Part shown: one piece after another, positions 1 to 64,000 of the stretch
How positions within the stretch are numbered: position 1 is the first letter of the stretch
How the letters are laid out: each line of letters begins with the position of its first letter
Origin: a virus
Direction: 5' to 3' (one strand)
Length of the DNA stretch: 64,000 bases
Virus record (IMG/VR): IMGVR_UViG_3300036828_000755
Span: 1-64,000 of that record
Made by a program: the position numbers and the translations under genes
Notes under the pieces: model-generated
The model's input: only the letters and a program-made list of their open reading frames with translations
Databases searched by the model: none
What the model was told of the DNA's origin: nothing

Positions 1-420
1 CTAAAATACACTGAGGATGGCTGCTGGATCTGGACTGGTGGACTCTACAAGAAAACCTATGGCATATTCGCCTGGAGTAAACACAAGGTCGTGTACGCTC
101 ATCGAGCATCCTACGAACTATTCCTTGGAGCAATAAAAGAAGGCTTTAACGTTTTACACTCTTGCGATAATCCGCCATGCGTTAGGCCAAGTCACTTATT
201 CCAGGGAACCCAGTCAGACAATATTGCTGACTGCATCGCTAAAAACCGAAACTGCAAAGGTGAAGATTGCCATAAGCATACCTTAACTGAGGAAGACGTG
301 AAAATCATCAAGTTAAACCCAAACCTAAGCTACCAAATACTAAGTGAAATACTTGGCGTCAGTTATGACGCAGTGTATTGTGTAGCAAAAAACGTAAACT
401 GGAAGCACGTCACCATATGA
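1..420 (+). CDS. Free-standing HNH homing endonuclease (HNH_3-like), 5'-partial
   Basis: The frame is open from base 1 (LKYTEDGCWIWTGGLYKKTYG...AHRASYELFLG...LHSCDNPPCVRPSHL), the classic CWxW / AHR / HxCDNxxCV phage HNH pattern. It is visibly more AT-rich than the downstream genes. Confidence 0.9.
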   Translation, partial: LKYTEDGCWIWTGGLYKKTYGIFAWSKHKVVYAHRASYELFLGAIKEGFNVLHSCDNPPCVRPSHLFQGTQSDNIADCIAKNRNCKGEDCHKHTLTEEDVKIIKLNPNLSYQILSEILGVSYDAVYCVAKNVNWKHVTI

Positions 421-1361
421 AGCAGATGGTGGATGAGCTAGTGGTCAACGAGCAAGCAACGACGTTCTTCTTCGTGCCTGAGACGCCGATAGTGAGGAAG
501 TCGAAGAAGGACAAGCCATACCTGTGCCTGAAATTGCAGGACAAGACCGGGATCGTCGACGGCAGGGTCTGGGACTACCCCAATGGTTTTGATCCCCTAG
601 CAATAAAGAAGGGCTCCTTCATCAAGGTCAAGGCGAGCGTCGGTGAGTGGAACGATGTGATGCAGCTCTCGATAGAGAACATCAGGCTCGTCGTTCCAGC
701 AGACGAGGTCGACTTCGGGGACTTCTTCGAGAGATCGGTGAGGGATCCGCAAGACATGGCCGACGAGTTGGTCGACCTCTGGTCTGCCCAGACCGGCATC
801 AGCCACGTGTACAACCTGATGATGAACATCCTCATCAAGTACAAGGACAAGATCCTTGAGGCACCGGCAGGGAAGACGCTCCACCACGCCTACATTGGTG
901 GGCTGGTGGAGCACGTCCTGTCCATGTCCCAGGTAGCCATCCCAATATGCGAGCACTACAGGGTCGACAAGGACCTGATACTTGCAGCATGCTTCCTGCA
1001 CGACATCGGCAAGATCCAAGAGCTGACGTACCCCGTCGGCATCGGCTACAGCGTCGAGGGAAACCTCCTAGGGCACATCACCCTTGGGATGGACATGGTC
1101 AGCAGGGAGATCGACAACGTCGAGGGCTTCCCGCACAAGACGAAGGTAGCCCTGCTGCACCTGATAGCGTCCCACCACGGGTTGATGGAGTACGGCAGCC
1201 CGAGGGTGCCGCTCATGAAAGAGGCTGTGGTGTTTCACCTGGTAGACGCGTTGGACGCCAAGACCGCGCTCTGCGACAGGATCATCAAGAAAGGGACAGA
1301 CGACACCGGCACCACCGAGTGGGTCAAGGAACTCGGCGGACCAATGTTCGTCCTGGGCTAA
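417..1361 (+). CDS. YhaM/Cbf1-like 3'-5' exoribonuclease (OB fold + HD domain)
   Basis: N-terminal OB fold (KPYLCLKLQDKTGIVDGRVW), then HHAYIGGLVEH, LHDIGK, IASHHG, DALD. The ATG at 417 overlaps the HNH stop (ATGA). Confidence 0.88.
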   Translation: MKQMVDELVVNEQATTFFFVPETPIVRKSKKDKPYLCLKLQDKTGIVDGRVWDYPNGFDPLAIKKGSFIKVKASVGEWNDVMQLSIENIRLVVPADEVDFGDFFERSVRDPQDMADELVDLWSAQTGISHVYNLMMNILIKYKDKILEAPAGKTLHHAYIGGLVEHVLSMSQVAIPICEHYRVDKDLILAACFLHDIGKIQELTYPVGIGYSVEGNLLGHITLGMDMVSREIDNVEGFPHKTKVALLHLIASHHGLMEYGSPRVPLMKEAVVFHLVDALDAKTALCDRIIKKGTDDTGTTEWVKELGGPMFVLG

Positions 1362-1366
1362 GCGAC

Positions 1367-1714
1367 ATGGAAGACGACCTAGACAAGTTAAGGAAGCGGT
1401 TGCCGAAGATCGTGGAGAGGCTGATGTTCTACGCCTATTTCCCGATAGAGGTGATGGAGCCGATCCTCGTCGAGCTGGAGAAGGGCTGCGCCGCCCCCAT
1501 ACTGACCTCGGACAGGAGGATTCCGAGGGACGTGGCCGAGCTCCTCGGCTCATTCCACGTGGAACCGACCACGACCGCGAAGGTCTACAGCGGGCAGGAG
1601 ATCCGGCAATGCCTTAGCGACCTGGTGGTCCGCGGCATAGACATTGACGCTATCCCAGGAGACAAGGACGTGCAGTACTTGTTCAATCTCCGAGACCAGG
1701 TGAGGCCAAACTAG
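1367..1714 (+). CDS. Hypothetical protein (MEDDLDKLRKRL...)
   Basis: ATG 5 nt after the previous stop and a stop 1 nt before the next gene. The upstream part of track ORF 947-1714 is an off-frame shadow of the YhaM-like gene. Confidence 0.65.
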   Translation: MEDDLDKLRKRLPKIVERLMFYAYFPIEVMEPILVELEKGCAAPILTSDRRIPRDVAELLGSFHVEPTTTAKVYSGQEIRQCLSDLVVRGIDIDAIPGDKDVQYLFNLRDQVRPN

Positions 1715-1715
1715 C

Positions 1716-2255
1716 GTGAATAAGAGGCAGTCGTGGGATAGCTTTTTCTTGAACATCGCCAGGGAGTGCGCGACGATGGGGACCTGCTACCGCAGGCAGG
1801 TGGGCTGCGTGCTGGTCGATTCAAGGAATAGGATACTCTCCACTGGCTTCAACGGGCCGCCCCACGGTTGGCCGCACTGCCGGTACGACGAGGACAGCAG
1901 GTGCCCCGGTGCACTGGCCAAGTCGGGGACAGCACTAGACCAGTGCTACGCACTCCACAGCGAACAGAACGCGTTGGCACACTGCCCCGACAAGAGCAAG
2001 ATCTTCGCTTGCTATTGCACCGCTAGCCCGTGCGCCACGGTTTGTGTGAAAGAACTACTGCAAACCTCCTGTGTTAGGGTAGTCTTCCTAGAAGAATACT
2101 CCCAGCCAGAAGCAAGGGAGCTCTGGACCAGGTTTCCACTGATCGTCAACGACAAGTACGTGGGAACAACTATCAAGGTCCCGAGGACCTGGGAGCTATT
2201 CCAAGGAGAACATGATAGCGCAACTGCCGTTCCCAGAATTCCTGCCAAGTTCTGA
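1716..2255 (+). CDS. dCMP deaminase family protein
   Basis: TCYRRQVGCVLV, TGFNGPP, HSEQNAL (HxE) and SPCATVC zinc motifs. Confidence 0.9.
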   Translation: MNKRQSWDSFFLNIARECATMGTCYRRQVGCVLVDSRNRILSTGFNGPPHGWPHCRYDEDSRCPGALAKSGTALDQCYALHSEQNALAHCPDKSKIFACYCTASPCATVCVKELLQTSCVRVVFLEEYSQPEARELWTRFPLIVNDKYVGTTIKVPRTWELFQGEHDSATAVPRIPAKF

Positions 2256-4284
2256 CTGGCGTCCGCCAGACCACTTCCCGGAAATCTCAAAGGACAAGTA
2301 CTGGTCCATCGACGTCGAGTCCAGGGACGAGGACCTCGAGTCGAGGGGACCAGGATACATCAGGGGAGATGCCTACATCGTTGGGGTAGCCGTCGCAACC
2401 GAAGGGTTCCGCGGATACTTCCCATGCAGGCATGCACAGGGCTGCAACTTAGCCCCGAACGTCGTCTTCGACTGGTTGCGGGACCAGGTCAAGGGATTCC
2501 GTGGAGAGATCTACGGCGGAAACTTGCTATACGACGAGGAAGCACTGTGGTTCGAGAATATCAGGTTCCACGACGACGTCAAGAGGTACGATATACAGAT
2601 CGCGGAGCCCCTAATCGACGAGGAATCTCCCGAGGGTTACTCGGTCGAGGCACTCTCGCAAAAGTACCTCGGCATTGGCAAGGAGGAGCAGCTCCTATCA
2701 GAAGCTGCATCGAGGTACACCAAGGGCTACAAGGACAAGAGGTGCAAGCGACCAGTACCGTTCGACCCGAAGAGCGACCTGTGGAGGCTTCCCCCGGAAT
2801 ACGTCGGGGCGTACGGCGAGGGAGACGTCGACCGACCGCTGAGGATCTTCAGGGACCACCAGTCAAGGATCATCGACAAGGAAGACCTCGGCGACATCTT
2901 CAAGCTAGAGACGTCACTGACACCGATCCTCCTGAGGATGAGGATAGCAGGAATTGCGGTCGACCTCGAGGCGGCCCATAAGCTAGTCAAGGTGCTCACC
3001 TCATACATCGACAAGTTCTCGATGGACATCAAGGCCCTGGTAGGCTTCGACCCGAACGTCGACTCCGGCCAGGACCTCGTCAAGGCCTACAACATACTGA
3101 ACTTCAAGCTCCCGGAATTCAACATAGCCGACAACCTCCGCCTAACTGCCGCAGGCAACCCGTCGTTTACCGCAGACTGGTACGCCCAACAGCGTGACCC
3201 ACTTTCCAGGACGATCCTCAAGAAGAAGAAGCTGATGACGCTGAGGGACGACTTCGTCGTCGGCGACATAATCAAGGAATCAGTCAACGGCAGGCTCCAC
3301 TGCCAGTTCCAACAACTCAAGGCAGACAACACCGGTACCAGGTCCGGGAGGATGGCGGCCAGGAACCCGAACCTTCAGCAGGTCCCCGCTAGGCATGACG
3401 GCTGCGACAAGGGGTGCCCGAAGAATTGCCACGCCCACGTCTGGGCGTACGACGAGCCGGTGTGGGCGGACGAGGTCAGGAAACTCTTCGTGGCAGACGA
3501 GGGAAAGAGGTACTTCAAGGGTGACTACTCGCAGCAGGAGCCCAGGCTGCTGGTGCACTACGCCAGCCTCCTCAAGTTGCAGGGCGCCGACCTAGCCGTC
3601 AAGGCCTTCCGGGCCAACCCCCTGGTAGACTACCACCAGCTGACGACGGACATCATCAACGACAGGTCAGGGAGGCACTTCAAGCGGAAGCAGATCAAGG
3701 GAATAAACCTCGGCATCATGTACTCAATGGGGCTGAAGAAGCTCTGCAGGATGCTGGGGGTCTCGGTAGCTGAGGGCGTGGACATACTCAAGGAGTACCA
3801 CGCCGCGCTGCCCTTCGTCAAGAAACTCTCGTCCAAGGCGATGTCGATCGCGGAGGACAGGGGGTTCATAAGGACACTGCTGCGCAGGAAGCGGAGGTTC
3901 AACCTGTGGGAACCGGTCCACGACGAGAACGACGACCCGAACTACAGGCCGATGGGTCTCCCTAGGGAGCAGGCCGAGCAGGTCTGGCCAAACCGGAGGT
4001 TGCAGAGGTACGGGATACACAAGGCATTGAATGCCCTCATACAAGGATCTGCAGCCGACGAGACCAAGGAAGCGATGAGGGTGCTGTACTACGACCACGG
4101 GTACATCGCGGCACTGCAGGTGCACGATGAGCTGGGCGGCTCGGTCGTCGACATCGAGGAAGCAAGGATGGTGAAAGAGGTGATGGAAACGTGCGTAATA
4201 TTGCAAATACCGGTAGTCTGCGACGCGAAGCTGGGGCCCAGCTGGGGAGAGGCAAGGGAAACCGTGCATCGGTTGGCGGCATGA
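2212..4284 (+). CDS. polA: DNA polymerase family A (3'-5' exonuclease + polymerase)
   Basis: Exo I IDVES; GTRSGR; NPNLQQVP; motif A DYSQQEPR; motif B KGINLGIMY; NALIQGSAAD; motif C QVHDEL. Confidence 0.96.
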   Translation: MIAQLPFPEFLPSSDWRPPDHFPEISKDKYWSIDVESRDEDLESRGPGYIRGDAYIVGVAVATEGFRGYFPCRHAQGCNLAPNVVFDWLRDQVKGFRGEIYGGNLLYDEEALWFENIRFHDDVKRYDIQIAEPLIDEESPEGYSVEALSQKYLGIGKEEQLLSEAASRYTKGYKDKRCKRPVPFDPKSDLWRLPPEYVGAYGEGDVDRPLRIFRDHQSRIIDKEDLGDIFKLETSLTPILLRMRIAGIAVDLEAAHKLVKVLTSYIDKFSMDIKALVGFDPNVDSGQDLVKAYNILNFKLPEFNIADNLRLTAAGNPSFTADWYAQQRDPLSRTILKKKKLMTLRDDFVVGDIIKESVNGRLHCQFQQLKADNTGTRSGRMAARNPNLQQVPARHDGCDKGCPKNCHAHVWAYDEPVWADEVRKLFVADEGKRYFKGDYSQQEPRLLVHYASLLKLQGADLAVKAFRANPLVDYHQLTTDIINDRSGRHFKRKQIKGINLGIMYSMGLKKLCRMLGVSVAEGVDILKEYHAALPFVKKLSSKAMSIAEDRGFIRTLLRRKRRFNLWEPVHDENDDPNYRPMGLPREQAEQVWPNRRLQRYGIHKALNALIQGSAADETKEAMRVLYYDHGYIAALQVHDELGGSVVDIEEARMVKEVMETCVILQIPVVCDAKLGPSWGEARETVHRLAA

Positions 4285-4442
4285 GGTTGCTGCCCGTAGG
4301 AGAGAGGTGCGGGAGGATCAGCGTGGAGGGTTCGTTCCTCGTCGACCTTACCCCGAATTACACAAGGAAGAGTGGGGAAGGGGACTCGAGGCACGACCTG
4401 ATGCTCCCGTTCTCCGGGACTGAGGAGGATACGCTACCATGA
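4281..4442 (+). CDS. Small hypothetical protein (53 aa)
   Basis: ATGA overlaps with both the polA stop and the start of the next gene, as expected for translational coupling. Confidence 0.5.
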   Translation: MRLLPVGERCGRISVEGSFLVDLTPNYTRKSGEGDSRHDLMLPFSGTEEDTLP

Positions 4443-4897
4443 AGTCACAGGTGCTCGAGACCTATTTCTGGCAACAGGTCAAGGGAGGACTCGAGTCCCT
4501 GGACACCCACCTCTCGAGGGTGGAGAACACGGCAGGGACCGGCATATCGGACGTGACGGCCTGCCACCAAGGAATCGAGGTTTGGCTAGAACTCAAGATA
4601 GTGCACAGCAAGAGGCTGTACTTCAAGAACAGCCAAAGGATCTGGATAGCTAAGAGGACGGCCGTTGGCGGGAATGTCAAGGTGGTGGCGAGGAAGGACA
4701 GCGAACTCTTCGTCTGGGACGCGAGGCCCGTGGTGCTGGACTGCCCCCACACACCGTCGACCGACAACAAGGCGTTCTCCATCAAGGAAGACGACATGCC
4801 GGCCCCGCTGTACCACTGCCGCCAACCGTTCAACTGGAGGGAGATCAAGGCCACGATATTCGGGAAATCGGCGAACCAAGTCAAGGAGGGTTCCTAG
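4439..4897 (+). CDS. PD-(D/E)XK nuclease, Holliday-junction-resolvase/VRR-NUC-like
   Basis: E..FW near the N-terminus, GISD...WLELK catalytic pattern, SQRIW and GG motifs. Confidence 0.75.
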   Translation: MKSQVLETYFWQQVKGGLESLDTHLSRVENTAGTGISDVTACHQGIEVWLELKIVHSKRLYFKNSQRIWIAKRTAVGGNVKVVARKDSELFVWDARPVVLDCPHTPSTDNKAFSIKEDDMPAPLYHCRQPFNWREIKATIFGKSANQVKEGS

Positions 4898-4928
4898 GTT
4901 ATCAAATCAGTATTCCCACAAATCAATT

Positions 4929-4939
4929 TGTAATATAAT
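4929..4939 (+). promoter_or_regulatory. Candidate sigma70-type promoter (-10 TATAAT at 4934-4939)
   Basis: Perfect TATAAT in an AT-rich intergenic gap. AAGGAG RBS precedes the ATG at 4986. The -35 match is weak. Confidence 0.5.
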
Positions 4940-4985
4940 GGTAAGTGTAGGCAACAAAGCGAAACAAGGAAAGGAGCAGCAATAG

Positions 4986-5597
4986 ATGGACCTAACAGAG
5001 ATGATGGCCGCGGACGCGTCGAACGCCAAGAAGTCCCTGACGGCCGCGGACGAGGACCTGCAAGCGGTAGGAATCCTCGCGAACCACCAGCACTGGCTCG
5101 AGACGAGGCTCGACCTCGGGATCGTCTCCTCGATCAGCTCCCTCGATCCCAGCATCGGGGAACTGGAAGCCGCGCTAAAAGCAAAGAAGGAGGAGCTCAC
5201 GAAGATCAAGGAAGTCTCGCTCCCAAACGCGCTGGAGAAGTTCGGGATCTCGGAACTGAGGCTCGTCGACGGTTCCCTCGTCTCGGTCAAGGAGGAGGTC
5301 TACGCCGGCATCACCGAAGACAACAAGGAACCCGCGTTCAAGTGGCTCCGGGCAACGGGAAACGACGGGATCATCAAGAACGACGTCAACTGCGCATTTG
5401 GCAAGGGCCAGGACGCCGAGGCCAAGCAGCTGATCGACATGCTCATAGTCCAGGGTTACAGCTTCACGAACAAGTTCTCCGTCCACCCGTCAACCCTCAA
5501 GGCGTTCGTCCGAAAACAACTTGAGGCAGGGAGTCCGATCCCCACAGATGTGTTCTCGATCCACGTAAAGAAGGTAGCAACAGTCAAGGCCAAGTAA
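4986..5597 (+). CDS. Conserved phage replication-module protein (coiled coil), function unknown
   Basis: Strong RBS; 203 aa; LPNALEKFG...AFKWLR...IIKN...VHPSTLKAFV pattern, which I recall from phage proteins encoded next to SSB-like genes. Confidence 0.7.
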   Translation: MDLTEMMAADASNAKKSLTAADEDLQAVGILANHQHWLETRLDLGIVSSISSLDPSIGELEAALKAKKEELTKIKEVSLPNALEKFGISELRLVDGSLVSVKEEVYAGITEDNKEPAFKWLRATGNDGIIKNDVNCAFGKGQDAEAKQLIDMLIVQGYSFTNKFSVHPSTLKAFVRKQLEAGSPIPTDVFSIHVKKVATVKAK

Positions 5598-5611
5598 GAA
5601 GGAAAAGCACG

Positions 5612-6493
5612 ATGTCAACAGAAACGAAAGTCCTAGAACCAGAAAAAGAAACCGCCCTTGTGGAGCAAGACCAGGGGCAAGGGGTGGCCACCACGAAGGC
5701 ACCAACCACGGACATGTTCCAGGAGGACGCGGGCGGGGGCCTGGCCAACATTGGGTCGGCCGACTTCGCCATACCGTTCATACAGATCCTCCAGAAGGGA
5801 AGTCCGCAGGTAAGCAGGGCAAACGCCAAGTACATCAAGGGCGCAGCAGCCGGCATGATAATCAACACCGTCACAGGCAAGGTCGTGCCAGGCGAGCCAG
5901 ACGACAAGGATAGGCCGACGGGCATCCTGTTCATACCCTGCGGATACCAGAGCCAGCTCGTTCGCTGGAAGCCGAGGGACTCGGGCGGCGGGTTGGTCTG
6001 CCACTACAAGGAAGGTGACCCCGAATTGAAGAAGTTCAAGAGGAACGAGAGGGGCCAGCTGCTCGCCGACAACGGCGACCTCATCATCGACACGTCGTAC
6101 CACTTTGGCCTCGCACTCGACGAAGAACTCGGGTTTCCCGAGTACGCCGTCATCTCGATGGCGTCGACCCAGCGAAAGAAGTCCAGGACGTGGAACACCA
6201 TCATGCGGCGAATCATGTTCAAGAATTCACGAACTGGCGAAATATTCAACCCGCCGTCGTACAGCCACGCGTACAGGCTCACGACTGTCGGGGAAACGAA
6301 GGATACCTACGACTGGTATGGGTGGGCAATAGTCTCAGAGGGACAGTTGCAGGACGTCAACCTCTACAAGATGGCGAAGGAGTTCTCGCAGCAGGTAGCC
6401 TCCGGGAACGTCAAGGTGTCGGCGCCGCCGAACGAGTTCGAGTCGGAGGGGGTGGATGCGCCGCACCCCAACGGGGACGACATACCGTTCTAG
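5612..6493 (+). CDS. Single-stranded DNA binding/annealing-like protein
   Basis: IPFIQILQKGSPQV core and an acidic C-terminal tail ending DDIPF, the typical SSB tail; located in the replication cluster. Confidence 0.65.
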   Translation: MSTETKVLEPEKETALVEQDQGQGVATTKAPTTDMFQEDAGGGLANIGSADFAIPFIQILQKGSPQVSRANAKYIKGAAAGMIINTVTGKVVPGEPDDKDRPTGILFIPCGYQSQLVRWKPRDSGGGLVCHYKEGDPELKKFKRNERGQLLADNGDLIIDTSYHFGLALDEELGFPEYAVISMASTQRKKSRTWNTIMRRIMFKNSRTGEIFNPPSYSHAYRLTTVGETKDTYDWYGWAIVSEGQLQDVNLYKMAKEFSQQVASGNVKVSAPPNEFESEGVDAPHPNGDDIPF

Positions 6494-6516
6494 CGATCTT
6501 TTCAATCCCGATCAGC

Positions 6517-6559
6517 GGCAGGACCCCAACTAGACCTGGGGTCTTGCCCACGTATTTTT
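6517..6559 (+). terminator. Intrinsic terminator candidate
   Basis: GGCAGGACCCCA / TGGGGTCTTGCC 12-bp stem (one G:U), 8-nt loop, TTTTT at 6555-6559. Confidence 0.65.
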
Positions 6560-6575
6560 CGAGGAAAGAGATTGA

Positions 6576-8105
6576 ATGGATCGGCCAGCAACCGCCATAT
6601 TGGCCGAGAGGTTCATGCGACTCTTTGACGGCATGAGCCTGGCCTACGGTACGTACAACGTCAATGCTACCAGGGAAGACGGGAAGAGGGTCGGTGATGC
6701 TAGCACGGTGAGGGGGAAGGTTACCCACGAGCTCTGGGACAGGCACCTGACTGGGAAGCAGGGCTTGGGGGTCATCCCCATCAAGGAAGACAACACCTGC
6801 TCATTCGGCGCGATAGACGTCGACATCTACAACCTAGACCACAGGATGATAGCCTCCAAGATCAAGAGGCTCGGGTTGCCACTTGTCCCTTGCCGCACCA
6901 AGTCTGGTGGGGCGCACATCTACTGCTTCACGCAAGTTCCCGTGGCCGCTGCCAAGATGAAGTCCAAGCTGAGCGAGGTGGCGTCGTTCCTGGGCTTTGG
7001 CGGTCAGGAGATATTCCCCAAGCAGGCGCACATACTGGTTGACCAGGGCGACGTTGGCCAGTGGATCAACATGCCATACTTCAACGGCGTGAGGGGCATG
7101 CGGTACGCGATAACGGTGGAGGGCAACGCGCTCTCGGCCGACGACTTCGTCGGCTACGCGTACGAGAACCTTGCCACTGAAAGCTGGTTCAACGAGCTGC
7201 TCGTGATCGTGCAGGAGTTCGAGGAAGGCCCTCCCTGTCTCCAGGCACTGGCCCAGGTCGGCTATCCCAGTGGCACCCGCAACGACGGGTTGTACAACAT
7301 CGGCGTATTCCTGAAGCGGTCCAAGCCAGACAGCTGGGGGACCGACATCTTCGACTTCAACACCAAGTACATGCAGCCGCCGCTCACGAGTCCCGAAGTA
7401 CAGGGGGTCGTCAAGTCGCTGCGCAAGAAGGACTACGCGTACGCTTGCACGAAGCAGCCGATAGCCCAGCACTGCAACTCCGCGCTGTGCAGGACCAGGA
7501 AGTTCGGCGTGGGCAGCGGTACCACTGGTAGGTTCCCGATGCTCGGCGGACTGACCAAGCTGAACACCAAGCCGCCCATGTGGTTCTGGACGGTCGAGGG
7601 AGTCAGGATGGAGCTGACCACCCAGGACCTCCAGGACCCGCGGGCATTCCAGCGGCGGTGCATGGACTACCTCAACACCATGCCGCAGCTCCCCGGGGCG
7701 CCGGTGTGGCAGGCCGCGGTCCAGCACGCGATGGACACGGTGAACATCATAGAGGCCCCGGCGGACGCCTCGTCTGAGGGGCAGTTCTGGGAGATGGTGG
7801 AGAAGTTCTGCACTGGCAGGGCCCAGGCGATGTCGCTCGACGAGATAGTGTCTGGCAAGCCGTTCTCCGACAAGGGCAAGACATACTTCAGGATGGAGAG
7901 CTTGCTCTCGTTCCTGGGCAGGTACAAGTTCTACGAGTTCAAGAGCATCAAGGTTGCCTCGATGCTGAAGGACTACGGTGCCGAGCACCACTTCGACAGC
8001 CTCAAGGGCCGGGGAGTGAACTACTGGTCTATCAGGGAGTTCGCCAAGCAGACCGAGGGATTCGACGTCCCTGGCTCGGTCAAGGAAGGTGGGGACTCGT
8101 TCTGA
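6576..8105 (+). CDS. Archaeo-eukaryotic-type primase (prim-pol) with PriCT-like domain
   Basis: GAIDVD (DxD), RTKSGGAH, GQWINMPY, then PPCL...GTRNDGLY and Cys residues typical of PriCT regions. Confidence 0.8.
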   Translation: MDRPATAILAERFMRLFDGMSLAYGTYNVNATREDGKRVGDASTVRGKVTHELWDRHLTGKQGLGVIPIKEDNTCSFGAIDVDIYNLDHRMIASKIKRLGLPLVPCRTKSGGAHIYCFTQVPVAAAKMKSKLSEVASFLGFGGQEIFPKQAHILVDQGDVGQWINMPYFNGVRGMRYAITVEGNALSADDFVGYAYENLATESWFNELLVIVQEFEEGPPCLQALAQVGYPSGTRNDGLYNIGVFLKRSKPDSWGTDIFDFNTKYMQPPLTSPEVQGVVKSLRKKDYAYACTKQPIAQHCNSALCRTRKFGVGSGTTGRFPMLGGLTKLNTKPPMWFWTVEGVRMELTTQDLQDPRAFQRRCMDYLNTMPQLPGAPVWQAAVQHAMDTVNIIEAPADASSEGQFWEMVEKFCTGRAQAMSLDEIVSGKPFSDKGKTYFRMESLLSFLGRYKFYEFKSIKVASMLKDYGAEHHFDSLKGRGVNYWSIREFAKQTEGFDVPGSVKEGGDSF

Positions 8106-8254
8106 TGAGCTGTGCGATGCACACGTACGACACGCTGGAAGCAGCGCAGAAGGAGATCATCATGCTGAGGAGGAAGTTCTCCGCCAACCGCCCAGGATAC
8201 AGGATCTACCTGTGCTTCACCTGTGGCAAGTACTACATCAAGCAGGAGGACTGA
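8105..8254 (+). CDS. Small Cys-containing hypothetical protein (49 aa)
   Basis: Read by eye: MSCAMHTYDTLEAAQKEIIMLRRKFSANRPGYRIYLCFTCGKYYIKQED. TGATG overlap with the primase stop; YxCxxCG knuckle. Not in the ORF track because it is short. Confidence 0.6.
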   Translation: MSCAMHTYDTLEAAQKEIIMLRRKFSANRPGYRIYLCFTCGKYYIKQED

Positions 8255-8258
8255 GCAG

Positions 8259-8561
8259 GTGGTCAGGGACAAGCACACGCTGATCGAGCGCTTCCTCAAG
8301 AAGATCAGGAGGACTTCCAGGGAACACTGGATCTGGACAAGCACCACGGTCATCGAGAGGTCCGGGGACAAGGGCAGGAAGAAGCCGGTCATGTGGAACG
8401 GCGAGAAGAAGGTGTACGCGACCAGGCTCTCGTACGAGCTATTCAGGGGTCCGATCCCATTCGGGAAGGAGATAGTCAACGTCTGCGGCTACCCCTTCTG
8501 CGTGGCACCGAACCACCTAGAAGCAAGATCGAAGATGGACCTTTACTACTATAAGCCATGA
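8259..8561 (+). CDS. Degenerate HNH-endonuclease-like protein
   Basis: GTG start after AGGAGG. HWIWT...YATRLSYELFRGPIP...NVCGYPFCVAPNHL aligns with the ORF at 1-420, but AHR is ATR and HSCDN is NVCGY. Confidence 0.65.
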   Translation: MVRDKHTLIERFLKKIRRTSREHWIWTSTTVIERSGDKGRKKPVMWNGEKKVYATRLSYELFRGPIPFGKEIVNVCGYPFCVAPNHLEARSKMDLYYYKP

Positions 8562-10072
8562 ACGAAGAAAAAACAAACATAGTTGTCGGCCCACCAGGCA
8601 CCGGAAAGACCACCACGCTGCTGGGAGTGGTGGAGGAAGCCCTGGCGAGCGGCACCAAGCCGAGCAGGATCGGGTTCATCAGCTTCACCAAGAAGGCGGC
8701 GGAAGAAGGCAAGACGAGGGCGTCCGAGCGGTTCGGGATAGACCCCGAAAACCTCCCCCACTTCAGGACCATCCACTCGTTCGCGTTCAGGCACCTGAAC
8801 ATGAGGAGGGACCAGGTCTTCGGCTGGCCGCACATCAGGGAACTTGGCAGGATGCTCGGGATAGACTTCAAGGGAAGGGGAGAAGTCGAGGACGGGGATA
8901 CGTATGGGATGAACTCGGCCGACAGGCTGCTTTTCCTCGAGGGTCTGGCGAGGAATGTCAAGCGCCCACTCAAGGAGATCTGGAACGAGGCGTTCGAGGA
9001 CGAGGTGGACTGGTGGGAGCTGGAGAGGTTCGCCAAGGCCCTGGCACTTTTCAAGAAGAGCAGGATGCTCTCGGACTTCACGGACCTGCTCGAGAGGTTC
9101 TGCGCGTCTCCCCCGCACTCGATGCCGGAACTGGACCTGCTGATAGTCGACGAGGCCCAGGACCTCAGCCTACTGCAGTGGGACGCGGTCGAGATGCTGG
9201 CGAGCAAGGCGAAGGTGATCCACACCGCGGGAGACGACGACCAGGCAATCTACCGGTGGTCCGGGGCAGACGTGGAGAAGTTCATCAACCTCCCAGGATC
9301 GTCGAAGATCCTGGACGTCAGCTACAGGATCCCGAACTCGGTGCACAAGCTGGCCGACTCGATCTCCAGGCAGATCACCAAGCGCAGGCCAAAGACCTGG
9401 TTCCCGAGGGCGGAGGTCGGGTCCGTCAACTGGTTCAGCAGCATCGGGGAGGTGGACCTGTCAAGTGGGACGTGGCTCCTCCTCGCCAGGAACGGGTACA
9501 TGCTCGACGAACTCGAGGACTCCTGCCTTAGCCAGGGGTTCTCGTTCACGTCGGTCAACCGCGACCCGCTGAAGAGTCCCGCGCTAGAGGCCATCAGGAT
9601 CTGGGAGAACCTCAGGCGAGGCAAGGAGGAGTCTTCCGAGAAGGTCCTGGAAGCCTTCAAGTTCCTCCCGACCTACCTGACCTCGGCAGTCCTGGTCAAG
9701 AAGCTCAAGGCAGACGAGTCGGACCGGATGTACGCGATGCCGGAACTCAGGCAACTCGGGCTGAGGACCGACGAGATCTGGCACAAGGCACTGGCAAAGA
9801 TCTCGGACAAGGAGCGCGACTTCTTCATCGCCGCCAGGAAGAGGGGCGAGCCACTCCTCAAGGCTCCCCGCATAAGGATCAGCACCATACACTCCGTGAA
9901 GGGCGGGCAGGCGGACCACGTCTTGCTCATGTCCGACATGTCGCACAGGACCTTCCTAAATTACCAGAGCAACCCGGACGACGAACTACGAGTGTGGTAC
10001 GTGGCCTCGACGAGGTGCCGGATTTCGCTTAACATCATCATGCCGAGGACCAACCTGAGTTTCGAATTCTAG
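8558..10072 (+). CDS. UvrD/Rep-like SF1 helicase
   Basis: GPPGTGKTT Walker A, SFTKKAA, TIHS, VDEAQD, GDDDQAIY, SYR, TIHSVKG, YVASTR. Confidence 0.93.
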   Translation: MNEEKTNIVVGPPGTGKTTTLLGVVEEALASGTKPSRIGFISFTKKAAEEGKTRASERFGIDPENLPHFRTIHSFAFRHLNMRRDQVFGWPHIRELGRMLGIDFKGRGEVEDGDTYGMNSADRLLFLEGLARNVKRPLKEIWNEAFEDEVDWWELERFAKALALFKKSRMLSDFTDLLERFCASPPHSMPELDLLIVDEAQDLSLLQWDAVEMLASKAKVIHTAGDDDQAIYRWSGADVEKFINLPGSSKILDVSYRIPNSVHKLADSISRQITKRRPKTWFPRAEVGSVNWFSSIGEVDLSSGTWLLLARNGYMLDELEDSCLSQGFSFTSVNRDPLKSPALEAIRIWENLRRGKEESSEKVLEAFKFLPTYLTSAVLVKKLKADESDRMYAMPELRQLGLRTDEIWHKALAKISDKERDFFIAARKRGEPLLKAPRIRISTIHSVKGGQADHVLLMSDMSHRTFLNYQSNPDDELRVWYVASTRCRISLNIIMPRTNLSFEF

Positions 10073-10082
10073 GAGGTAAGTC

Positions 10083-12434
10083 GTGGAAGCACCAGGAGAA
10101 TTCCCATTCAAGACGCAGCCATATAAGCATCAGCTAGATGCCTGGAGGATTTGCAAGGATAGGGAAGCGTACGCCCTGTTCATGGAGATGGGCTGCGTCG
10201 ACGGCGACTCGACGATTTCCTTGAACTGGTTTGGAAATTCCAGCAACAAGACGCTGAGGGAATTGCACGATCGAGGAGTGCAGCCAAGGAGGCAAGTTAG
10301 GTCTGGCAGGTGCGCCGCAACTCGGTCATTCGTCGAAGGCTCATTTCGACTAAACGAGATCCTCTCAATAGCGGACGTTGGTCAGAAGGAGTCGGTCACC
10401 CTGACGCTAGCTTCCGGGAGAACGATCGCGGTAACCCCCGAACACGAAATCCTTACCACGGAAGGTTGGGCGTGTGCCGCAGCAATCCCCATTGGCGCAG
10501 AAATACTAACGAACATCTCAAAAGAAGAATGGGACGAGCGAAAACGTTCCATAAGAATTCCGCCAATTCCCCCGTGCGCCTTGTGCGGAAACCCAGACAG
10601 CATCAGGACGAGGAAGTCGAAGTATTTCGGGTGGTGCAGATCCTGCACGATGATGTACGTGTCGAAGAACTCGGAAGGTTGGACAATCGACAAGGATGGG
10701 TACATCAGGGTTGGCGGACACAAGGATCATCCCCGTTGTTCAACTTCAGGACAAGTCCTCGAACACATACTCGTGATGGAGAAGAAGTTAGGGAGATACC
10801 TTGCGCCAGACGAGCGAGTACACCACCATGATAGGAACCCGAAGAACAACGAACCTGAAAACCTAGAACTTCGAACTGCTGCAACCCACCACGAGGACCA
10901 CGAATGGTTCAAGAACCTGAGGCAAGACGTTTTTACCCCAGTTCCTGACACGCTGAAGGCTGCTAAATCAGGAGGCAAGCGCCAGATGTACGACCTCATG
11001 ATGAGGTCCCCAAACAACAGCTTCATCGCCAACGGGATCGTGGTCCACAACTGTGGCAAGAGCAAGGTCATCTGCGACAACGCTGCCTACCTCCACATGG
11101 ACAACAAGATCAAGGGCCAGGTGGTCGTCGCACCCAAGGGGGTGTACATGAACTGGGTAGAGAACGAGTTGCCGGCCCACATGTCCGAGGCCATCAAGCA
11201 CGGGGTTGCCTACTGGTCGTCCACGGCCTCGAAGGACGAGAAGGCCGCAATCAAGAAACTCTACCAAGAAGGCGATTTCTTGCGGACCCTGGTCGTCAAC
11301 GTGGAGGCGCTGAACACCGAGAGGGCCGCGAACGAGGTCGTCAACTTCATGCAAAAGTTCCCGAGCATGATCACCGTGGACGAGTCGACGACCATCAAGA
11401 ACCCCGACGCCAAGCGGACCAAGATCCTCATCAACGTCGGCAAGTACGCGAAGTACCGGAGGATCTGCACCGGGAACCCGATCCCAAACGGCCCGCTCGA
11501 CCTGTACAGCCAGGCGGAATTCCTGAAGCAAAACCAGCTGGGGTTCGCCAACTACTACGCCTTCAGGAACAGGTTCGCGGTGATGCAGGACCAGAAGCTC
11601 GGGAGCCGGTCGTTCAAGAAGGTCGTCGGGTACAGGGAGCAGGACCTCCTCAAAAGGCTGATGAGGCAGTTCTCCTACATCATCAAGAAGGAGGACTGCC
11701 TCGACCTACCTCCCAAGGTCTACCAGGTCGTCGACGTCTCGATGGGCCCCAGGCAGGCCGAGGCCTATAACAAGATGGTCGAGGACGCGTATGTCCTGCT
11801 GAAGGACGGCTCCCAGGTAACGGCGCAGATGGTGATCACGCAACTCCTCAGGCTTCACCAGATCTCGTGCGGCTTCCTGAGGCCGGACGGGATGCCCGAG
11901 GTCCCGTTCGACGAGCCAAACGAGAGGATGGAGGCGCTGCTCAACCTCCTCGACCAGGCCCCGGGCAAGGTCATCGTCTGGGCCAACTACAGGTACAACA
12001 TCAGGCAGATAGTCGCCGGGATCAGCGAGAAGTACGGGAAAGGGACGGTCGTCGAGTACTACGGCGACACCAGCGACGACGATCGCCGGGATGCTAAGAG
12101 GAGTTTCCAGGACCCGGGGTCTCCCGTGAAGTACATGGTCTCGAACCCAGACACAGGCAAGTGGGGGAACACCTGGACACAGGCAACGACGGTCGTCTAC
12201 TACTCCAACAGCTACAACCTCGAGGCGAGGGAGCAGTCCGAGGACAGGGCCCACAGGATAGGGCAGGTCGGGGCCGTGCACGCGGAAGGGTGCGAGCCGT
12301 CCGTGTTGTACGTGGACCTGAAAGCCAGGGGGACGGTCGACGAGCGGATCATCCGCGTCCTAAAGAACAAGAAAAAGCTCACGGACGAGATTGTCACGTC
12401 CAATTGGAGGTGGTTGATTGGCGAGGCCGCCTAG
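10083..12434 (+). CDS. SNF2-family helicase interrupted by an intein
   Basis: PYKHQ; EMG|CGKSK motif I once the intein is removed; VDES; TGNPIPN; LLRLHQI; GNTWT; QSEDRAHRIGQ. Confidence 0.93.
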   Translation: MEAPGEFPFKTQPYKHQLDAWRICKDREAYALFMEMGCVDGDSTISLNWFGNSSNKTLRELHDRGVQPRRQVRSGRCAATRSFVEGSFRLNEILSIADVGQKESVTLTLASGRTIAVTPEHEILTTEGWACAAAIPIGAEILTNISKEEWDERKRSIRIPPIPPCALCGNPDSIRTRKSKYFGWCRSCTMMYVSKNSEGWTIDKDGYIRVGGHKDHPRCSTSGQVLEHILVMEKKLGRYLAPDERVHHHDRNPKNNEPENLELRTAATHHEDHEWFKNLRQDVFTPVPDTLKAAKSGGKRQMYDLMMRSPNNSFIANGIVVHNCGKSKVICDNAAYLHMDNKIKGQVVVAPKGVYMNWVENELPAHMSEAIKHGVAYWSSTASKDEKAAIKKLYQEGDFLRTLVVNVEALNTERAANEVVNFMQKFPSMITVDESTTIKNPDAKRTKILINVGKYAKYRRICTGNPIPNGPLDLYSQAEFLKQNQLGFANYYAFRNRFAVMQDQKLGSRSFKKVVGYREQDLLKRLMRQFSYIIKKEDCLDLPPKVYQVVDVSMGPRQAEAYNKMVEDAYVLLKDGSQVTAQMVITQLLRLHQISCGFLRPDGMPEVPFDEPNERMEALLNLLDQAPGKVIVWANYRYNIRQIVAGISEKYGKGTVVEYYGDTSDDDRRDAKRSFQDPGSPVKYMVSNPDTGKWGNTWTQATTVVYYSNSYNLEAREQSEDRAHRIGQVGAVHAEGCEPSVLYVDLKARGTVDERIIRVLKNKKKLTDEIVTSNWRWLIGEAA
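10194..11051 (+). mobile_element. Intein (286 aa) carrying an HNH endonuclease
   Basis: Starts CVDGDS (Cys1), contains block B TPEHEILT, ends IANGIVVHN followed by +1 Cys. Internal GYIR...EHILVMEKKLGRYL...VHHHDRNPKNNEPENL is an HNH domain. Confidence 0.95.
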
Positions 12435-12450
12435 GACAACTGGTCATCCA

Positions 12451-12587
12451 CTCGGTTCCGGAAGAGTTGGTTGGTGAAACCAACAAATTGACCGAGTAAT
12501 ATCCCATAGCCAAATTTTGACGGTTTTGGTCTGTCCGAGCCTCGTCGCCCTCGTTTCCTTGTGAAGGAACTTGGGCGACGGTGCTCG
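12451..12587. terminator. Two stem-loops at the convergent junction of the replication and virion transcripts
   Basis: CTCGGT..GTTGGTT/AACCAAC..ACCGAG (12451-12496) and CGAGC-CGTCGCCC-GTTTCCTT/AAGGAAC-GGGCGACG-GCTCG (12536-12587). Confidence 0.55.
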
Positions 12588-12598
12588 TCGACCCAGGC

Positions 12599-13099
12599 CT
12601 ATGGGTGCAGGTTGACCGTGATGCTGGACGATGCCCCGCCGGTGTCCTTGGCCGTGATCGTGTCGCTGGAGTTGGCGGTGATCGTCGCCGGAGCAGTATA
12701 GAGCCCGGTCTGGTCGATCGTCCCCGTTCCCTGCACGGACCAGGTGAGCGTGTCCGTGACGGTGTTGCCACTGTTGTCGGTGATGGTCGCGGTGAACTGC
12801 TGCGTCCCAGCTGGTCCGAGCGACACGCCGAAGGGGGCGAGCGCTATCCGGTTCCCGGCCGTGACGGAGGTGGTGGTCTGGCTGTTGCCCCACTGGTCGC
12901 TCACGGTGCAGGTGTTGTTGCTGCCCCCTGAAACGCTGTGGACGCTCGCGGTGCAGGAAGCCCACGTGGTTCCCATGAGCGTGGTCATGGCGTCGAAGAT
13001 TGCCTGGACCTGGGTCGCGTCCATGGCCTTCGGCGTCACGCCATGGTGGGCACGAGCCGTAGTTGTTGTGGGGTGTTCCATCACTTTTCCTTCTTCCAT
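12599..13099 (-). CDS. Ig-like (Big_2-type) domain protein
   Basis: C-terminal GVSLGPAGTQQFTATITD...TWSVQGTGTIDQTGLYTAP is a bacterial Ig-like signature; AGGAG RBS. Confidence 0.75.
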   Translation of the reverse strand: MEEGKVMEHPTTTTARAHHGVTPKAMDATQVQAIFDAMTTLMGTTWASCTASVHSVSGGSNNTCTVSDQWGNSQTTTSVTAGNRIALAPFGVSLGPAGTQQFTATITDNSGNTVTDTLTWSVQGTGTIDQTGLYTAPATITANSSDTITAKDTGGASSSITVNLHP

Positions 13100-13125
13100 A
13101 CTTGTTCTCCTTTTCTTCTATTCGG

Positions 13126-13380
13126 TTATCGAACCGCCCCGCCTGCTGCGGGTTCCTCGCTCGCGCGAACCAGCTCTCGCCGATTTTCCGCGAGCTTCCA
13201 GCTTCCCTGCAACTTGTGGATGCGGGCAAAGTAGCTCAGCGTCGCGTTTCGGGCAATGTTTATCTGCGCCGACATGGCGCGCTCCTGCGTGTCGAGGTCG
13301 GCGAGCGCGCCGATGGCCGCGTCGTCGAGTGGGTAAGAGTCAGTTTCTGCTGTGGTTGTTACTTCTTCTTCTTGTTTCAT
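13126..13380 (-). CDS. Small hypothetical helical protein
   Basis: 84-aa ORF in operon orientation with an AAGGA RBS. Confidence 0.6.
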   Translation of the reverse strand: MKQEEEVTTTAETDSYPLDDAAIGALADLDTQERAMSAQINIARNATLSYFARIHKLQGSWKLAENRRELVRASEEPAAGGAVR

Positions 13381-13411
13381 GGTTTTCCTTTACGTTAGTT
13401 TCCTGCTCAAA

Positions 13412-13888
13412 TCAGTCAAGCTTCCATGCGCCAGCAGGTGGCGCAGAATTCGGGTCAAGGATCTGGTCGGCGCGGGCCTGCGTGATGAGCCCGACCTGCG
13501 CCTCGAAGTTCACAGCGTCGATGACGTTCTGGTGGGTGATGTTGATGGCGTCGTTGGCGATCATCGACGTGTTGATGGTGTTCATCCTTTCGAGGTCCTT
13601 TTTCTTGACGAGGTAGTTCACGTAGTTGTCCACCATCATCAATTCGTCCAGCATATAGCGGGCGCGGAAATGCTGCGTCGAGAACGTGGTCTTGGCCGGG
13701 ACCGGTTCGGGCGGCGGCAATTTCGGCGGCGTGAAGGTGGTCCCGTCGTAGGCCCACCCGATGCCGGGCATCGGGTCCATGCCCGTGATGTCCACCGACC
13801 CCGGGTACCACTTGTCCATGAAGGCCTGGTCAGCAACTACGACGTTGGCGACGATGCCGTCTTCTACTACTGCGTGTGTCTGTTCCAT
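13412..13888 (-). CDS. Tail-fibre-associated small protein (assembly/chaperone-like)
   Basis: HAVVEDGIVANVVV...GIGWAYDGTTFTPP pattern, typical of genes that follow Gly-rich tail fibres. Confidence 0.65.
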   Translation of the reverse strand: MEQTHAVVEDGIVANVVVADQAFMDKWYPGSVDITGMDPMPGIGWAYDGTTFTPPKLPPPEPVPAKTTFSTQHFRARYMLDELMMVDNYVNYLVKKKDLERMNTINTSMIANDAINITHQNVIDAVNFEAQVGLITQARADQILDPNSAPPAGAWKLD

Positions 13889-13890
13889 AG

Positions 13891-14130
13891 TTATCTCTTC
13901 TCAGAAAAAACGTGCTCGGTGGCAACCCACTGCGACCAGCGAAATGGCGTAGGGAAGTACGACATGGCTGTGGCAACGGCCTTCGCCTCCGCCTCGCTGT
14001 ATCGCTTCGCCTTCAGCGGGTCGGTCGTAAGCCACCCTCCCTCTCCTTTTGGGGGACCGGCCCACCACCCGTCAAACTTTCCCCCAGGCTTGGATTCGAC
14101 GAACCAACAGGCGTCGTTTGCGTGTCCCAT
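13891..14130 (-). CDS. Small Trp-rich hypothetical protein
   Basis: ATG at 14130 preceded by GGGGAG; fills the gap between the fibre and the assembly-like gene. Confidence 0.55.
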   Translation of the reverse strand: MGHANDACWFVESKPGGKFDGWWAGPPKGEGGWLTTDPLKAKRYSEAEAKAVATAMSYFPTPFRWSQWVATEHVFSEKR

Positions 14131-14141
14131 GTTCTCCCCGC

Positions 14142-17100
14142 CTATTCGAACCACGTGACGATGCAGATGCCGGAACCGCCAACACCGCCCTGGTACTGGT
14201 AAGAACCGCCACCACCGCCGCCGGAATTTGCAGCGGCTGGTGCAGGGATTCCGCCTCCCCCATTGCCGGGCGCTCCCCCGTTCGACCCTGATCCTGGACC
14301 GCCGCCCTGTGACCCCGGAATGCTTCCACCACCGCCACCGCCGCCATACCCGTACAGCCCGGGGCCGCCATTGCCTCCCTGATAAAAGGAGCTCGAAGCA
14401 CTCATATAGAACATCACTCCCATTTCACCCGCGCCGCCTGCACCGCCACCGCCACCATACCCGAAATAACTGTAGCCACCACCGGAACCTAAAGGTCCTC
14501 CCGAAGCACCACCGCTGGCACCGGCAGAACCAGCCCCTCCGGCGGCGCTCAGCAGTCCGCCAAAACTGGAAGTACCACCGCCGGCCTGAGCACCGCCACC
14601 GCCACCGACGGTCACGGCAACAGCGGCAGTCACCTGGACCGTCCTCAACATGACGGCGCCACCGCCGCCCCCGCCACCGCTGTTGGCCCCGCCACCGCCA
14701 CCGCCCACCAGCAGGACCGTGACCCAACCACCAGCCGCGAGCAATGCGGCAGACGGAGTGAAGGTGCCGGACCCGTTAAAGACTTGCTGCGGATTCTTGG
14801 GAGCGCCGCCAGCTGCCAGCGGCGTACCGTTTACTCGGTAAGCGCCGGTGATGTTCACGTCACCAGCTACGTTCAACGGATAAGTCGTCGCAGCGCCATT
14901 GATGGCAACGTAGCCATTACCGTTATTGAACGTAATCGGACGAAGACTGTTCCACGATCCGTAAGGGTCGCCTGAGGCTGTCAACAGCAAGTATGTGCTG
15001 CTTCCGTCATTCCTCCAGAAGGACGAGATGGACGAGCTGAACATTCGAAACTGACCGAAACCGCCGCTGGTCATTAAGCCGACCACTTCGCCGCTGAATC
15101 GACCTGTGCCGACAACATCGAGCGCATCGCCGGGCGTGATGGTGCCAATTCCTACGAAGCCATTCGATGCCTGGAGAACTACTGCCGGAGCTGGCGTGCC
15201 TGCTGTTCCGACCTTGAGCCACATGTTGCCGCTGCCGTCCGTACCGATGCCGGACCAGTTGACGGAGCTGAAATTGTAAAGCTGAATGTTGGCATCGGTG
15301 ACGGCTGGCGCTGTCATGCCACCGGAAGCCGTCCCAAGTAAATTTCCCTTAGCGACGGTATTCAACGCGCCTGTCAGGTGAATATTGCCTATGACATCCA
15401 GTGCGGATCCAGGAGTAGCAGTACCTATACCGACCATGCCGGAACTGGACGTGATCGAAGCCGTCCAGCTCCCGGCGCCGTAGTCGTACATGGTCCAGCT
15501 TCCGCCGGGTGCCGGATTCAGTGCCAAGCTGTTGCCTCCGCTGCCCTGCACCACGAACGCCGTTCCCCCTGCTGATTTGACGACCAGCCCCGTAGTCATC
15601 GACACTGACGGTGGTGAACCGCCAGGCAAAGCGGTGCCGATCCCGACCAGGCCGGCAGAAGTTATCGTGACCGCAAGCGTGCCAGCCCTGATGTTGTCCC
15701 AATTACCACCGTTCGAGATCTTCAACTTGAAGGCGTCGCCTGTGTCAACACCTATGTTCCAGACGGTCTGTGCCTGTACCCGGAACGCCAGGATTGGATT
15801 GTAGGACGTCTGGTTCGGTACGTCGATGGCGAGGATGCTGTCAGCCGTGCTGGAGAGAACGTGCAGGGGCTGCAGGGGAGCAGTAATGCCTATGCCGACG
15901 TTGCCAGCAGAAGTTATCACAGCTTTAATGGTTCCGGCAAACTGAAAATTGATCGCAGCCAGGGTGGTGACTGACGGCGCGCTGCCAATCGCCATGTTTG
16001 TGATTGTCAGCGCCGGAGCGCCTACCTGAGTGGCCAGAAGCTCAACCGCGGAACCCCTGGCATCGAGGTTGAGGTAGCTGTTGTTGGCAGGATCGGGCTG
16101 ATTAAAGATCTGCACCGCCCCATAGCCACCGGTGAAACTGTCGCTCTGTAGGCCGGCCAGCACCTTCAATATCGTCTGCGTGGCGCTGGCTCCGGTCGCC
16201 TGCATTTTCAGGGAACCCTGAGCCGTGATCGGTGACGTATTTGTGAGCACGATCGGCGTATTCGTGTTGGCAAAATTCAGCGTGCCAAGGTTGTTCAGGT
16301 TGTGGGTCGCTGCATCGATGTCCTGCGCCCACGGCGTCTGCGACCCGGTGACCGGAACCCCGTTGATGCGGAAAGCCCCGGTGCAGTTCACGTCGCCGGC
16401 CACGTCGAGCTTGTACGCAGGGGAGGTTGTGCCAATGCCAACGTTGCCGCTGTCCACGACCGTCAGGAGATCCGTCACCGTGCTGACATTTTGCTTTGAG
16501 ATCGCCAACCGCCACCCAGAATTGTCGGTGCCAAAGACCAGCCGGTTCGAGATCGGGGACGCGCCGCCCGTCGCCATGTAGAGGCTGCCGACCTGGCCCG
16601 CAGGATTCCCAGCATAGACTCCTGTCGATCCGTGGACGGTGCCAACCACGTCTAGTGCATACCCAGGAGTCTGTGTTCCGATGCCAACACTGCCGCCCAT
16701 GAGGTACAGGCCGGAAGTGGCAAACGTCATCGGCGTATACCCCGATTGAGCTGAGTTCACGGACTCCAAGATGATGCCAGCGGCAGTGTATCCAAAAGAG
16801 GCTGCATCACCGCGGAAATTGAGCATGCGATCCGCGCCCGCGCTAACAACCAGCGGATATGTAGGAGCGGAGCCAATACCCACGTAACCGTTGCTCGAAA
16901 GAACCATCTGCGGGGTGCCTGTATTCGGGTCGATGCCGGCCCCGAACGTGAGCTGGTTGTTGTTCACCCCGATGCCATAAGCCGTTGCACCGGTGAGGTA
17001 CGTGGCAACCTTGACCGGGGCCAGGTTTGTGCCACACCCGATGACAGGGCTGGTGGCGCTGGTGGCCGAGATCTGGCCCGACACTGTCAGCGCACAAGTT

Positions 17101-20100
17101 GGCGTAGCGCCGATTCCTACGCTACCGGCGAAATAGGACGGCGCTGTTGCGCCCTGCATAATCGCCCAATTACCGGGTCCGGCAGGTGGGGCGACGATGT
17201 ACAGGCCATAGTTGGTGGTGGCGCCGGAGGCGTTGGCGTACAGTGCGACATTGAGCGTTGCGCCAGAACCAATCGCCTGCCCCAACAGGGCATAGTTACT
17301 GCCCGTGGTGGCTTGGGTCGTGGTGTTGATGCAGGAACCCGTAGTGGTCGAACCGAAGACACTGTTGCCGCTCACCGACAGCGCGCCGCCGGAATCCGGT
17401 GCGCTGATGGTGACGTTGCCCGCCGCGCTGACCTGAAGTCTGGTTGTGGCGTTAGAACCACTGGAAAGATTAACCACGCTTGCACCAGCCCAAACCGTGA
17501 CGCCGCCGTTGTAGCTGATGAGTTGCAGTGTGTCATCGCACCATACGTCTCCAAGTCCTGCCTGCTGCCAGGTCATTCCCAAGTGCCTGCCTGCCGGGCT
17601 GGTGGTGATAAAGCCATACCCATAAGAGGCGTTGCTGACCCCGACACTATTAGATGAAGTAATTGCGGCAGTTGAATTGATTCCGCCACCTGCAACCGTC
17701 ACGCTGTTGAAGGTGGCGTCACCGGCCCCGGTGATCTTTGCGCTGCCGCTGTTCGTGCCGAACGCGGGGCTAGCTCCCGTGCTGGTAGCGTTGTACCAGA
17801 CGGCGTTGAAAGTACCGTTCGCATTTAAGTAGGCGCCGGCGTTGCCGATATTCACCTGGCCGCCCGAGCGCATCAGCTTCAGGGTGCCGAAGGTGGAGCC
17901 GGTGGTGTTGGCGATCTCCATGGCGGACCGCAGCATCGCACCGTCGTAGTATCCGAAAACGTTGGTAGCCCCGGCGCTTCCGTCACCGGGCATAAAATTG
18001 ACCGAGTTACCGGCCTTACCGCTTAGTGTTACCCCGGCCAGGAATTCCCCTGTCGCGGCCTGATTGGGATTTATCAGCAGGTGTGAAGTGCCGCCGAATC
18101 CTACGTAAAAAACACTGCTGATATACCCCCCACCCGTCACGTCCAAGGCGCCCGCAGGAGCAGCCGAGCTGCCGAGCTTCAGCCAACCCTGGCTGACGTC
18201 GAAGCAAAGGTACGTGTTGCCGTTGCCGAGGTACGAATAGATGTAGGTACCCGTGTGGTACCAGCAGGCGTTGGACGAGCCACATATCAGCCCCGCGCTG
18301 GACGTGACATAGGAAAGGTTGTTGGGCTGAATCCCGACAACCAGGTTTTGTCCGGATGAACTGACGAACTGCGCGGCGGCCCAATTCGTGGTGTTGGACT
18401 GTGTCACCGAGATTTGGAAATTAGGCTGCGAAACGTCTACAAAAGCAGTGGCATTTCCGGCAAGAGACGTATAGAAGGCCCCGCTTGACTTGATCGAGGA
18501 CTTCGTCGTCCCGGAAAACTGAAAGTTGATCTGGTTCAGTCCACTGCTGCTGTCTCCGCCAATGTTCAGCGTGGTGAGGAGTGTCGCCGGGGTACCGTTT
18601 GTTGTGCACAGGAGTGAGGCAACAGCGCCCGACGTGTACAAAAAAAGATGCGCACTGTTGGTCCAGTCTGGCCCGTTGCAGGCACGGACGCCGGCATAGT
18701 ACCCGGCACCTCCCGGAGTCACAAACAGGTTGCTGGCGGTATTGGCAGTATTGGTGATGTTCACATATCCAACAAATGTCGCGCCACCCGCCGTGACCGT
18801 GCCTACGTTGCTGAGGTTGTGACCGGCTGCATCGATGTTCTGCGTCCACGGAGTCTGGCCGCCGGACGCCTGTATCGCCACGCCATTGATGCGGAAAACG
18901 CCGCTGACGTTCGCGTCGCCGTTCACGTCGAGGGCGTAGGCCGGGGAGGTTTTGCCGATCCCTACGAAGCCTGTCCAGTCCGCTTCGATGGCCAGCGTGG
19001 TAACACCCGCACCGGTAGAAACGAAAACATCAAATCTTCGCCCTTGGTTCCCATCTCGGGTCCAGCGCAGAAAACCATAACCAAAACCAGCCCCACCCAT
19101 CGAGACGTCAGCGAAGTTGATGTAGTTGTTCGTGCTTCCGGAAGCAGACAAAAGCAGTAGCGAAGGATTCACCGCGCTGCTGAACAGGCTGGCCTGCCCG
19201 CTCACGGTCAGCGGAACGCCGGAATCGGGAGCGTTGATGGTCACGTTGCCTGCGGCACTGATGACCAGGCGGCTGGCTGCGCCTGTCCCTGATGCAACGG
19301 ATAGTCCGGCAGGACAGCTCAGGACCCCCGAACTCCCCGAAGTCTGGTATAGCTGCATGGTCGCGGTTGATGTCGCCAGGTACAGGCCTGCGTACGATGT
19401 GCCATCCGGCTGATTCACGATCAGTCCCCAACTTTGACCAGCCACCAAATTGGCGTACATTGCTGTGTTGGTGTTGATGGTGCCGACGACGTTGAGAGCA
19501 TTGCCGGAATCCGGCGCATTGATGGTTACTGTACCCGCAGAATTGATCGTCAACCGCTGCTTGCCGTTCGTCGTAACCAGGGCAATAAAATTGCCGTTGA
19601 TATCTGCTTCACCGTTCGCGGGATCAAGGCGAAGATAGGGACTGTAAGCGCCCTTGGTCTGGACGATAATCTGGTCGTAGTTGTTGAGGCCGATGTAGGC
19701 ATCTCCTGCTGTCCCGGTCCCTCCGGGAATCGTGAAGTGGACGCCGGCAATATCGCTGTACGAGTTGCTGCTCTGGTTCACCGTGAACCCATAACTGGTT
19801 CCCGCTCCAATAGAAGTCGTGACGCTGCTGGCCCCTGTCAGGCTGAATCCGGCTGCATTAATGTTCTGCAGCCACGGAGTCTGCGCCGTGCTGCCGGTGG
19901 TGCCAATTGGAGTGCCGTTCACCCGGAACGTGCCGGTAACGTTCACATCGCCGGAGACATCCACCGAGTAGGCGGGCGCGGTTTTACCTATCCCTAACTG
20001 AGCACTGGTCGTCAGCACCATCTGCGGAACGCCCACGTTGGGGTCGATGGCCGCCCCAAACGTAAGCTGGCTGGCGGCGACACCGATACCGTAAGCAGCA

Positions 20101-23100
20101 CCACTGCCCGACCAGGTGGCTATTTTAACTGGAGCCGCGTTGGTCCCGCACGCGATCACAGGACTGATTGTGCTGGTGGCTGAAATCTGTCCCGCTACAG
20201 TCAAAGCCACGCCTGAATCCGGGGCATTGATCGTGACCTGCCCTGCCGGGCCAATGACCATCCGGTTAAGGCCGCTGCCACCAGTTGCAAGGTTTATAGC
20301 AAAAGCACTCTCAGTTCGGAGGTAGAGGGGACCGGCAAGGCTCTGCACGTAGCCGCCACCTGCGCCTGCCATGTTGAGCACGCTGTACGTGTAACCGTCT
20401 TGCTGGTTGATCTGCACAGAGCCAGTGGCATCGACCACCAGTCTGCTGCTGTTGTTTGTGATGAGGCACATCGGGTGAGCCGACTGCGCTCCCACATAAA
20501 CGGGTCCGGCGTCGATGGCCTGAAGTTTGGCGTACACATCGTTCTTGCTCTTGATCAGGATCATCGGGTTTGGCGACGCGCTGGAGGCTGCGATGTTGGC
20601 GCCGGCTGCGCCCGCCTGTAACTGATCCGCGTCGCCTACCCGCAGTACTCCTTTCAAATACGTGTCGCCAGCCGCCGTCAAACCGTAGCCGGAATCCGGG
20701 GGATTGATGTTGACGTTGCCGGCAGAGTTGATATACAGGCGCAAAAGGCTGTTGGTCTTCAGGTTTACGCCACCAGCGCCCACAGCGGTTAACGCGACAC
20801 TGGCTGCATCTGTCGTCATCGACCCACCGCCAGTGGTCCCCACAAGAGGACTATTGACGCTGTGGAACGTGGCATCACCCGCGCCGGTGATGGTGGCGGC
20901 GTTCGAGGGCGTATTAAAGCAGAGGTTCCCACCGGGATTGGTAGCGACGAAGTTGGCGCCTGTTATGGTGCCGTTAGACGCGGCTATTGCCGTGCCTACG
21001 ATGGTCCCGTCACTGAGGACGTGGAAGTTGTTGTTCGAGTTCTGGAACGTGTTGTGGACCGCGCCGGTGGCGTCTCCTATGAAAGCGCCGTTGCCGGTGA
21101 TGCTGACCCCGTACCCTGCGAGGCCGGCCACCGTCAGCGCAGTGCCGGAATCCGGGGCGTTGATCTGCACGTTACCTGCGGAATTGACGATTACACGATT
21201 GGCGCTGCTGGCCCCGGTCTGGACATAAACACTGCCAGCGGCTGCCGGAATCAGTACGACGTTGTTGATGTCGACGTTGACAGCTGCTCCCCCGGAAGCA
21301 AAAAGGGTGACCGGTGTCCCGTAGCTGCCTATGGAGCAAACCCCGCTTGTGCCAGGATTGATGGACATCTCGAATCCCTGCCCTGTCGAATTGATCAAGT
21401 ACAACCCGGCACGGTTGGATGCGCTCGTCTGCTGGATCTGAAGCTGGTAGTACTGGGTTGTAGGATCGTAAGTTAAGACTCCGGGTCCGGCCGTCGTTAT
21501 GGCACCAGTCGAACTAATCGACGCCTTGGTCACTTGCTGAAACACGAAGTTGACAGCGGTCAGGGCCGGGTGATCCCAACTGCCAATAACCAGGGTAGTG
21601 GCTGGATTCGTTGGCACACCAGTTCTTCGCGCCAGCAGGCCCAAAGGACTCGTATAGCCAGAAATGGAAACATAGTCACTGTTGGCGGGGTCAGAATCGA
21701 CAAAGAACATCATGCCCGATCCTCCGCCACCGGAAGACTTGTAAAGGCGCAGAATGGCGTCGTTGGCGTCCGTTCTCTGGAAGTCAAAGTAGGCGCCCGC
21801 AGTACCAAACACCCGAAAATTATCGACCGTCACAGCGTGGGCAGCCCCTGCGCCCGGAATTATGACGCTGCCCAAGTTGTTCAGGCTGTAGGTATTCGCG
21901 TCGATGTTCTGCAACCACGGTGTCTGGTTCCCGGCAGCAGCCCCGGACCCAACTATCTGCCAGGCGCTACCGCCGAGCGAGTACATCAGGTGGTTCAGCG
22001 CCTTATCGTAGTAGATCGAGGCATTCCCAGACGTGGGCAAGGGACCAGCCGAGTCATGTCCCCCGAGGTGGAACGCGCCCGAGCAGTTCACGTCGCCGTT
22101 CACGTCCAAGGTGTAGGCTGGCGTGGTGATGCCAACGCCTAGGAGTCCGCCGGACGTGAGGACCATCTGCGGGGTGCCCGAATTCGGATCGATCTGGGCC
22201 CCGAAAGTAAGTTGGCTAGGCATGACGCCCACGCCATAGGCGTTGGCTCCGCCGGCATTGTAGGTGGCAATCCTTATGGGTGCCAGGGCAGTTGCACAGG
22301 AGATGGCGGGGTTGGCCGAGTTCGGTATGCTGATGTTGCTGATCGTGGCGTTGCCGCTAACAGTCAAGGTGTTGCCGGAGTCCGGCGCACCGATGTTGAC
22401 GTTCCCTGCGGAAGTAACGACAAGGCGGGTAGTTAGCGAACTTCCGGTTTGTAGGTAGATTCCCCCCAATGGGGCTTTAGCGACCACGTTCGTGCCGGAG
22501 TAGATGTCGAGCTCGGTCGAGGACTGCACCAGGGGCGTCGTTACACTGTGGAAGATAGCGTCGCCTGCGCCAGTGATGGTGGCGGAGTTGGACGGGGTCG
22601 AGAAGCAAATGGCTGAGCCGGTGTTCGTGGCAGCGTAGTTACTGCTAGTCACGCCAGCGGTCGCGTTCAACGGGCCCTCAACCTTTACGGTTGTCCAGAA
22701 ATCCGCCGTGCCCTGGAACTGGGTGTTGCCGGTGGCCGTGTCCACCTGGAGAAAATTCTTCCACGCGGTGACCTGCGCAGCAGGCGTGCCTGCAGCAGCT
22801 ACGTAGAAGGCCACCGACCCGGGGGAATCGCTGAAGCTGCTGATCCTAAACGCATCGGCGTTGATGCGGTACGCCCAATAGCCGGAAGCAACGTTCCAGT
22901 CAGCGTTCATGGTGATGCCGCCCGCCGGACTACCGGCCACGGTCCCAACGCCCGCCGCTACCCGGCCAGACCTCACGCTGTTGAACACGGCATCCCCGGC
23001 ACCCGTGATGGCTGCAGCGTTAAGTGGCGTGGAAAAGGCGATGCCGGAACCACCGACGCCGGAACTGATCGATCCATCGACAGTTAACGATACCCCGCCA

Positions 23101-23477
23101 GAATCTGGGGCAAGCACCTCCACCATTCCCGTAGAATTCACGATGACTCGACTCTTCTTGTTGGTGTCCAGGGTGATGGATCCGTTTGGGTCGTCCGCGG
23201 CCAGCAACATGCCCTGGCCCATCCAAAGCGAGCTGGAGGCACTGCCAGCGATGCTGTTGAGGTTGTTCAGGTTGTACGCGGCAGCATCGATGTCCTGCAT
23301 CCACGGGGTCTGGCCAACCGACGATGCCGACCCACCATCGACGGCCGTACCAGTGGAGTCGTAGACCAGGACGTGCCCCGACGTGAAGGATCCGGCAGCC
23401 ATCTGGAACTTGATGCCGTTTCCTAGCCTGTCGCCGGTGATTACCTGGTCGAAGTTTACCGTGCCCCTGTTTGCCAT
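14142..23477 (-). CDS. Giant modular tail fibre (3111 aa) with Gly-rich C-terminal domain
   Basis: G/S/T/A/N-rich with repeated GNVGIGT-type, LDVxGD, QTPW and APDSG motifs; C-terminus QQVFNGSGTFTP...GGSGICIVTW. Confidence 0.88.
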   Translation of the reverse strand: MANRGTVNFDQVITGDRLGNGIKFQMAAGSFTSGHVLVYDSTGTAVDGGSASSVGQTPWMQDIDAAAYNLNNLNSIAGSASSSLWMGQGMLLAADDPNGSITLDTNKKSRVIVNSTGMVEVLAPDSGGVSLTVDGSISSGVGGSGIAFSTPLNAAAITGAGDAVFNSVRSGRVAAGVGTVAGSPAGGITMNADWNVASGYWAYRINADAFRISSFSDSPGSVAFYVAAAGTPAAQVTAWKNFLQVDTATGNTQFQGTADFWTTVKVEGPLNATAGVTSSNYAATNTGSAICFSTPSNSATITGAGDAIFHSVTTPLVQSSTELDIYSGTNVVAKAPLGGIYLQTGSSLTTRLVVTSAGNVNIGAPDSGNTLTVSGNATISNISIPNSANPAISCATALAPIRIATYNAGGANAYGVGVMPSQLTFGAQIDPNSGTPQMVLTSGGLLGVGITTPAYTLDVNGDVNCSGAFHLGGHDSAGPLPTSGNASIYYDKALNHLMYSLGGSAWQIVGSGAAAGNQTPWLQNIDANTYSLNNLGSVIIPGAGAAHAVTVDNFRVFGTAGAYFDFQRTDANDAILRLYKSSGGGGSGMMFFVDSDPANSDYVSISGYTSPLGLLARRTGVPTNPATTLVIGSWDHPALTAVNFVFQQVTKASISSTGAITTAGPGVLTYDPTTQYYQLQIQQTSASNRAGLYLINSTGQGFEMSINPGTSGVCSIGSYGTPVTLFASGGAAVNVDINNVVLIPAAAGSVYVQTGASSANRVIVNSAGNVQINAPDSGTALTVAGLAGYGVSITGNGAFIGDATGAVHNTFQNSNNNFHVLSDGTIVGTAIAASNGTITGANFVATNPGGNLCFNTPSNAATITGAGDATFHSVNSPLVGTTGGGSMTTDAASVALTAVGAGGVNLKTNSLLRLYINSAGNVNINPPDSGYGLTAAGDTYLKGVLRVGDADQLQAGAAGANIAASSASPNPMILIKSKNDVYAKLQAIDAGPVYVGAQSAHPMCLITNNSSRLVVDATGSVQINQQDGYTYSVLNMAGAGGGYVQSLAGPLYLRTESAFAINLATGGSGLNRMVIGPAGQVTINAPDSGVALTVAGQISATSTISPVIACGTNAAPVKIATWSGSGAAYGIGVAASQLTFGAAIDPNVGVPQMVLTTSAQLGIGKTAPAYSVDVSGDVNVTGTFRVNGTPIGTTGSTAQTPWLQNINAAGFSLTGASSVTTSIGAGTSYGFTVNQSSNSYSDIAGVHFTIPGGTGTAGDAYIGLNNYDQIIVQTKGAYSPYLRLDPANGEADINGNFIALVTTNGKQRLTINSAGTVTINAPDSGNALNVVGTINTNTAMYANLVAGQSWGLIVNQPDGTSYAGLYLATSTATMQLYQTSGSSGVLSCPAGLSVASGTGAASRLVISAAGNVTINAPDSGVPLTVSGQASLFSSAVNPSLLLLSASGSTNNYINFADVSMGGAGFGYGFLRWTRDGNQGRRFDVFVSTGAGVTTLAIEADWTGFVGIGKTSPAYALDVNGDANVSGVFRINGVAIQASGGQTPWTQNIDAAGHNLSNVGTVTAGGATFVGYVNITNTANTASNLFVTPGGAGYYAGVRACNGPDWTNSAHLFLYTSGAVASLLCTTNGTPATLLTTLNIGGDSSSGLNQINFQFSGTTKSSIKSSGAFYTSLAGNATAFVDVSQPNFQISVTQSNTTNWAAAQFVSSSGQNLVVGIQPNNLSYVTSSAGLICGSSNACWYHTGTYIYSYLGNGNTYLCFDVSQGWLKLGSSAAPAGALDVTGGGYISSVFYVGFGGTSHLLINPNQAATGEFLAGVTLSGKAGNSVNFMPGDGSAGATNVFGYYDGAMLRSAMEIANTTGSTFGTLKLMRSGGQVNIGNAGAYLNANGTFNAVWYNATSTGASPAFGTNSGSAKITGAGDATFNSVTVAGGGINSTAAITSSNSVGVSNASYGYGFITTSPAGRHLGMTWQQAGLGDVWCDDTLQLISYNGGVTVWAGASVVNLSSGSNATTRLQVSAAGNVTISAPDSGGALSVSGNSVFGSTTTGSCINTTTQATTGSNYALLGQAIGSGATLNVALYANASGATTNYGLYIVAPPAGPGNWAIMQGATAPSYFAGSVGIGATPTCALTVSGQISATSATSPVIGCGTNLAPVKVATYLTGATAYGIGVNNNQLTFGAGIDPNTGTPQMVLSSNGYVGIGSAPTYPLVVSAGADRMLNFRGDAASFGYTAAGIILESVNSAQSGYTPMTFATSGLYLMGGSVGIGTQTPGYALDVVGTVHGSTGVYAGNPAGQVGSLYMATGGASPISNRLVFGTDNSGWRLAISKQNVSTVTDLLTVVDSGNVGIGTTSPAYKLDVAGDVNCTGAFRINGVPVTGSQTPWAQDIDAATHNLNNLGTLNFANTNTPIVLTNTSPITAQGSLKMQATGASATQTILKVLAGLQSDSFTGGYGAVQIFNQPDPANNSYLNLDARGSAVELLATQVGAPALTITNMAIGSAPSVTTLAAINFQFAGTIKAVITSAGNVGIGITAPLQPLHVLSSTADSILAIDVPNQTSYNPILAFRVQAQTVWNIGVDTGDAFKLKISNGGNWDNIRAGTLAVTITSAGLVGIGTALPGGSPPSVSMTTGLVVKSAGGTAFVVQGSGGNSLALNPAPGGSWTMYDYGAGSWTASITSSSGMVGIGTATPGSALDVIGNIHLTGALNTVAKGNLLGTASGGMTAPAVTDANIQLYNFSSVNWSGIGTDGSGNMWLKVGTAGTPAPAVVLQASNGFVGIGTITPGDALDVVGTGRFSGEVVGLMTSGGFGQFRMFSSSISSFWRNDGSSTYLLLTASGDPYGSWNSLRPITFNNGNGYVAINGAATTYPLNVAGDVNITGAYRVNGTPLAAGGAPKNPQQVFNGSGTFTPSAALLAAGGWVTVLLVGGGGGGANSGGGGGGGAVMLRTVQVTAAVAVTVGGGGGAQAGGGTSSFGGLLSAAGGAGSAGASGGASGGPLGSGGGYSYFGYGGGGGAGGAGEMGVMFYMSASSSFYQGGNGGPGLYGYGGGGGGGSIPGSQGGGPGSGSNGGAPGNGGGGIPAPAAANSGGGGGGSYQYQGGVGGSGICIVTWFE

Positions 23478-23478
23478 G

Positions 23479-26400
23479 TCATTCGCTCCACGTCACGATC
23501 ACTATGCCGGAACCACCATTGCCACCGTAACCCGAGACACCAAGACCTCCACCGCCACCTCCCGAGTTTGCTACCGCATTTATCGTAGTTTGGGCGCTTC
23601 CGCCACCGGGACCGCCCAGACTGTGGTAGCTGTAGGTATTTCCCGACGTGCCACCAAAGCCGCCACCACCACCATACCCATCAATGCCCGGACCACCGCA
23701 TCCCCCAGCTACATTCCCTCCTGGGGCGACCGTGGCTGGTCCGGCCGGGCCGCCTGCTCCCGCGCCACCGCTGTAGTTGGCACCCGGAGTCACGAACGGG
23801 CTATTTCCGCTGTTTCCCCCAAGACCTGTTTGAACATTCACACCGCCGGCCCCGGGACCGCCGCCCGTCACCGACAAACTGCCGAATGAGGTCGTACCTC
23901 CCGCAGCACCAGCCGCATAATATCCGCCAGCTCCACCACCGCCAACAGTAACAGCTGTGGCCCCATTAACCGTGGTCCAGCGTTTCAGCACACCACCACC
24001 ACCCCCACCACCTCCGTAAACTCCGCCATTAACCGCGTTGGGGGCGCCACCACCACCGCCACCACCCACCATGAAAACGAAGACGGTCCCGCCGGCCGCG
24101 AGCAGCGCCGCAGAAGGGGTAAACGTGCCAGAAGCCGTAAACACCTGTTGAAAAGTTTTCCCAGCACCGCCACCGGTAACTATCGGTGTACCGTTCACGC
24201 GGTAAGCACCAGTCACGTTCACGTCGCCCGTTACATCTACGGCATAGGCCGGTTGCTTGGAGCCGCCAATTCCACAAAGACCTCCGGCAGGCTGAAGCAA
24301 AAGCAGCCCACCCGACGGACCACCAGCAGTTGCCTGGATAACGCCACTCCAGTTCGGGACCGCTGCAAAGCCTAGCTGTAAACGATAAGCGACGTTGTTG
24401 CTCTGTTCCCCGATCGCGAACTGGTTTGCTGTTGCCAGTGTGGTTTGATTTGGGGCGATGATCGAGACCACCTCGTTTGGGGCAGTTGTCCCAAAGCCCG
24501 CATTACCATTAGTGAGAAATGTCAGCCAGTTTGGGGTAAATGCTCCCGTGGTACCTGCCCCAATGCCGAAGCTGCTCGATGATTGCCCGTGCCCAATACC
24601 AGCGACCGTGGTTCCGGCCCGAATAAAAGCAAGGTGCGAACCAACGTGCCCCGTCGTCTCGCGCGTGATGTTCACCGCCGCGTATGCGCCGCCGTCTATG
24701 TTTCCGTTGGCCCCGACGTTCAACGCCGGTATGCCGGAGCCGGTCAATACGCGAGCATTGCCAGCCACATCCAGGGATGCCGAAGGACTAACACCATTTA
24801 TTCCAACTGCACCCGGAACAAGAATCATGGTAGCGGTCAGGGGCGCGATCGCTCCCGCCGAGCCGCCCGGGCAGGTATACAAATTGATGACGTTGTTACT
24901 GGCCCCGGTTGACGCCCAAAACATCATCGCTGGACCGGCCGCGCGATAAACCCAATTGGACCCGTTGTAGTAGAGGTTGATCCCGAGCGAATTCTGCAGA
25001 CCACACTCGAAGCCAGCGGTTCCGTAGGCGGCGTTGAACGAGCGGACGTAGCCGGTCGCGTGGACGTCGCCTGTCACATCAAGTGGGTACCCTGGCGCAG
25101 CATTACCGATGCCAACGTTGCCTACACTGGTAATCACGGCCCTGGTCATTGCATTGAACGTGAAATCGATCTCCGCCAACGCACTACCAGAACCACCGAT
25201 CTGAAATTTCGTGATCGGGGCAGCAGGAGTACCGTAGGAGTTCGTCAGCAAGGAAGCAATGCCGCTGTTGCTGGACTGGATCACCATCACGCCGGCATTG
25301 GTCGCGTCCGTCGAGTTCCCGAGGGTAATGTTGGAGTATCCAGTGCTAACCGTATCACCACTATACAGATAAAAGGAAGTATAGCTGGCGCCATGTCCCA
25401 TGACATACAAGGTGGGATAGGTGGCCGACGCCTGCCACATCCTGGTCCCGGCAGATGCGCTGCTGCCTTGCTGCACAGTAATCGACGGGACATTGTTCAA
25501 GTTAAAGTTGTTCGCGTTGATGTTCGAGGTCCAGGGGGTTTGGGGTGCGCCGCCGGTGCCGATGGCCGTCCCGTTGACCCTGAAGGTGCCGGTGATGTTG
25601 CAGTCCCCGGCGACGTCGAGCGCGTATGCAGGCGTGCTGGTCCTGATGCCGACTCCCGTGGCCGTGATGTACGCCCCCAGGACCGCGCCGCTGCCGTCCC
25701 CGCTGAGGAGCCCGAGCTGCAGCGCGCCGTACCCCGCTGCCGTGCCACCGCTCCCAAAGATCCTGCTTACCGGGGTAGCGCCCCCTGTGTAGCAGTCCAC
25801 GTAGAGGGTGTTGACGAACGACGTGGTGTACGCGCCAACCTTGATGTTGCCGAACAAAGCCGCCCCCGCACCGGTGATGGCGGCCGTGTTCGAGGGAGTC
25901 GAGAAGGCGAGCACGGAGCCGGTCGCCTTGCTGTAGAATGCCCCGTTCGACAGCACCGACGCCTGAGCCACGCCGGCAAATATGAAGTCGATCCCCGTGA
26001 TCTTTCCCTGGTTAGTTTCGCCAATCTCCATCCTGCTAATCGGGTTGGTGGGCGTGCCTGAGTGGATCACGTAGAGGCCCGCGTCCGAACCACCCTCGCT
26101 GCCGGCAAACATGGCGAGGCTCGAGCAGTTGTTCGGGTCCACTCCGTTGTAGGCGAATATCTGCGCCCCATATCCGTTGGACGACGGGAACACCGACGCG
26201 TTGCCCCAGTTGTTTGCCGCGGCAGGCTTGATCGTCAGGCTGCCACCACTGAGGGCCCCACCAGTCGAAAGCGACGTGGCCACGATGCTCCCATTGTTGA
26301 GGACGCGGAAGGCGTTGTCCGAGTTCTGGAAAGTGTTGTGAGTTGCCCCTGTTGAATCCCCGATGAATGCCCCGTTGCCAGTGACGCTGACGCCGTAGCC

Positions 26401-29367
26401 ACCAAGGCCGGCAACCGTTAGGGGAACCCCTGAGTCCGGTGCGCCGACGACCACGTTGCCAGCATTGCCTACGGTGAACCGGTTCGCGTTGCCACTGTTG
26501 CCGCTGGTCTGAACGTTGAAGGTCGTGCTCGCGTAGAAGTTGATCGCGCCGCCATAGCCCAGCAGCCAGAAATCATGGGTGCTGCAAACAACCGAGCCAT
26601 AGCCATACTGAGACCACTGCAACGCAAGCGAATTTCCGCTCCCATCATAAACGCTTATACCAGGATAAGTGGAAGTGTCGGGAGCACGAACAACCAAGCC
26701 ATACTGAGGACCCCCGGAAGGCGTGGTCGACTGAACCTGCCCATTGACAGTCAAGGGAATCCCGGAATCTGGCTTGTTGATGGTGACGTTGCCGGCATTG
26801 CTGACCACCACGCGGGCCAGCAAAGAACTCCCAGTCTGGAGTTGAACATACGAATTAGGACACTGTATCGCGAGCGTGCTCGTCTGCGCGCCCAAGGTGA
26901 GCCCGGCCCCAAACACCTGCAAGGTGTCGTCGCACCAGACATCCCCGAGACCCGCCTGCTGCCAGTACATGCCCATTCGTTTGCTAGTGCCGCCGTAGTA
27001 GAGCTGCACCATCGGTATCGCGGTGGAATCTGCCGGGGTAATCGTCATCCCCGTCTGCTGCCCCGAAGGAACATTGATCAGCAAATTCTTGGTCGTGACG
27101 GTGTTGAACAGGGAATCTCCCTGACCATTGATGTAGGCAGTATTGCCGTTGGTTTCGAAGGCAAGGTTTGTGCCGCTGGCCCCGCTCAAGAACGTGCCCA
27201 CAGGAAGGATCGAGGCCATCGGCGTGTTGGCCCCGAACACGAAGTCGATCCCCGTGATGCCTGCCCCAGTGGCCGGCGTGTAGTTGCCTATCGAAAGTCG
27301 GGTGATGTGGGCTGCCGAAGCAGAGCTCGCGTAGACCAGCAATCCCGCCGTTCCAGGACTATCACTCTTCGAAGTCAAGAAGATGCGGTCAGCAGCGGAC
27401 GTGGCGTTGTACAAGGAAAGCGTAGTGCCGCTCGCATCATCGCCGGGGAACAGCTGAAGGCCGACCGGGCCAGTGCCAGACGGCCTCAGCTCCGGCTGAC
27501 TGAAGCGGGTATCAAGCACGAACTGGCTTCCTGAAGGACCAAACTGAAGACTTGCAAGGTTTTTCAGGCTATAGTTCGCGGCGTTGATGTCGCTAGCCCA
27601 GGGGGTTTGGGGGCCACCACTGCCAGCAGCAGACGCGTTGCCGTACCAAGCCACGTGCCAGTTGCCGGTCCTCGGAGCAACGGTGTACGTGATGGTTTTT
27701 CCACTCAACGTGTAGTCGGTTCCCGGGTTCTGAGCTATGCCGTTCAAGGTGAGCATCAAGGCAGATGGTCCCGGAGTACCGGACAGCGTGAAGACCGCGT
27801 TGGACCCGTCGATGGTGCCTGAGGGGACTTCGCTGGCCCACGGCGTAGAGCCCACGGGCGCCGCGACCGAGATAGTGCCGTCGGCCGCCACGCTGACGTT
27901 CGCCCCTATCTTCACGCCGCCGAGCAGTGACGCGGTCGCAGGTGACAAGGAATAGGGAGCAGGAGCACCGGTGATCTTGTTCCACGCGAGGGACGAGATC
28001 CACACCGGGTTGGAGTAGGAGCTGATAGTTGAAACCGCGTCGGTGACCATCGCCGCGGTATAGTCCCCCGCAGCCGCTACCACTGCACCCGTTCGATTGA
28101 ACACGCTGACAACCGCACCGCCAGCGCTGATCGCTACCCCATTGACCCTGAAAACACCGGTGCAGTTCACGTCTCCCGCGACGTCGAGCGCGTAGGCCGG
28201 GGAAGCATTGCTGATGCCAAGGGGTCCAGCAAGGTTCAGCAGTTGGTGGTTGGCTGCGTCGATGTTCCCCGTCCACGGCGACTGTGACCCGGCACCCGGG
28301 GCCGCGACCGAGATAGTACCGTCGGCTGCCACGTTGACGTTTGCCCCAATCTTCACGCCGCCGAGCAACGCAGCTGTTGCTGCAGGCAACGTATAGGCTG
28401 AACCGGGAGCAGCAACGGAGATCGTTCCGTCAGCAGCCACGCTTACGTTCGCACCGATCTTCACACCACCGAGCAGAGTCGTGGTCGCAGCAGACAAGGC
28501 GTACGGGGCTGCGACCGAGATCGTGCCGTCAGCAGACACACCGACGTTCGCGCCGACCTTCACACCACCTAGGATCGTGACAGTCGCAGGAGGAAGCGTG
28601 TAGGACCCGCCGCTAGGCGGCGCAACAGAAATAGTACCGTCGGCCGCAACACTGACGTTCGCGCCGATCTTCACGCCGCCGAGGATCGATGCGGTCGCTG
28701 GCGGCAGCGTGTAGGACCCACCGCTAGGTGGCGCAACAGAGATGGTGCCGTCCCCCGCGACCGAGATGTTCGCGCCAACCTTCACACCCCCGAGCAACGT
28801 CGCAGTCGCAGCTGGAAGAGAATAGGGGGAGGGAGCTCCGGTGATCTTGCCCCAGGCAAGGCTAGCGATCCACGACGGATTCGAGTAAGAACTCGCCGTA
28901 GAAACAGCGTTGGTGACCATCGCCGCCGTGTAGTCCCCCGCCACGGCGACGACGTCGCCTTTCCGGTTGAAAACGCTCGACACAGCGCTAGCTGTCCCGG
29001 AAGGCAGGTCCGCCGCCACGAGCACGCGAAAGACCGGTGGACCGGATCCAGAAGAAGGGCCCGCGTACACCGTGTTCTGCGGCTGCGAGGCCTTGGCAAC
29101 TGCTAAAGTTCCAGCAGCCGTTATTGGGGAACCACCGACCGTGAATTCCCCGGGCATGGTGAGCGCAACGCTGGTGACCGTTCCACCACCAGTTCCCGTT
29201 CCACCGCCCGGCGTCACCCCGCCGTCTACGACGTCTCCGACGTCGTTGAACACGGCCGCGTTCCCATTCTTGGTAGAGCCACCGCCAAACATCTGGATTT
29301 GGTTGCCGGTCCCATTGCGAGCCGTGTCGCGGATCTGACTATAGTCGATCTTGCCCCTGTCAAACAT
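23479..29367 (-). CDS. Modular tail fibre (1962 aa) with Gly-rich C-terminal domain
   Basis: Six YxLxxATxxxLGGVK(I/V)G repeats, modules shared with the 3111-aa fibre, C-terminus GGSGIVIVTW. Confidence 0.88.
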   Translation of the reverse strand: MFDRGKIDYSQIRDTARNGTGNQIQMFGGGSTKNGNAAVFNDVGDVVDGGVTPGGGTGTGGGTVTSVALTMPGEFTVGGSPITAAGTLAVAKASQPQNTVYAGPSSGSGPPVFRVLVAADLPSGTASAVSSVFNRKGDVVAVAGDYTAAMVTNAVSTASSYSNPSWIASLAWGKITGAPSPYSLPAATATLLGGVKVGANISVAGDGTISVAPPSGGSYTLPPATASILGGVKIGANVSVAADGTISVAPPSGGSYTLPPATVTILGGVKVGANVGVSADGTISVAAPYALSAATTTLLGGVKIGANVSVAADGTISVAAPGSAYTLPAATAALLGGVKIGANVNVAADGTISVAAPGAGSQSPWTGNIDAANHQLLNLAGPLGISNASPAYALDVAGDVNCTGVFRVNGVAISAGGAVVSVFNRTGAVVAAAGDYTAAMVTDAVSTISSYSNPVWISSLAWNKITGAPAPYSLSPATASLLGGVKIGANVSVAADGTISVAAPVGSTPWASEVPSGTIDGSNAVFTLSGTPGPSALMLTLNGIAQNPGTDYTLSGKTITYTVAPRTGNWHVAWYGNASAAGSGGPQTPWASDINAANYSLKNLASLQFGPSGSQFVLDTRFSQPELRPSGTGPVGLQLFPGDDASGTTLSLYNATSAADRIFLTSKSDSPGTAGLLVYASSASAAHITRLSIGNYTPATGAGITGIDFVFGANTPMASILPVGTFLSGASGTNLAFETNGNTAYINGQGDSLFNTVTTKNLLINVPSGQQTGMTITPADSTAIPMVQLYYGGTSKRMGMYWQQAGLGDVWCDDTLQVFGAGLTLGAQTSTLAIQCPNSYVQLQTGSSLLARVVVSNAGNVTINKPDSGIPLTVNGQVQSTTPSGGPQYGLVVRAPDTSTYPGISVYDGSGNSLALQWSQYGYGSVVCSTHDFWLLGYGGAINFYASTTFNVQTSGNSGNANRFTVGNAGNVVVGAPDSGVPLTVAGLGGYGVSVTGNGAFIGDSTGATHNTFQNSDNAFRVLNNGSIVATSLSTGGALSGGSLTIKPAAANNWGNASVFPSSNGYGAQIFAYNGVDPNNCSSLAMFAGSEGGSDAGLYVIHSGTPTNPISRMEIGETNQGKITGIDFIFAGVAQASVLSNGAFYSKATGSVLAFSTPSNTAAITGAGAALFGNIKVGAYTTSFVNTLYVDCYTGGATPVSRIFGSGGTAAGYGALQLGLLSGDGSGAVLGAYITATGVGIRTSTPAYALDVAGDCNITGTFRVNGTAIGTGGAPQTPWTSNINANNFNLNNVPSITVQQGSSASAGTRMWQASATYPTLYVMGHGASYTSFYLYSGDTVSTGYSNITLGNSTDATNAGVMVIQSSNSGIASLLTNSYGTPAAPITKFQIGGSGSALAEIDFTFNAMTRAVITSVGNVGIGNAAPGYPLDVTGDVHATGYVRSFNAAYGTAGFECGLQNSLGINLYYNGSNWVYRAAGPAMMFWASTGASNNVINLYTCPGGSAGAIAPLTATMILVPGAVGINGVSPSASLDVAGNARVLTGSGIPALNVGANGNIDGGAYAAVNITRETTGHVGSHLAFIRAGTTVAGIGHGQSSSSFGIGAGTTGAFTPNWLTFLTNGNAGFGTTAPNEVVSIIAPNQTTLATANQFAIGEQSNNVAYRLQLGFAAVPNWSGVIQATAGGPSGGLLLLQPAGGLCGIGGSKQPAYAVDVTGDVNVTGAYRVNGTPIVTGGGAGKTFQQVFTASGTFTPSAALLAAGGTVFVFMVGGGGGGGAPNAVNGGVYGGGGGGGGVLKRWTTVNGATAVTVGGGGAGGYYAAGAAGGTTSFGSLSVTGGGPGAGGVNVQTGLGGNSGNSPFVTPGANYSGGAGAGGPAGPATVAPGGNVAGGCGGPGIDGYGGGGGFGGTSGNTYSYHSLGGPGGGSAQTTINAVANSGGGGGGLGVSGYGGNGGSGIVIVTWSE
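27850..28980 (-). repeat. Intragenic repeats: six ~31-37-aa ATxxLGGVKIG units and two SVFNRxGxVV...AWxKITGAP units
   Basis: Directly visible in the translation and at nucleotide level (recurring cttcacgccgccgag-like strings). Confidence 0.9.
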
Positions 29368-29701
29368 TCTTGTTCTCCACTACTGTGGTAAGCTCCTTTG
29401 CTAGGGGCTCAGCCCATACCAAGTCGCGCGTGACCATCGACAGCTGATCAAGGATTTCCAGCAGTTTGCGAGCTTCCTCACGGACGATGGGAAATTCGAT
29501 CGGTGGCATGGTTTTTATGTCATCGGAAATGATGAGGCCGTTCGCCACGGGTTTGGTTAGTGATTGCATCGCCTCGTCCGTGATACCGAGGCGATCGCGC
29601 ATATCCTGTAAACTGCGGAGATCCTTGCGTTGGCCCTGGTGATTGTCCAGCATAATGGCAAGGCGCAAGGCTTGCAACATTGTCAGTGTGATTGTTTTCA
29701 T
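29360..29701 (-). CDS. Hypothetical protein, possible fibre chaperone
   Basis: 113-aa helical ORF coupled between two fibre genes; its stop overlaps the start of the next gene. Confidence 0.6.
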   Translation of the reverse strand: MKTITLTMLQALRLAIMLDNHQGQRKDLRSLQDMRDRLGITDEAMQSLTKPVANGLIISDDIKTMPPIEFPIVREEARKLLEILDQLSMVTRDLVWAEPLAKELTTVVENKNV

Positions 29702-29715
29702 AGTTGTTTTTCAGC

Positions 29716-32700
29716 TTAGGGTAGGTTTGGGTAGTTTGGGTTGCCGGTGAACTGAAAGTAGGTGATGATTCCGTGGTTAATGTACATCGTAGCTACGTAC
29801 CTGTCATCTGAACTCATGAAAACAATGGCGCCGCCATTGTTTGAGACGCCAGTATTTGAACCTGTGGCGTCAGCCGTATTGGTATAGTAAGTCCCTGCTT
29901 GAACTGACCCGGTAGCGCTGAAGGACGCGCAGCCTATGCTGCCAGCCACAACCAAGCCACCTGCAGAGCTCAACGTCATCTGCGGAACACCTACACCTTG
30001 CCTCATGTCCTGGTAGGCTGCAAACGTCAATTGGTTGTTGGCCACCCCCATGCCGTAACCGATGGTGCCAGAAGTCCAGGTAGCAACCTTGATCGGGGCC
30101 AGGTTAGAATTTGTGGCGATCAGTTGCGGGCCGATGATGATGAAATCACTACCGTTCATCTGTGCGAGGGCATAGTACGAGCCACCGTTGAACGACACAA
30201 GCAGCTTAGTGGACGTGGCGTACAGGTAGCCGAAATTAGGGTTGCCAACAGTCCCGGCCGGGTCACCTGGCTGATTTTTCAGGGCAATATAGGGCGTGAT
30301 CAGTTCCCCGCATATGACGGCCCCATTCCCATCCACAACAAAAGACGAGTTGTTGTTCCTAAAAGCTGTAGGAGCCTGGCCGGGAGCCCCGGTAGGCGCC
30401 GTAGAAGTGAACGAGCCGGCTGAAAGACCGCCAGTGACTGCGAACGAGCCGGTTGAAAAAGCGCCAGTAACCGCCAGGTTGCCGCCCATCGAGACGTTAC
30501 CCGAAGCATTGTCGATCTGCATCGGGAACGGCGCCTTCCAAATCCCGAAGGGATCACCGTTGTTGGTGATCATGAAATACGTGGTGGTTCCGTCGTTTCG
30601 GATAAAGAAGCCATAGCCACCGTAGTAGGCGCGAAATTGCCCATATGATTCGGTACCAGCAGCACCGCTTCCAAGGGTAGACCGGACCCCGGGACAGGTG
30701 ACCATGCCAAGGCTAGTTACCGTGAAGTTGGTGCCGCCCGCCGTTAGCGCGTTTGTTACGGTGACCAACCCAGCAGTATTATAGGTCAGCACATCGCCAA
30801 CACCAGTGCTGTCCCACAACCTAGTTATGTCAGATGAGCGATAGAGGCAGGAATAGTTGGCGGTAACACGATCCGTGAGGTAGTACCCCGTACCCGAGCC
30901 TGAGATGTGCAGAGCACCATCCCAGGTAAGACCAGCACTAGCACCGAAAGCACCGTTATTGTTGTACTGCACCATCGTGTTTGTCCCCGCCGCCGAACCA
31001 GCACCAATGGCGTGGTAGCCCGCACCATCTAGCGAAAGGTACAGCGCCGTCGAAGTAGCATACAAGAAAGCGAAGTTCTTGCCACCCCCCGTCCCGGTGG
31101 GGTCACCGGTCTGGTTCTTCAAAGCTATGTAGGACGGGATAAGTTCACCACACTGTACCGCACCGTTGCCATCCACAGAAAAAATGCTGGGGCTCGACAA
31201 CTGAAACGCAAGTGGCGCACTACCGGGAGCACCACTCGACGCAGTCGACGTGAAATTGATCGAACTAACACTGGTCCCGTTGTAGGTGAAGTTAGCTGAA
31301 GCTCCCCACGCATTGTTGTTGTTGTACACGACCTGGGTATTGAGTCCCGGCACCGGTGGAACGCCTATGGGGTTGTAGCCCATGCCGTTGAGCGAAAGGT
31401 AAAGCTGCGTCGATGTGGCATACAAAAAAGCATAGTTCCCCCCTCCCCCTGTTCCAGTAGGATCCCCTAACTGATTCTTCAAGCAGATGTAGGAAGGTAT
31501 GAGCTGCCCGCACTGCACGGCACCGTTGCCGTCCACTGAAAAAGTACTCGCATTCGACAGCTGAAATGGGTAGGCTGGCCCAAATGACGTTGCGGAAGCC
31601 CTGAACGTGGGAGCGGTAACTTGCCCAATGGCTACTTGCCCACCGTTGACCACGGCTGTTCCGGGCGCATTCTTATTAAAGACGAAGTTGGCCGAGGCGC
31701 CCCACGCATTGTTGTCGTTGAACACTACCTGTGTATCGGTCCCAGGCGGAGGCACCCCACCTATCGGGTGATAGCCCACGCCATTGAGCGAAAGGTAAAG
31801 CTGCGTCGAAGTGGCATACAGGAAAGCATAGTTCTGCCCACCACCTGTCCCAGTAGGATCCCCTGACTGGTTCTTTAAGCAGATATAGGAAGATATGAGC
31901 TGCCCACACTGCAACGCGCCATTGCCATCGACAGAAAACGTTGACGGGTTCGACAGCTGAAATGGGTAACTCGGGCCAAACGATGTTGAGGATGCCCTGA
32001 ACGTTGGGGCAGTAAGCTGTCCCGTTGCCATGTGCGCGCCACCTACGGAGATTGACCCAAGCGCAGCCTTATCATAGACGAAGTTGGCCGAGGTGCCCCA
32101 CGCATTGTTGTCATTGAACACCACTTGGGTGTCGGTCCCAGGAGGTGCTACGAGTATCGGGTGATAGCCCGTACCACTGAACGAGACGTACAACTGCGTC
32201 GAGGTCGCGTACAGGAAAGCAAAGTTCAGGCCACCGCCTGTTCCGGTAGGATCCCCAGACTGATTCTTCAAGCAAACGAAAGAAGGTATGAGCTGCCCAC
32301 ACTGGATCGCGCCGTTGCCATCAACAGAAAACGTAGACGGGTTTTGTAGCTGAAACGGGTAACTCGGGCCAAACGACGCTGCCGAAGCCCTGAACGTTGG
32401 GGCAGTGAGCTGCCCCGTGGGCTGTTGTCCACCGTTGACAACGTTCGTTCCGGGAGCATTCTTGTCGAACACAAAGAAGGACGACGCGCCCCACGTGTTG
32501 TTGTCGTTGAAGGTGACCTGCGTGTCTGTTCCTGGCGGCGCCGTGAGTATCGGGTAATACGTCCCACCATTGGCCGAGAACATCAGCTGCGTCTGGGTCG
32601 AGTACAGGTAGCCAAATCCGGTGTTGTGCGCCGTGCCAGGGGGATCCGCTGCTTGGTTCACCAAGGCGATGTAAGCAGGGATCAGCTCTTGGCATAGCAA

Positions 32701-35700
32701 ATTCCCTTCGCCATCCACGTTAAATAGTCCAGGGTTCTGAAGCTGAAACGGGTAGTTCGTCCCGACCGAATCTGAGGAAGCCCTGAACATGGGAGCTGTA
32801 AGTTGCCCGATAGCTACCTGCGGACCGCCCAATGGTGGGTGTACCCCTAGCGCATTCTTGTCATAGACGAATTGGTTTGACGCACCCCACAAACCACTGT
32901 CATTGAACACCACCTGGGTATCGTCTCCCGGCGGTACCGCGCTCAATGTATGGTACGTTCCCCCGTTTATCGACAACATCAGTTGAGTATCGGTCGAATA
33001 CAGGTAGGCGTAGTTCTTGTTACCGAGCGTTCCTAGCGGATCACTGGCGGGTGATTCGCCCGGCTGATTCTTCAAAGCTATGTACGAAGGAATGAGCTCA
33101 CCGCACTGCAACGCCCCGTTGCCGTCCACCGAAAAGATGACCGGGTTTGCCAGTTGAAACGCCATGGGGGCTGAGCCCGGAGGTCCACTCGACGCGTTCG
33201 AAATAAAGCCCGGCGCTGAAACGTTGGTCCCGTCGAACGTGAAGACGGTTGATGCGCCCAAGGCTATGGATCCGGTTGCATCCTGTTTGTTGAACACGAC
33301 CTGCGTGTCACCCCCGGTCACCAGGGCCACGACCTGGTACGGCCAACCATCTGGAGAAAACATCAACCTCGTCCCGGTCGAGTACAGGTAACCAAAACCA
33401 GGATTTTGAAGGGTACCTACAGGATCCCCTGGCTGGTCCACGAGAGCGATGTAGGCTGGGATGAGTTCCTGGCATATCAGGTCCCCATTGCCATCCACGC
33501 TAAAGAGACCAGGATTTTGCAGCTGAAATGGGTAATTGTAGTTCGTCGAAATTGAGGATGCCCGGAACAAGGGAGCGGTGACTCGCCCGACACCGGGAGT
33601 ATTATCGGGATTTTTCTCGTAGACGAAGTCGGCAACAGCTCCCCACAAATTGTTGTCGTTGAACACCACCTGGGTATCACTTCCGGGGGGTATCGCGCTC
33701 AAGGGATAGTACGTGCCGCCGTTGATTGACAACCACAGCTGCGAGTCGGTCGCATACATGTAAGCCCAACCAACGTTGCCAACAGTTAGAGGAGGATCAC
33801 TACTTGGGGATTGGGCACCCGGCCCACCCTGGTTAGCGAAAGCAATGAATTGCGTAATAAATTCCTGGCACTGCATCGCCCCGTTGCCGTCCACCGAAAA
33901 AAGTTGGGGATTCGCCAACTGAAACGCGAGTGGTGCAGAACCCGGGAGACCAGACTGTGCCTGCGAGTTAAAGTTGGTCGCGATAATGCCAGTGTTTGCT
34001 CCCCCAGCCACCGTGACGTTCTGGCCGTCGTACACGAAGTTTGGGCTCGCGGCGAATGAGCCGTTCAAGTTGTAGATTACCTCGGTGCTATCGCCAGGGG
34101 GAACATCTCCTGCCTTGGTGGTGCCATAGAAGACGATGTGCCAGTCCCCGGGAAATGGCGCAACTGCGTAGGTGATCTTGTTGGCGTTTATCGTGAAGTC
34201 GATTCCCTTGTGCTGCTCAACGCCATTCAGGGAAAGGAGCAAGACTCCGGCAGGCGTCTCGGAAATCGTGAAGACCGCGTTGTTGCCGTCTATCGTTCCC
34301 GAGGGAACCTCTTGCAAAATGCCAACACTTGCGCCTGGAATTACGCCACCGCCACCGCCACCACCGCCGCCACTGATGACCCCGTTACCAACCGAGTCGT
34401 AGGCTAACTCATACGCAACGCCCATCGCCGTCGACAACTCGTAGGGGTACGTCAACTCAAGGTGCGTGTCGTCCGTTATGGTATCGATCGGCCACGGAAC
34501 CCCGTTCACCGTGATAACCCCGAGGTTCATGTCGGTGGTGAAGGTCGTCCCCTCCCCAACGACGGTCGTTGACCCGGTCGTGACGTCAACAGATCCATCA
34601 GAATACGTCGACAGGTACAGTCCCCTCGCTGCCGAGTTCGTGCCGCCAGAAGTAGAGGACAAGTCATAGGCAAACCCCGAGTTGCGGACATATGCCCCAA
34701 GGGAAGCAAAAGGGGTCCCCGTCAAGAGGTGGACCAACGCCACGTTAGTCGTCCCAATTATTAGGTTTAGCAGGGATAGGGAACTGTTGAAGTCGGTAAA
34801 CCGCTGGAAGTTGATGGTGGCGTCCTGGTCGTTGACCTGGTAGATGTTGTTCTCGATCGAAAGTATCCCTCCCTCGATGTGGTATATGTCCGATGTTGGG
34901 AAGCCCGTGCTGGACCTTGGGTTCGGCCTAGTCCACCTGCTGTCGCAGTCCCTGATAATCCTGACAGACCCATTGATAGCGAAGATCCTGTAACCGTTGG
35001 ACGAGCAATTCTGCTCGGCAAGCACGTAGGGTCCTGCGCTGAAACCGTCGACAAGCAGGTCAGCCCAGTTGGTGCTGAAGCTCCCTCCCCTGATATCCAC
35101 GTTCGAAGCTTGACCGTACGCTGTCACGAACCCACCATCTGAGTAGGTTCCCGGGCTGCCACTCATTGGGATCGTGAACGTCACGTTGTCAACGACGGCG
35201 CACTCCTGCGCATTGACGATGTTGAAGGCGGCGGGGTTCACCGACCAGATGCTAACAGGATTTCCAGCTGCCAAGTTGTGGGCATTGGTCGTGACTACGG
35301 TAAGAATCCCGGACGCCCACGTTGCGGAGGAAATGGGACCACCCTGGTTGCTGGAGCAAACATACCCGTAGTTCCCGGTCGACCCGTTTGCCTGGGCACC
35401 TGAATCCAACAGCGAGTAGTTGTAGGCAACCGTCCCCTGGACCCACCAGCCCGCGTCCCTAAACCCAAGGAACTGCACACGGTTGAACATCGCGAAGTCG
35501 TTGTTGATGTCCTGGCCAAATGCGCGGAAGACGAACCTCGTCGCGTCTTTGTCACTCGTGACTACGCAGTCCTCGAGCAAGAACTGCTGAGAAGTCTCCA
35601 CGCCGTTTGCCGAAACCTCAAAGACGTGGGAGATCGGCTTAGCTGCCTTGATCGTGACCTGGAAGTGGTGGAAGTGTGGCTTGAAGCATCCCACAAAACT

Positions 35701-35994
35701 AAACATCGGCCCTACTGCCGCACCGCCCCAGGTGAAGTTCGTCGAGGAGCCCGAACCAAACATCTCGAAGCCCATGGTCGTGGTGATCGTCAGGGTCTTG
35801 GTAATTAGGAACGTGCCAGGGGGAAACGAGAGCGTTGCGGGATATAGGGAAGTGATTCGCTTGGCTGCCGAGTCAATGGCTGACTGTATCGCGGCCGTGT
35901 CGTCCGCAACCCCGTCCCCCACGACGCCAAACATCTTAGCGTCTAGGTTGTCTCCCAAGAAATCGCTGACGGTCCTCTCTGCTGCCGTTGACAT
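29716..35994 (-). CDS. Tailspike/fibre (2092 aa): N-terminal pectate-lyase-like beta-helix followed by nine repeats
   Basis: FGVVGDGVADDTAAIQSAID beta-helix start; nine F(S/N/V)VDG(N/E)G..C-containing repeats. Confidence 0.85.
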   Translation of the reverse strand: MSTAAERTVSDFLGDNLDAKMFGVVGDGVADDTAAIQSAIDSAAKRITSLYPATLSFPPGTFLITKTLTITTTMGFEMFGSGSSTNFTWGGAAVGPMFSFVGCFKPHFHHFQVTIKAAKPISHVFEVSANGVETSQQFLLEDCVVTSDKDATRFVFRAFGQDINNDFAMFNRVQFLGFRDAGWWVQGTVAYNYSLLDSGAQANGSTGNYGYVCSSNQGGPISSATWASGILTVVTTNAHNLAAGNPVSIWSVNPAAFNIVNAQECAVVDNVTFTIPMSGSPGTYSDGGFVTAYGQASNVDIRGGSFSTNWADLLVDGFSAGPYVLAEQNCSSNGYRIFAINGSVRIIRDCDSRWTRPNPRSSTGFPTSDIYHIEGGILSIENNIYQVNDQDATINFQRFTDFNSSLSLLNLIIGTTNVALVHLLTGTPFASLGAYVRNSGFAYDLSSTSGGTNSAARGLYLSTYSDGSVDVTTGSTTVVGEGTTFTTDMNLGVITVNGVPWPIDTITDDTHLELTYPYELSTAMGVAYELAYDSVGNGVISGGGGGGGGGVIPGASVGILQEVPSGTIDGNNAVFTISETPAGVLLLSLNGVEQHKGIDFTINANKITYAVAPFPGDWHIVFYGTTKAGDVPPGDSTEVIYNLNGSFAASPNFVYDGQNVTVAGGANTGIIATNFNSQAQSGLPGSAPLAFQLANPQLFSVDGNGAMQCQEFITQFIAFANQGGPGAQSPSSDPPLTVGNVGWAYMYATDSQLWLSINGGTYYPLSAIPPGSDTQVVFNDNNLWGAVADFVYEKNPDNTPGVGRVTAPLFRASSISTNYNYPFQLQNPGLFSVDGNGDLICQELIPAYIALVDQPGDPVGTLQNPGFGYLYSTGTRLMFSPDGWPYQVVALVTGGDTQVVFNKQDATGSIALGASTVFTFDGTNVSAPGFISNASSGPPGSAPMAFQLANPVIFSVDGNGALQCGELIPSYIALKNQPGESPASDPLGTLGNKNYAYLYSTDTQLMLSINGGTYHTLSAVPPGDDTQVVFNDSGLWGASNQFVYDKNALGVHPPLGGPQVAIGQLTAPMFRASSDSVGTNYPFQLQNPGLFNVDGEGNLLCQELIPAYIALVNQAADPPGTAHNTGFGYLYSTQTQLMFSANGGTYYPILTAPPGTDTQVTFNDNNTWGASSFFVFDKNAPGTNVVNGGQQPTGQLTAPTFRASAASFGPSYPFQLQNPSTFSVDGNGAIQCGQLIPSFVCLKNQSGDPTGTGGGLNFAFLYATSTQLYVSFSGTGYHPILVAPPGTDTQVVFNDNNAWGTSANFVYDKAALGSISVGGAHMATGQLTAPTFRASSTSFGPSYPFQLSNPSTFSVDGNGALQCGQLISSYICLKNQSGDPTGTGGGQNYAFLYATSTQLYLSLNGVGYHPIGGVPPPGTDTQVVFNDNNAWGASANFVFNKNAPGTAVVNGGQVAIGQVTAPTFRASATSFGPAYPFQLSNASTFSVDGNGAVQCGQLIPSYICLKNQLGDPTGTGGGGNYAFLYATSTQLYLSLNGMGYNPIGVPPVPGLNTQVVYNNNNAWGASANFTYNGTSVSSINFTSTASSGAPGSAPLAFQLSSPSIFSVDGNGAVQCGELIPSYIALKNQTGDPTGTGGGKNFAFLYATSTALYLSLDGAGYHAIGAGSAAGTNTMVQYNNNGAFGASAGLTWDGALHISGSGTGYYLTDRVTANYSCLYRSSDITRLWDSTGVGDVLTYNTAGLVTVTNALTAGGTNFTVTSLGMVTCPGVRSTLGSGAAGTESYGQFRAYYGGYGFFIRNDGTTTYFMITNNGDPFGIWKAPFPMQIDNASGNVSMGGNLAVTGAFSTGSFAVTGGLSAGSFTSTAPTGAPGQAPTAFRNNNSSFVVDGNGAVICGELITPYIALKNQPGDPAGTVGNPNFGYLYATSTKLLVSFNGGSYYALAQMNGSDFIIIGPQLIATNSNLAPIKVATWTSGTIGYGMGVANNQLTFAAYQDMRQGVGVPQMTLSSAGGLVVAGSIGCASFSATGSVQAGTYYTNTADATGSNTGVSNNGGAIVFMSSDDRYVATMYINHGIITYFQFTGNPNYPNLP
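30150..34110 (-). repeat. Nine ~90-105-aa repeats (DTQVVFN...FSVDGNGA.QCG.LIPSYI.LKNQ.GDP...FLYATST.L)
   Basis: Counted in the translation; the central copies are highly similar at DNA level. Confidence 0.9.
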
Positions 35995-35995
35995 G

Positions 35996-38900
35996 CTAGT
36001 ACGTCACCTCCACCCCGTCCCAAGTAACACTGTTGCCAGCAGCATCTTGCGGAGGACTGTAGATCTCCCGAAATGGCTGATACTGCATTGGGTAGGAGTT
36101 ACCGTTGACGTCCACGGTTGCCACCTGGATAAGCACAGATGCCGAGGACAACTGAGTTACTACGCCGGACGCTACCGGAAAAGTTCCCCGAATAGTGGTA
36201 GCCGTTGACCCGTCTGAGTTAATTTTTGGGGTATAGAACGGAGTAAAGTTCCTCGCCAACACGATGAATACGGTGGTTGCATCAGGCATGATGTCCCACG
36301 TCCCGTTGATGGTGAACACCGTAGCTGTGTTAGAGGCAATCGTTTTTATGGAGCTGCCAAACCCAGTCCCACCAACTATCATAATGGAATTTCCGGCGTC
36401 CTGGTCTACGGTAAGCCCGTTTTGGCCATACCAGTTAACGAAATTTGGGTCACCGATCGTGTTGACCGTTATGGAGCTCGACATCGCCCTCATTACCACG
36501 ACATCTCCTGCCTTAAAGAGCTGGTTGCTATGCGCAATAAATTCAAGCGTGTTGAGCGTGCTTGTCGCTATCTTTGCGGTAGCTATCGGTTGAGGATTTG
36601 CGTTCGCCCTAAAATATAGGACGATCGTGTAGTTGACCCACTGTGAGTCTGTCCACTGCGCATCGTTGAACGTCAACGTCATAGGCCAGGTGTTGCCCAC
36701 CCTCTGGCCAAGTGTTACTTTCGAAATAACTTCCCCCCAAACACCGCCGTGGGCAATCTCGGTCTGCTGTATCTCAAACCCAAAGAAGTTTGGGTCCGGG
36801 AGACCTGAAAAGGTAGTATTATAGGCCGTCAACATCACGGTAGTCGGGTTCCCATTCGCATCTGTGTCAACGATTACTACCCCTGGACTCTGGTAAGTCA
36901 TGTGCAAGATGTCGGGTCCCATGTAGACCGACATGGATGAGGTTGTGCCCGAAGGCCAGTAAATCTTCGATATCGTGATCGTGTTGGTGTTAGTTCCCTG
37001 TGGAACCGTTGCATGTACCAGGATCGAGATGGGGCCCTCCAAACCGCCAGAGCTCAAGATAACGTAGTATGCTCCGGGAAGAATACTGCCGCCAGTATTG
37101 GCCGTGGTCGCAAACAGGGGGACTTGGGGAGGAGCATTCGTGGAAGCAACATTGACTGGGGCATTGCCGAAGATGTTGATCGTCCCCGGGACGTTCGAGA
37201 AATCAAAGGAAAAGTTGAATGTGTTCTGGCCACTGCTGAGGTTTAGGCCAGGTTTCCACGGGTATGGCAATCCGCCGTGCCTCCCTAACTGGGCTGCTCT
37301 CTGGAATGGGGCAGGGTCTTGACCATAGGCATCGGTATACCAGATGTCCTGGTGGAACCTAAATTGAAGTGTCCAACTTTCACCGTCTAGTCCTGGGGCA
37401 GCCGACATCAACCTCACTAGCTGGTTCGACATCCCAAGCTGGTCATAGTTCACGGCGCAGATGCAGCCGACCCTACTGGCAAGGTGAGCTGCCTTGGCTG
37501 TCGTCGTGAAACTAAAGAATTCGGTTCCTCCAGCGTCAAACCTGTTGTTGCCATACAGCGCCTTGGACAACTCCACGTTAGCTCGCCGAATAGCCTGGTC
37601 GAAGTTGTCTATCCCCATGACCTGCAGCTGCTCATCTATCCTTTGGTTTCCGGAGGACACATACCCGTCAGGGTCTATCAGCGTCAAGGAATCGACGACC
37701 CAGACGTTTGCCGAATCTTGGAAAGAGAACGCGACAGTGTTCGCCGTATCGTTGAGTGACCGACCCTCCAACTTCAACGAATCCTTGACGATTGAGTTGG
37801 CACCGTCGAACACGTAGGCCAAGTAACCGTTTGCCCCAGTCCCGTCTGCCCTCATAGAAGGATACGGGCTGTTGAAGTTTGACCCGTCTATGGGATCTGG
37901 TTGCTGGTCCGCAACCGTTAACTCAAGGTTGCACTGCAACTTGCCATTGGACGGGTTCCTGCTGAGCACTATCCCGGCACAATTCCTTATGCTTAGGACG
38001 GCCTGCGCAAAGGTTTGGCGGTTCGAGGTGGAAAAGCACAGGGAACACCTGAAACGGGCGTGCGTCGCCGAGTTGCCGTTGATGTCGGTGTAGCTTATCT
38101 GTTGGGCGCAAATCGAAGCAGCATTATACCACGTCGGCACGTCGAAGTCAGACAAGACGAACGGGCCCCAGATCGCAAGCAAGTCCATCAGTACCCAAAC
38201 GGGATTTGCCGAAGTTATCGAAGTTAAGTTAGCGTCGAGGCCTGGCACAGAAACAACGCCGTCGCTGTAGCCCACGTCCACCGTAAGTGGGAGGTAGAAC
38301 ACCGCCCCACCCGTCCCAGACCACCCGCCAGGGATAGTCACAACCCCTGGTGGGCCAGCAGCCACGGCAGAGGTGACGTACGAACCGTCCGGGACGCCGG
38401 AATTCCCCGACACGTAGATCGTCATCCCGACGGTGATGTCGATGTTGGTTGCTCCAGGACCAAACGTCAAGTCCGTGTTGGCCCCATTCGACGTAGCAGT
38501 AGTTACCTCGTACGCGTGCAGGCAGTTTGGGAAATCTACCAGGACCTGGACACTCGGTATGGAACCAGGCGCAGCAAGTTGGGAGAGGATCACCACCTCT
38601 ATGACGCACTGCGAACCGTGCGGGTCCCCCTTACTATCGTAGATCTTGTCACCATTGACGTAGCCATTCCTTCCCCCTCCCCTGCGAGAGCCATCGGCCG
38701 CGCCCATGACCCTAAAGGTGAACGTGACATCAGAACTATTGAACGGGATGTCGACGCCATTAGCTATGACCTTCTTCACTGTGGCTGGTTGAACTGGGGC
38801 CATGCAAACCACGCACTCGGCCCTGTCTGAGTTCGGGTCACCGGCTGGGGCAAGCACGGTGGCGTCCACGAACTGCGACCCATACCCAATGTTGTAGAAC

Positions 38901-39832
38901 GTCGTGCCAGTGGCGGGATTCGGGGTGTTGAACCCGTACTGATATGCTGCTCCTGGGTTGGTGTACTGCGTCCCTCCCCACCCTTGTGGGGCCAACCAAA
39001 CATTGCCAGGGAAGCGAGCTGTCGCGTTCCCTTGCTGATCTTTCGTGATGTCGCCGTCGGGGGCAAGTGTCCCTGAGTAGTTTCCCAACCTAGCCATGCA
39101 CCCTTGCGTCAAGGTCTTCTTGCCCGAACCACAGGACCTGGTGTAGTCGCACATCACGTACAGACCATTGCCATCCGTTATCTTGTCACCGTTCGGGTCA
39201 GTCAAGTTGGCGGTCGTCCTGTTTCCTGGGCCACCCTGGTCTGGGGAATAGCCACAACCCCAGTACGGGGAGAATGGGTTAATGAGCCCATCAAGCCTTT
39301 GCGCGGCGGTGCTCGGGAATTGGAAACTACACCGATTTTGGTTTGGGAAATTCGGGACAAACAACCTTGTCAAGCTCTGGCGAGCTTGCGCAGAAACGGT
39401 AAGGATGCCGTTCCCGGTTATGTTCGGCTTATCGAGTATGAAGTCCCAGGAGTAATAGTTCGTCGAAAACGCGTTCGTCGGGATGTCCCAAAGCAAGAAA
39501 ATGACCTTGACTGTTCCTCCCCTCCACCCGTGGGAATTTGCGTGGTTGTTCCAGATCTCAAAATCCCCGTCCGCAATCTCAAGTGAAATCGACCCCGGGA
39601 TATCGTACCCCTGCTGGGACAATGCCTGTATCTGCTCAATCGTGTTCTGGACCAGCCTCGACTGGTACGTGTTCCCGTTATACGTAACATCGATGGCACC
39701 TAAGCTAGGGGTAGTGGAGAACCTGCACACGTCCCCGTCAACGGCGGTGATCTCACACAAGACAAGTGGCTTAGGAATTGGCCCATACGGGACAACCCCT
39801 GTTTCTTTCCCTTGCTCGATGGTGAACGCCAT
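35996..39832 (-). CDS. Tail tip / host-specificity (gpJ-like) protein
   Basis: 1278 aa, downstream of the distal-tail gene; NPVWVLMDLL and ANTVAFSFQD patterns of phage tail hub proteins; Cys cluster near the N-terminus. Confidence 0.75.
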   Translation of the reverse strand: MAFTIEQGKETGVVPYGPIPKPLVLCEITAVDGDVCRFSTTPSLGAIDVTYNGNTYQSRLVQNTIEQIQALSQQGYDIPGSISLEIADGDFEIWNNHANSHGWRGGTVKVIFLLWDIPTNAFSTNYYSWDFILDKPNITGNGILTVSAQARQSLTRLFVPNFPNQNRCSFQFPSTAAQRLDGLINPFSPYWGCGYSPDQGGPGNRTTANLTDPNGDKITDGNGLYVMCDYTRSCGSGKKTLTQGCMARLGNYSGTLAPDGDITKDQQGNATARFPGNVWLAPQGWGGTQYTNPGAAYQYGFNTPNPATGTTFYNIGYGSQFVDATVLAPAGDPNSDRAECVVCMAPVQPATVKKVIANGVDIPFNSSDVTFTFRVMGAADGSRRGGGRNGYVNGDKIYDSKGDPHGSQCVIEVVILSQLAAPGSIPSVQVLVDFPNCLHAYEVTTATSNGANTDLTFGPGATNIDITVGMTIYVSGNSGVPDGSYVTSAVAAGPPGVVTIPGGWSGTGGAVFYLPLTVDVGYSDGVVSVPGLDANLTSITSANPVWVLMDLLAIWGPFVLSDFDVPTWYNAASICAQQISYTDINGNSATHARFRCSLCFSTSNRQTFAQAVLSIRNCAGIVLSRNPSNGKLQCNLELTVADQQPDPIDGSNFNSPYPSMRADGTGANGYLAYVFDGANSIVKDSLKLEGRSLNDTANTVAFSFQDSANVWVVDSLTLIDPDGYVSSGNQRIDEQLQVMGIDNFDQAIRRANVELSKALYGNNRFDAGGTEFFSFTTTAKAAHLASRVGCICAVNYDQLGMSNQLVRLMSAAPGLDGESWTLQFRFHQDIWYTDAYGQDPAPFQRAAQLGRHGGLPYPWKPGLNLSSGQNTFNFSFDFSNVPGTINIFGNAPVNVASTNAPPQVPLFATTANTGGSILPGAYYVILSSGGLEGPISILVHATVPQGTNTNTITISKIYWPSGTTSSMSVYMGPDILHMTYQSPGVVIVDTDANGNPTTVMLTAYNTTFSGLPDPNFFGFEIQQTEIAHGGVWGEVISKVTLGQRVGNTWPMTLTFNDAQWTDSQWVNYTIVLYFRANANPQPIATAKIATSTLNTLEFIAHSNQLFKAGDVVVMRAMSSSITVNTIGDPNFVNWYGQNGLTVDQDAGNSIMIVGGTGFGSSIKTIASNTATVFTINGTWDIMPDATTVFIVLARNFTPFYTPKINSDGSTATTIRGTFPVASGVVTQLSSASVLIQVATVDVNGNSYPMQYQPFREIYSPPQDAAGNSVTWDGVEVTY

Positions 39833-39838
39833 AGTAGT

Positions 39839-40594
39839 TTAAAACGTGTTCTCTAGGGAAACCTGGACATCTGTCTCGTCTGGTCCGCTGCACGTGAACG
39901 ACAAATCGTCTGACCCATACCTTACCGTAAAACTTTGCCCATCCTCGTCAACGAACGGGAATAGGTACGCCATCCCCCAGTTGGCGATGAAGTGCGACTT
40001 AAGGTTGGCGAACTCAGCATCCCTGAGTCGCTGATAGGAAAGCATCCACCCCATCAAACCGTCTGTAGGATACCCCGAAAGTCCCCCGCCAAATTCTGGG
40101 GAAGTGTACTTGATGCCCGGCCTAGTCTTCGTCACGATTGTCTGGAAATTCTTCTTCTGTGAATAGGGCAGCGTGCTGATGGCCCCGTTCCACAAGACGG
40201 GGAACCGCAGGCCAGCTTGTCCTGGGGAATAGTTCTGCGTAACTGTCTGTGTCAAGCTCAACGGCGCGTCGTAGTACGTGCTCTTGTTTTCGGAACCAAT
40301 GAAGCTGTCAGAGTCAAGGCTCAGGTTGTCGTACGTGTCGGGTCCAAGGGTCAACGTTAGGTCTGTCCCATACTGGCCCAAGGAACCAGTAACGGCATTC
40401 TTGATCACGTTCTTCTGGGCCTGGCTCAGTATGGCGTACGGAAGTTGGAAGCTGAACAACGCAGAAGGCTGGACAACGTACCTCTGCTCGGAACCGTTCT
40501 GGAACCTCCCAATCACGGTCTTAAAAGAGATGGTCATCGTGAACGGGTAAAGGGCCGCGGACGTTCCCCTGATAATTGGCAGTGGTACTGGCAT
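39839..40594 (-). CDS. Distal tail / minor tail protein (DUF2460-like)
   Basis: Directly after the tape measure gene; GSEQRY motif and an internal two-fold repeat. Confidence 0.65.
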   Translation of the reverse strand: MPVPLPIIRGTSAALYPFTMTISFKTVIGRFQNGSEQRYVVQPSALFSFQLPYAILSQAQKNVIKNAVTGSLGQYGTDLTLTLGPDTYDNLSLDSDSFIGSENKSTYYDAPLSLTQTVTQNYSPGQAGLRFPVLWNGAISTLPYSQKKNFQTIVTKTRPGIKYTSPEFGGGLSGYPTDGLMGWMLSYQRLRDAEFANLKSHFIANWGMAYLFPFVDEDGQSFTVRYGSDDLSFTCSGPDETDVQVSLENTF

Positions 40595-40597
40595 GGT

Positions 40598-43500
40598 CTA
40601 CCTCGCTGCCCTCTGGACTTCCCTCGTTAGTAGGCTGTGTCCATCTTGCAAAGATTTAGCCGTCGCAAGCCCAACAGACCTGTTATTCTTCTGCAAATAA
40701 TCGTGGAAGCTGTTCGCGTCAAGCGTATGAACCGTGTAGTTGTTGTTGACCGTTACAGGGGGTTGTGGGGTAGGCGTGCGAGCCCCCGGGTTCACGATGG
40801 AGCCGAACTGGCTAGTCTGACCGCCCGGGACGTCGTAGTAGGTCGGTGGCCCGCCCAACAGCCCGTGCGTTTGCTTCCACACGAATCCCTGCGTGACGAG
40901 CGGGTACGGGCTAAAGTTGGAGGTGCGGAGTTGCCCCTTGACCCCTATGTCGGCGAAGGTCCCGGCAGAACTCGCCGTCACGTTCAAGGCTTGCGGGGCG
41001 AGGTACTGCCTCGCTTGAAGCATGTTGGATATGTCCTGGGCCCTCCTTGCAGGATTATTTATCATGCTACCGACGAGGGACGTCCCCATAGCCACACCAG
41101 CGAGTATCGCCTTTGAGATTGGCTCCGGGTCAATTATGGCGGCAGCCCCCAGCAGTGCCCCGGTTCCCTCGAGAGCTCCCCCAGCGCCGCCCCTCCTGAA
41201 GTCCTTGACTGCCTGGTAGGCCGCTATCCCTGCGGCCGCAACGCTCACGGCTGTGCCTATCGTGTTGGCCTGCGTCACAGCTGGCCTAGGACTGACGGGA
41301 GCAAGCGGTGGAAGTTCTTCTTCACCAGTGTCTATCCCAGGACTCACCGGGGCAAGCGGAGGTAAATCTTCTCCCTGGTATGCGCTAGCAAAGGCAAGTC
41401 CACCTCCACCTCCACCAATCAACGGAGTCCCTGCCAGGGCCCCGGCATTGCCGGAAAGGATTGATGCGTCCTGCCCAGGAAACAACGTTTCTGAACGATC
41501 TTGGTAAGCTTGGTCATCAAAGCTTATCGCAGTCGAGGTAGCAACTCCCCTATCCCCAGGCTGGTACCCAGGAAGCTGTGGATTCATGAACCCGAACTGG
41601 TAAGGCGTTATGGAGGGAGTGCCTCCCCACTCTGGGCCAAGGTTTGGGGGACCAACCCACCCGACCCTCCCACCGCCAAGGGCACCCATTGTCCCGCCAC
41701 TCGAGAGTCCGGGGGTAATTCCCAGGTTCTTCTCCATCTCGAGAAGTCTTGCCGTCAACCTGTTCAAGGCGTCGGTATTCTTGTCGGTGGCCGTGGTATT
41801 TTTCACGGTGACCACGTTCAACTGCGCGTCGATCTCCTCCTTTGTCGGGACCTTGGTGCCGAGCATCGTCCCACTCAGCATCTTCCCAAGCCAGGTGGGG
41901 GTGTGCACCGGATTACCTTGCTTGTCATACGTCACATTTTCCAACCCGGGCAAGAACATCTTGACGTCCTTCAACGTGTCGACCATGAAGTTCCCGAAAA
42001 CCTTGGAACCAAAACTCCTGAACTGGTCAGTCATGAAGCTCTTTATCGCGGGACCACGGTTGTACTGTGAGAAAGCTTGGAAGATTCCCTCGGAGAGGCT
42101 CCTGATCTCCTCGAGGTGCTGCTTGCGAAGGTCAAGCATCTGCTTGAGCTTCTCCATCTCAGCCTCACGAATTTGTTCTTCCTTCGTCTGTTCTGCCTCA
42201 AGTGTCTGGTCCCTGGCCTCGAACTCGGCCTGGATGTTCTTTAGCCGAAGCGTGTGTATGTTCTCGGCCGCAGCCATCTCCTCGTTCTGGCCAACGGCAA
42301 TACCCTGCAAGTATTCAACCCTGCTTTGCGTAACTTCGCCGATAGACTTGGCAAGCCTCTCACGGGCAGTATCGATCTCTTGCTCAACAACCTTTATGCT
42401 GTCGATCGCAGCCCTTGAGTTGGCCTGAGCCATGGCCAAGTCCCTCTGATTCTTCAAGGGGCCCTGACCCTCTATCGTTGTATATTTCTTGCGTTCCTCG
42501 TACGCTTCCTCAATCTCAGCAACCTGAGCTTTTCGGGTTCGCTGGATCTCGTCCAATGCCCTGTAAGCTGGAGACTGTCGCTTGTTAGCCTTAGCACTGA
42601 TCGTGCGATCGATCTGCATCGCAAGGTCTTGGCTGTCCTTGAACATGGCGATGCGCTGTTCAGCATCAGAGCCCAGCAGTTCCTTGTTATACCTCTTAAT
42701 ACCAGTGGTAAGCTCATCGAAGATTGCTACCTGTTCTTCAAGTCTCTTGTTTTCATCCTGGATTCCGCTTGTTGAGTCCATCCGAATCTGGGCTGCCGCA
42801 GTCATTGCATCGACGACGCTTCCGGTAGCTCCAGGTTTATCGAGGAGGTCCTGGGCAGCGATGCTAGCATCCCGAAGCTGTGACTTCTCCAACATCGCCT
42901 GGGTTGCCCGCTTTCTTTCGGTATCAAGTCGAATGATTGCGCTGTCCCTCTCAACTTCATTCGCGACGACCTGCTTATTATAGTCGTCAACATTATTCAA
43001 GAGTTTCAACGTCTTCTTGGCCGTGTTTTCCTTAACAATGTAAACGTCCAATATCGCCTGCTTCTCAGAGGCATAGTTCCCAATCGTGACGTTGGACTGG
43101 ATCTTCTCAATCGCCAGCTGATCCCTGGTCTGCCCAATCTGGGCCTGGGTCATCCTGTTAAGTTTACCAAGTTGGATGTCGCGGTTTTCCACAGCTTTAT
43201 CAGTAACATTCTTCCTGAGTTGGTCAAAATTCTCGAGTCTCTTCCTTCCAAGTTCACCGCCACCCAGCCCGGTAACCATCAGGTCTAGTTGGCGCTTCGC
43301 AACAGGATCATTAGCCTTGGCTCCTGCCTGCACCTCCTTGATCTTTTTTCCTAAAACGTCTATGTTAGCAATTTCTTGCTCATAGTCGAGCATGATCTTC
43401 TCACGAGGACTCCCCATCGACTTACGGGCACGAAGACCAACGTTGCCAAGTTCGCTGTACTTTTCATCAAGCTTATTCAACTTACCCTCGGCCTCAAGCA

Positions 43501-46500
43501 TCTCAGAAATGAATGCCTGGATCTGTGCCCTCTCGGTATTGATGATCAAGACATCGCCCTTTGCTTCTGCTTCACTCGCAGCCTTTTGGAGGTCGCTCTC
43601 CCTCACGATGGCGCCAGGCTTAACGGTGCCACCAGTATAGGCAGAAAACTTCTTCGCGAGTTCTTCCTGACTTTCTTTTTTTCGCTGACCCTCAGATTTC
43701 TTACGAGAAAACGAGCTAAACAACGTCCCAAACATCCCTAGTTCAGGATTCCCCTCAAAACCCGCCAAGAGCGCGCTCAAGACCCCATTCTTTCCCTTAA
43801 TATCTGCGATATACTTATCAAGGGCCTTAACACGGGCGTTATATTCCTCGCCGAGCCTACCTGTGAGATCTTCCTCAAGCACCATCCTGGTGCTTATGTC
43901 AGCTTTTATTTGCTCGAGTAATTGGTTTCTACTAGCCATGGCTTCTGGAGAACCGTCGCCAGAAGACTTACTTAACTTGTCAAAATCTGCAGCTGTTTTC
44001 TTCTTATAAAAATCTACGCGTTCCTTGGAATTGTCGGCGATGTCCTTGGCAGCGTCCTCGTTCATCATACCGTATGCGGCCAGGCCAACGGCTGCTGACG
44101 CAACCTTGAGTGGCAGTGGGATCACGGGTGTTGCCGCAAGAAACCTCATGAAAGAAAACGTGCCTAAGGCGCCCAAGGCTGCTGATATCGCTGTAAGAAC
44201 CTTTGCATACCTTGCCATGGCAGCAGAATTGTCGTCGGCGTACTTCACACCCTTTGACAGCATGCCAACAAACTTCGTAAACTCTGGCAAAAATGCCTTG
44301 CCAACCGAGTACTGCAGCTCAACCACGTTTTGCTCAAAAAGCTTAAGCTGTCCACCGGCCGTCATTAGGGACTTCTCATAAAGTCCATTAGCCTTTGCTC
44401 CCTCAAGGATAACGGCATTGAGCAAAGCTTGACGCTTCTCAACCTCGCTAGCAGGGCCAGTTTTTCCCTCAGCCTTTCGCTCTATGTTTAGCTGACGATT
44501 GACCTGCAACATGCTCACCGGGAGACCCATGCGGTGCAATGTCATGGTTAATCCGGTTGAGATGCCGGTAATGAGCCTCTCAGCTGCCTCAGACGGTGTT
44601 TGACCTGTGATTACCGAAACATTCTGAGCAACCTTGGCTAGCTGACCAGCCTTGCCAACATCAAGTTGCGCAAATATCATCTTCTGGACAAGCTGATTAG
44701 CAGACTCAGTTGTCATATTGAGCTTCTTAACGTTCTGGACGCTCCCCATCACGGCGTCAACGTCAAGCGCATTTATCTTGGCTATTTCCTTAGTAGAAAA
44801 CACCAGCGTGTCAACCTGCGCAGCATAGGTCGCCATCTGCTTAACGCCAGCAAAAACGGCTGACCCAGCCGACGCCAACATCGATGCCCCGACCCCAAAC
44901 CCGAGGTATCCTTCCCTGGAGCCAAACGCCCGACCACCACCGCCGCCACCACCCGCGCCACCGCCGGGCCCGCCCCCGCCAGGACCACCACCCCTGGCAT
45001 CCTCTGACTTGACGTACCTTACCTTTGCCTCGTACTCTTTTCTGTAAGCTGTCTGCCTCTTCTTACTCTGGTCTTCTTCCTTCTTATTTATGTCCATCTG
45101 GATCTTGGTAGAAGTCCCAGCAAACTTCCTCTCGTTGTCTATCCTAGCCTGGTCAGCCTTTTCCCTGGCCGCGGCCCTCCTCTTCTCGATCAAGCCTATC
45201 TGATTATCGATCTGCTCCTCAGCCGCGACCCGACCCTCGCCAACATCCGAAATCTTCGACTTGGCCCTCTCCTCGAGCGTACGACCACCGAGCATCGTGT
45301 AGTATCTTTTCTCATACTGCTGCCTGGCTTCTTCCAACTCAGCCGAACCACCGTACATAGCCCTCGCTGCTGCGGTCGAGGTCTGCCTTCGAAGAGTCTC
45401 CAACTTATCGAACTTGGGAAATGGCCCTTCCTGCCCCGGCTCAAGTCCCCAGTCACCGGGAGACAACCGACTTGCCTCACTCCTGTACCTAGCCCTTATC
45501 ATCCTAAGCTGAGGGTCACGAATCGAACTCTCCAATCTTTCTTGTATGTCCGCATCAGTAAGCCCGAGCCTTTTCTTGGAAGCACGAAGTTTTCTCCCAA
45601 GACGACCCTGGGCCTTTACCGCGTCGCTGTAGCGCTTCTCTGCATCTAGCTCAGCAAAAGCTAGGTTAGTCGTCCTCTCCTCGTAGGTGCCCTGGATTCC
45701 CTCGAGGCGACCTCGTGCGATTCGTGTGATAGCAGCCCGGCGAGCTTGCAGCCTGGATACCTGGGCATCGAACGAGGCCTCAGTCCCAGCTAAGCCTAAT
45801 CCTAGCGCAGATTCCCTGGACCCACGACGCCTCGCGGCTTCCTCCATCTTTGCCTTAGCAGTAACATCCCTGAATTCGTTTAGTTTACGGGCAGCAGCAT
45901 CAACGGCGTCGGCCAGGTTCTTGAGCCTTGACTGAAGAGCATCGTACCTCATCTGCGCCCGAGGATCATCAGCACTTGGCGGTCCAAAGGGCGCTCCCCT
46001 GTTTACCCTAGACTCGGCCGACTCTGGCGGCTCGAGGGGGTGGCGACCAGCCTTCGTTCGATCCCGCATCTCCTTGATTTTCCGGTACAAGGGATACAGT
46101 CCAAAGGACATGAAGTCAAGGTTACCAAACCCAGCCTCACTACCACCCCTCCCACCCCCAAGGTCGCCCATCCCCCTCAATGCCTCACCAATGAGGTTTC
46201 GGTGGGCACGGGGTTGGAAACTGGCACCGGTGGCCCCCGAGAAGAAATCCCTCTGTGCTTGGGCAATCTTCGCAGCCGCTAGGCGCCTACCGATTACTTG
46301 TCCCTCGGTCATTATCGAGGTAAGTCCCCTGAACCTGGGGTCCTCGAAACCGACCTGGTTAGCCATCTGCGCAGCCGGGCGAATAGCTAACATGGCTGGC
46401 TTTTCCCGATATCTACTAATGAACGAAGCGATCGCTTTTTGACTATATGGGGGAGCCGCGCGCTGCGCCCACGGCGAACTCAGCATGCTGGCAAATTCTG

Positions 46501-48103
46501 CCCGCAGATCCTCTTTCTTCCCTCTGTCAGCTGCCTCGAACTGGGCCATTTCCCGAGCAATCCCGAAACCAGGTTCTTGCACCTGCCTATAATGCGTGTT
46601 TATTCCCTGCATCAAAGCAAGCGCAAGCTCGTCCCCGTGCCTTATGTCTTCCTTGACTTGGCGACCCCTGCCACGGCCCTGTTGAATTCCTTCCTGATGC
46701 CTGGCTTGCCTCTCGTACTGGGTCAAGAAGGCGGCAGAACTAGCTGGTCCAGACATGATCGCCATGTTCCTGTAGAACGATTCGATCACCCCGATTCGCC
46801 TATCAAGACCAATGGCTGCCGCACCGATTAGTCCAGGGGTTGTTTCGGGAGCAACGCCAGAACCTTTCTTGATACCGTAATCGGTACTACGAGATGGGCG
46901 ACGCGACCTAGCCTCGATGCCGCCCTCTATAGTTGCTATGACGTGCTGCGCATAGACTTCGTGACCCTCATCATCGTAAGCAGCAGCCCTTCTCCTATAC
47001 CTCGCAACAGGAGACATGTATCGCGTCGCACCGCCACCGATCCGACTCTGCAAGTTCTCCAGTATCTCATCTGCCTGTTGCTTAACCGTTGCCAATATCT
47101 GCTGCTGCCTCGTCAACGGCCCCTGGTTGGCGAGCAACTGCGCCATGTATGGCTGCCCACCGAGCGGTGACCTAGATGCAAGAAGTCTGAGCGAACCTCC
47201 CACATCCCCCTGTGTTCGGTGAGCTTGACCAGCATCAATCCCATGAAACCTAATGAGATCCTGAAGAGATCGGGATTCGAAGCCGTGCATCCTCCACGGT
47301 ATTCCCCTCAAAGAATCCATCCAGATCTTTGAAGCCACGTAAGGAACAAGTTGTTGGACGAACTTCTTATCAAAGGGAGCGTTGTGGGCAATGAGGAAGT
47401 CAGCCTTATTGACCAAGTGACGTATCATGGTCGTCGAGATCGCCTGACCCTTGAGCAATTCAGCTGACAGACCTGGAGAAAGAAACTGGTGACGGCCCTG
47501 GTAACTCAGCTGCTGCATCCCCGTGTAGCTCTTCAACACCTTACCAAATTCCCCAGTTTCCTTGTTGAAGGAAAACAGTGTTGCGGTAAGCTCAACAACC
47601 TGATGCTTGAGGGCTTTTAACCCAGTCGTCTCCGTGTCTATGAAGAGTGCTTGGCCCATCACCTTTCCCTTGGTGACAGGGTCATACATCCCTTGCCGAG
47701 TGGCCATCTGCCGCTGTATTAGGGCCCCGTGCTTCTCGAGTTCCCTCCGAAGTGCAGCAGTCCCACTAGTCTCGGCAATCCTGGTAGCAGCAGTCTCCGC
47801 CATCCTCTCCAACCGATACGGCGTGTACCGGTTCAAGACTTGCTGGGCAGTCATCAGGACGCCCGCAGAAGACCCTATGCCAGCCGTCCTCTTCTCGAGT
47901 GCCCTGATGCTTGGCTCAATCCTCTGGATTGCCTCGACTATGTCGCCGACAGATTTGCCAGCAGCAACAGCTCGACGAACAACGCCGTCCAACGACATCG
48001 AGAGTCGGGACGCAAGCTTGTCCGCGTCCTGCATCTCGGCCTTGCCTTGGTTGGTGAAGCGAAGTACTACGCTCAGTATTTCGTCGTCAAACAGTTGCGC
48101 CAT
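40598..48103 (-). CDS. Tape measure protein (2501 aa) with an N-terminal DEDDh exonuclease domain
   Basis: Syntenic position between the tail chaperones and the distal tail gene; long helical Ala/Glu/Lys core; DTETTG/HNAPFD/HRTQGD near the N-terminus. Confidence 0.9.
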   Translation of the reverse strand: MAQLFDDEILSVVLRFTNQGKAEMQDADKLASRLSMSLDGVVRRAVAAGKSVGDIVEAIQRIEPSIRALEKRTAGIGSSAGVLMTAQQVLNRYTPYRLERMAETAATRIAETSGTAALRRELEKHGALIQRQMATRQGMYDPVTKGKVMGQALFIDTETTGLKALKHQVVELTATLFSFNKETGEFGKVLKSYTGMQQLSYQGRHQFLSPGLSAELLKGQAISTTMIRHLVNKADFLIAHNAPFDKKFVQQLVPYVASKIWMDSLRGIPWRMHGFESRSLQDLIRFHGIDAGQAHRTQGDVGGSLRLLASRSPLGGQPYMAQLLANQGPLTRQQQILATVKQQADEILENLQSRIGGGATRYMSPVARYRRRAAAYDDEGHEVYAQHVIATIEGGIEARSRRPSRSTDYGIKKGSGVAPETTPGLIGAAAIGLDRRIGVIESFYRNMAIMSGPASSAAFLTQYERQARHQEGIQQGRGRGRQVKEDIRHGDELALALMQGINTHYRQVQEPGFGIAREMAQFEAADRGKKEDLRAEFASMLSSPWAQRAAPPYSQKAIASFISRYREKPAMLAIRPAAQMANQVGFEDPRFRGLTSIMTEGQVIGRRLAAAKIAQAQRDFFSGATGASFQPRAHRNLIGEALRGMGDLGGGRGGSEAGFGNLDFMSFGLYPLYRKIKEMRDRTKAGRHPLEPPESAESRVNRGAPFGPPSADDPRAQMRYDALQSRLKNLADAVDAAARKLNEFRDVTAKAKMEEAARRRGSRESALGLGLAGTEASFDAQVSRLQARRAAITRIARGRLEGIQGTYEERTTNLAFAELDAEKRYSDAVKAQGRLGRKLRASKKRLGLTDADIQERLESSIRDPQLRMIRARYRSEASRLSPGDWGLEPGQEGPFPKFDKLETLRRQTSTAAARAMYGGSAELEEARQQYEKRYYTMLGGRTLEERAKSKISDVGEGRVAAEEQIDNQIGLIEKRRAAAREKADQARIDNERKFAGTSTKIQMDINKKEEDQSKKRQTAYRKEYEAKVRYVKSEDARGGGPGGGGPGGGAGGGGGGGRAFGSREGYLGFGVGASMLASAGSAVFAGVKQMATYAAQVDTLVFSTKEIAKINALDVDAVMGSVQNVKKLNMTTESANQLVQKMIFAQLDVGKAGQLAKVAQNVSVITGQTPSEAAERLITGISTGLTMTLHRMGLPVSMLQVNRQLNIERKAEGKTGPASEVEKRQALLNAVILEGAKANGLYEKSLMTAGGQLKLFEQNVVELQYSVGKAFLPEFTKFVGMLSKGVKYADDNSAAMARYAKVLTAISAALGALGTFSFMRFLAATPVIPLPLKVASAAVGLAAYGMMNEDAAKDIADNSKERVDFYKKKTAADFDKLSKSSGDGSPEAMASRNQLLEQIKADISTRMVLEEDLTGRLGEEYNARVKALDKYIADIKGKNGVLSALLAGFEGNPELGMFGTLFSSFSRKKSEGQRKKESQEELAKKFSAYTGGTVKPGAIVRESDLQKAASEAEAKGDVLIINTERAQIQAFISEMLEAEGKLNKLDEKYSELGNVGLRARKSMGSPREKIMLDYEQEIANIDVLGKKIKEVQAGAKANDPVAKRQLDLMVTGLGGGELGRKRLENFDQLRKNVTDKAVENRDIQLGKLNRMTQAQIGQTRDQLAIEKIQSNVTIGNYASEKQAILDVYIVKENTAKKTLKLLNNVDDYNKQVVANEVERDSAIIRLDTERKRATQAMLEKSQLRDASIAAQDLLDKPGATGSVVDAMTAAAQIRMDSTSGIQDENKRLEEQVAIFDELTTGIKRYNKELLGSDAEQRIAMFKDSQDLAMQIDRTISAKANKRQSPAYRALDEIQRTRKAQVAEIEEAYEERKKYTTIEGQGPLKNQRDLAMAQANSRAAIDSIKVVEQEIDTARERLAKSIGEVTQSRVEYLQGIAVGQNEEMAAAENIHTLRLKNIQAEFEARDQTLEAEQTKEEQIREAEMEKLKQMLDLRKQHLEEIRSLSEGIFQAFSQYNRGPAIKSFMTDQFRSFGSKVFGNFMVDTLKDVKMFLPGLENVTYDKQGNPVHTPTWLGKMLSGTMLGTKVPTKEEIDAQLNVVTVKNTTATDKNTDALNRLTARLLEMEKNLGITPGLSSGGTMGALGGGRVGWVGPPNLGPEWGGTPSITPYQFGFMNPQLPGYQPGDRGVATSTAISFDDQAYQDRSETLFPGQDASILSGNAGALAGTPLIGGGGGGLAFASAYQGEDLPPLAPVSPGIDTGEEELPPLAPVSPRPAVTQANTIGTAVSVAAAGIAAYQAVKDFRRGGAGGALEGTGALLGAAAIIDPEPISKAILAGVAMGTSLVGSMINNPARRAQDISNMLQARQYLAPQALNVTASSAGTFADIGVKGQLRTSNFSPYPLVTQGFVWKQTHGLLGGPPTYYDVPGGQTSQFGSIVNPGARTPTPQPPVTVNNNYTVHTLDANSFHDYLQKNNRSVGLATAKSLQDGHSLLTREVQRAAR
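47170..47659 (-). other. DEDDh (DnaQ/RNase T-like) 3'-5' exonuclease domain within the tape measure protein
   Basis: Exo I D156/E158 (FIDTETTG), Exo II D245 (IAHNAPFD), Exo III H295/D300 (AHRTQGD). Confidence 0.9.
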
Positions 48104-48109
48104 CTCTAA

Positions 48110-48574
48110 TTACCGACGTCCTTTTGTTTGGGATTGGGACTGCTGTTGGCGAGGGACTTCCCTGATAGAGGCCGACTGCAGAGCATCGACCCTCGCCTGT
48201 TCATCTTGGAGGAGCACGAACGCATCTACGATGCGGGACGGCCATTGCAAAAGATCCCCGCCGTAGGGAGCCGCGCCGAACTCCTTCATTATCTTGGTTC
48301 GCGCGAAAAGTTGTATCAACTCCGTAGACTTAGTTGATATGAGTGAGACAGGGCACTCGCTAGTTTCGGTGCCTGAGATGTTGAACGGACGACCGTGGTG
48401 GTCGTGGTATCCTGCTTCCCAGCATGACGCCCTCTTCGGGTCTACATGGTCTGGGAAATAGGTATTACAATTTCTTTGTTGCCAGTATCCCCTTCGCTTA
48501 CACCGTCCACAATCGAAGACTTCTGACTCATGTCCGCCGGTGCGCCAGAAATGGTAGGCGATGGTGAGTTTTTT
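48110..48574 (-). CDS. Tail assembly chaperone, -1 frame extension (gpT-like)
   Basis: The -1 frame is open from the slippery site through the 48110-48319 ORF: KLTIAYHFWRTGGHESEVFDCGRCKRRG...ECPVSL...ELIQLFAR...KGRR*. Confidence 0.8.
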   Translation of the reverse strand, partial: KKLTIAYHFWRTGGHESEVFDCGRCKRRGYWQQRNCNTYFPDHVDPKRASCWEAGYHDHHGRPFNISGTETSECPVSLISTKSTELIQLFARTKIMKEFGAAPYGGDLLQWPSRIVDAFVLLQDEQARVDALQSASIREVPRQQQSQSQTKGRR

Positions 48575-48981
48575 CTTTCTGCGCCATTCAGCTCTGACTC
48601 CGACTTGATCGCGTCGATGACCTCGTCAAACAGTGCGGACGGGAAATCCTTCCAATCCTCGACGCCGAGCGGCTTCCCGTCAGACTCGATCCCGTCTATC
48701 CGCTTCAAGCCCCACAGGAGCCAGGCAGGGTTCACGGTGCCGAGCATGATACCGTCCAACTCTTCTTGTAGTTCGAGCCACTTAGCAGTGTCGCGGGTCT
48801 CCTCGTCGACCTGCTCAATGCTCGCTTGCTCCTTGATGATCTCACGTATCCTGCGGTTCGGCCCGGAGATCTTGGACCTCAGCTCAAGTCTTCGGCCCTC
48901 AGTCATCTTGTGCAAATAAAAAACGACGCCTTCGAAGATCTGAGACTCGCGGCGCCTGAGAGTCTCATGCTTATAGACCAT
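48442..48981 (-). CDS. Tail assembly chaperone (gpG-like)
   Basis: Located between tail tube and tape measure genes; contains the slippery heptamer. Confidence 0.8.
   Translation of the reverse strand: MVYKHETLRRRESQIFEGVVFYLHKMTEGRRLELRSKISGPNRRIREIIKEQASIEQVDEETRDTAKWLELQEELDGIMLGTVNPAWLLWGLKRIDGIESDGKPLGVEDWKDFPSALFDEVIDAIKSESELNGAERKNSPSPTISGAPADMSQKSSIVDGVSEGDTGNKEIVIPISQTM
48568..48574 (-). other. -1 programmed ribosomal frameshift site A AAA AAC
   Basis: An in-frame X XXY YYZ heptamer (AGA AAA AAC) with the -1 frame open for 154 codons. Confidence 0.85.
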
Positions 48982-49006
48982 GTTTAAAACTTCCTTTTTG
49001 GGAAAT

Positions 49007-49029
49007 CGGGGAGTCCGAACGACTCCCCG
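49007..49029 (-). terminator. Hairpin after the tail tube gene
   Basis: CGGGGAGTC/GACTCCCCG 9-bp perfect stem with a 5-nt loop. The U-tract is weak, so it may attenuate or stabilise rather than terminate. Confidence 0.5.
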
Positions 49030-49052
49030 GTTCTACGGAACGTAGAATTTGG

Positions 49053-50339
49053 TTATGCGATGACGAGTGAAAATTCATCTCGGACCGCGAGCGACGTCGT
49101 CGTCGCCCTGCTGTCTGCATAAGAGGCATCGAACCGAAGTTGTCCATCACCCAAGACGTGGGCGGCTAAGTAGACGTTCTTGAGCAAGAACACGAAGGTG
49201 TTACCAACGTTGGTCCCAAGGTTAATGGCGAAGTCGACCGGGATCTTGTTGTCGCCCCACGACTTGATGGTGTTCACGGCCACCGTGTCGTCGTCATAGA
49301 CGTTGAACGTAAGTGTTATGTTCCTAACATCACCCTCAGGCAAGCTCGGGTAGTAGCTACCGAAGGTATCCCTCACAAGGAGATTGTTCGTCTGCACGCG
49401 GATCGTTGCGTTACGAATAGTAGGGAATGAGGCTGAGCCCGTGGAGAACGTTGCACCGTCCGTCGTCGATGCAGCCTGACCCGCCACGAAGCGCCCAGTA
49501 AATCCCGGGATGATGTTACCGCTCGTCACTGGGGCAGTAGGTTCAGGAGGGAAGGTCAACAAGCCTCCCTTTTGGTAGACGTCAGAATTCCCGTAGTCCT
49601 TGCTCCTCAGCACCCAGTAACAGTCGCCGTTCGCCTGCCACGTGGCAACGTCCTGGTTGAAATTGAACGTCGACTCAGTGACGAGGCAGGTGTTGCCAAC
49701 CCTCTGGTCCAACGTCGTCGGCGTCCTGAAAGACCAAAGGGAAAACTGCGCGATCTCGTCCACGAACGTGTACTGTAGCTTGACCCTGCTCGCGGTCCCA
49801 CCTGCACCAGCACCTTGCCCATTGCCAATAGACCCACACAACGTCAACGTAGTTGAGCTTGCGGCAAAGGCGTACCAGGTGCCATTAGCATTGGTATTGA
49901 TGGTATGTCCAGTGACCGTCACAACCTCGAATGATCCTGAAGGAATCCCGTGCGCGCCACAAGATACCACGATAGGTGTTGCATCGGTCGAGGACGTGAC
50001 AGCCGTCGAACCAACACCAACCGCAGCAGTCTGCCCAAAAATGGCATAGAGCAGCGGGTCAGCATCTGGAGCAACGCCAGGTGTCCCGTTGCCAACAAGG
50101 GACATCTCTATGCTCCAGCGCCCCATCCTGCGACCACCGACCATCCCTTCCATCGAGCGGGTGCCGGTCTTATCAGCGCGCTCGAGCAAGGCCACTTCGT
50201 TCTGCAACTCCATGCGGATGAACCTGCACGCGTTGGCGTTGCCCACGGTTGCCGTGCCCGATGTATTTGGGATGATCCCAAACGCTGGCTGTTGCTGAAG
50301 ATACGCGCGTTCAAGTCGCGAGAAAGAATACTGTGCCAT
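49053..50339 (-). CDS. Major tail tube protein
   Basis: 428 aa, upstream of the chaperones; pattern typical of phage tail tube proteins; contains an apparent inserted beta domain. Confidence 0.8.
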   Translation of the reverse strand: MAQYSFSRLERAYLQQQPAFGIIPNTSGTATVGNANACRFIRMELQNEVALLERADKTGTRSMEGMVGGRRMGRWSIEMSLVGNGTPGVAPDADPLLYAIFGQTAAVGVGSTAVTSSTDATPIVVSCGAHGIPSGSFEVVTVTGHTINTNANGTWYAFAASSTTLTLCGSIGNGQGAGAGGTASRVKLQYTFVDEIAQFSLWSFRTPTTLDQRVGNTCLVTESTFNFNQDVATWQANGDCYWVLRSKDYGNSDVYQKGGLLTFPPEPTAPVTSGNIIPGFTGRFVAGQAASTTDGATFSTGSASFPTIRNATIRVQTNNLLVRDTFGSYYPSLPEGDVRNITLTFNVYDDDTVAVNTIKSWGDNKIPVDFAINLGTNVGNTFVFLLKNVYLAAHVLGDGQLRFDASYADSRATTTSLAVRDEFSLVIA

Positions 50340-50366
50340 CTATTTCAGGTTCTCCTTTTCTTACGG

Positions 50367-50717
50367 TTATCTAGCAACAAGCTCAGGATCTGAAACAACA
50401 TCCCCAGCTTCAGCGAGTGTTTGCCGACGATCTATCAGCATGCACCTTCGCGTCTCGCGATAAATTTCCTGGGCCACCACGAGCTTTTCCAAGAACGAGC
50501 TCGTGGCGCTGAAGCGAGAACCAATTGAGCCGTACTTGTCCAACTCGCCTTGCGTAAAATTGATTCGCTTGAAATCTTCCTCTGAGATGAACGCCGCACC
50601 ACCAAGTACAGCTTCAAGATACGTTTGCTCACTCAACGCAGCCCGCTGGCCAACGGAGTCGAACTCGCGATCCCCTATAAAGGAAGAATCACCACCGACG
50701 TATCTGCAAGAAATCAC
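50367..50717 (-). CDS. Hypothetical protein
   Basis: GTG at 50717 after a GTAGGAG RBS, in frame with track ORF 50367-50768. Confidence 0.6.
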   Translation of the reverse strand: MISCRYVGGDSSFIGDREFDSVGQRAALSEQTYLEAVLGGAAFISEEDFKRINFTQGELDKYGSIGSRFSATSSFLEKLVVAQEIYRETRRCMLIDRRQTLAEAGDVVSDPELVAR

Positions 50718-50736
50718 TTTCCGGACTCCTACAAAA

Positions 50737-50745
50737 ATTGTAACA
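50737..50745 (-). promoter_or_regulatory. Candidate extended -10 promoter (TG-T-TACAAT)
   Basis: AT-rich gap upstream of the tail tube operon. Confidence 0.35.
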
Positions 50746-50794
50746 CAAACGAATGTACAAGGGTACAAAAAAGTTTCGTACCTTGTGTGGAAAC

Positions 50795-51325
50795 TTACAG
50801 GTGGTACCCGAACATCATCGAGAAACCGATGAGCTGCTTAAAGTTTTGGGCCGCGAAGAGCAATGGTCCTCGCTTACACTGGATCTGCCCATTGTAGACC
50901 AGGGGTTCCAACCAGTCCTGGTTCTGGACCCTGTTCATCACGTCAAGGACGACGTCCTCAACGCAGTTGCAGTACTTCTCGTGGTCCTGCAACCCCTTGA
51001 TGTTTCCCCAAGACATGTGAACCTCGAAGATGCACCTTACTGCCCCAGAGAACTGGGTAAACCTCTGCTCGCCAGTCTGACCCGACTCCTTGATATAGAG
51101 GCAAGAAAAAGGGTACCTGATGAGGCCGGTCTTCTCAAGCATGTCAGGATCGATCTGCGCCTTGTAGAAGTTCGTGCTAGACGTGCTGAAGTCAAACTTA
51201 GCAAATGAGGGCGGAAGACCATACACGGCAGCATTAGCAACGAACCCCGGGTTATACCCGGTCAGGGGGTCGCTGAGCCTCTTGTAGACGCCGTCAAGGA
51301 CCTGCTGACTGACCTTATTTAGCAC
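50795..51325 (-). CDS. Tail completion/terminator-like protein
   Basis: 176 aa, between the neck and tail tube genes. Confidence 0.6.
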   Translation of the reverse strand: MLNKVSQQVLDGVYKRLSDPLTGYNPGFVANAAVYGLPPSFAKFDFSTSSTNFYKAQIDPDMLEKTGLIRYPFSCLYIKESGQTGEQRFTQFSGAVRCIFEVHMSWGNIKGLQDHEKYCNCVEDVVLDVMNRVQNQDWLEPLVYNGQIQCKRGPLLFAAQNFKQLIGFSMMFGYHL

Positions 51326-51725
51326 GCTTGAAGACCTCCAAGATCGTGGTCCACAAGTCCCGCTTCACCTCTTCTCGGTCCACCCTGGCAAAACCCACGA
51401 ACCTCCTACGGATGTTCTGGTAGTTACCTATCTGCGCAGCACGGCCGTAGATGGTCATCCTCATCTCCGTCTCGTTCAAGAAATGGGAGATGTCGTAGTT
51501 CGGCGACTGGAACAACCTTGCCGCATGCTCGAGCGGTCGGCTGTGAAGGTGAGGTTTTTCGGGATACTTATATGGGGCGAACGAAGCGCCGAACAAGTCG
51601 GTGCCCCGCTTCAACCTGTTCTGGGTCCTAACGGTCTGCTCCTCCATGACGTGGGTAGAATTGCCAAACGTCGATGTTGCGGCGATCAGCCTCCTGATAC
51701 CTGTGATGCGAGTCGTCGAAACCAT
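51315..51725 (-). CDS. Neck / virion morphogenesis protein
   Basis: ATG at 51725 after GGAGG (TGATG overlap); G.DL.GASFAPY and RRFVGF motifs of virion morphogenesis proteins. Confidence 0.65.
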   Translation of the reverse strand: MVSTTRITGIRRLIAATSTFGNSTHVMEEQTVRTQNRLKRGTDLFGASFAPYKYPEKPHLHSRPLEHAARLFQSPNYDISHFLNETEMRMTIYGRAAQIGNYQNIRRRFVGFARVDREEVKRDLWTTILEVFKRAK

Positions 51726-52504
51726 CAAGCAGCCTCCTGCAACGCCCACCAATGCCTGCACCCGTACCCGCCACCAACATCGAAGACCCCCGGCAACTGC
51801 CCATTGTCGAGCGCGTCTATCTCCTTTCGAGACAGTTCTTTCCCAAGGAGCCGCGAACAAAAGCTCCTCGACTTGTCGTCGACGGGACCGACGTAGACGT
51901 AGCGGCACTGGTGCCCGTTTTCTTCCAAAGTTCGGTAGTGCAAATTTCCTGTCATTCTAAAGAATAGTATCAGTTGGTCCTTAGCAACGAGTTCCACGTC
52001 ATTCAACCTCCGAACGACCGTGGATATCCCTGTGACTAACTCAGACAGGTTGACCTCACCCAGGGACCTAGACAAAAGGTTCCGAAGTGCCAGGCCAACC
52101 CTGAGCACGTGGCCCTCTATTGCCCCTATTGCTGCAGCAGCCTGGTTTCCAAGCAACTCGTGGTCGTCGCTGTCTAGCTGAACTTCTGGGAGGTCCCCCA
52201 TCTCGGCGTACATCTCCCTGAACTCGTCAACCTGGTCGACGAACGTCTCGATCAACGCGAGTATCGAGGGGTAGAACCCTGACCTGTTGAGTTCCCGGTG
52301 GAACACGTTCTCGAAGTCAAGTATCACGACCGAGTTTTCGGGCACCTGCCTAACTACCCCATCCTTGACAATCAACCTCTCAAGGAAGTAGCTAGAAAAA
52401 CTTTCTATGAGCAAGTCCACCTCGTCTCGTATTTGACCAGTGAAGTACGAGATCAAGGACTGCATGCGAGAAGCATGCGCATCTACCTTTGCCTGGGAAA
52501 CCAC
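51725..52504 (-). CDS. Head morphogenesis (SPP1 gp7 / Mu F-like) minor capsid protein
   Basis: C-terminal YVGPVDDKSRSFC...GGGYGCRHWW. Confidence 0.78.
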   Translation of the reverse strand: MVSQAKVDAHASRMQSLISYFTGQIRDEVDLLIESFSSYFLERLIVKDGVVRQVPENSVVILDFENVFHRELNRSGFYPSILALIETFVDQVDEFREMYAEMGDLPEVQLDSDDHELLGNQAAAAIGAIEGHVLRVGLALRNLLSRSLGEVNLSELVTGISTVVRRLNDVELVAKDQLILFFRMTGNLHYRTLEENGHQCRYVYVGPVDDKSRSFCSRLLGKELSRKEIDALDNGQLPGVFDVGGGYGCRHWWALQEAA

Positions 52505-53487
52505 TACGCCCTTTGCCTCATCGGCACCAAGCTAAGTCTGCGGGTTGGCCACTGCCCGAGACCAGCCGTCGGCCCACTAAAAATTGGGTCCGCGTCCAAC
52601 GTGTATGTTTCCACGTCAATTGGGATGGGCACAGTGTTCTGCAAGAACAGCACGCCGCCAGCAACCGGGGAGACGTACACGTTCCAGTGCGTTGCCTTCA
52701 GTGGCGAAACAACCACCACCAAGACCTGCGCAGGGTCCTGGATTCCCGTCGGAGGGACGAGCGTCGAGATGTCGACGGAGATGACGTTCCCCGGTGACAT
52801 GTTAACGGTGATCCTGTCAGCAAGTTCCGACTCAGCATTGTTAACATTCGACGGATCTAGGTACAAGTTAGCCTGCGACATGTCGACGTACGAGATGACG
52901 ACGTCGCACTGGGTCCCGTCGAGCGTACCGTTGCCTGGGACCAGCGACACGTTGGCGTAGTCCCAGCTCCCAGAGTTCCTCGTAAAATACGAGGCTGGGG
53001 CGTACAGGGGGCGGAGGACGATAGGTATGCCTAGCCCAAAGAGCGTTGGCTGCACCCTCCTCGTCAGCTCATCCTTGTAGAGGTTCATCTTCTTCTCGTA
53101 CCTGTCGTTCACGGTGCGGGCAAAAGCATTCCTATAGAAGATCCTCAATGTCCAGAAAACGGCGAACTGCTTGATCCAATTCCACGCTGCTCCCGTGTCG
53201 CTGGACACGCAAACCTGCGTCAAGGCCGCCTTTACCCTGACGGAGTTTCCGATGCCAACGTTCAGGACGGCGGCAAGATGGTTGGCCGTGAGGTCGCCGG
53301 AGTTCAGGTAGCCTCCGAAAGCAACCATGAGCTTCTGGAGCTCGTTGGCAGTTTCCTCGATCCCGGCCCGAATGAGCCCGTTGTCCCCCTCAAGCGTGAT
53401 GGACTCGTTGTCAGCAACTACCTGGGTCTCCCCGTCAATCCTCATCAGATCATTGGTTGTAACGAAGATCTTGTCGGTGAAGAGCAA
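52504..53487 (-). CDS. Head-tail adaptor-like protein with a C-terminal beta domain
   Basis: TTG at 53487 after GGGAGG; helical N-terminus and beta-rich C-terminus; syntenic position. Confidence 0.55.
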   Translation of the reverse strand: MLFTDKIFVTTNDLMRIDGETQVVADNESITLEGDNGLIRAGIEETANELQKLMVAFGGYLNSGDLTANHLAAVLNVGIGNSVRVKAALTQVCVSSDTGAAWNWIKQFAVFWTLRIFYRNAFARTVNDRYEKKMNLYKDELTRRVQPTLFGLGIPIVLRPLYAPASYFTRNSGSWDYANVSLVPGNGTLDGTQCDVVISYVDMSQANLYLDPSNVNNAESELADRITVNMSPGNVISVDISTLVPPTGIQDPAQVLVVVVSPLKATHWNVYVSPVAGGVLFLQNTVPIPIDVETYTLDADPIFSGPTAGLGQWPTRRLSLVPMRQRA

Positions 53488-53504
53488 TCGAACCTCCCTA
53501 CTCC

Positions 53505-53550
53505 TAAAACAAAAATGGGGGCCAGACGGTGTCCCGCCGAGCCCCCATAG
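53505..53550 (-). terminator. Intrinsic terminator ending the capsid transcript
   Basis: On the - strand, an ATGGGGGC...GCCCCCAT stem followed by TTTTGTTTT. Confidence 0.7.
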
Positions 53551-53566
53551 ATCCGTGCTGCTGAAT

Positions 53567-53935
53567 TTATGATTCCAGCCAGGCTCGGTATGTGCAACTC
53601 CCACCAGCCTCGATGTTGGAGAGCTTGAGGCGAAGCGTAGCGCCAGCCACGCCCAGCCGAAGGTCGGGAAAGTCCTGCTTCTTGAAAGACTTCACCTTGT
53701 CGGCGGAACTGACGAGCGCGCCCTTGAAGCTTACCGCTGGGCCCGAGAGCGAAGCGGTAAAACCGTTGATCGAGTCCTCGAAGACGAACCGAACTAGTGG
53801 GACAGCTGAACCGGAGTCGGACAACTGCGAAACGTTCAACTTCAGCGTCCAGTCGCCGGTGATACCGGAAGTGTCTATGCCAACGCCCGTATAGGGAGCT
53901 GTCTGCGTCTGCGAATCAATCTGCGTGAGGGTCAT
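53567..53935 (-). CDS. Hypothetical beta-rich protein (capsid decoration candidate)
   Basis: 122 aa, downstream of the capsid gene, AAGAGG RBS. Confidence 0.6.
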   Translation of the reverse strand: MTLTQIDSQTQTAPYTGVGIDTSGITGDWTLKLNVSQLSDSGSAVPLVRFVFEDSINGFTASLSGPAVSFKGALVSSADKVKSFKKQDFPDLRLGVAGATLRLKLSNIEAGGSCTYRAWLES

Positions 53936-53981
53936 TTTCTGTTACCTCTTCCTTTTGAATTCCGGACGTATCCGGTACGAA

Positions 53982-54362
53982 TCACTCTGTCGGAACCTGG
54001 GACTTGGGACCCCGGCCCTTCTGTGCCGGCATCACGGTGGCATTGAGCGCCTGATTCGATTCTGCCCCACCGGTCACGATGACGTACTGCTGCTTCTTCT
54101 GCTGCTCTGCTCGGATGTGGGTCTTGAGCTGCTCTTCCTGCCACGAGTAGAATCGCTCGATCTCTTCCTCGCTCGATTCCCTGTGGGTCCCGTCCGTGAT
54201 CACTCGGGCAGCATTGCGGCAAGTCGCGCTCGCGATCGCGCCGGGGGTGGAGTTCCTTTCCCGATAAAAGAGGGAAGTAACGTGCACGACCCCGTCAGAA
54301 TGCTTTGCCTGGAGCTCCGCCTCTTTTGCTCGAAGGTCGGAGAAGTACTGCTTCAAATCCAT
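53982..54362 (-). CDS. Hypothetical protein immediately after the major capsid gene
   Basis: 126 aa with an RBS; MDLKQYF...VVHVTSL pattern. Confidence 0.65.
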   Translation of the reverse strand: MDLKQYFSDLRAKEAELQAKHSDGVVHVTSLFYRERNSTPGAIASATCRNAARVITDGTHRESSEEEIERFYSWQEEQLKTHIRAEQQKKQQYVIVTGGAESNQALNATVMPAQKGRGPKSQVPTE

Positions 54363-54387
54363 GTTTATGGTCCCCTAAACAGGTCAA

Positions 54388-54409
54388 GGCCGCGCTTGCA
54401 GACGCGGCC
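54388..54409 (-). terminator. Hairpin after the major capsid gene
   Basis: GGCCGCG/CGCGGCC 7-bp stem with an 8-nt loop; weak U-tract. Confidence 0.4.
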
Positions 54410-54435
54410 AACGACCAGTGGAAATGCGGCGAGGT

Positions 54436-55335
54436 TTAGCTGAGCACCTGCAGCCCGAACACGTTGCGAAGGACGGCGACGCCATAGAGCACGTCGACGG
54501 TAAACTGCTGCGCAAGGGTATTGGGGGCATAGCTCAACACTACGCGCATACCGAAGTTCCCGAGGGTGGCATACTCCGCCACGGCACCGGTATTCGGGAG
54601 AGGCTTGGGAAGCATGCGCATCACGAGGGCAAAGGCGTCCCGAGCAAAGGCAAGGTTGTACGTGGTGTTGCCAACCTTGGAAACGTACTGGCTGCGCATG
54701 ACAAAGAAATTCTTGAGTCTGCCGACCTGGCCAGACGGGATGACGTTCGAATACTCGGGCGAAACCTTGTCTTCCGAGAACCGCTGGATCTGGCGCATGT
54801 CAGAATAGGTCGAGCCGCTAACGAGCAAGAACTTCGGCAAGGAGTCGGAGACCTTCGCGTTGAACAGCGCAGTTTCAGCGCTATCGACCACGGATTCCGT
54901 GATCGTCGTGTTCCCGGTACCGACCAACGTGTTCGCAGTCAAGTTGAGGTAAAGCTGGGTAAGGTCGGTCTCGATTCGTTCCGCCAGCGAGATGATCGCT
55001 GGCATCATGTACATCTGGAGCAAGTCCGGGTGTGCCAGCACCCTCGTAACGTCCGGGATCTGGAAAGACGATTCCGCGTGCGTGTTGATGACCACCTGCG
55101 CATTACCAAGGCTGGGGTTCTGCGTCGCAACAGACCCGCCTTCTGCAATGTTGTTGGCGGCCATGACTGGCGGAATCGGTATATTGACGGTGTCCCCCTG
55201 GTTGGCGAGGTCTGCCTCATACGACCTGTTGACCAGGTTCCCCATGACGAGGTTACCGACCAACGCCGGCAAGGCGTCCGCCGCAACAAGTTTTACGATC
55301 GCATCAGCAACATTTGCTGAGGTAATGGCTGGCAT
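54436..55335 (-). CDS. Major capsid protein (P22 coat-like, HK97 fold)
   Basis: LVNRSYE...GDTVNIPIP and DVLYGVAVLR patterns; follows the scaffold gene. Confidence 0.88.
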   Translation of the reverse strand: MPAITSANVADAIVKLVAADALPALVGNLVMGNLVNRSYEADLANQGDTVNIPIPPVMAANNIAEGGSVATQNPSLGNAQVVINTHAESSFQIPDVTRVLAHPDLLQMYMMPAIISLAERIETDLTQLYLNLTANTLVGTGNTTITESVVDSAETALFNAKVSDSLPKFLLVSGSTYSDMRQIQRFSEDKVSPEYSNVIPSGQVGRLKNFFVMRSQYVSKVGNTTYNLAFARDAFALVMRMLPKPLPNTGAVAEYATLGNFGMRVVLSYAPNTLAQQFTVDVLYGVAVLRNVFGLQVLS

Positions 55336-55359
55336 CTAGTTGGCTCCCTTTCTTTTTTA

Positions 55360-56145
55360 TTACGCGTTCTGTAGCGCAGCGCCAATGGACGCCACTATGC
55401 TATCTCGAACATCGGACTTCATGCCGACCTTGATATCGTTCAAGTCGGCCTTAACTCCCATTCGAACTCCAGGACTCGCTGGTGCTCCTGAACCCGAGGC
55501 GCCAGAGGCACGCAACAGGTAGGAATGTTCCTTGGTAAGGAAATCCTTGACAAAGGCATCGATCGGGAAATCACTACCGTTAATCGTGCCAACGAAGGAA
55601 CCGTCGTCAAGTTTCCGTACAGCTGGCTCAACCAGCGTGAAGGCCGTGTTCGAGGCCGCGTCGCTGATGAAGTGCATGTTCCCGAGCGCCTGCCTCACCG
55701 TCCCGTGCCGACTGGAAGTTTCCGCACGCTTCTCGGCCTCTTCCTTCTCCTTGCGAAGCGTCTCAATCTGCTGTCCCTGCGCCTTAGTCGTGTCCTGCAA
55801 CTGCTTAAGCAGGACATTGGTCTGGGGATCCGGGTTACCACCACCCTGTGGAGTGGGGTTCGGGTTCGGGCTCGGGTTCGGGCTCAACTTCCCTATAGCG
55901 TCGTTGATAGAAGTGAGGGAAGCATTGATCGGCGTAAGCTGCTCCTGGATAGCGGGAGCAAGCCCCTCCTTCTTAAACTTGTCGAGGGCCCCGGCCATCT
56001 TCGCCTCAACTACCTTGTTGACCTCGGTAATGACAGCTTCCATCGTCAACACAGCATTTGGGTCCGCGCCTCCCGCACCTCCCGCACCCCCAGCAACTCC
56101 TGCCGGCGCCATGAGTGGGCCCGCGTGAAACCTGTTAGTCAACAT
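55360..56145 (-). CDS. Capsid scaffolding protein
   Basis: Low-complexity Gly/Ala N-terminus, PN repeat, coiled coil; directly upstream of the capsid gene. Confidence 0.72.
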   Translation of the reverse strand: MLTNRFHAGPLMAPAGVAGGAGGAGGADPNAVLTMEAVITEVNKVVEAKMAGALDKFKKEGLAPAIQEQLTPINASLTSINDAIGKLSPNPSPNPNPTPQGGGNPDPQTNVLLKQLQDTTKAQGQQIETLRKEKEEAEKRAETSSRHGTVRQALGNMHFISDAASNTAFTLVEPAVRKLDDGSFVGTINGSDFPIDAFVKDFLTKEHSYLLRASGASGSGAPASPGVRMGVKADLNDIKVGMKSDVRDSIVASIGAALQNA

Positions 56146-56173
56146 TTATCTAAGACTCCTCGATTCAGTTTTC

Positions 56174-56182
56174 ATTTTAGCA
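56174..56182 (-). promoter_or_regulatory. Candidate extended -10 promoter (TG-C-TAAAAT)
   Basis: In an AT-rich gap about 30 nt upstream of the scaffold start. Confidence 0.4.
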
Positions 56183-56271
56183 CGCCGAAACAAAACAGGT
56201 AATAACTATTTTGCCTACGTCTTAAAAGTTGTTGCCGCAGAACGTCCAGGAATTTTTGTTTCTCCTCTCAT

Positions 56272-57414
56272 TTATGGAACGTACTTCACACGGTTGCCGT
56301 CAGCCGGGTCATACCAAAGCTGTTTCGATCCGGCCGCCGGAGCCACTGATGGCAGTGCTGAAACTGCCAGCGTCGGCGTGGTCAGTGCTGGGCCGGTGTC
56401 ATCCGGCGTACCGATGGTGCAATGGCCGCTATAGTCGATGATCAGCCGATTGGTTTCGTTTCCGCTGGTTCTGAACCAAATCCCGCTGCCCCCGCGTCCA
56501 GTGATTATGAGGTCGCTGCAATAGAGGCGAAACGATGACAGTCCACCGTTGATCGTGGCGCAGTGGACCACGTTGTTCGTCATGACCAGGTCATCCACCA
56601 AAGTCAGCGATGCTCCCGCGTCATCGGTGGCCCCGATGGTGCAGTGCCCTGCGGAATCGATTGACAATCGCTGTGTTGGCGTGCTTCCAGTCAACAAAGA
56701 CAGACTGCCGGATGTAGTAAAGAGGTTGTGACCCGCCGCATCAATGTCGAAAGACCACGGCGTTTGCGTGGCTGGGTTTCCCTGCAATCCTTGTGGTCCG
56801 GTTAAACCCTGGGCACCGGTTGGACCTGTTGCTCCGGGTGCGCCATCGGCGCCGGGAACGCCCTGCGGTCCGCTGCTGCCAGCAGGACCAGCAACACCCT
56901 GCGGTCCCTGCGATCCGGTTGCTCCGGTTAAGCCCTGCGGCCCAGCCAGGCCCTGCGGCCCGGGTGGTCCCTGGATGTTGCCCGCATCCGTCCACGTCGT
57001 GTTCCAGACCCAAATGTGGTCCGTGTCCTGCGTGATGTAAGCGTCGCCGGCATTGGCTGATGCGGGCAGATCCGCATGCGTCGGCACGCTGCCAAGCAGC
57101 TTGATGCCGGTGCCGGGAGTGCCTTGCGGACCGGGAGTGCCTTGCGGACCGACGGCTCCGGTTGAACCGGGAGGGCCTTGCGGTCCCTGTGTTCCGGGCG
57201 ATCCCTGCAAACCCTGCGGCCCCTGCATTCCGGGAGGCCCCGAGGAACCGGTGGGACCAGCTGGGCCTGGTGCTCCCTGCGGACCGGGCGGTCCCGGTGG
57301 TCCGGCTAAGCTGGCTTGGCTGATTCCCACGGAAAACTGCACCTTGGGTACAATAGTAGCAGAAAATGTCTGGCCAAGAACTACGGGAGCAGGAGATTTT
57401 TCGGTAGGAGTCAA
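56272..57414 (-). CDS. Collagen-like (Gly-X-Y) fibre protein
   Basis: Two GPP/GPQ triplet tracts split by a GDAY...WVW...W domain; the C-terminus has the QTPW and PDD modules of the tail fibres. TTG start after GAGGT (the track start is 57429). Confidence 0.82.
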
Positions 57415-57418
57415 GGGT

Positions 57419-57829
57419 TTACCTCGCAATCAATGCCGCTGTTTTTGGGGAATTAAGCGGCACGCGGACAGAACCTGGGGCCAACCTTGCGGCAGCCGAC
57501 CTAGTTATGTCCTTGGTCACCTGCACAGTACCAGCCAGCAAGGTCGTGACCCACGAGTTGGCGTCCATAATCTGAAGATCCCAAACATATGTTGCCTGGT
57601 TCAAGTTAAGCGTCACGTTGTGCGTCAGGACCATCGTGATGGTATTCCCAACAATGCTGCACTGGAATTGCGCAGCCACGATGGAGTTGGAATCAGCAGG
57701 GCCTAGGCGAACCTGTGACTGGGCGACGTACCCAGTCAAGTCAGCGACTGTGCCGTCCGTATTCAGGACGGTGACCGTTGCTATGAAGTCATCGCCCTGG
57801 TAAATTTCAAGGTTCGCTAAGCCAGGCAT
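57419..57829 (-). CDS. BppU-N-like / fibre anchor Ig-like protein
   Basis: LEIYQGDDF...DLTGY...QVR...YVWDLQI...LLAGTV pattern. Confidence 0.7.
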
Positions 57830-57839
57830 GGTCTTGTTG

Positions 57840-58115
57840 TTACTTCTTTACAGCATGAGCCTCGTGGCTAGTTTCTGCCGTCGTTGCGAGCGCTGGGTTA
57901 CTGCCGACCAACGTCAAGATCTGGGCAATCGTCGGCTGTGCACCAACGTCAGAATCAGAACCTCGTCCAGCAGAGTTATTCGCCTTTCCCCAGTTAACCC
58001 GGTCCAGGTATTCGTCGACTTGCCGAAGCTGGTACGGCTTAAGCGAGCCAAGGGTAGAAGACGCCAGGGCATTGAACTGCGCGGTCGTCAAGCGAGTGTA
58101 CGGAACTTTAGGCAC
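57840..58115 (-). CDS. Hypothetical protein
   Basis: GTG after an AAGGAG RBS; fills the gap after the portal gene. Confidence 0.6.
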   Translation of the reverse strand: MPKVPYTRLTTAQFNALASSTLGSLKPYQLRQVDEYLDRVNWGKANNSAGRGSDSDVGAQPTIAQILTLVGSNPALATTAETSHEAHAVKK

Positions 58116-58127
58116 GTTGTTTCTCCT

Positions 58128-59840
58128 TTATTTTGGGGTGTTTGGTGACGGACCCGCGCCACCTCGTCCAGGGGGTTGTATGGGACCCTTGCTGCCGGGA
58201 GATGGTAAAGCTCCCTTGTTGCCTTGAGATCCCAGGGCTCCCTTGAGGCCCTGCTTCGCCATCTCGACGCGCTTCTTGAACTCGTCTTCCTCGCGTTCTT
58301 CGATGGTTGGTCCCGCGTCGATCTCCTTGTAAACCTTGTCAATCTCCTCGCGGTTCGCGTCCACCATCCAGGCCTTGGCAACCTTCTTGTAGAGGTACTT
58401 CTCGAACAGCTCGGAGGGAACCTTGATGCTGAGGACTGAACTGACGGCGAAGACTTCCTCCGTCGTCATGTCCTCCTGGAAAGTGAACCCACGAACATCG
58501 GGATGTATGCCCTCATCCTTGTGCGCGTCGCGAACATCTACCAGGACGTCTTGCATATGACGACGGAGGTCGTCCCCCATGCCAGCCAGGATCTGCTTGG
58601 CTGGGGACATCTCGAGCTGCTTACTCTTGCCGGATTGCATGGCAGGGGTTGCCCGCATGCTGCGGCCCTGCGCCTGCAAGTTCATGGACCTGAAGCACTC
58701 CTCCCTCAGCGACTCCACTCGCTTGGCAGAATGCACGAAACTCTTGCCTTCTGGCTCAGACCACATGTACTCCGTGCCTGCGGGAAACTGAAGGTAGCCG
58801 CTCTCCGTCTGCGTCATGTTCGTCGTGTCGACGTCGCCGATGATGATCGGGATCGCCAAGTTGGACATGAACAACGACCAGGCGAGCGTGTTGTCCTGGT
58901 TAAGGTGATCTACCAGAAGGAGGTAGGCTCGGTTGGCGAGCCACAGCCCCTCGCTGAGGAGGACCCTGCGAACAGGCAAACGATTCTTGTGAGAAAGCGC
59001 GTGCTGCCCGCGACGAATGAGCACAGCCATTCGGCCAGTATCATCGTAGCCGACCCTAACTTGCTCCTCGTTTTTTCTCCGATCCTCGTATACCCGGTAT
59101 TCAGCCCTGTCATAGTAGTACCACGTCGTGACTATCTCCCGCTCCCCAAGGAAGTCCTGGTCCTCAACCTCGGTCTTTATGACCGCCCACCGAAGTTCTC
59201 CCCTCTCGTCTGTTCGCCAATTGATGACGTTCAATGGCGTGTAGGCAGCGAGGTGTGGCTCGAGCAGCCCGCGACTCTTCTCCTCCTCGAGGGTTTTCGG
59301 CGGTTCTTCTCCCTCGCCTAGCGACGTCAAGTCCGTGAGTACCCAGGCAGAACCATATGTCAGCAAGAACTGGAACGTCTTCTTCCAGAAATCGATGTAC
59401 GAGAGCCCGAGCCCGTCGCAATTCTCGAGGAAGTCGCTGAAGAACCCCGTGTCCCGCTTCTTCCCTTGCTGATCGAAGAAGATCTCCGGCAATGTGTCAA
59501 ACATCGCGGCGCCATACCACCCGAGCCCGGTACCTAGTATATTCTGGTACGTGAAGCGGTCCATGCGAGCGGCGTAGACTTCCTCATCTTCCCTCGGCCT
59601 CTTCTTGAGGACGCGCTCGCACTTGGCTTTCAGGTAGGACCCGCCCTCATACATCAGGGACAAGTCAACCCAGGCCTCGAAACGGGAAGCAAACTCGGGG
59701 TGCTGCTGGTTAAGCTTGTTGACGGCGACGTACTTGTCGCTCGAGGTAGCCCCGACGGGGAATATGGCATTATTGCCCTGGCCATAAACTCCCGGCGCGC
59801 CCACGAACGTCATTGTAGGATTTATCGGTGTTGTGGCCAC
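58128..59840 (-). CDS. Portal protein
   Basis: 570 aa; RPREDEEVYAARMDRFTYQN, INWR, SGKSK patterns; head-module position. Confidence 0.85.
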   Translation of the reverse strand: MATTPINPTMTFVGAPGVYGQGNNAIFPVGATSSDKYVAVNKLNQQHPEFASRFEAWVDLSLMYEGGSYLKAKCERVLKKRPREDEEVYAARMDRFTYQNILGTGLGWYGAAMFDTLPEIFFDQQGKKRDTGFFSDFLENCDGLGLSYIDFWKKTFQFLLTYGSAWVLTDLTSLGEGEEPPKTLEEEKSRGLLEPHLAAYTPLNVINWRTDERGELRWAVIKTEVEDQDFLGEREIVTTWYYYDRAEYRVYEDRRKNEEQVRVGYDDTGRMAVLIRRGQHALSHKNRLPVRRVLLSEGLWLANRAYLLLVDHLNQDNTLAWSLFMSNLAIPIIIGDVDTTNMTQTESGYLQFPAGTEYMWSEPEGKSFVHSAKRVESLREECFRSMNLQAQGRSMRATPAMQSGKSKQLEMSPAKQILAGMGDDLRRHMQDVLVDVRDAHKDEGIHPDVRGFTFQEDMTTEEVFAVSSVLSIKVPSELFEKYLYKKVAKAWMVDANREEIDKVYKEIDAGPTIEEREEDEFKKRVEMAKQGLKGALGSQGNKGALPSPGSKGPIQPPGRGGAGPSPNTPK

Positions 59841-59850
59841 TTATTCAGAA

Positions 59851-60063
59851 TCACTCCAATTCATCGATAATCTGCACAATCTTTTCCCTACCAAGGAACA
59901 GCCACGCCTCGTCGTTGAACACGTGCAACGAGAAGAGCGCACGGGCAAGTTTGATGTCCTCGGCTACTCGCACGCAAGTAGGCCACAGGACACTCAAATC
60001 TGCCCTGCGCATCTCAGCATACCACAATTCCCTGATGATTTGTAGCAGGCCTTTGAATTCCAC
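59851..60063 (-). CDS. Small hypothetical protein
   Basis: 70-aa ORF closely packed between its neighbours. Confidence 0.45.
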   Translation of the reverse strand: MEFKGLLQIIRELWYAEMRRADLSVLWPTCVRVAEDIKLARALFSLHVFNDEAWLFLGREKIVQIIDELE

Positions 60064-60065
60064 GT

Positions 60066-60800
60066 TCAGTTGCTGCGCAAATAAAGTCCACGATTCCTTC
60101 TGACAAAGATCAACCCTAACCCAGCGATCGCCAAGAGGATCGATGCCGGTTCAACTGTTGCTGAAGTGGTGAGCGAGGTGCTCGCACTCCAGTTCAAGTC
60201 CTCGCCCGCTGCCAACGTAATTGTGAACGCTTCATCGATCGAGTAAGGGGCAGAAAGCGAAGGAATGACGGCAGACTTGTCGTTGGAGAACGACCCTGCT
60301 GAAACGACCGGTGGCGTAGACAGGCCGGACGCGAAGGCCCCCGCCACGCAAGTTGACCCGAGCGGGTTAACCGTGGCAAGCACATCGGCAGAATTGACGC
60401 AGCTCTGGTAGGACATGGTACTCCCAGATGTCCCAACAACTACCGTCCCACCGACGTGGCTGAGCAGCGCGATGTTCGGCCCCACGGGCATGGTGAACTG
60501 GTCCGCAGAAATCTGGATCTGTATCGTTTGAGAAGTAGACGACAAGTTGTCCAGGTCAACGTTGGCCGACAGCAAATCAGCAAGCGTCGAGGTTCCCGGG
60601 TTGTTCGAAGTTGCGCCCAGGAGCGTGATCTGGAGCGGCGGCCCAGCCACGTTGGCGCAGCTTACCGGGGCCGGTGACACACTGTCGCAGGTCACCAGCG
60701 GCCCCGCCCCAACCTGGTACTGGATCTGGATTGTCCCACAATCCGCAACTGCAGCAAAAGCTGCTAGGTATGCGGAAAGCATAAGTATTGTTTTCTTCAT
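60066..60800 (-). CDS. Secreted protein with a PEP-CTERM-like C-terminal anchor
   Basis: Signal peptide MKKTILMLSAYLAAFAAVA; C-terminal VEPAS + hydrophobic helix + RRNR; GGAGG RBS. Confidence 0.75.
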   Translation of the reverse strand: MKKTILMLSAYLAAFAAVADCGTIQIQYQVGAGPLVTCDSVSPAPVSCANVAGPPLQITLLGATSNNPGTSTLADLLSANVDLDNLSSTSQTIQIQISADQFTMPVGPNIALLSHVGGTVVVGTSGSTMSYQSCVNSADVLATVNPLGSTCVAGAFASGLSTPPVVSAGSFSNDKSAVIPSLSAPYSIDEAFTITLAAGEDLNWSASTSLTTSATVEPASILLAIAGLGLIFVRRNRGLYLRSN

Positions 60801-60802
60801 CT

Positions 60803-62140
60803 CTATCTTACCTCCATCAAAAGCTCAGGCGATCCTTCGCCGTTGCCTACCGAACATCCTTCTTGTTCCATGACCTCGGCGTGCATCTTGCTCAACTCCT
60901 CGTTCAAGTCCGTGCGGTACTGCTTATTCGGTATGATCAACTCGTCGAGCAACTCGTACGGCTCGTCGAATGCCTCGTAGCAATCGTCCGCCATCCCAAT
61001 CGCGTCCGCAACCACGCCCGACCCAACAGAATGGACCAGGCCATCACCGTCAGCCATGACCTCGAACAGGTAGAAGCAATCTTCCTTTCCTTCTGGTATC
61101 CCACGGATTGGCACACCAACGTTCGGGCAAACTTTCTCTATGTCCGACAATTTCTTAGCTTCAAGAGGGTATGGGGGGATGGTGACGCGAACAGCTGCAC
61201 CAAACTGGTCTGTCATGTTCACGGCCGAGGCCTGACCCTTGGCAACGTCGGACATGAACTTCCCAACCCCTCCACGGAGCATCTTTATCAAGGTCGGCAT
61301 AGCATCATAGCCGAACCTTGGGGTCCACTCAAGGCCCCACACCCCCTCCCCGTTGACCACGGTGTTCAGGTCCATCGGGCCAACGTACCCGGACTCGACG
61401 ATGAGCCTCTCGGCCCTCAATATCCCCTCACTGATTATCCTGCAAGTCTCGTCGTGCTCGGCCCACACGAGGTTTCCAGCACACCCGGTCGCTTGTCCCA
61501 GCTCCCCGTTCAAGGCTTTCTTGACCTCTACGGTATGGTTCAACGGACGCAAGAAGCGGTTGCCGTCGCACCATGCCTCCGTTGAAACACACACGCCCTC
61601 CTTGAACTCTTGCAAGATGAACGACTCAATTTCCTTCCCAAAATACTTGTCAACGTACTCCGCCCACCTGACCAAGTCGTCGCCATCGTGGGAGCAGTAC
61701 GTCAACGAGCAAGGGAGATCCTTGCCCGAGGGCTTGAAGACGAACCTCTTGCCATCGTCGTGTTCTTCCAGGAACGACCTGACCTCGTCCACGCTGAAGT
61801 CGTCGAACTTCGCCGTGTACGGTACCTTGATCCCGGCCTGCTCCATCAAGTTCAGCCCAAACATCCTGTCCTGCTCAAGCTCATCGGCAAACACCGAGCC
61901 CGCCACGGTCGCGAATCCTTCTTTACGGAGGTTGTCGGCAATGTCTCCCATGCCGGAAAAGTCGAATACCACGACCGTACCTTCTGCGGGCTCGATCTTC
62001 TCTGTCTTGGGTATCAGCCCGTCCCAGACAGAGCGATAGTCGGGCTGGTTGATGTACAGCTCAACCTGGTTTCCCTCCTGCTCAATCTGGTGAAGGAGGT
62101 GCGCGCCCTCCCCGACGTTCGACACCATCAAGAATCTCAT
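60803..62140 (-). CDS. PurD (GAR synthetase)-like ATP-grasp ligase, divergent
   Basis: ELEQDR..G..LM..AGI, FVFKPSG, ILQEF.EG..VS, GELGQATG, LEWTPRFG align with the PurD ATP-grasp motifs. The PurD GREH and GDPE motifs are not conserved. Confidence 0.82.
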   Translation of the reverse strand: MRFLMVSNVGEGAHLLHQIEQEGNQVELYINQPDYRSVWDGLIPKTEKIEPAEGTVVVFDFSGMGDIADNLRKEGFATVAGSVFADELEQDRMFGLNLMEQAGIKVPYTAKFDDFSVDEVRSFLEEHDDGKRFVFKPSGKDLPCSLTYCSHDGDDLVRWAEYVDKYFGKEIESFILQEFKEGVCVSTEAWCDGNRFLRPLNHTVEVKKALNGELGQATGCAGNLVWAEHDETCRIISEGILRAERLIVESGYVGPMDLNTVVNGEGVWGLEWTPRFGYDAMPTLIKMLRGGVGKFMSDVAKGQASAVNMTDQFGAAVRVTIPPYPLEAKKLSDIEKVCPNVGVPIRGIPEGKEDCFYLFEVMADGDGLVHSVGSGVVADAIGMADDCYEAFDEPYELLDELIIPNKQYRTDLNEELSKMHAEVMEQEGCSVGNGEGSPELLMEVR

Positions 62141-62539
62141 CTACAGTGCCTCTACCCTCGCGTCATGGATTTGCCAGTTCACGCCAGCTTGGGAAGCTAC
62201 CAACCTCTCCACTATGTCGGCAATCAGGTGTTGCCTGTGGTACGGTGCAAGCGGAGAATTACCGGGCTCAGGCAACGAGTCCTCGTTCCGGTTCTGCTCG
62301 TAGAACTTGTCGAAGTCATCGATCGCGTTCTCGGACACGAGGCATTCCCTGCAGAGCGTCGCCTCGATCAGCTCATGTATCGCCACCAGCATGTTGCTCG
62401 CGTGATCACCCGTGTCGGAGACCCGGATCCGGAGACCTTCAGACAAGAACTGCCAATCGCCGCAAGTCTCGTACCTCTGATCCTTGTGCGGGATAACTTC
62501 TGCCAAGAAGAGGAACTTGTTACCCGACGCTGTACCCAA
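62141..62539 (-). CDS. HExxE-motif putative metal-binding protein
   Basis: TTG after GGAGG; IPH..QRY.T.GDW, IHELIE, PYHRQH. Confidence 0.7.
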   Translation of the reverse strand: MGTASGNKFLFLAEVIPHKDQRYETCGDWQFLSEGLRIRVSDTGDHASNMLVAIHELIEATLCRECLVSENAIDDFDKFYEQNRNEDSLPEPGNSPLAPYHRQHLIADIVERLVASQAGVNWQIHDARVEAL

Positions 62540-62813
62540 CGTAGGGACCTCCCCCGCTAGCGGAACTGTCGATCTCGAACTGCGAAAGGTCGAGAGCGTT
62601 CTGCCCACTACCGCTCGCTAAGATGAAAGCACTCGAGACCGTCGGCCTCATGGTGGCAATCACAAAGCCCGAGGGATCCTTTATAAAGACGCTTCCCGCA
62701 TCAGCCGGGTCGTACGTGACGATGATAGAGTGGATCGCCTTCCTCACGAGCGACAACTTGACAGGAGTACCCGAAGATGGCACCGGAACTTTTCCCAACC
62801 CTATCCATTGCAT
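62520..62813 (-). CDS. 97-aa protein, paralog B
   Basis: 60 of 97 positions identical (ungapped, counted by hand) to 62823-63116. Confidence 0.8.
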   Translation of the reverse strand: MQWIGLGKVPVPSSGTPVKLSLVRKAIHSIIVTYDPADAGSVFIKDPSGFVIATMRPTVSSAFILASGSGQNALDLSQFEIDSSASGGGPYVGYSVG

Positions 62814-62822
62814 CTGATCTCC

Positions 62823-63116
62823 TTACCCAAGGCTATACCCAACGTACGGCCCCCTACCACCTGTTGGGGCGTCTATCCAATACTCATTGAGGTCCATGGC
62901 ATTCTGCCCACTCCCACTATCGAGTGACACCGGGGACGTCGTGTTAGGGCCCAGGGCCGCGATGACGTTTCCCGTCCGATCCTTGATGAACACCGCACCA
63001 GCGTCTGCTGAATCGTACGTCAGCATGATGGAGTGGACCTTCTTCGGTACCGGGGAAAGGTAGACAGGGGTTCCCGGGGTACCGACGGCAACTTTTCCTA
63101 GGCCAATCCACTGCAT
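62823..63116 (-). CDS. 97-aa protein, paralog A
   Basis: AGGAGG RBS; tandem duplicate of the next ORF. Confidence 0.8.
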   Translation of the reverse strand: MQWIGLGKVAVGTPGTPVYLSPVPKKVHSIMLTYDSADAGAVFIKDRTGNVIAALGPNTTSPVSLDSGSGQNAMDLNEYWIDAPTGGRGPYVGYSLG

Positions 63117-63133
63117 GCGGTTCTCCTCCTTCT

Positions 63134-64000
63134 CTACTGCAGGATACCCTTCCTCGAAGTTGCCTTGGCACGAAGGGAGTAGTTGTACTCGACCATGTAT
63201 CCCAGGGCATCGCTGATGTGCGTGCGCTTCGCGTCGCTCTTGTCGAGCAAGCCAGTGATGACGCCGTCCGAATTCGCCTGGTACGAAACCTTCTTAAAAT
63301 CTTTGATAAGCTCGGGACACTTCGTGTCGTCGACGTACAGCCTCGTCGTCCCGTCCGCCGACTTAAGCATGGTGTTGACGGCGTTCACGCGGTCCACGAT
63401 CATCGGGTTCGACTTGCGACGGACGAACTTGTAGTGCATGAACGGTTCCATCCCCATGTACTCGGCCACGATTTGCCAGTTGGTCTTCTGGCTCTGCGAG
63501 GACCTCTGCGTCCCCGCCGCATCCCCGTATATCTCGACCTCGAGCGTGTAGTTCACCTTGTACTTCTGCAATTCCTGGATGAGCCTGGGCATCATGCTCG
63601 GCGTGTTGCTCTTCGGGAGCACCAGCTCCTCCAAGATCTCGCACCGCTCCATCATCCTGACCGTGTTCCCCTTGTCGTATTGCCCGATGACCACGCACAT
63701 CGGGTCGACGTTGAAGTCGATTGCCACGAATAGTTGCATGCGTGTGTCGCGGACCAGTCGCTTACAATGGAGTGTCTCGTCGAACTGGTGGTAGGCGTTG
63801 CCATCCTCGGCCTCGTCCCCCGGTCGCTGCTGAAATAGCGCGAACCAATCTCGAAGGTTGATGCTCTTGAACCTCGCAAGGTCCCGCTCATCGTACCTGT
63901 CGGGGCAGAGCGGCTCTCCCTTGGAGCGACCAAGTATGTCGTGCCAATTGCGGTCGGATTCTTCACGAATAACCTCGCTGATGCTCTTGGTGAATATCGG
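63134..64000 (-). CDS. Terminase large subunit, 5'-partial
   Basis: The frame is open from 64000 (...GEPLCPDRY...ALFQQRP...); RNase-H-like nuclease acidic motifs AIDFNVDP, YGDAAG, HISDALGY. Confidence 0.93.
   Translation of the reverse strand, partial: PIFTKSISEVIREESDRNWHDILGRSKGEPLCPDRYDERDLARFKSINLRDWFALFQQRPGDEAEDGNAYHQFDETLHCKRLVRDTRMQLFVAIDFNVDPMCVVIGQYDKGNTVRMMERCEILEELVLPKSNTPSMMPRLIQELQKYKVNYTLEVEIYGDAAGTQRSSQSQKTNWQIVAEYMGMEPFMHYKFVRRKSNPMIVDRVNAVNTMLKSADGTTRLYVDDTKCPELIKDFKKVSYQANSDGVITGLLDKSDAKRTHISDALGYMVEYNYSLRAKATSRKGILQ

Follow-up and report, generated by a model that had tools for sequence, protein, structure and literature searches.

Tape measure proteins (TMPs) are usually viewed as passive rulers and pore formers, and wall-degrading motifs are known in some of them, such as the Rpf-like motifs of mycobacteriophages and the peptidase domain of T5 Pb2. 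The initial annotation of the DNA considered here listed only peptidoglycan hydrolases among the enzymatic domains of TMPs, which is outdated. In the Thermus phage P23-45, the N-terminal portion of the TMP (gp96) is a virion RNA polymerase that transcribes the pre-early genes (Chaban et al. 2024, PMC10770324); the contractile injection system (CIS) of Streptomyces davawensis has a TMP-related effector, Tme, with an EndA-like endonuclease domain (PMC11126660). The polyvalent proteins of phages and conjugative elements, each a single injected polypeptide with several swappable enzymes, are described by Iyer et al. (2017, PMC5512222), in a paper where TMPs and DEDD exonucleases go unmentioned.

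We report an uncultured long-tailed soil phage whose TMP contains a predicted, catalytically intact DnaQ-like DEDDh 3'-5' exonuclease domain at approximately aa 146-332. The window is a stretch of 64,000 nucleotides (positions 1 to 64,000 of the IMG/VR record IMGVR_UViG_3300036828_000755); the features discussed are collected in the table. As in P23-45 gp96, a nucleic-acid enzyme lies in the N-terminal part of a giant TMP, here before the linker and the core of the 2501-aa protein, and the proposed action is on the incoming genome, at the pore that the TMP forms; the differences from gp96 are the enzyme class (a DEDDh exonuclease instead of an RNA polymerase), the unrelated phage lineage, and the fact that the present case is known from sequence alone. 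The locus resembles Tme in that a nuclease would be the cargo on a TMP-like protein of a tail-type injection machine, but Tme has a C-terminal HNH/EndA-type endonuclease and belongs to a bacterial CIS, whereas here an N-terminal DEDDh exonuclease is found in a phage. The polyvalent proteins share with it the idea of swappable injected enzymes for the first moments of invasion; their hallmark domains (MuF, zincin metallopeptidase, ART and others) were not found by Pfam in this TMP or in nine relatives. The wall-degrading TMPs likewise tolerate a globular enzyme domain, but their domains act on peptidoglycan and lie in the middle or tip-proximal part, while the enzyme predicted here would act on nucleic acid and lies at the head-proximal end.

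Table. Features of the tail module and of the TMP (coordinates in the window)
Feature	Coordinates	Strand	Details
Candidate major tail (tube) protein, 428 aa	49053..50339	-	by position only; homologue of 426-430 aa in the same place in seven related loci
Tail assembly chaperone, G-like, 179 aa	48442..48981	-	directly upstream of the TMP; kept in the examined relatives' loci
Slippery heptamer A AAA AAC (48568-48574) with -1 frame extension	48110..48574	-	GT-like product of 290 aa
TMP ORF	40598..48103	-	2501 aa, cysteine-free; core homologous to P0011-P0014; phrog_28
N-terminal helical segment, aa 1-145	47669..48103	-	column identity 0.75-0.84; long helices (AlphaFold2, AF2); candidate head-proximal anchoring end
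Predicted DEDDh (DnaQ-like) 3'-5' exonuclease domain, aa 146-332	47108..47668	-	profiles, alignment, AF2 fold
Exo I motif, D156-x-E158 (FIDTET)	47630..47638	-	invariant
Exo II motif, H240-N-A-P-F-D245 (AHNAPFD)	47369..47386	-	H240 and D245 invariant
Exo III motif, H295-x4-D300 (the 'h' of DEDDh; His-type general base)	47204..47221	-	invariant
Helical/disordered N-terminal extension, aa 333-1036	44996..47107	-	AF2: helices or low-confidence coil only
Gly-rich linker joining the cargo extension to the TMP core, aa 1037-1060	44924..44995	-	kept in 10 of 10 relatives
TMP core with hydrophobic segments, approximately aa 1067-1087 and 1321-1339	44069..44923	-	hydrophobic windows, homology
Coiled ruler part and C-terminal (tip-proximal) region, aa 1346-2501	40601..44068	-	full-length homology to relatives
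Candidate distal tail protein, 251 aa	39839..40594	-	downstream of the TMP; weak DUF2460 match, E 0.0037

The ORF encodes the tape measure protein, as follows from the -1 slippery chaperone pair upstream, the homology of the core to TMP-family proteins, the conserved gene order and the hydrophobic segments, and the initial placement of the domain within a genuine TMP is thereby confirmed. The heptamer lies at codon 136, with the same offset in L002, L003, L004 and L006 (five loci in all with this phage), and the frameshift product stops 7 nt ahead of the TMP start. The order of tube protein, chaperone, TMP, DUF2460 protein and giant hub protein is conserved in seven related contigs; the candidate tube protein has no family match in Pfam or PHROGs, and the DUF2460 match is likewise weak or faint in the relatives. 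The direct match to a TMP family is weak (phrog_28, E 4.7e-5, in the PHROGs search with TMP pieces); otherwise the five pieces gave chance-level matches only in Pfam and PHROGs, and the Pfam search of the ORF matched no TMP family. The link is transitive: the core matches the relatives P0011-P0014 with E from 1e-10 to 1e-15, which in turn hit numerous TMP PHROGs with E as low as 1e-28. The protein is long and, in the AF2 model, mostly helical, has hydrophobic windows and is encoded by the biggest ORF of the tail-assembly core, which is open across its whole length without a stop or frame change.

The interval 47170-47659, proposed initially as an intact DEDDh exonuclease, corresponds to aa 149-311 of the ORF, and the proposal is confirmed by the catalytic residues, the profile searches and the predicted fold. 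D156, E158, D245, H295 and D300 are invariant in ten homologous TMPs and in a 60-sequence alignment that includes free-standing relatives; they are also retained in P0015, P0031, P0047 and P0161, with overall identity of 29-33%. NCBIfam NF006615 (PRK09182 3'-5' exonuclease) matches with E 1.6e-36, but the match is limited to positions 47-225 of the 307 in the profile, whose C-terminal third has no counterpart in the embedded domain. Its 125.7 bits stand against a curated cut-off of 207 bits; the embedded exonuclease is a relative of this subfamily and not one of its members. Further matches are phrog_192, 'DNA polymerase exonuclease subunit' (E 1.4e-18), and, in PADLOC, the CRISPR-associated DEDDh (E 1e-15); the domain resembles the PADLOC defence candidate PDC-S48 as well. 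Pfam RNase_T (PF00929) scores 20 bits, or 16.7 in the genome search, against a gathering cut-off of 24, and matches six of the ten relatives with E up to 0.01 (best 4e-7). It can be objected that this copy is below the curated cut-offs of both Pfam and NCBIfam.

The AF2 model has pLDDT above 90 over approximately aa 150-320 and an RNase H-like alpha/beta fold. Its best structural match is the N-terminal exonuclease domain of S. aureus DinG (Z 17.6), with Pol III epsilon at Z 16.5 (rmsd 2.4 A over 155 residues); the CRISPR DnaQ domain, PolC, ExoI and TREX1/2 are matched too, with Z of 14-17.6 across epsilon, DinG, PolC, TREX and ExoI. The nearest folds of the model are thus DNA 3'-exonucleases throughout. 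Across aa 336-1075 no further globular domain was predicted by AF2 (an alignment of only five sequences, mean pLDDT 66), and the exonuclease would be the sole globular part of an N-terminal extension of approximately 1,040 aa. With the DnaQ-like enzymes (Pol III epsilon, PolC, DinG, CRISPR DnaQ, TREX1/2, ExoI and the NF006615 phage/MGE exonucleases) the domain shares the fold and the five catalytic residues; unlike the free-standing ones, it is embedded in a structural protein, is cysteine-free and basic, and forms a clade of its own. A role as the replicative proofreading subunit is unlikely: PolA of this phage aligns from its residue 26 to a PolA structure and has DxE, NxxxD and YxxxD motifs of its own. 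Pfam PF01612 did not detect the proofreading-type region in the PolA ORF; in the genome search, RNase_T-like matches were confined to the TMP copy.

At least 16 further giant proteins of independent assemblies share this architecture, and the exonuclease region is the best-conserved stretch of the whole TMP. The embedded domains group as one clade in the tree (SH-aLRT 99) and share 35-41% identity with free-standing proteins of 200-400 aa; judging by these comparisons, the fusion has a single origin and was retained under selection across a deep clade. The embedded domains have no cysteine and a pI of 9.5-10.3, against medians of three cysteines and pI 6.7 in 140 free-standing relatives. The domain was remodelled like the remainder of the TMP, which suits the adaptation expected of a polypeptide resident in the tail tube; with a domain free of cysteine and a pI near 10, carriage in the virion, as assumed initially, is plausible.

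The initial statement that a TMP-exonuclease fusion is undescribed stands as far as the literature is concerned, where our search found no paper describing a TMP-DEDDh fusion; as for the sequences themselves, the fusion is recurrent in metagenomes and is automatically named 'DNA polymerase III epsilon subunit-like' by JGI. The IMG/VR related-locus search with aa 1-345 gave no relatives, and a tblastn search of 50,697 phage genomes with the TMP core was likewise empty. Among phage genomes, the exonuclease region has its only matches in Rhizobium and Agrobacterium phages, to 'epsilon' genes that are free-standing (28-31% identity). The capsid comes no closer than about 25% identity to those of Streptomyces and Gordonia phages, too distant to name a host, and the comparisons of TMP core, exonuclease and capsid found no close cultured relative.

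The search for homologous TMPs with and without the domain, suggested at the outset, also yielded one relative, P0162, in which the exonuclease is cleanly absent from an otherwise syntenic phage and the aa 1-145 segment is kept. The domain is thus an optional module, dispensable for tail assembly and for the infection of some hosts. That P0162 lost the domain, rather than never having had one, is suggested by a sole hint, the 71% identity of its core to that of the exonuclease-bearing P0007; the core tree around P0162 is unresolved at its base. A second cargo slot lies at one fixed site after approximately aa 547 (about 46463); it is empty in this phage and is occupied by DUF4406 in P0002, P0004 and P0009 and by a dCMP_cyt_deam_1 domain in P0161. 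Characterised relatives of these domains (of the dCMP-deaminase type and nucleoside 2-deoxyribosyltransferase-like) act on free nucleotides. The clean absence in P0162 and the second enzymes at one fixed site argue that the N-terminal approximately 1,040 aa act as a cargo region. It is tempting to go further and to propose, tentatively, a cargo bay of two slots, the first for the exonuclease and the second empty or filled with DUF4406 or a cytidine/dCMP-deaminase-type domain, by which soil phages would inject interchangeable DNA- and nucleotide-processing enzymes ahead of the genome.

Kept by a whole clade of related phages, the exonuclease is probably injected together with the genome, as is known for the P23-45 RNA polymerase; that it also trims the 3' end of the entering phage DNA is a proposition for which we see the arguments as evenly balanced. 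In 80alpha, the TMP N-termini touch the protein that caps the DNA end (PMC11661146). If the neck of this phage is built as in the 80alpha structure, the N-termini would be at the head end of the tail beside the capped DNA end, and a trimeric TMP, as in 80alpha, would place about three nuclease copies just beneath the leading end of the genome. At infection the TMP would exit first, with its extension emerging last into the cytoplasm at the entry pore, as proposed for the P23-45 RNA polymerase. There the predicted enzyme would strip nucleotides off DNA 3' ends, and the likeliest substrate would be the nearest one, namely the entering end of the phage genome; resection of the 3' strand could leave that end unfit for RecBCD-type nucleases or ready to anneal. 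The target of the nuclease is the weakest step of this proposal. Just a few copies would enter per virion, the domain is dispensable, as P0162 shows, and the nucleotide enzymes of the second slot suit a role directed at nucleotides or at defence no less well than one at the end of the phage's DNA. There is also a steric objection: three folded domains of approximately 21 kDa must fit, or stay unfolded, in the lumen of a siphophage tube, which is approximately 4 nm wide.

We consider it unlikely, although less so than the alternatives that follow, that the delivered nuclease is a counter-defence effector that hits host molecules and not the phage genome. Its targets could be single-stranded DNA that defence systems use and that exposes a 3' end (retron msDNA, reverse-transcriptase cDNA, Argonaute guides, CRISPR prespacers), or else oligonucleotide signals that are linear; the optional domains, DUF4406 and the deaminase, would be directed at nucleotide pools or at signals derived from nucleotides. 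The nucleotide-acting character of the second-slot domains, the likeness of the exonuclease to the CRISPR-associated DEDDh and PDC-S48, and the presence or absence of the module, typical for arms-race genes, are in line with such a role, and injected multi-enzyme proteins directed against nucleotides are a published concept (PMC5512222, PMC7824862). Yet about three membrane-tethered copies per infection would have to deal with diffusible targets. The destruction of cyclic oligonucleotide signals, which was among the initial suggestions, is chemically improbable: DEDD exonucleases require a free 3' end, and DEDDh enzymes cannot open cyclic nucleotides.

Alternatively, the enzyme might never be delivered: a TMP made late and in many copies could work in the cytoplasm of the producer cell ahead of tail assembly, where it might, for instance, help to break down host DNA and salvage nucleotides, or the extension could be cut off during assembly. 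The combination of an exonuclease with dCMP deaminase or dNMP-glycosidase-like domains does resemble a salvage pathway, the Gly-rich linker could serve as a cleavage or hinge site, and TMP processing is frequent, fragmentation of the 80alpha TMP having been noted (PMC11661146). We find this improbable nevertheless, considering that total loss of cysteine and a pI of approximately 10 indicate the constraints of the tube and of translocation and not those of the cytoplasm, that the relatives share no conserved protease site or internal start, and that cleavage would also remove the conserved aa 1-145, although in 80alpha it is the N-terminus that holds the TMP at the neck (PMC11661146).

Still less probable, in our opinion, is a catalytically silent holder that grips the 3' end of the packaged DNA within the neck without hydrolysing it, serving as a plug or as a tow-line by which the DNA is drawn out behind the TMP. 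The location is suitable, since the domain begins approximately 150 aa from an N-terminus that in 80alpha abuts the DNA-end cap (PMC11661146), and DEDDh active sites do bind 3' termini; mere binding, however, would tolerate substitutions, while the five catalytic residues are invariant across relatives of approximately 30% identity, and P0162 makes do with a homologous TMP that lacks the domain.

An artefact, be it a chimeric contig or a separate exonuclease gene whose reading continues into the TMP, can practically be dismissed in spite of the SD-like purine run before the ATG of M149, given the independent assemblies that share the architecture, the unbroken frame, and two Logan contigs from two soil runs (which may be the source samples) that span 46600-48400, both junctions included, without any difference. 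The SD-like string is indeed present (AAGGGAAAGG, then TG, then ATG), but the capture of a stand-alone gene with its own start, initially proposed on this ground, is not supported: the relatives carry V, T or I in place of M149, the purine run is not conserved either, which leaves an internal start without support, and homology to free-standing exonucleases begins upstream of M149, at approximately aa 100-114.

We return to the delivered exonuclease. The P23-45 RNA polymerase is one experimental case of a TMP bringing an enzyme into the cell, and the clade reported here would add another enzyme class, a 3'-5' exonuclease long fixed at the same N-terminal position, together with signs of adaptation to the tube and swappable neighbouring enzyme domains. 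P0162 is a natural domain-less relative ready for comparison, and aa 140-335 form a small domain, predicted to fold well, that is amenable to direct in vitro work. If delivered, the nuclease would be at work when the infecting phage is most vulnerable, as the first DNA end arrives in the cell and is threatened by RecBCD-type nucleases, by CRISPR adaptation and by membrane nucleases that track the TMP, such as SNIPE (bioRxiv 10.1101/2025.11.03.685801). Should the two-slot reading of the N-terminal region be true, the TMP would be a vehicle for effector delivery, the phage counterpart to cargo loading in the T6SS and CIS.

The open reading frame of the tape measure protein (TMP) runs for 2501 residues without a stop, and its residues 149-311, described in the initial annotation as an intact DEDDh 3'-5' exonuclease, are a true DnaQ-like DEDDh exonuclease; profile search, structure prediction and residue conservation all bear this out. 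NCBIfam NF006615 (PRK09182, 3'-5' exonuclease) matches the domain at E 1.6e-36, the match being partial (profile positions 47-225 of 307) and short of the full-length cut-off. The family phrog_192 matches at E 1.4e-18 and the PADLOC model of a CRISPR-associated DEDDh protein at E 1e-15. Pfam RNase_T is narrowly missed by the window's copy (20 bits, with a threshold of 24 bits) and matches six of ten relatives. The AlphaFold2 model, built from an alignment of 60 sequences, has pLDDT above 90 over approximately residues 150-320. Its closest solved fold is the N-terminal domain of S. aureus DinG (Z 17.6); Pol III epsilon gives Z 16.5 (rmsd 2.4 A over 155 residues), and a CRISPR DnaQ domain, PolC, ExoI and TREX1/2 are also near. 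The nearest solved folds are, without exception, DNA 3'-exonucleases. The catalytic residues D156, E158, D245, H295 and D300 are unchanged in all ten closest TMPs and invariant in the alignment with free-standing relatives.

The Pfam TMP families do not match the 2501-residue protein; four independent lines agree that it is a TMP. A -1 frameshifted G/GT tail-chaperone pair is a signature ahead of TMP genes. Here the slippery heptamer A AAA AAC lies at codon 136 of the upstream 179-residue frame, and a -1 shift gives a 290-residue product ending at 48110, 7 bases ahead of the TMP start; the heptamer has an identical offset in four related loci. The core (residues 1075-1345) matches phrog_28 (TMP) at E 4.7e-5 and has homologues 743-896 residues long (E 1e-10 to 1e-15), which in turn match many TMP PHROGs. 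The protein is predicted to be helical, with hydrophobic segments downstream of a glycine linker. Finally, the order of portal, scaffold, capsid, 428-residue tube candidate, chaperone, TMP, DUF2460-like protein and giant hub/fibre protein is kept in seven related contigs. The source contig in IMG/VR is 131.8 kb long (CheckV 91%) and comes from soil; no close cultured relative of the phage was found.

Coordinates of the TMP, its exonuclease domain and other loci in the window and in related contigs (L numbers)
Feature	Position	Strand	Remarks
TMP	40598-48103	-	
Exonuclease interval of the initial annotation, residues 149-311	47170-47659	-	
Tail chaperone, 179 aa	48442-48981	-	directly upstream of TMP; slippery heptamer
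Pam3 gp34-like protein (E 9e-63) and AEP-TOTE-type primase	5612-8105	+	replication module; adjoin PolA and UvrD helicase
SNF2-type helicase	10083-12434	+	split by intein with HNH endonuclease; Intein_splicing and HNH_3 between N-terminus and SNF2 domain
Four giant ORFs in succession (1278, 2092, 1962, 3111 aa)	14142-39832	-	downstream of TMP
Collagen-like repeat protein	56272-57429	-	between portal and scaffold genes; many "tail fiber / collagen-like" PHROG matches
ATP-grasp (GARS_A-like) protein, 445 aa	60803-62140	-	adjoins portal gene
ATP-grasp gene beside portal, relative	L003:1-17		
P0036, free-standing exonuclease relative	L005:8001-8948		temperate element; flanked by cI-like repressor and integrase
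LAGLIDADG homing endonuclease gene, distant relative	L006:9339-10001		inserted between chaperone and TMP genes
P0162, TMP without exonuclease	L007:10001-16795		
DUF4406 of P0009, related TMP	L002:11540-12200		

Among the tabulated neighbours, the four giant ORFs jointly make up a fibre or hub apparatus of very large size; in the 2092-residue protein the N-terminus is pectate-lyase-like, and it also contains a trimerisation domain of the T4 gp34 type. An ATP-grasp gene is unusual in a head module.

The fusion is an old one, maintained by selection, and it is modular. Nine further proteins (2515-2824 residues) are 56-62% identical over the exonuclease domain, and the exhaustive HMMER search added P0015, P0031, P0035 and P0047. 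By direct comparison P0015, P0031 and P0047 belong to the same TMP family at 29-33% identity, with the catalytic residues kept; no stretch of the TMP is better conserved than the exonuclease region. When the 14 embedded domains are placed in a tree alongside 75 free-standing relatives, they group as a single clade (SH-aLRT 99) and the embedded or free-standing state changes once, so the domain was captured once. Matches to the defence candidate PDC-S48 are seen among free-standing relatives as well; the repressor-integrase interval in which P0036 lies is typical for genes expressed in the lysogen.

Homologous TMPs both with and without the domain were found. The final search gave three more proteins with the TMP core: P0161, P0162 and P0163, the last a distant TMP with its core close to the N-terminus. 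P0162 has the same gene order and aligns to the window's TMP over residues 1-130 and everything beyond 332, the exonuclease being cleanly missing. The 71% identity between the core of P0162 and the core of a TMP that does bear the exonuclease points to a secondary loss. In P0161 (contig L008) the exonuclease is retained and a cytidine/dCMP-deaminase zinc domain is present in addition (dCMP_cyt_deam_1, E 3.4e-13, residues 563-675). P0002, P0004 and P0009 carry DUF4406 (E 1.7e-16), which is nucleoside 2-deoxyribosyltransferase-like, at exactly the same site, after the equivalent of residue 547. The first ~1,040 residues of the window's TMP are thus an extension with two cargo slots, the first filled and the second empty in this phage; the remainder of the extension is predicted to be helical or disordered.

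Cysteine is absent from all 15 TMPs of the first count, whereas other proteins of the phage contain 0.5-1.4%. Two of the three later TMPs also lack it, and the only two cysteines of P0161 form the PCxxC zinc motif of its deaminase. The embedded exonuclease has none (the median of 140 free-standing domains is 3), and Asp263 stands where the family has a near-invariant cysteine; the pI of the embedded domain lies at 9.5-10.3, the free-standing median being 6.7. The tail tube of 80alpha is negatively charged (PMC11661146). Both shifts fit a polypeptide housed in such a tube and then crossing the envelope, and we read them as indirect evidence for transport of the domain together with the TMP.

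Capture of a stand-alone gene with its own start at M149, as initially supposed, did not stand: M149 and the preceding purine run are not conserved (V, T or I in relatives) and homology to free-standing enzymes begins upstream, at about residues 100-114, so nothing points to an internal start having been retained. Among oligonucleotide signals, also suggested as a target, cyclic ones are unlikely substrates, since DEDD enzymes require a free 3' end. Replication proofreading is unlikely as well, because the phage PolA has its own exonuclease motifs.

In 80alpha the DNA end is capped by the tail completion protein, with which the N-termini of the three TMP copies pair, and the C-termini are in the baseplate (PMC11661146). 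The exonuclease, ~150 residues from the N-terminus, would by analogy lie directly beneath the leading genome end, leave the tail last and arrive in the cytoplasm at the entry pore, where it would trim nucleotides off DNA 3' ends. We favour the phage's own entering end as the substrate, since the enzyme would be tethered there. Speculatively, a 5' tail left by resection might hinder RecBCD-type loading or ready the end for annealing.

The view that TMP enzymes are wall hydrolases only is countered by the P23-45 TMP, whose N-terminal portion is a virion RNA polymerase (PMC10770324), likewise proposed to reach the cytoplasm at the entry pore, and by a TMP-related CIS effector with an endonuclease (PMC11126660). 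No account of a TMP-DEDDh fusion turned up in full-text literature searches, in agreement with the initial annotation; the JGI automatic label of three members is "DNA polymerase III epsilon subunit-like". TMPs that carry an enzyme as cargo in their N-terminal part are already known, and the exonuclease is a variant of this kind; the nucleotide-acting domains of the second slot leave room for what may be a counter-defence or nucleotide-directed role.
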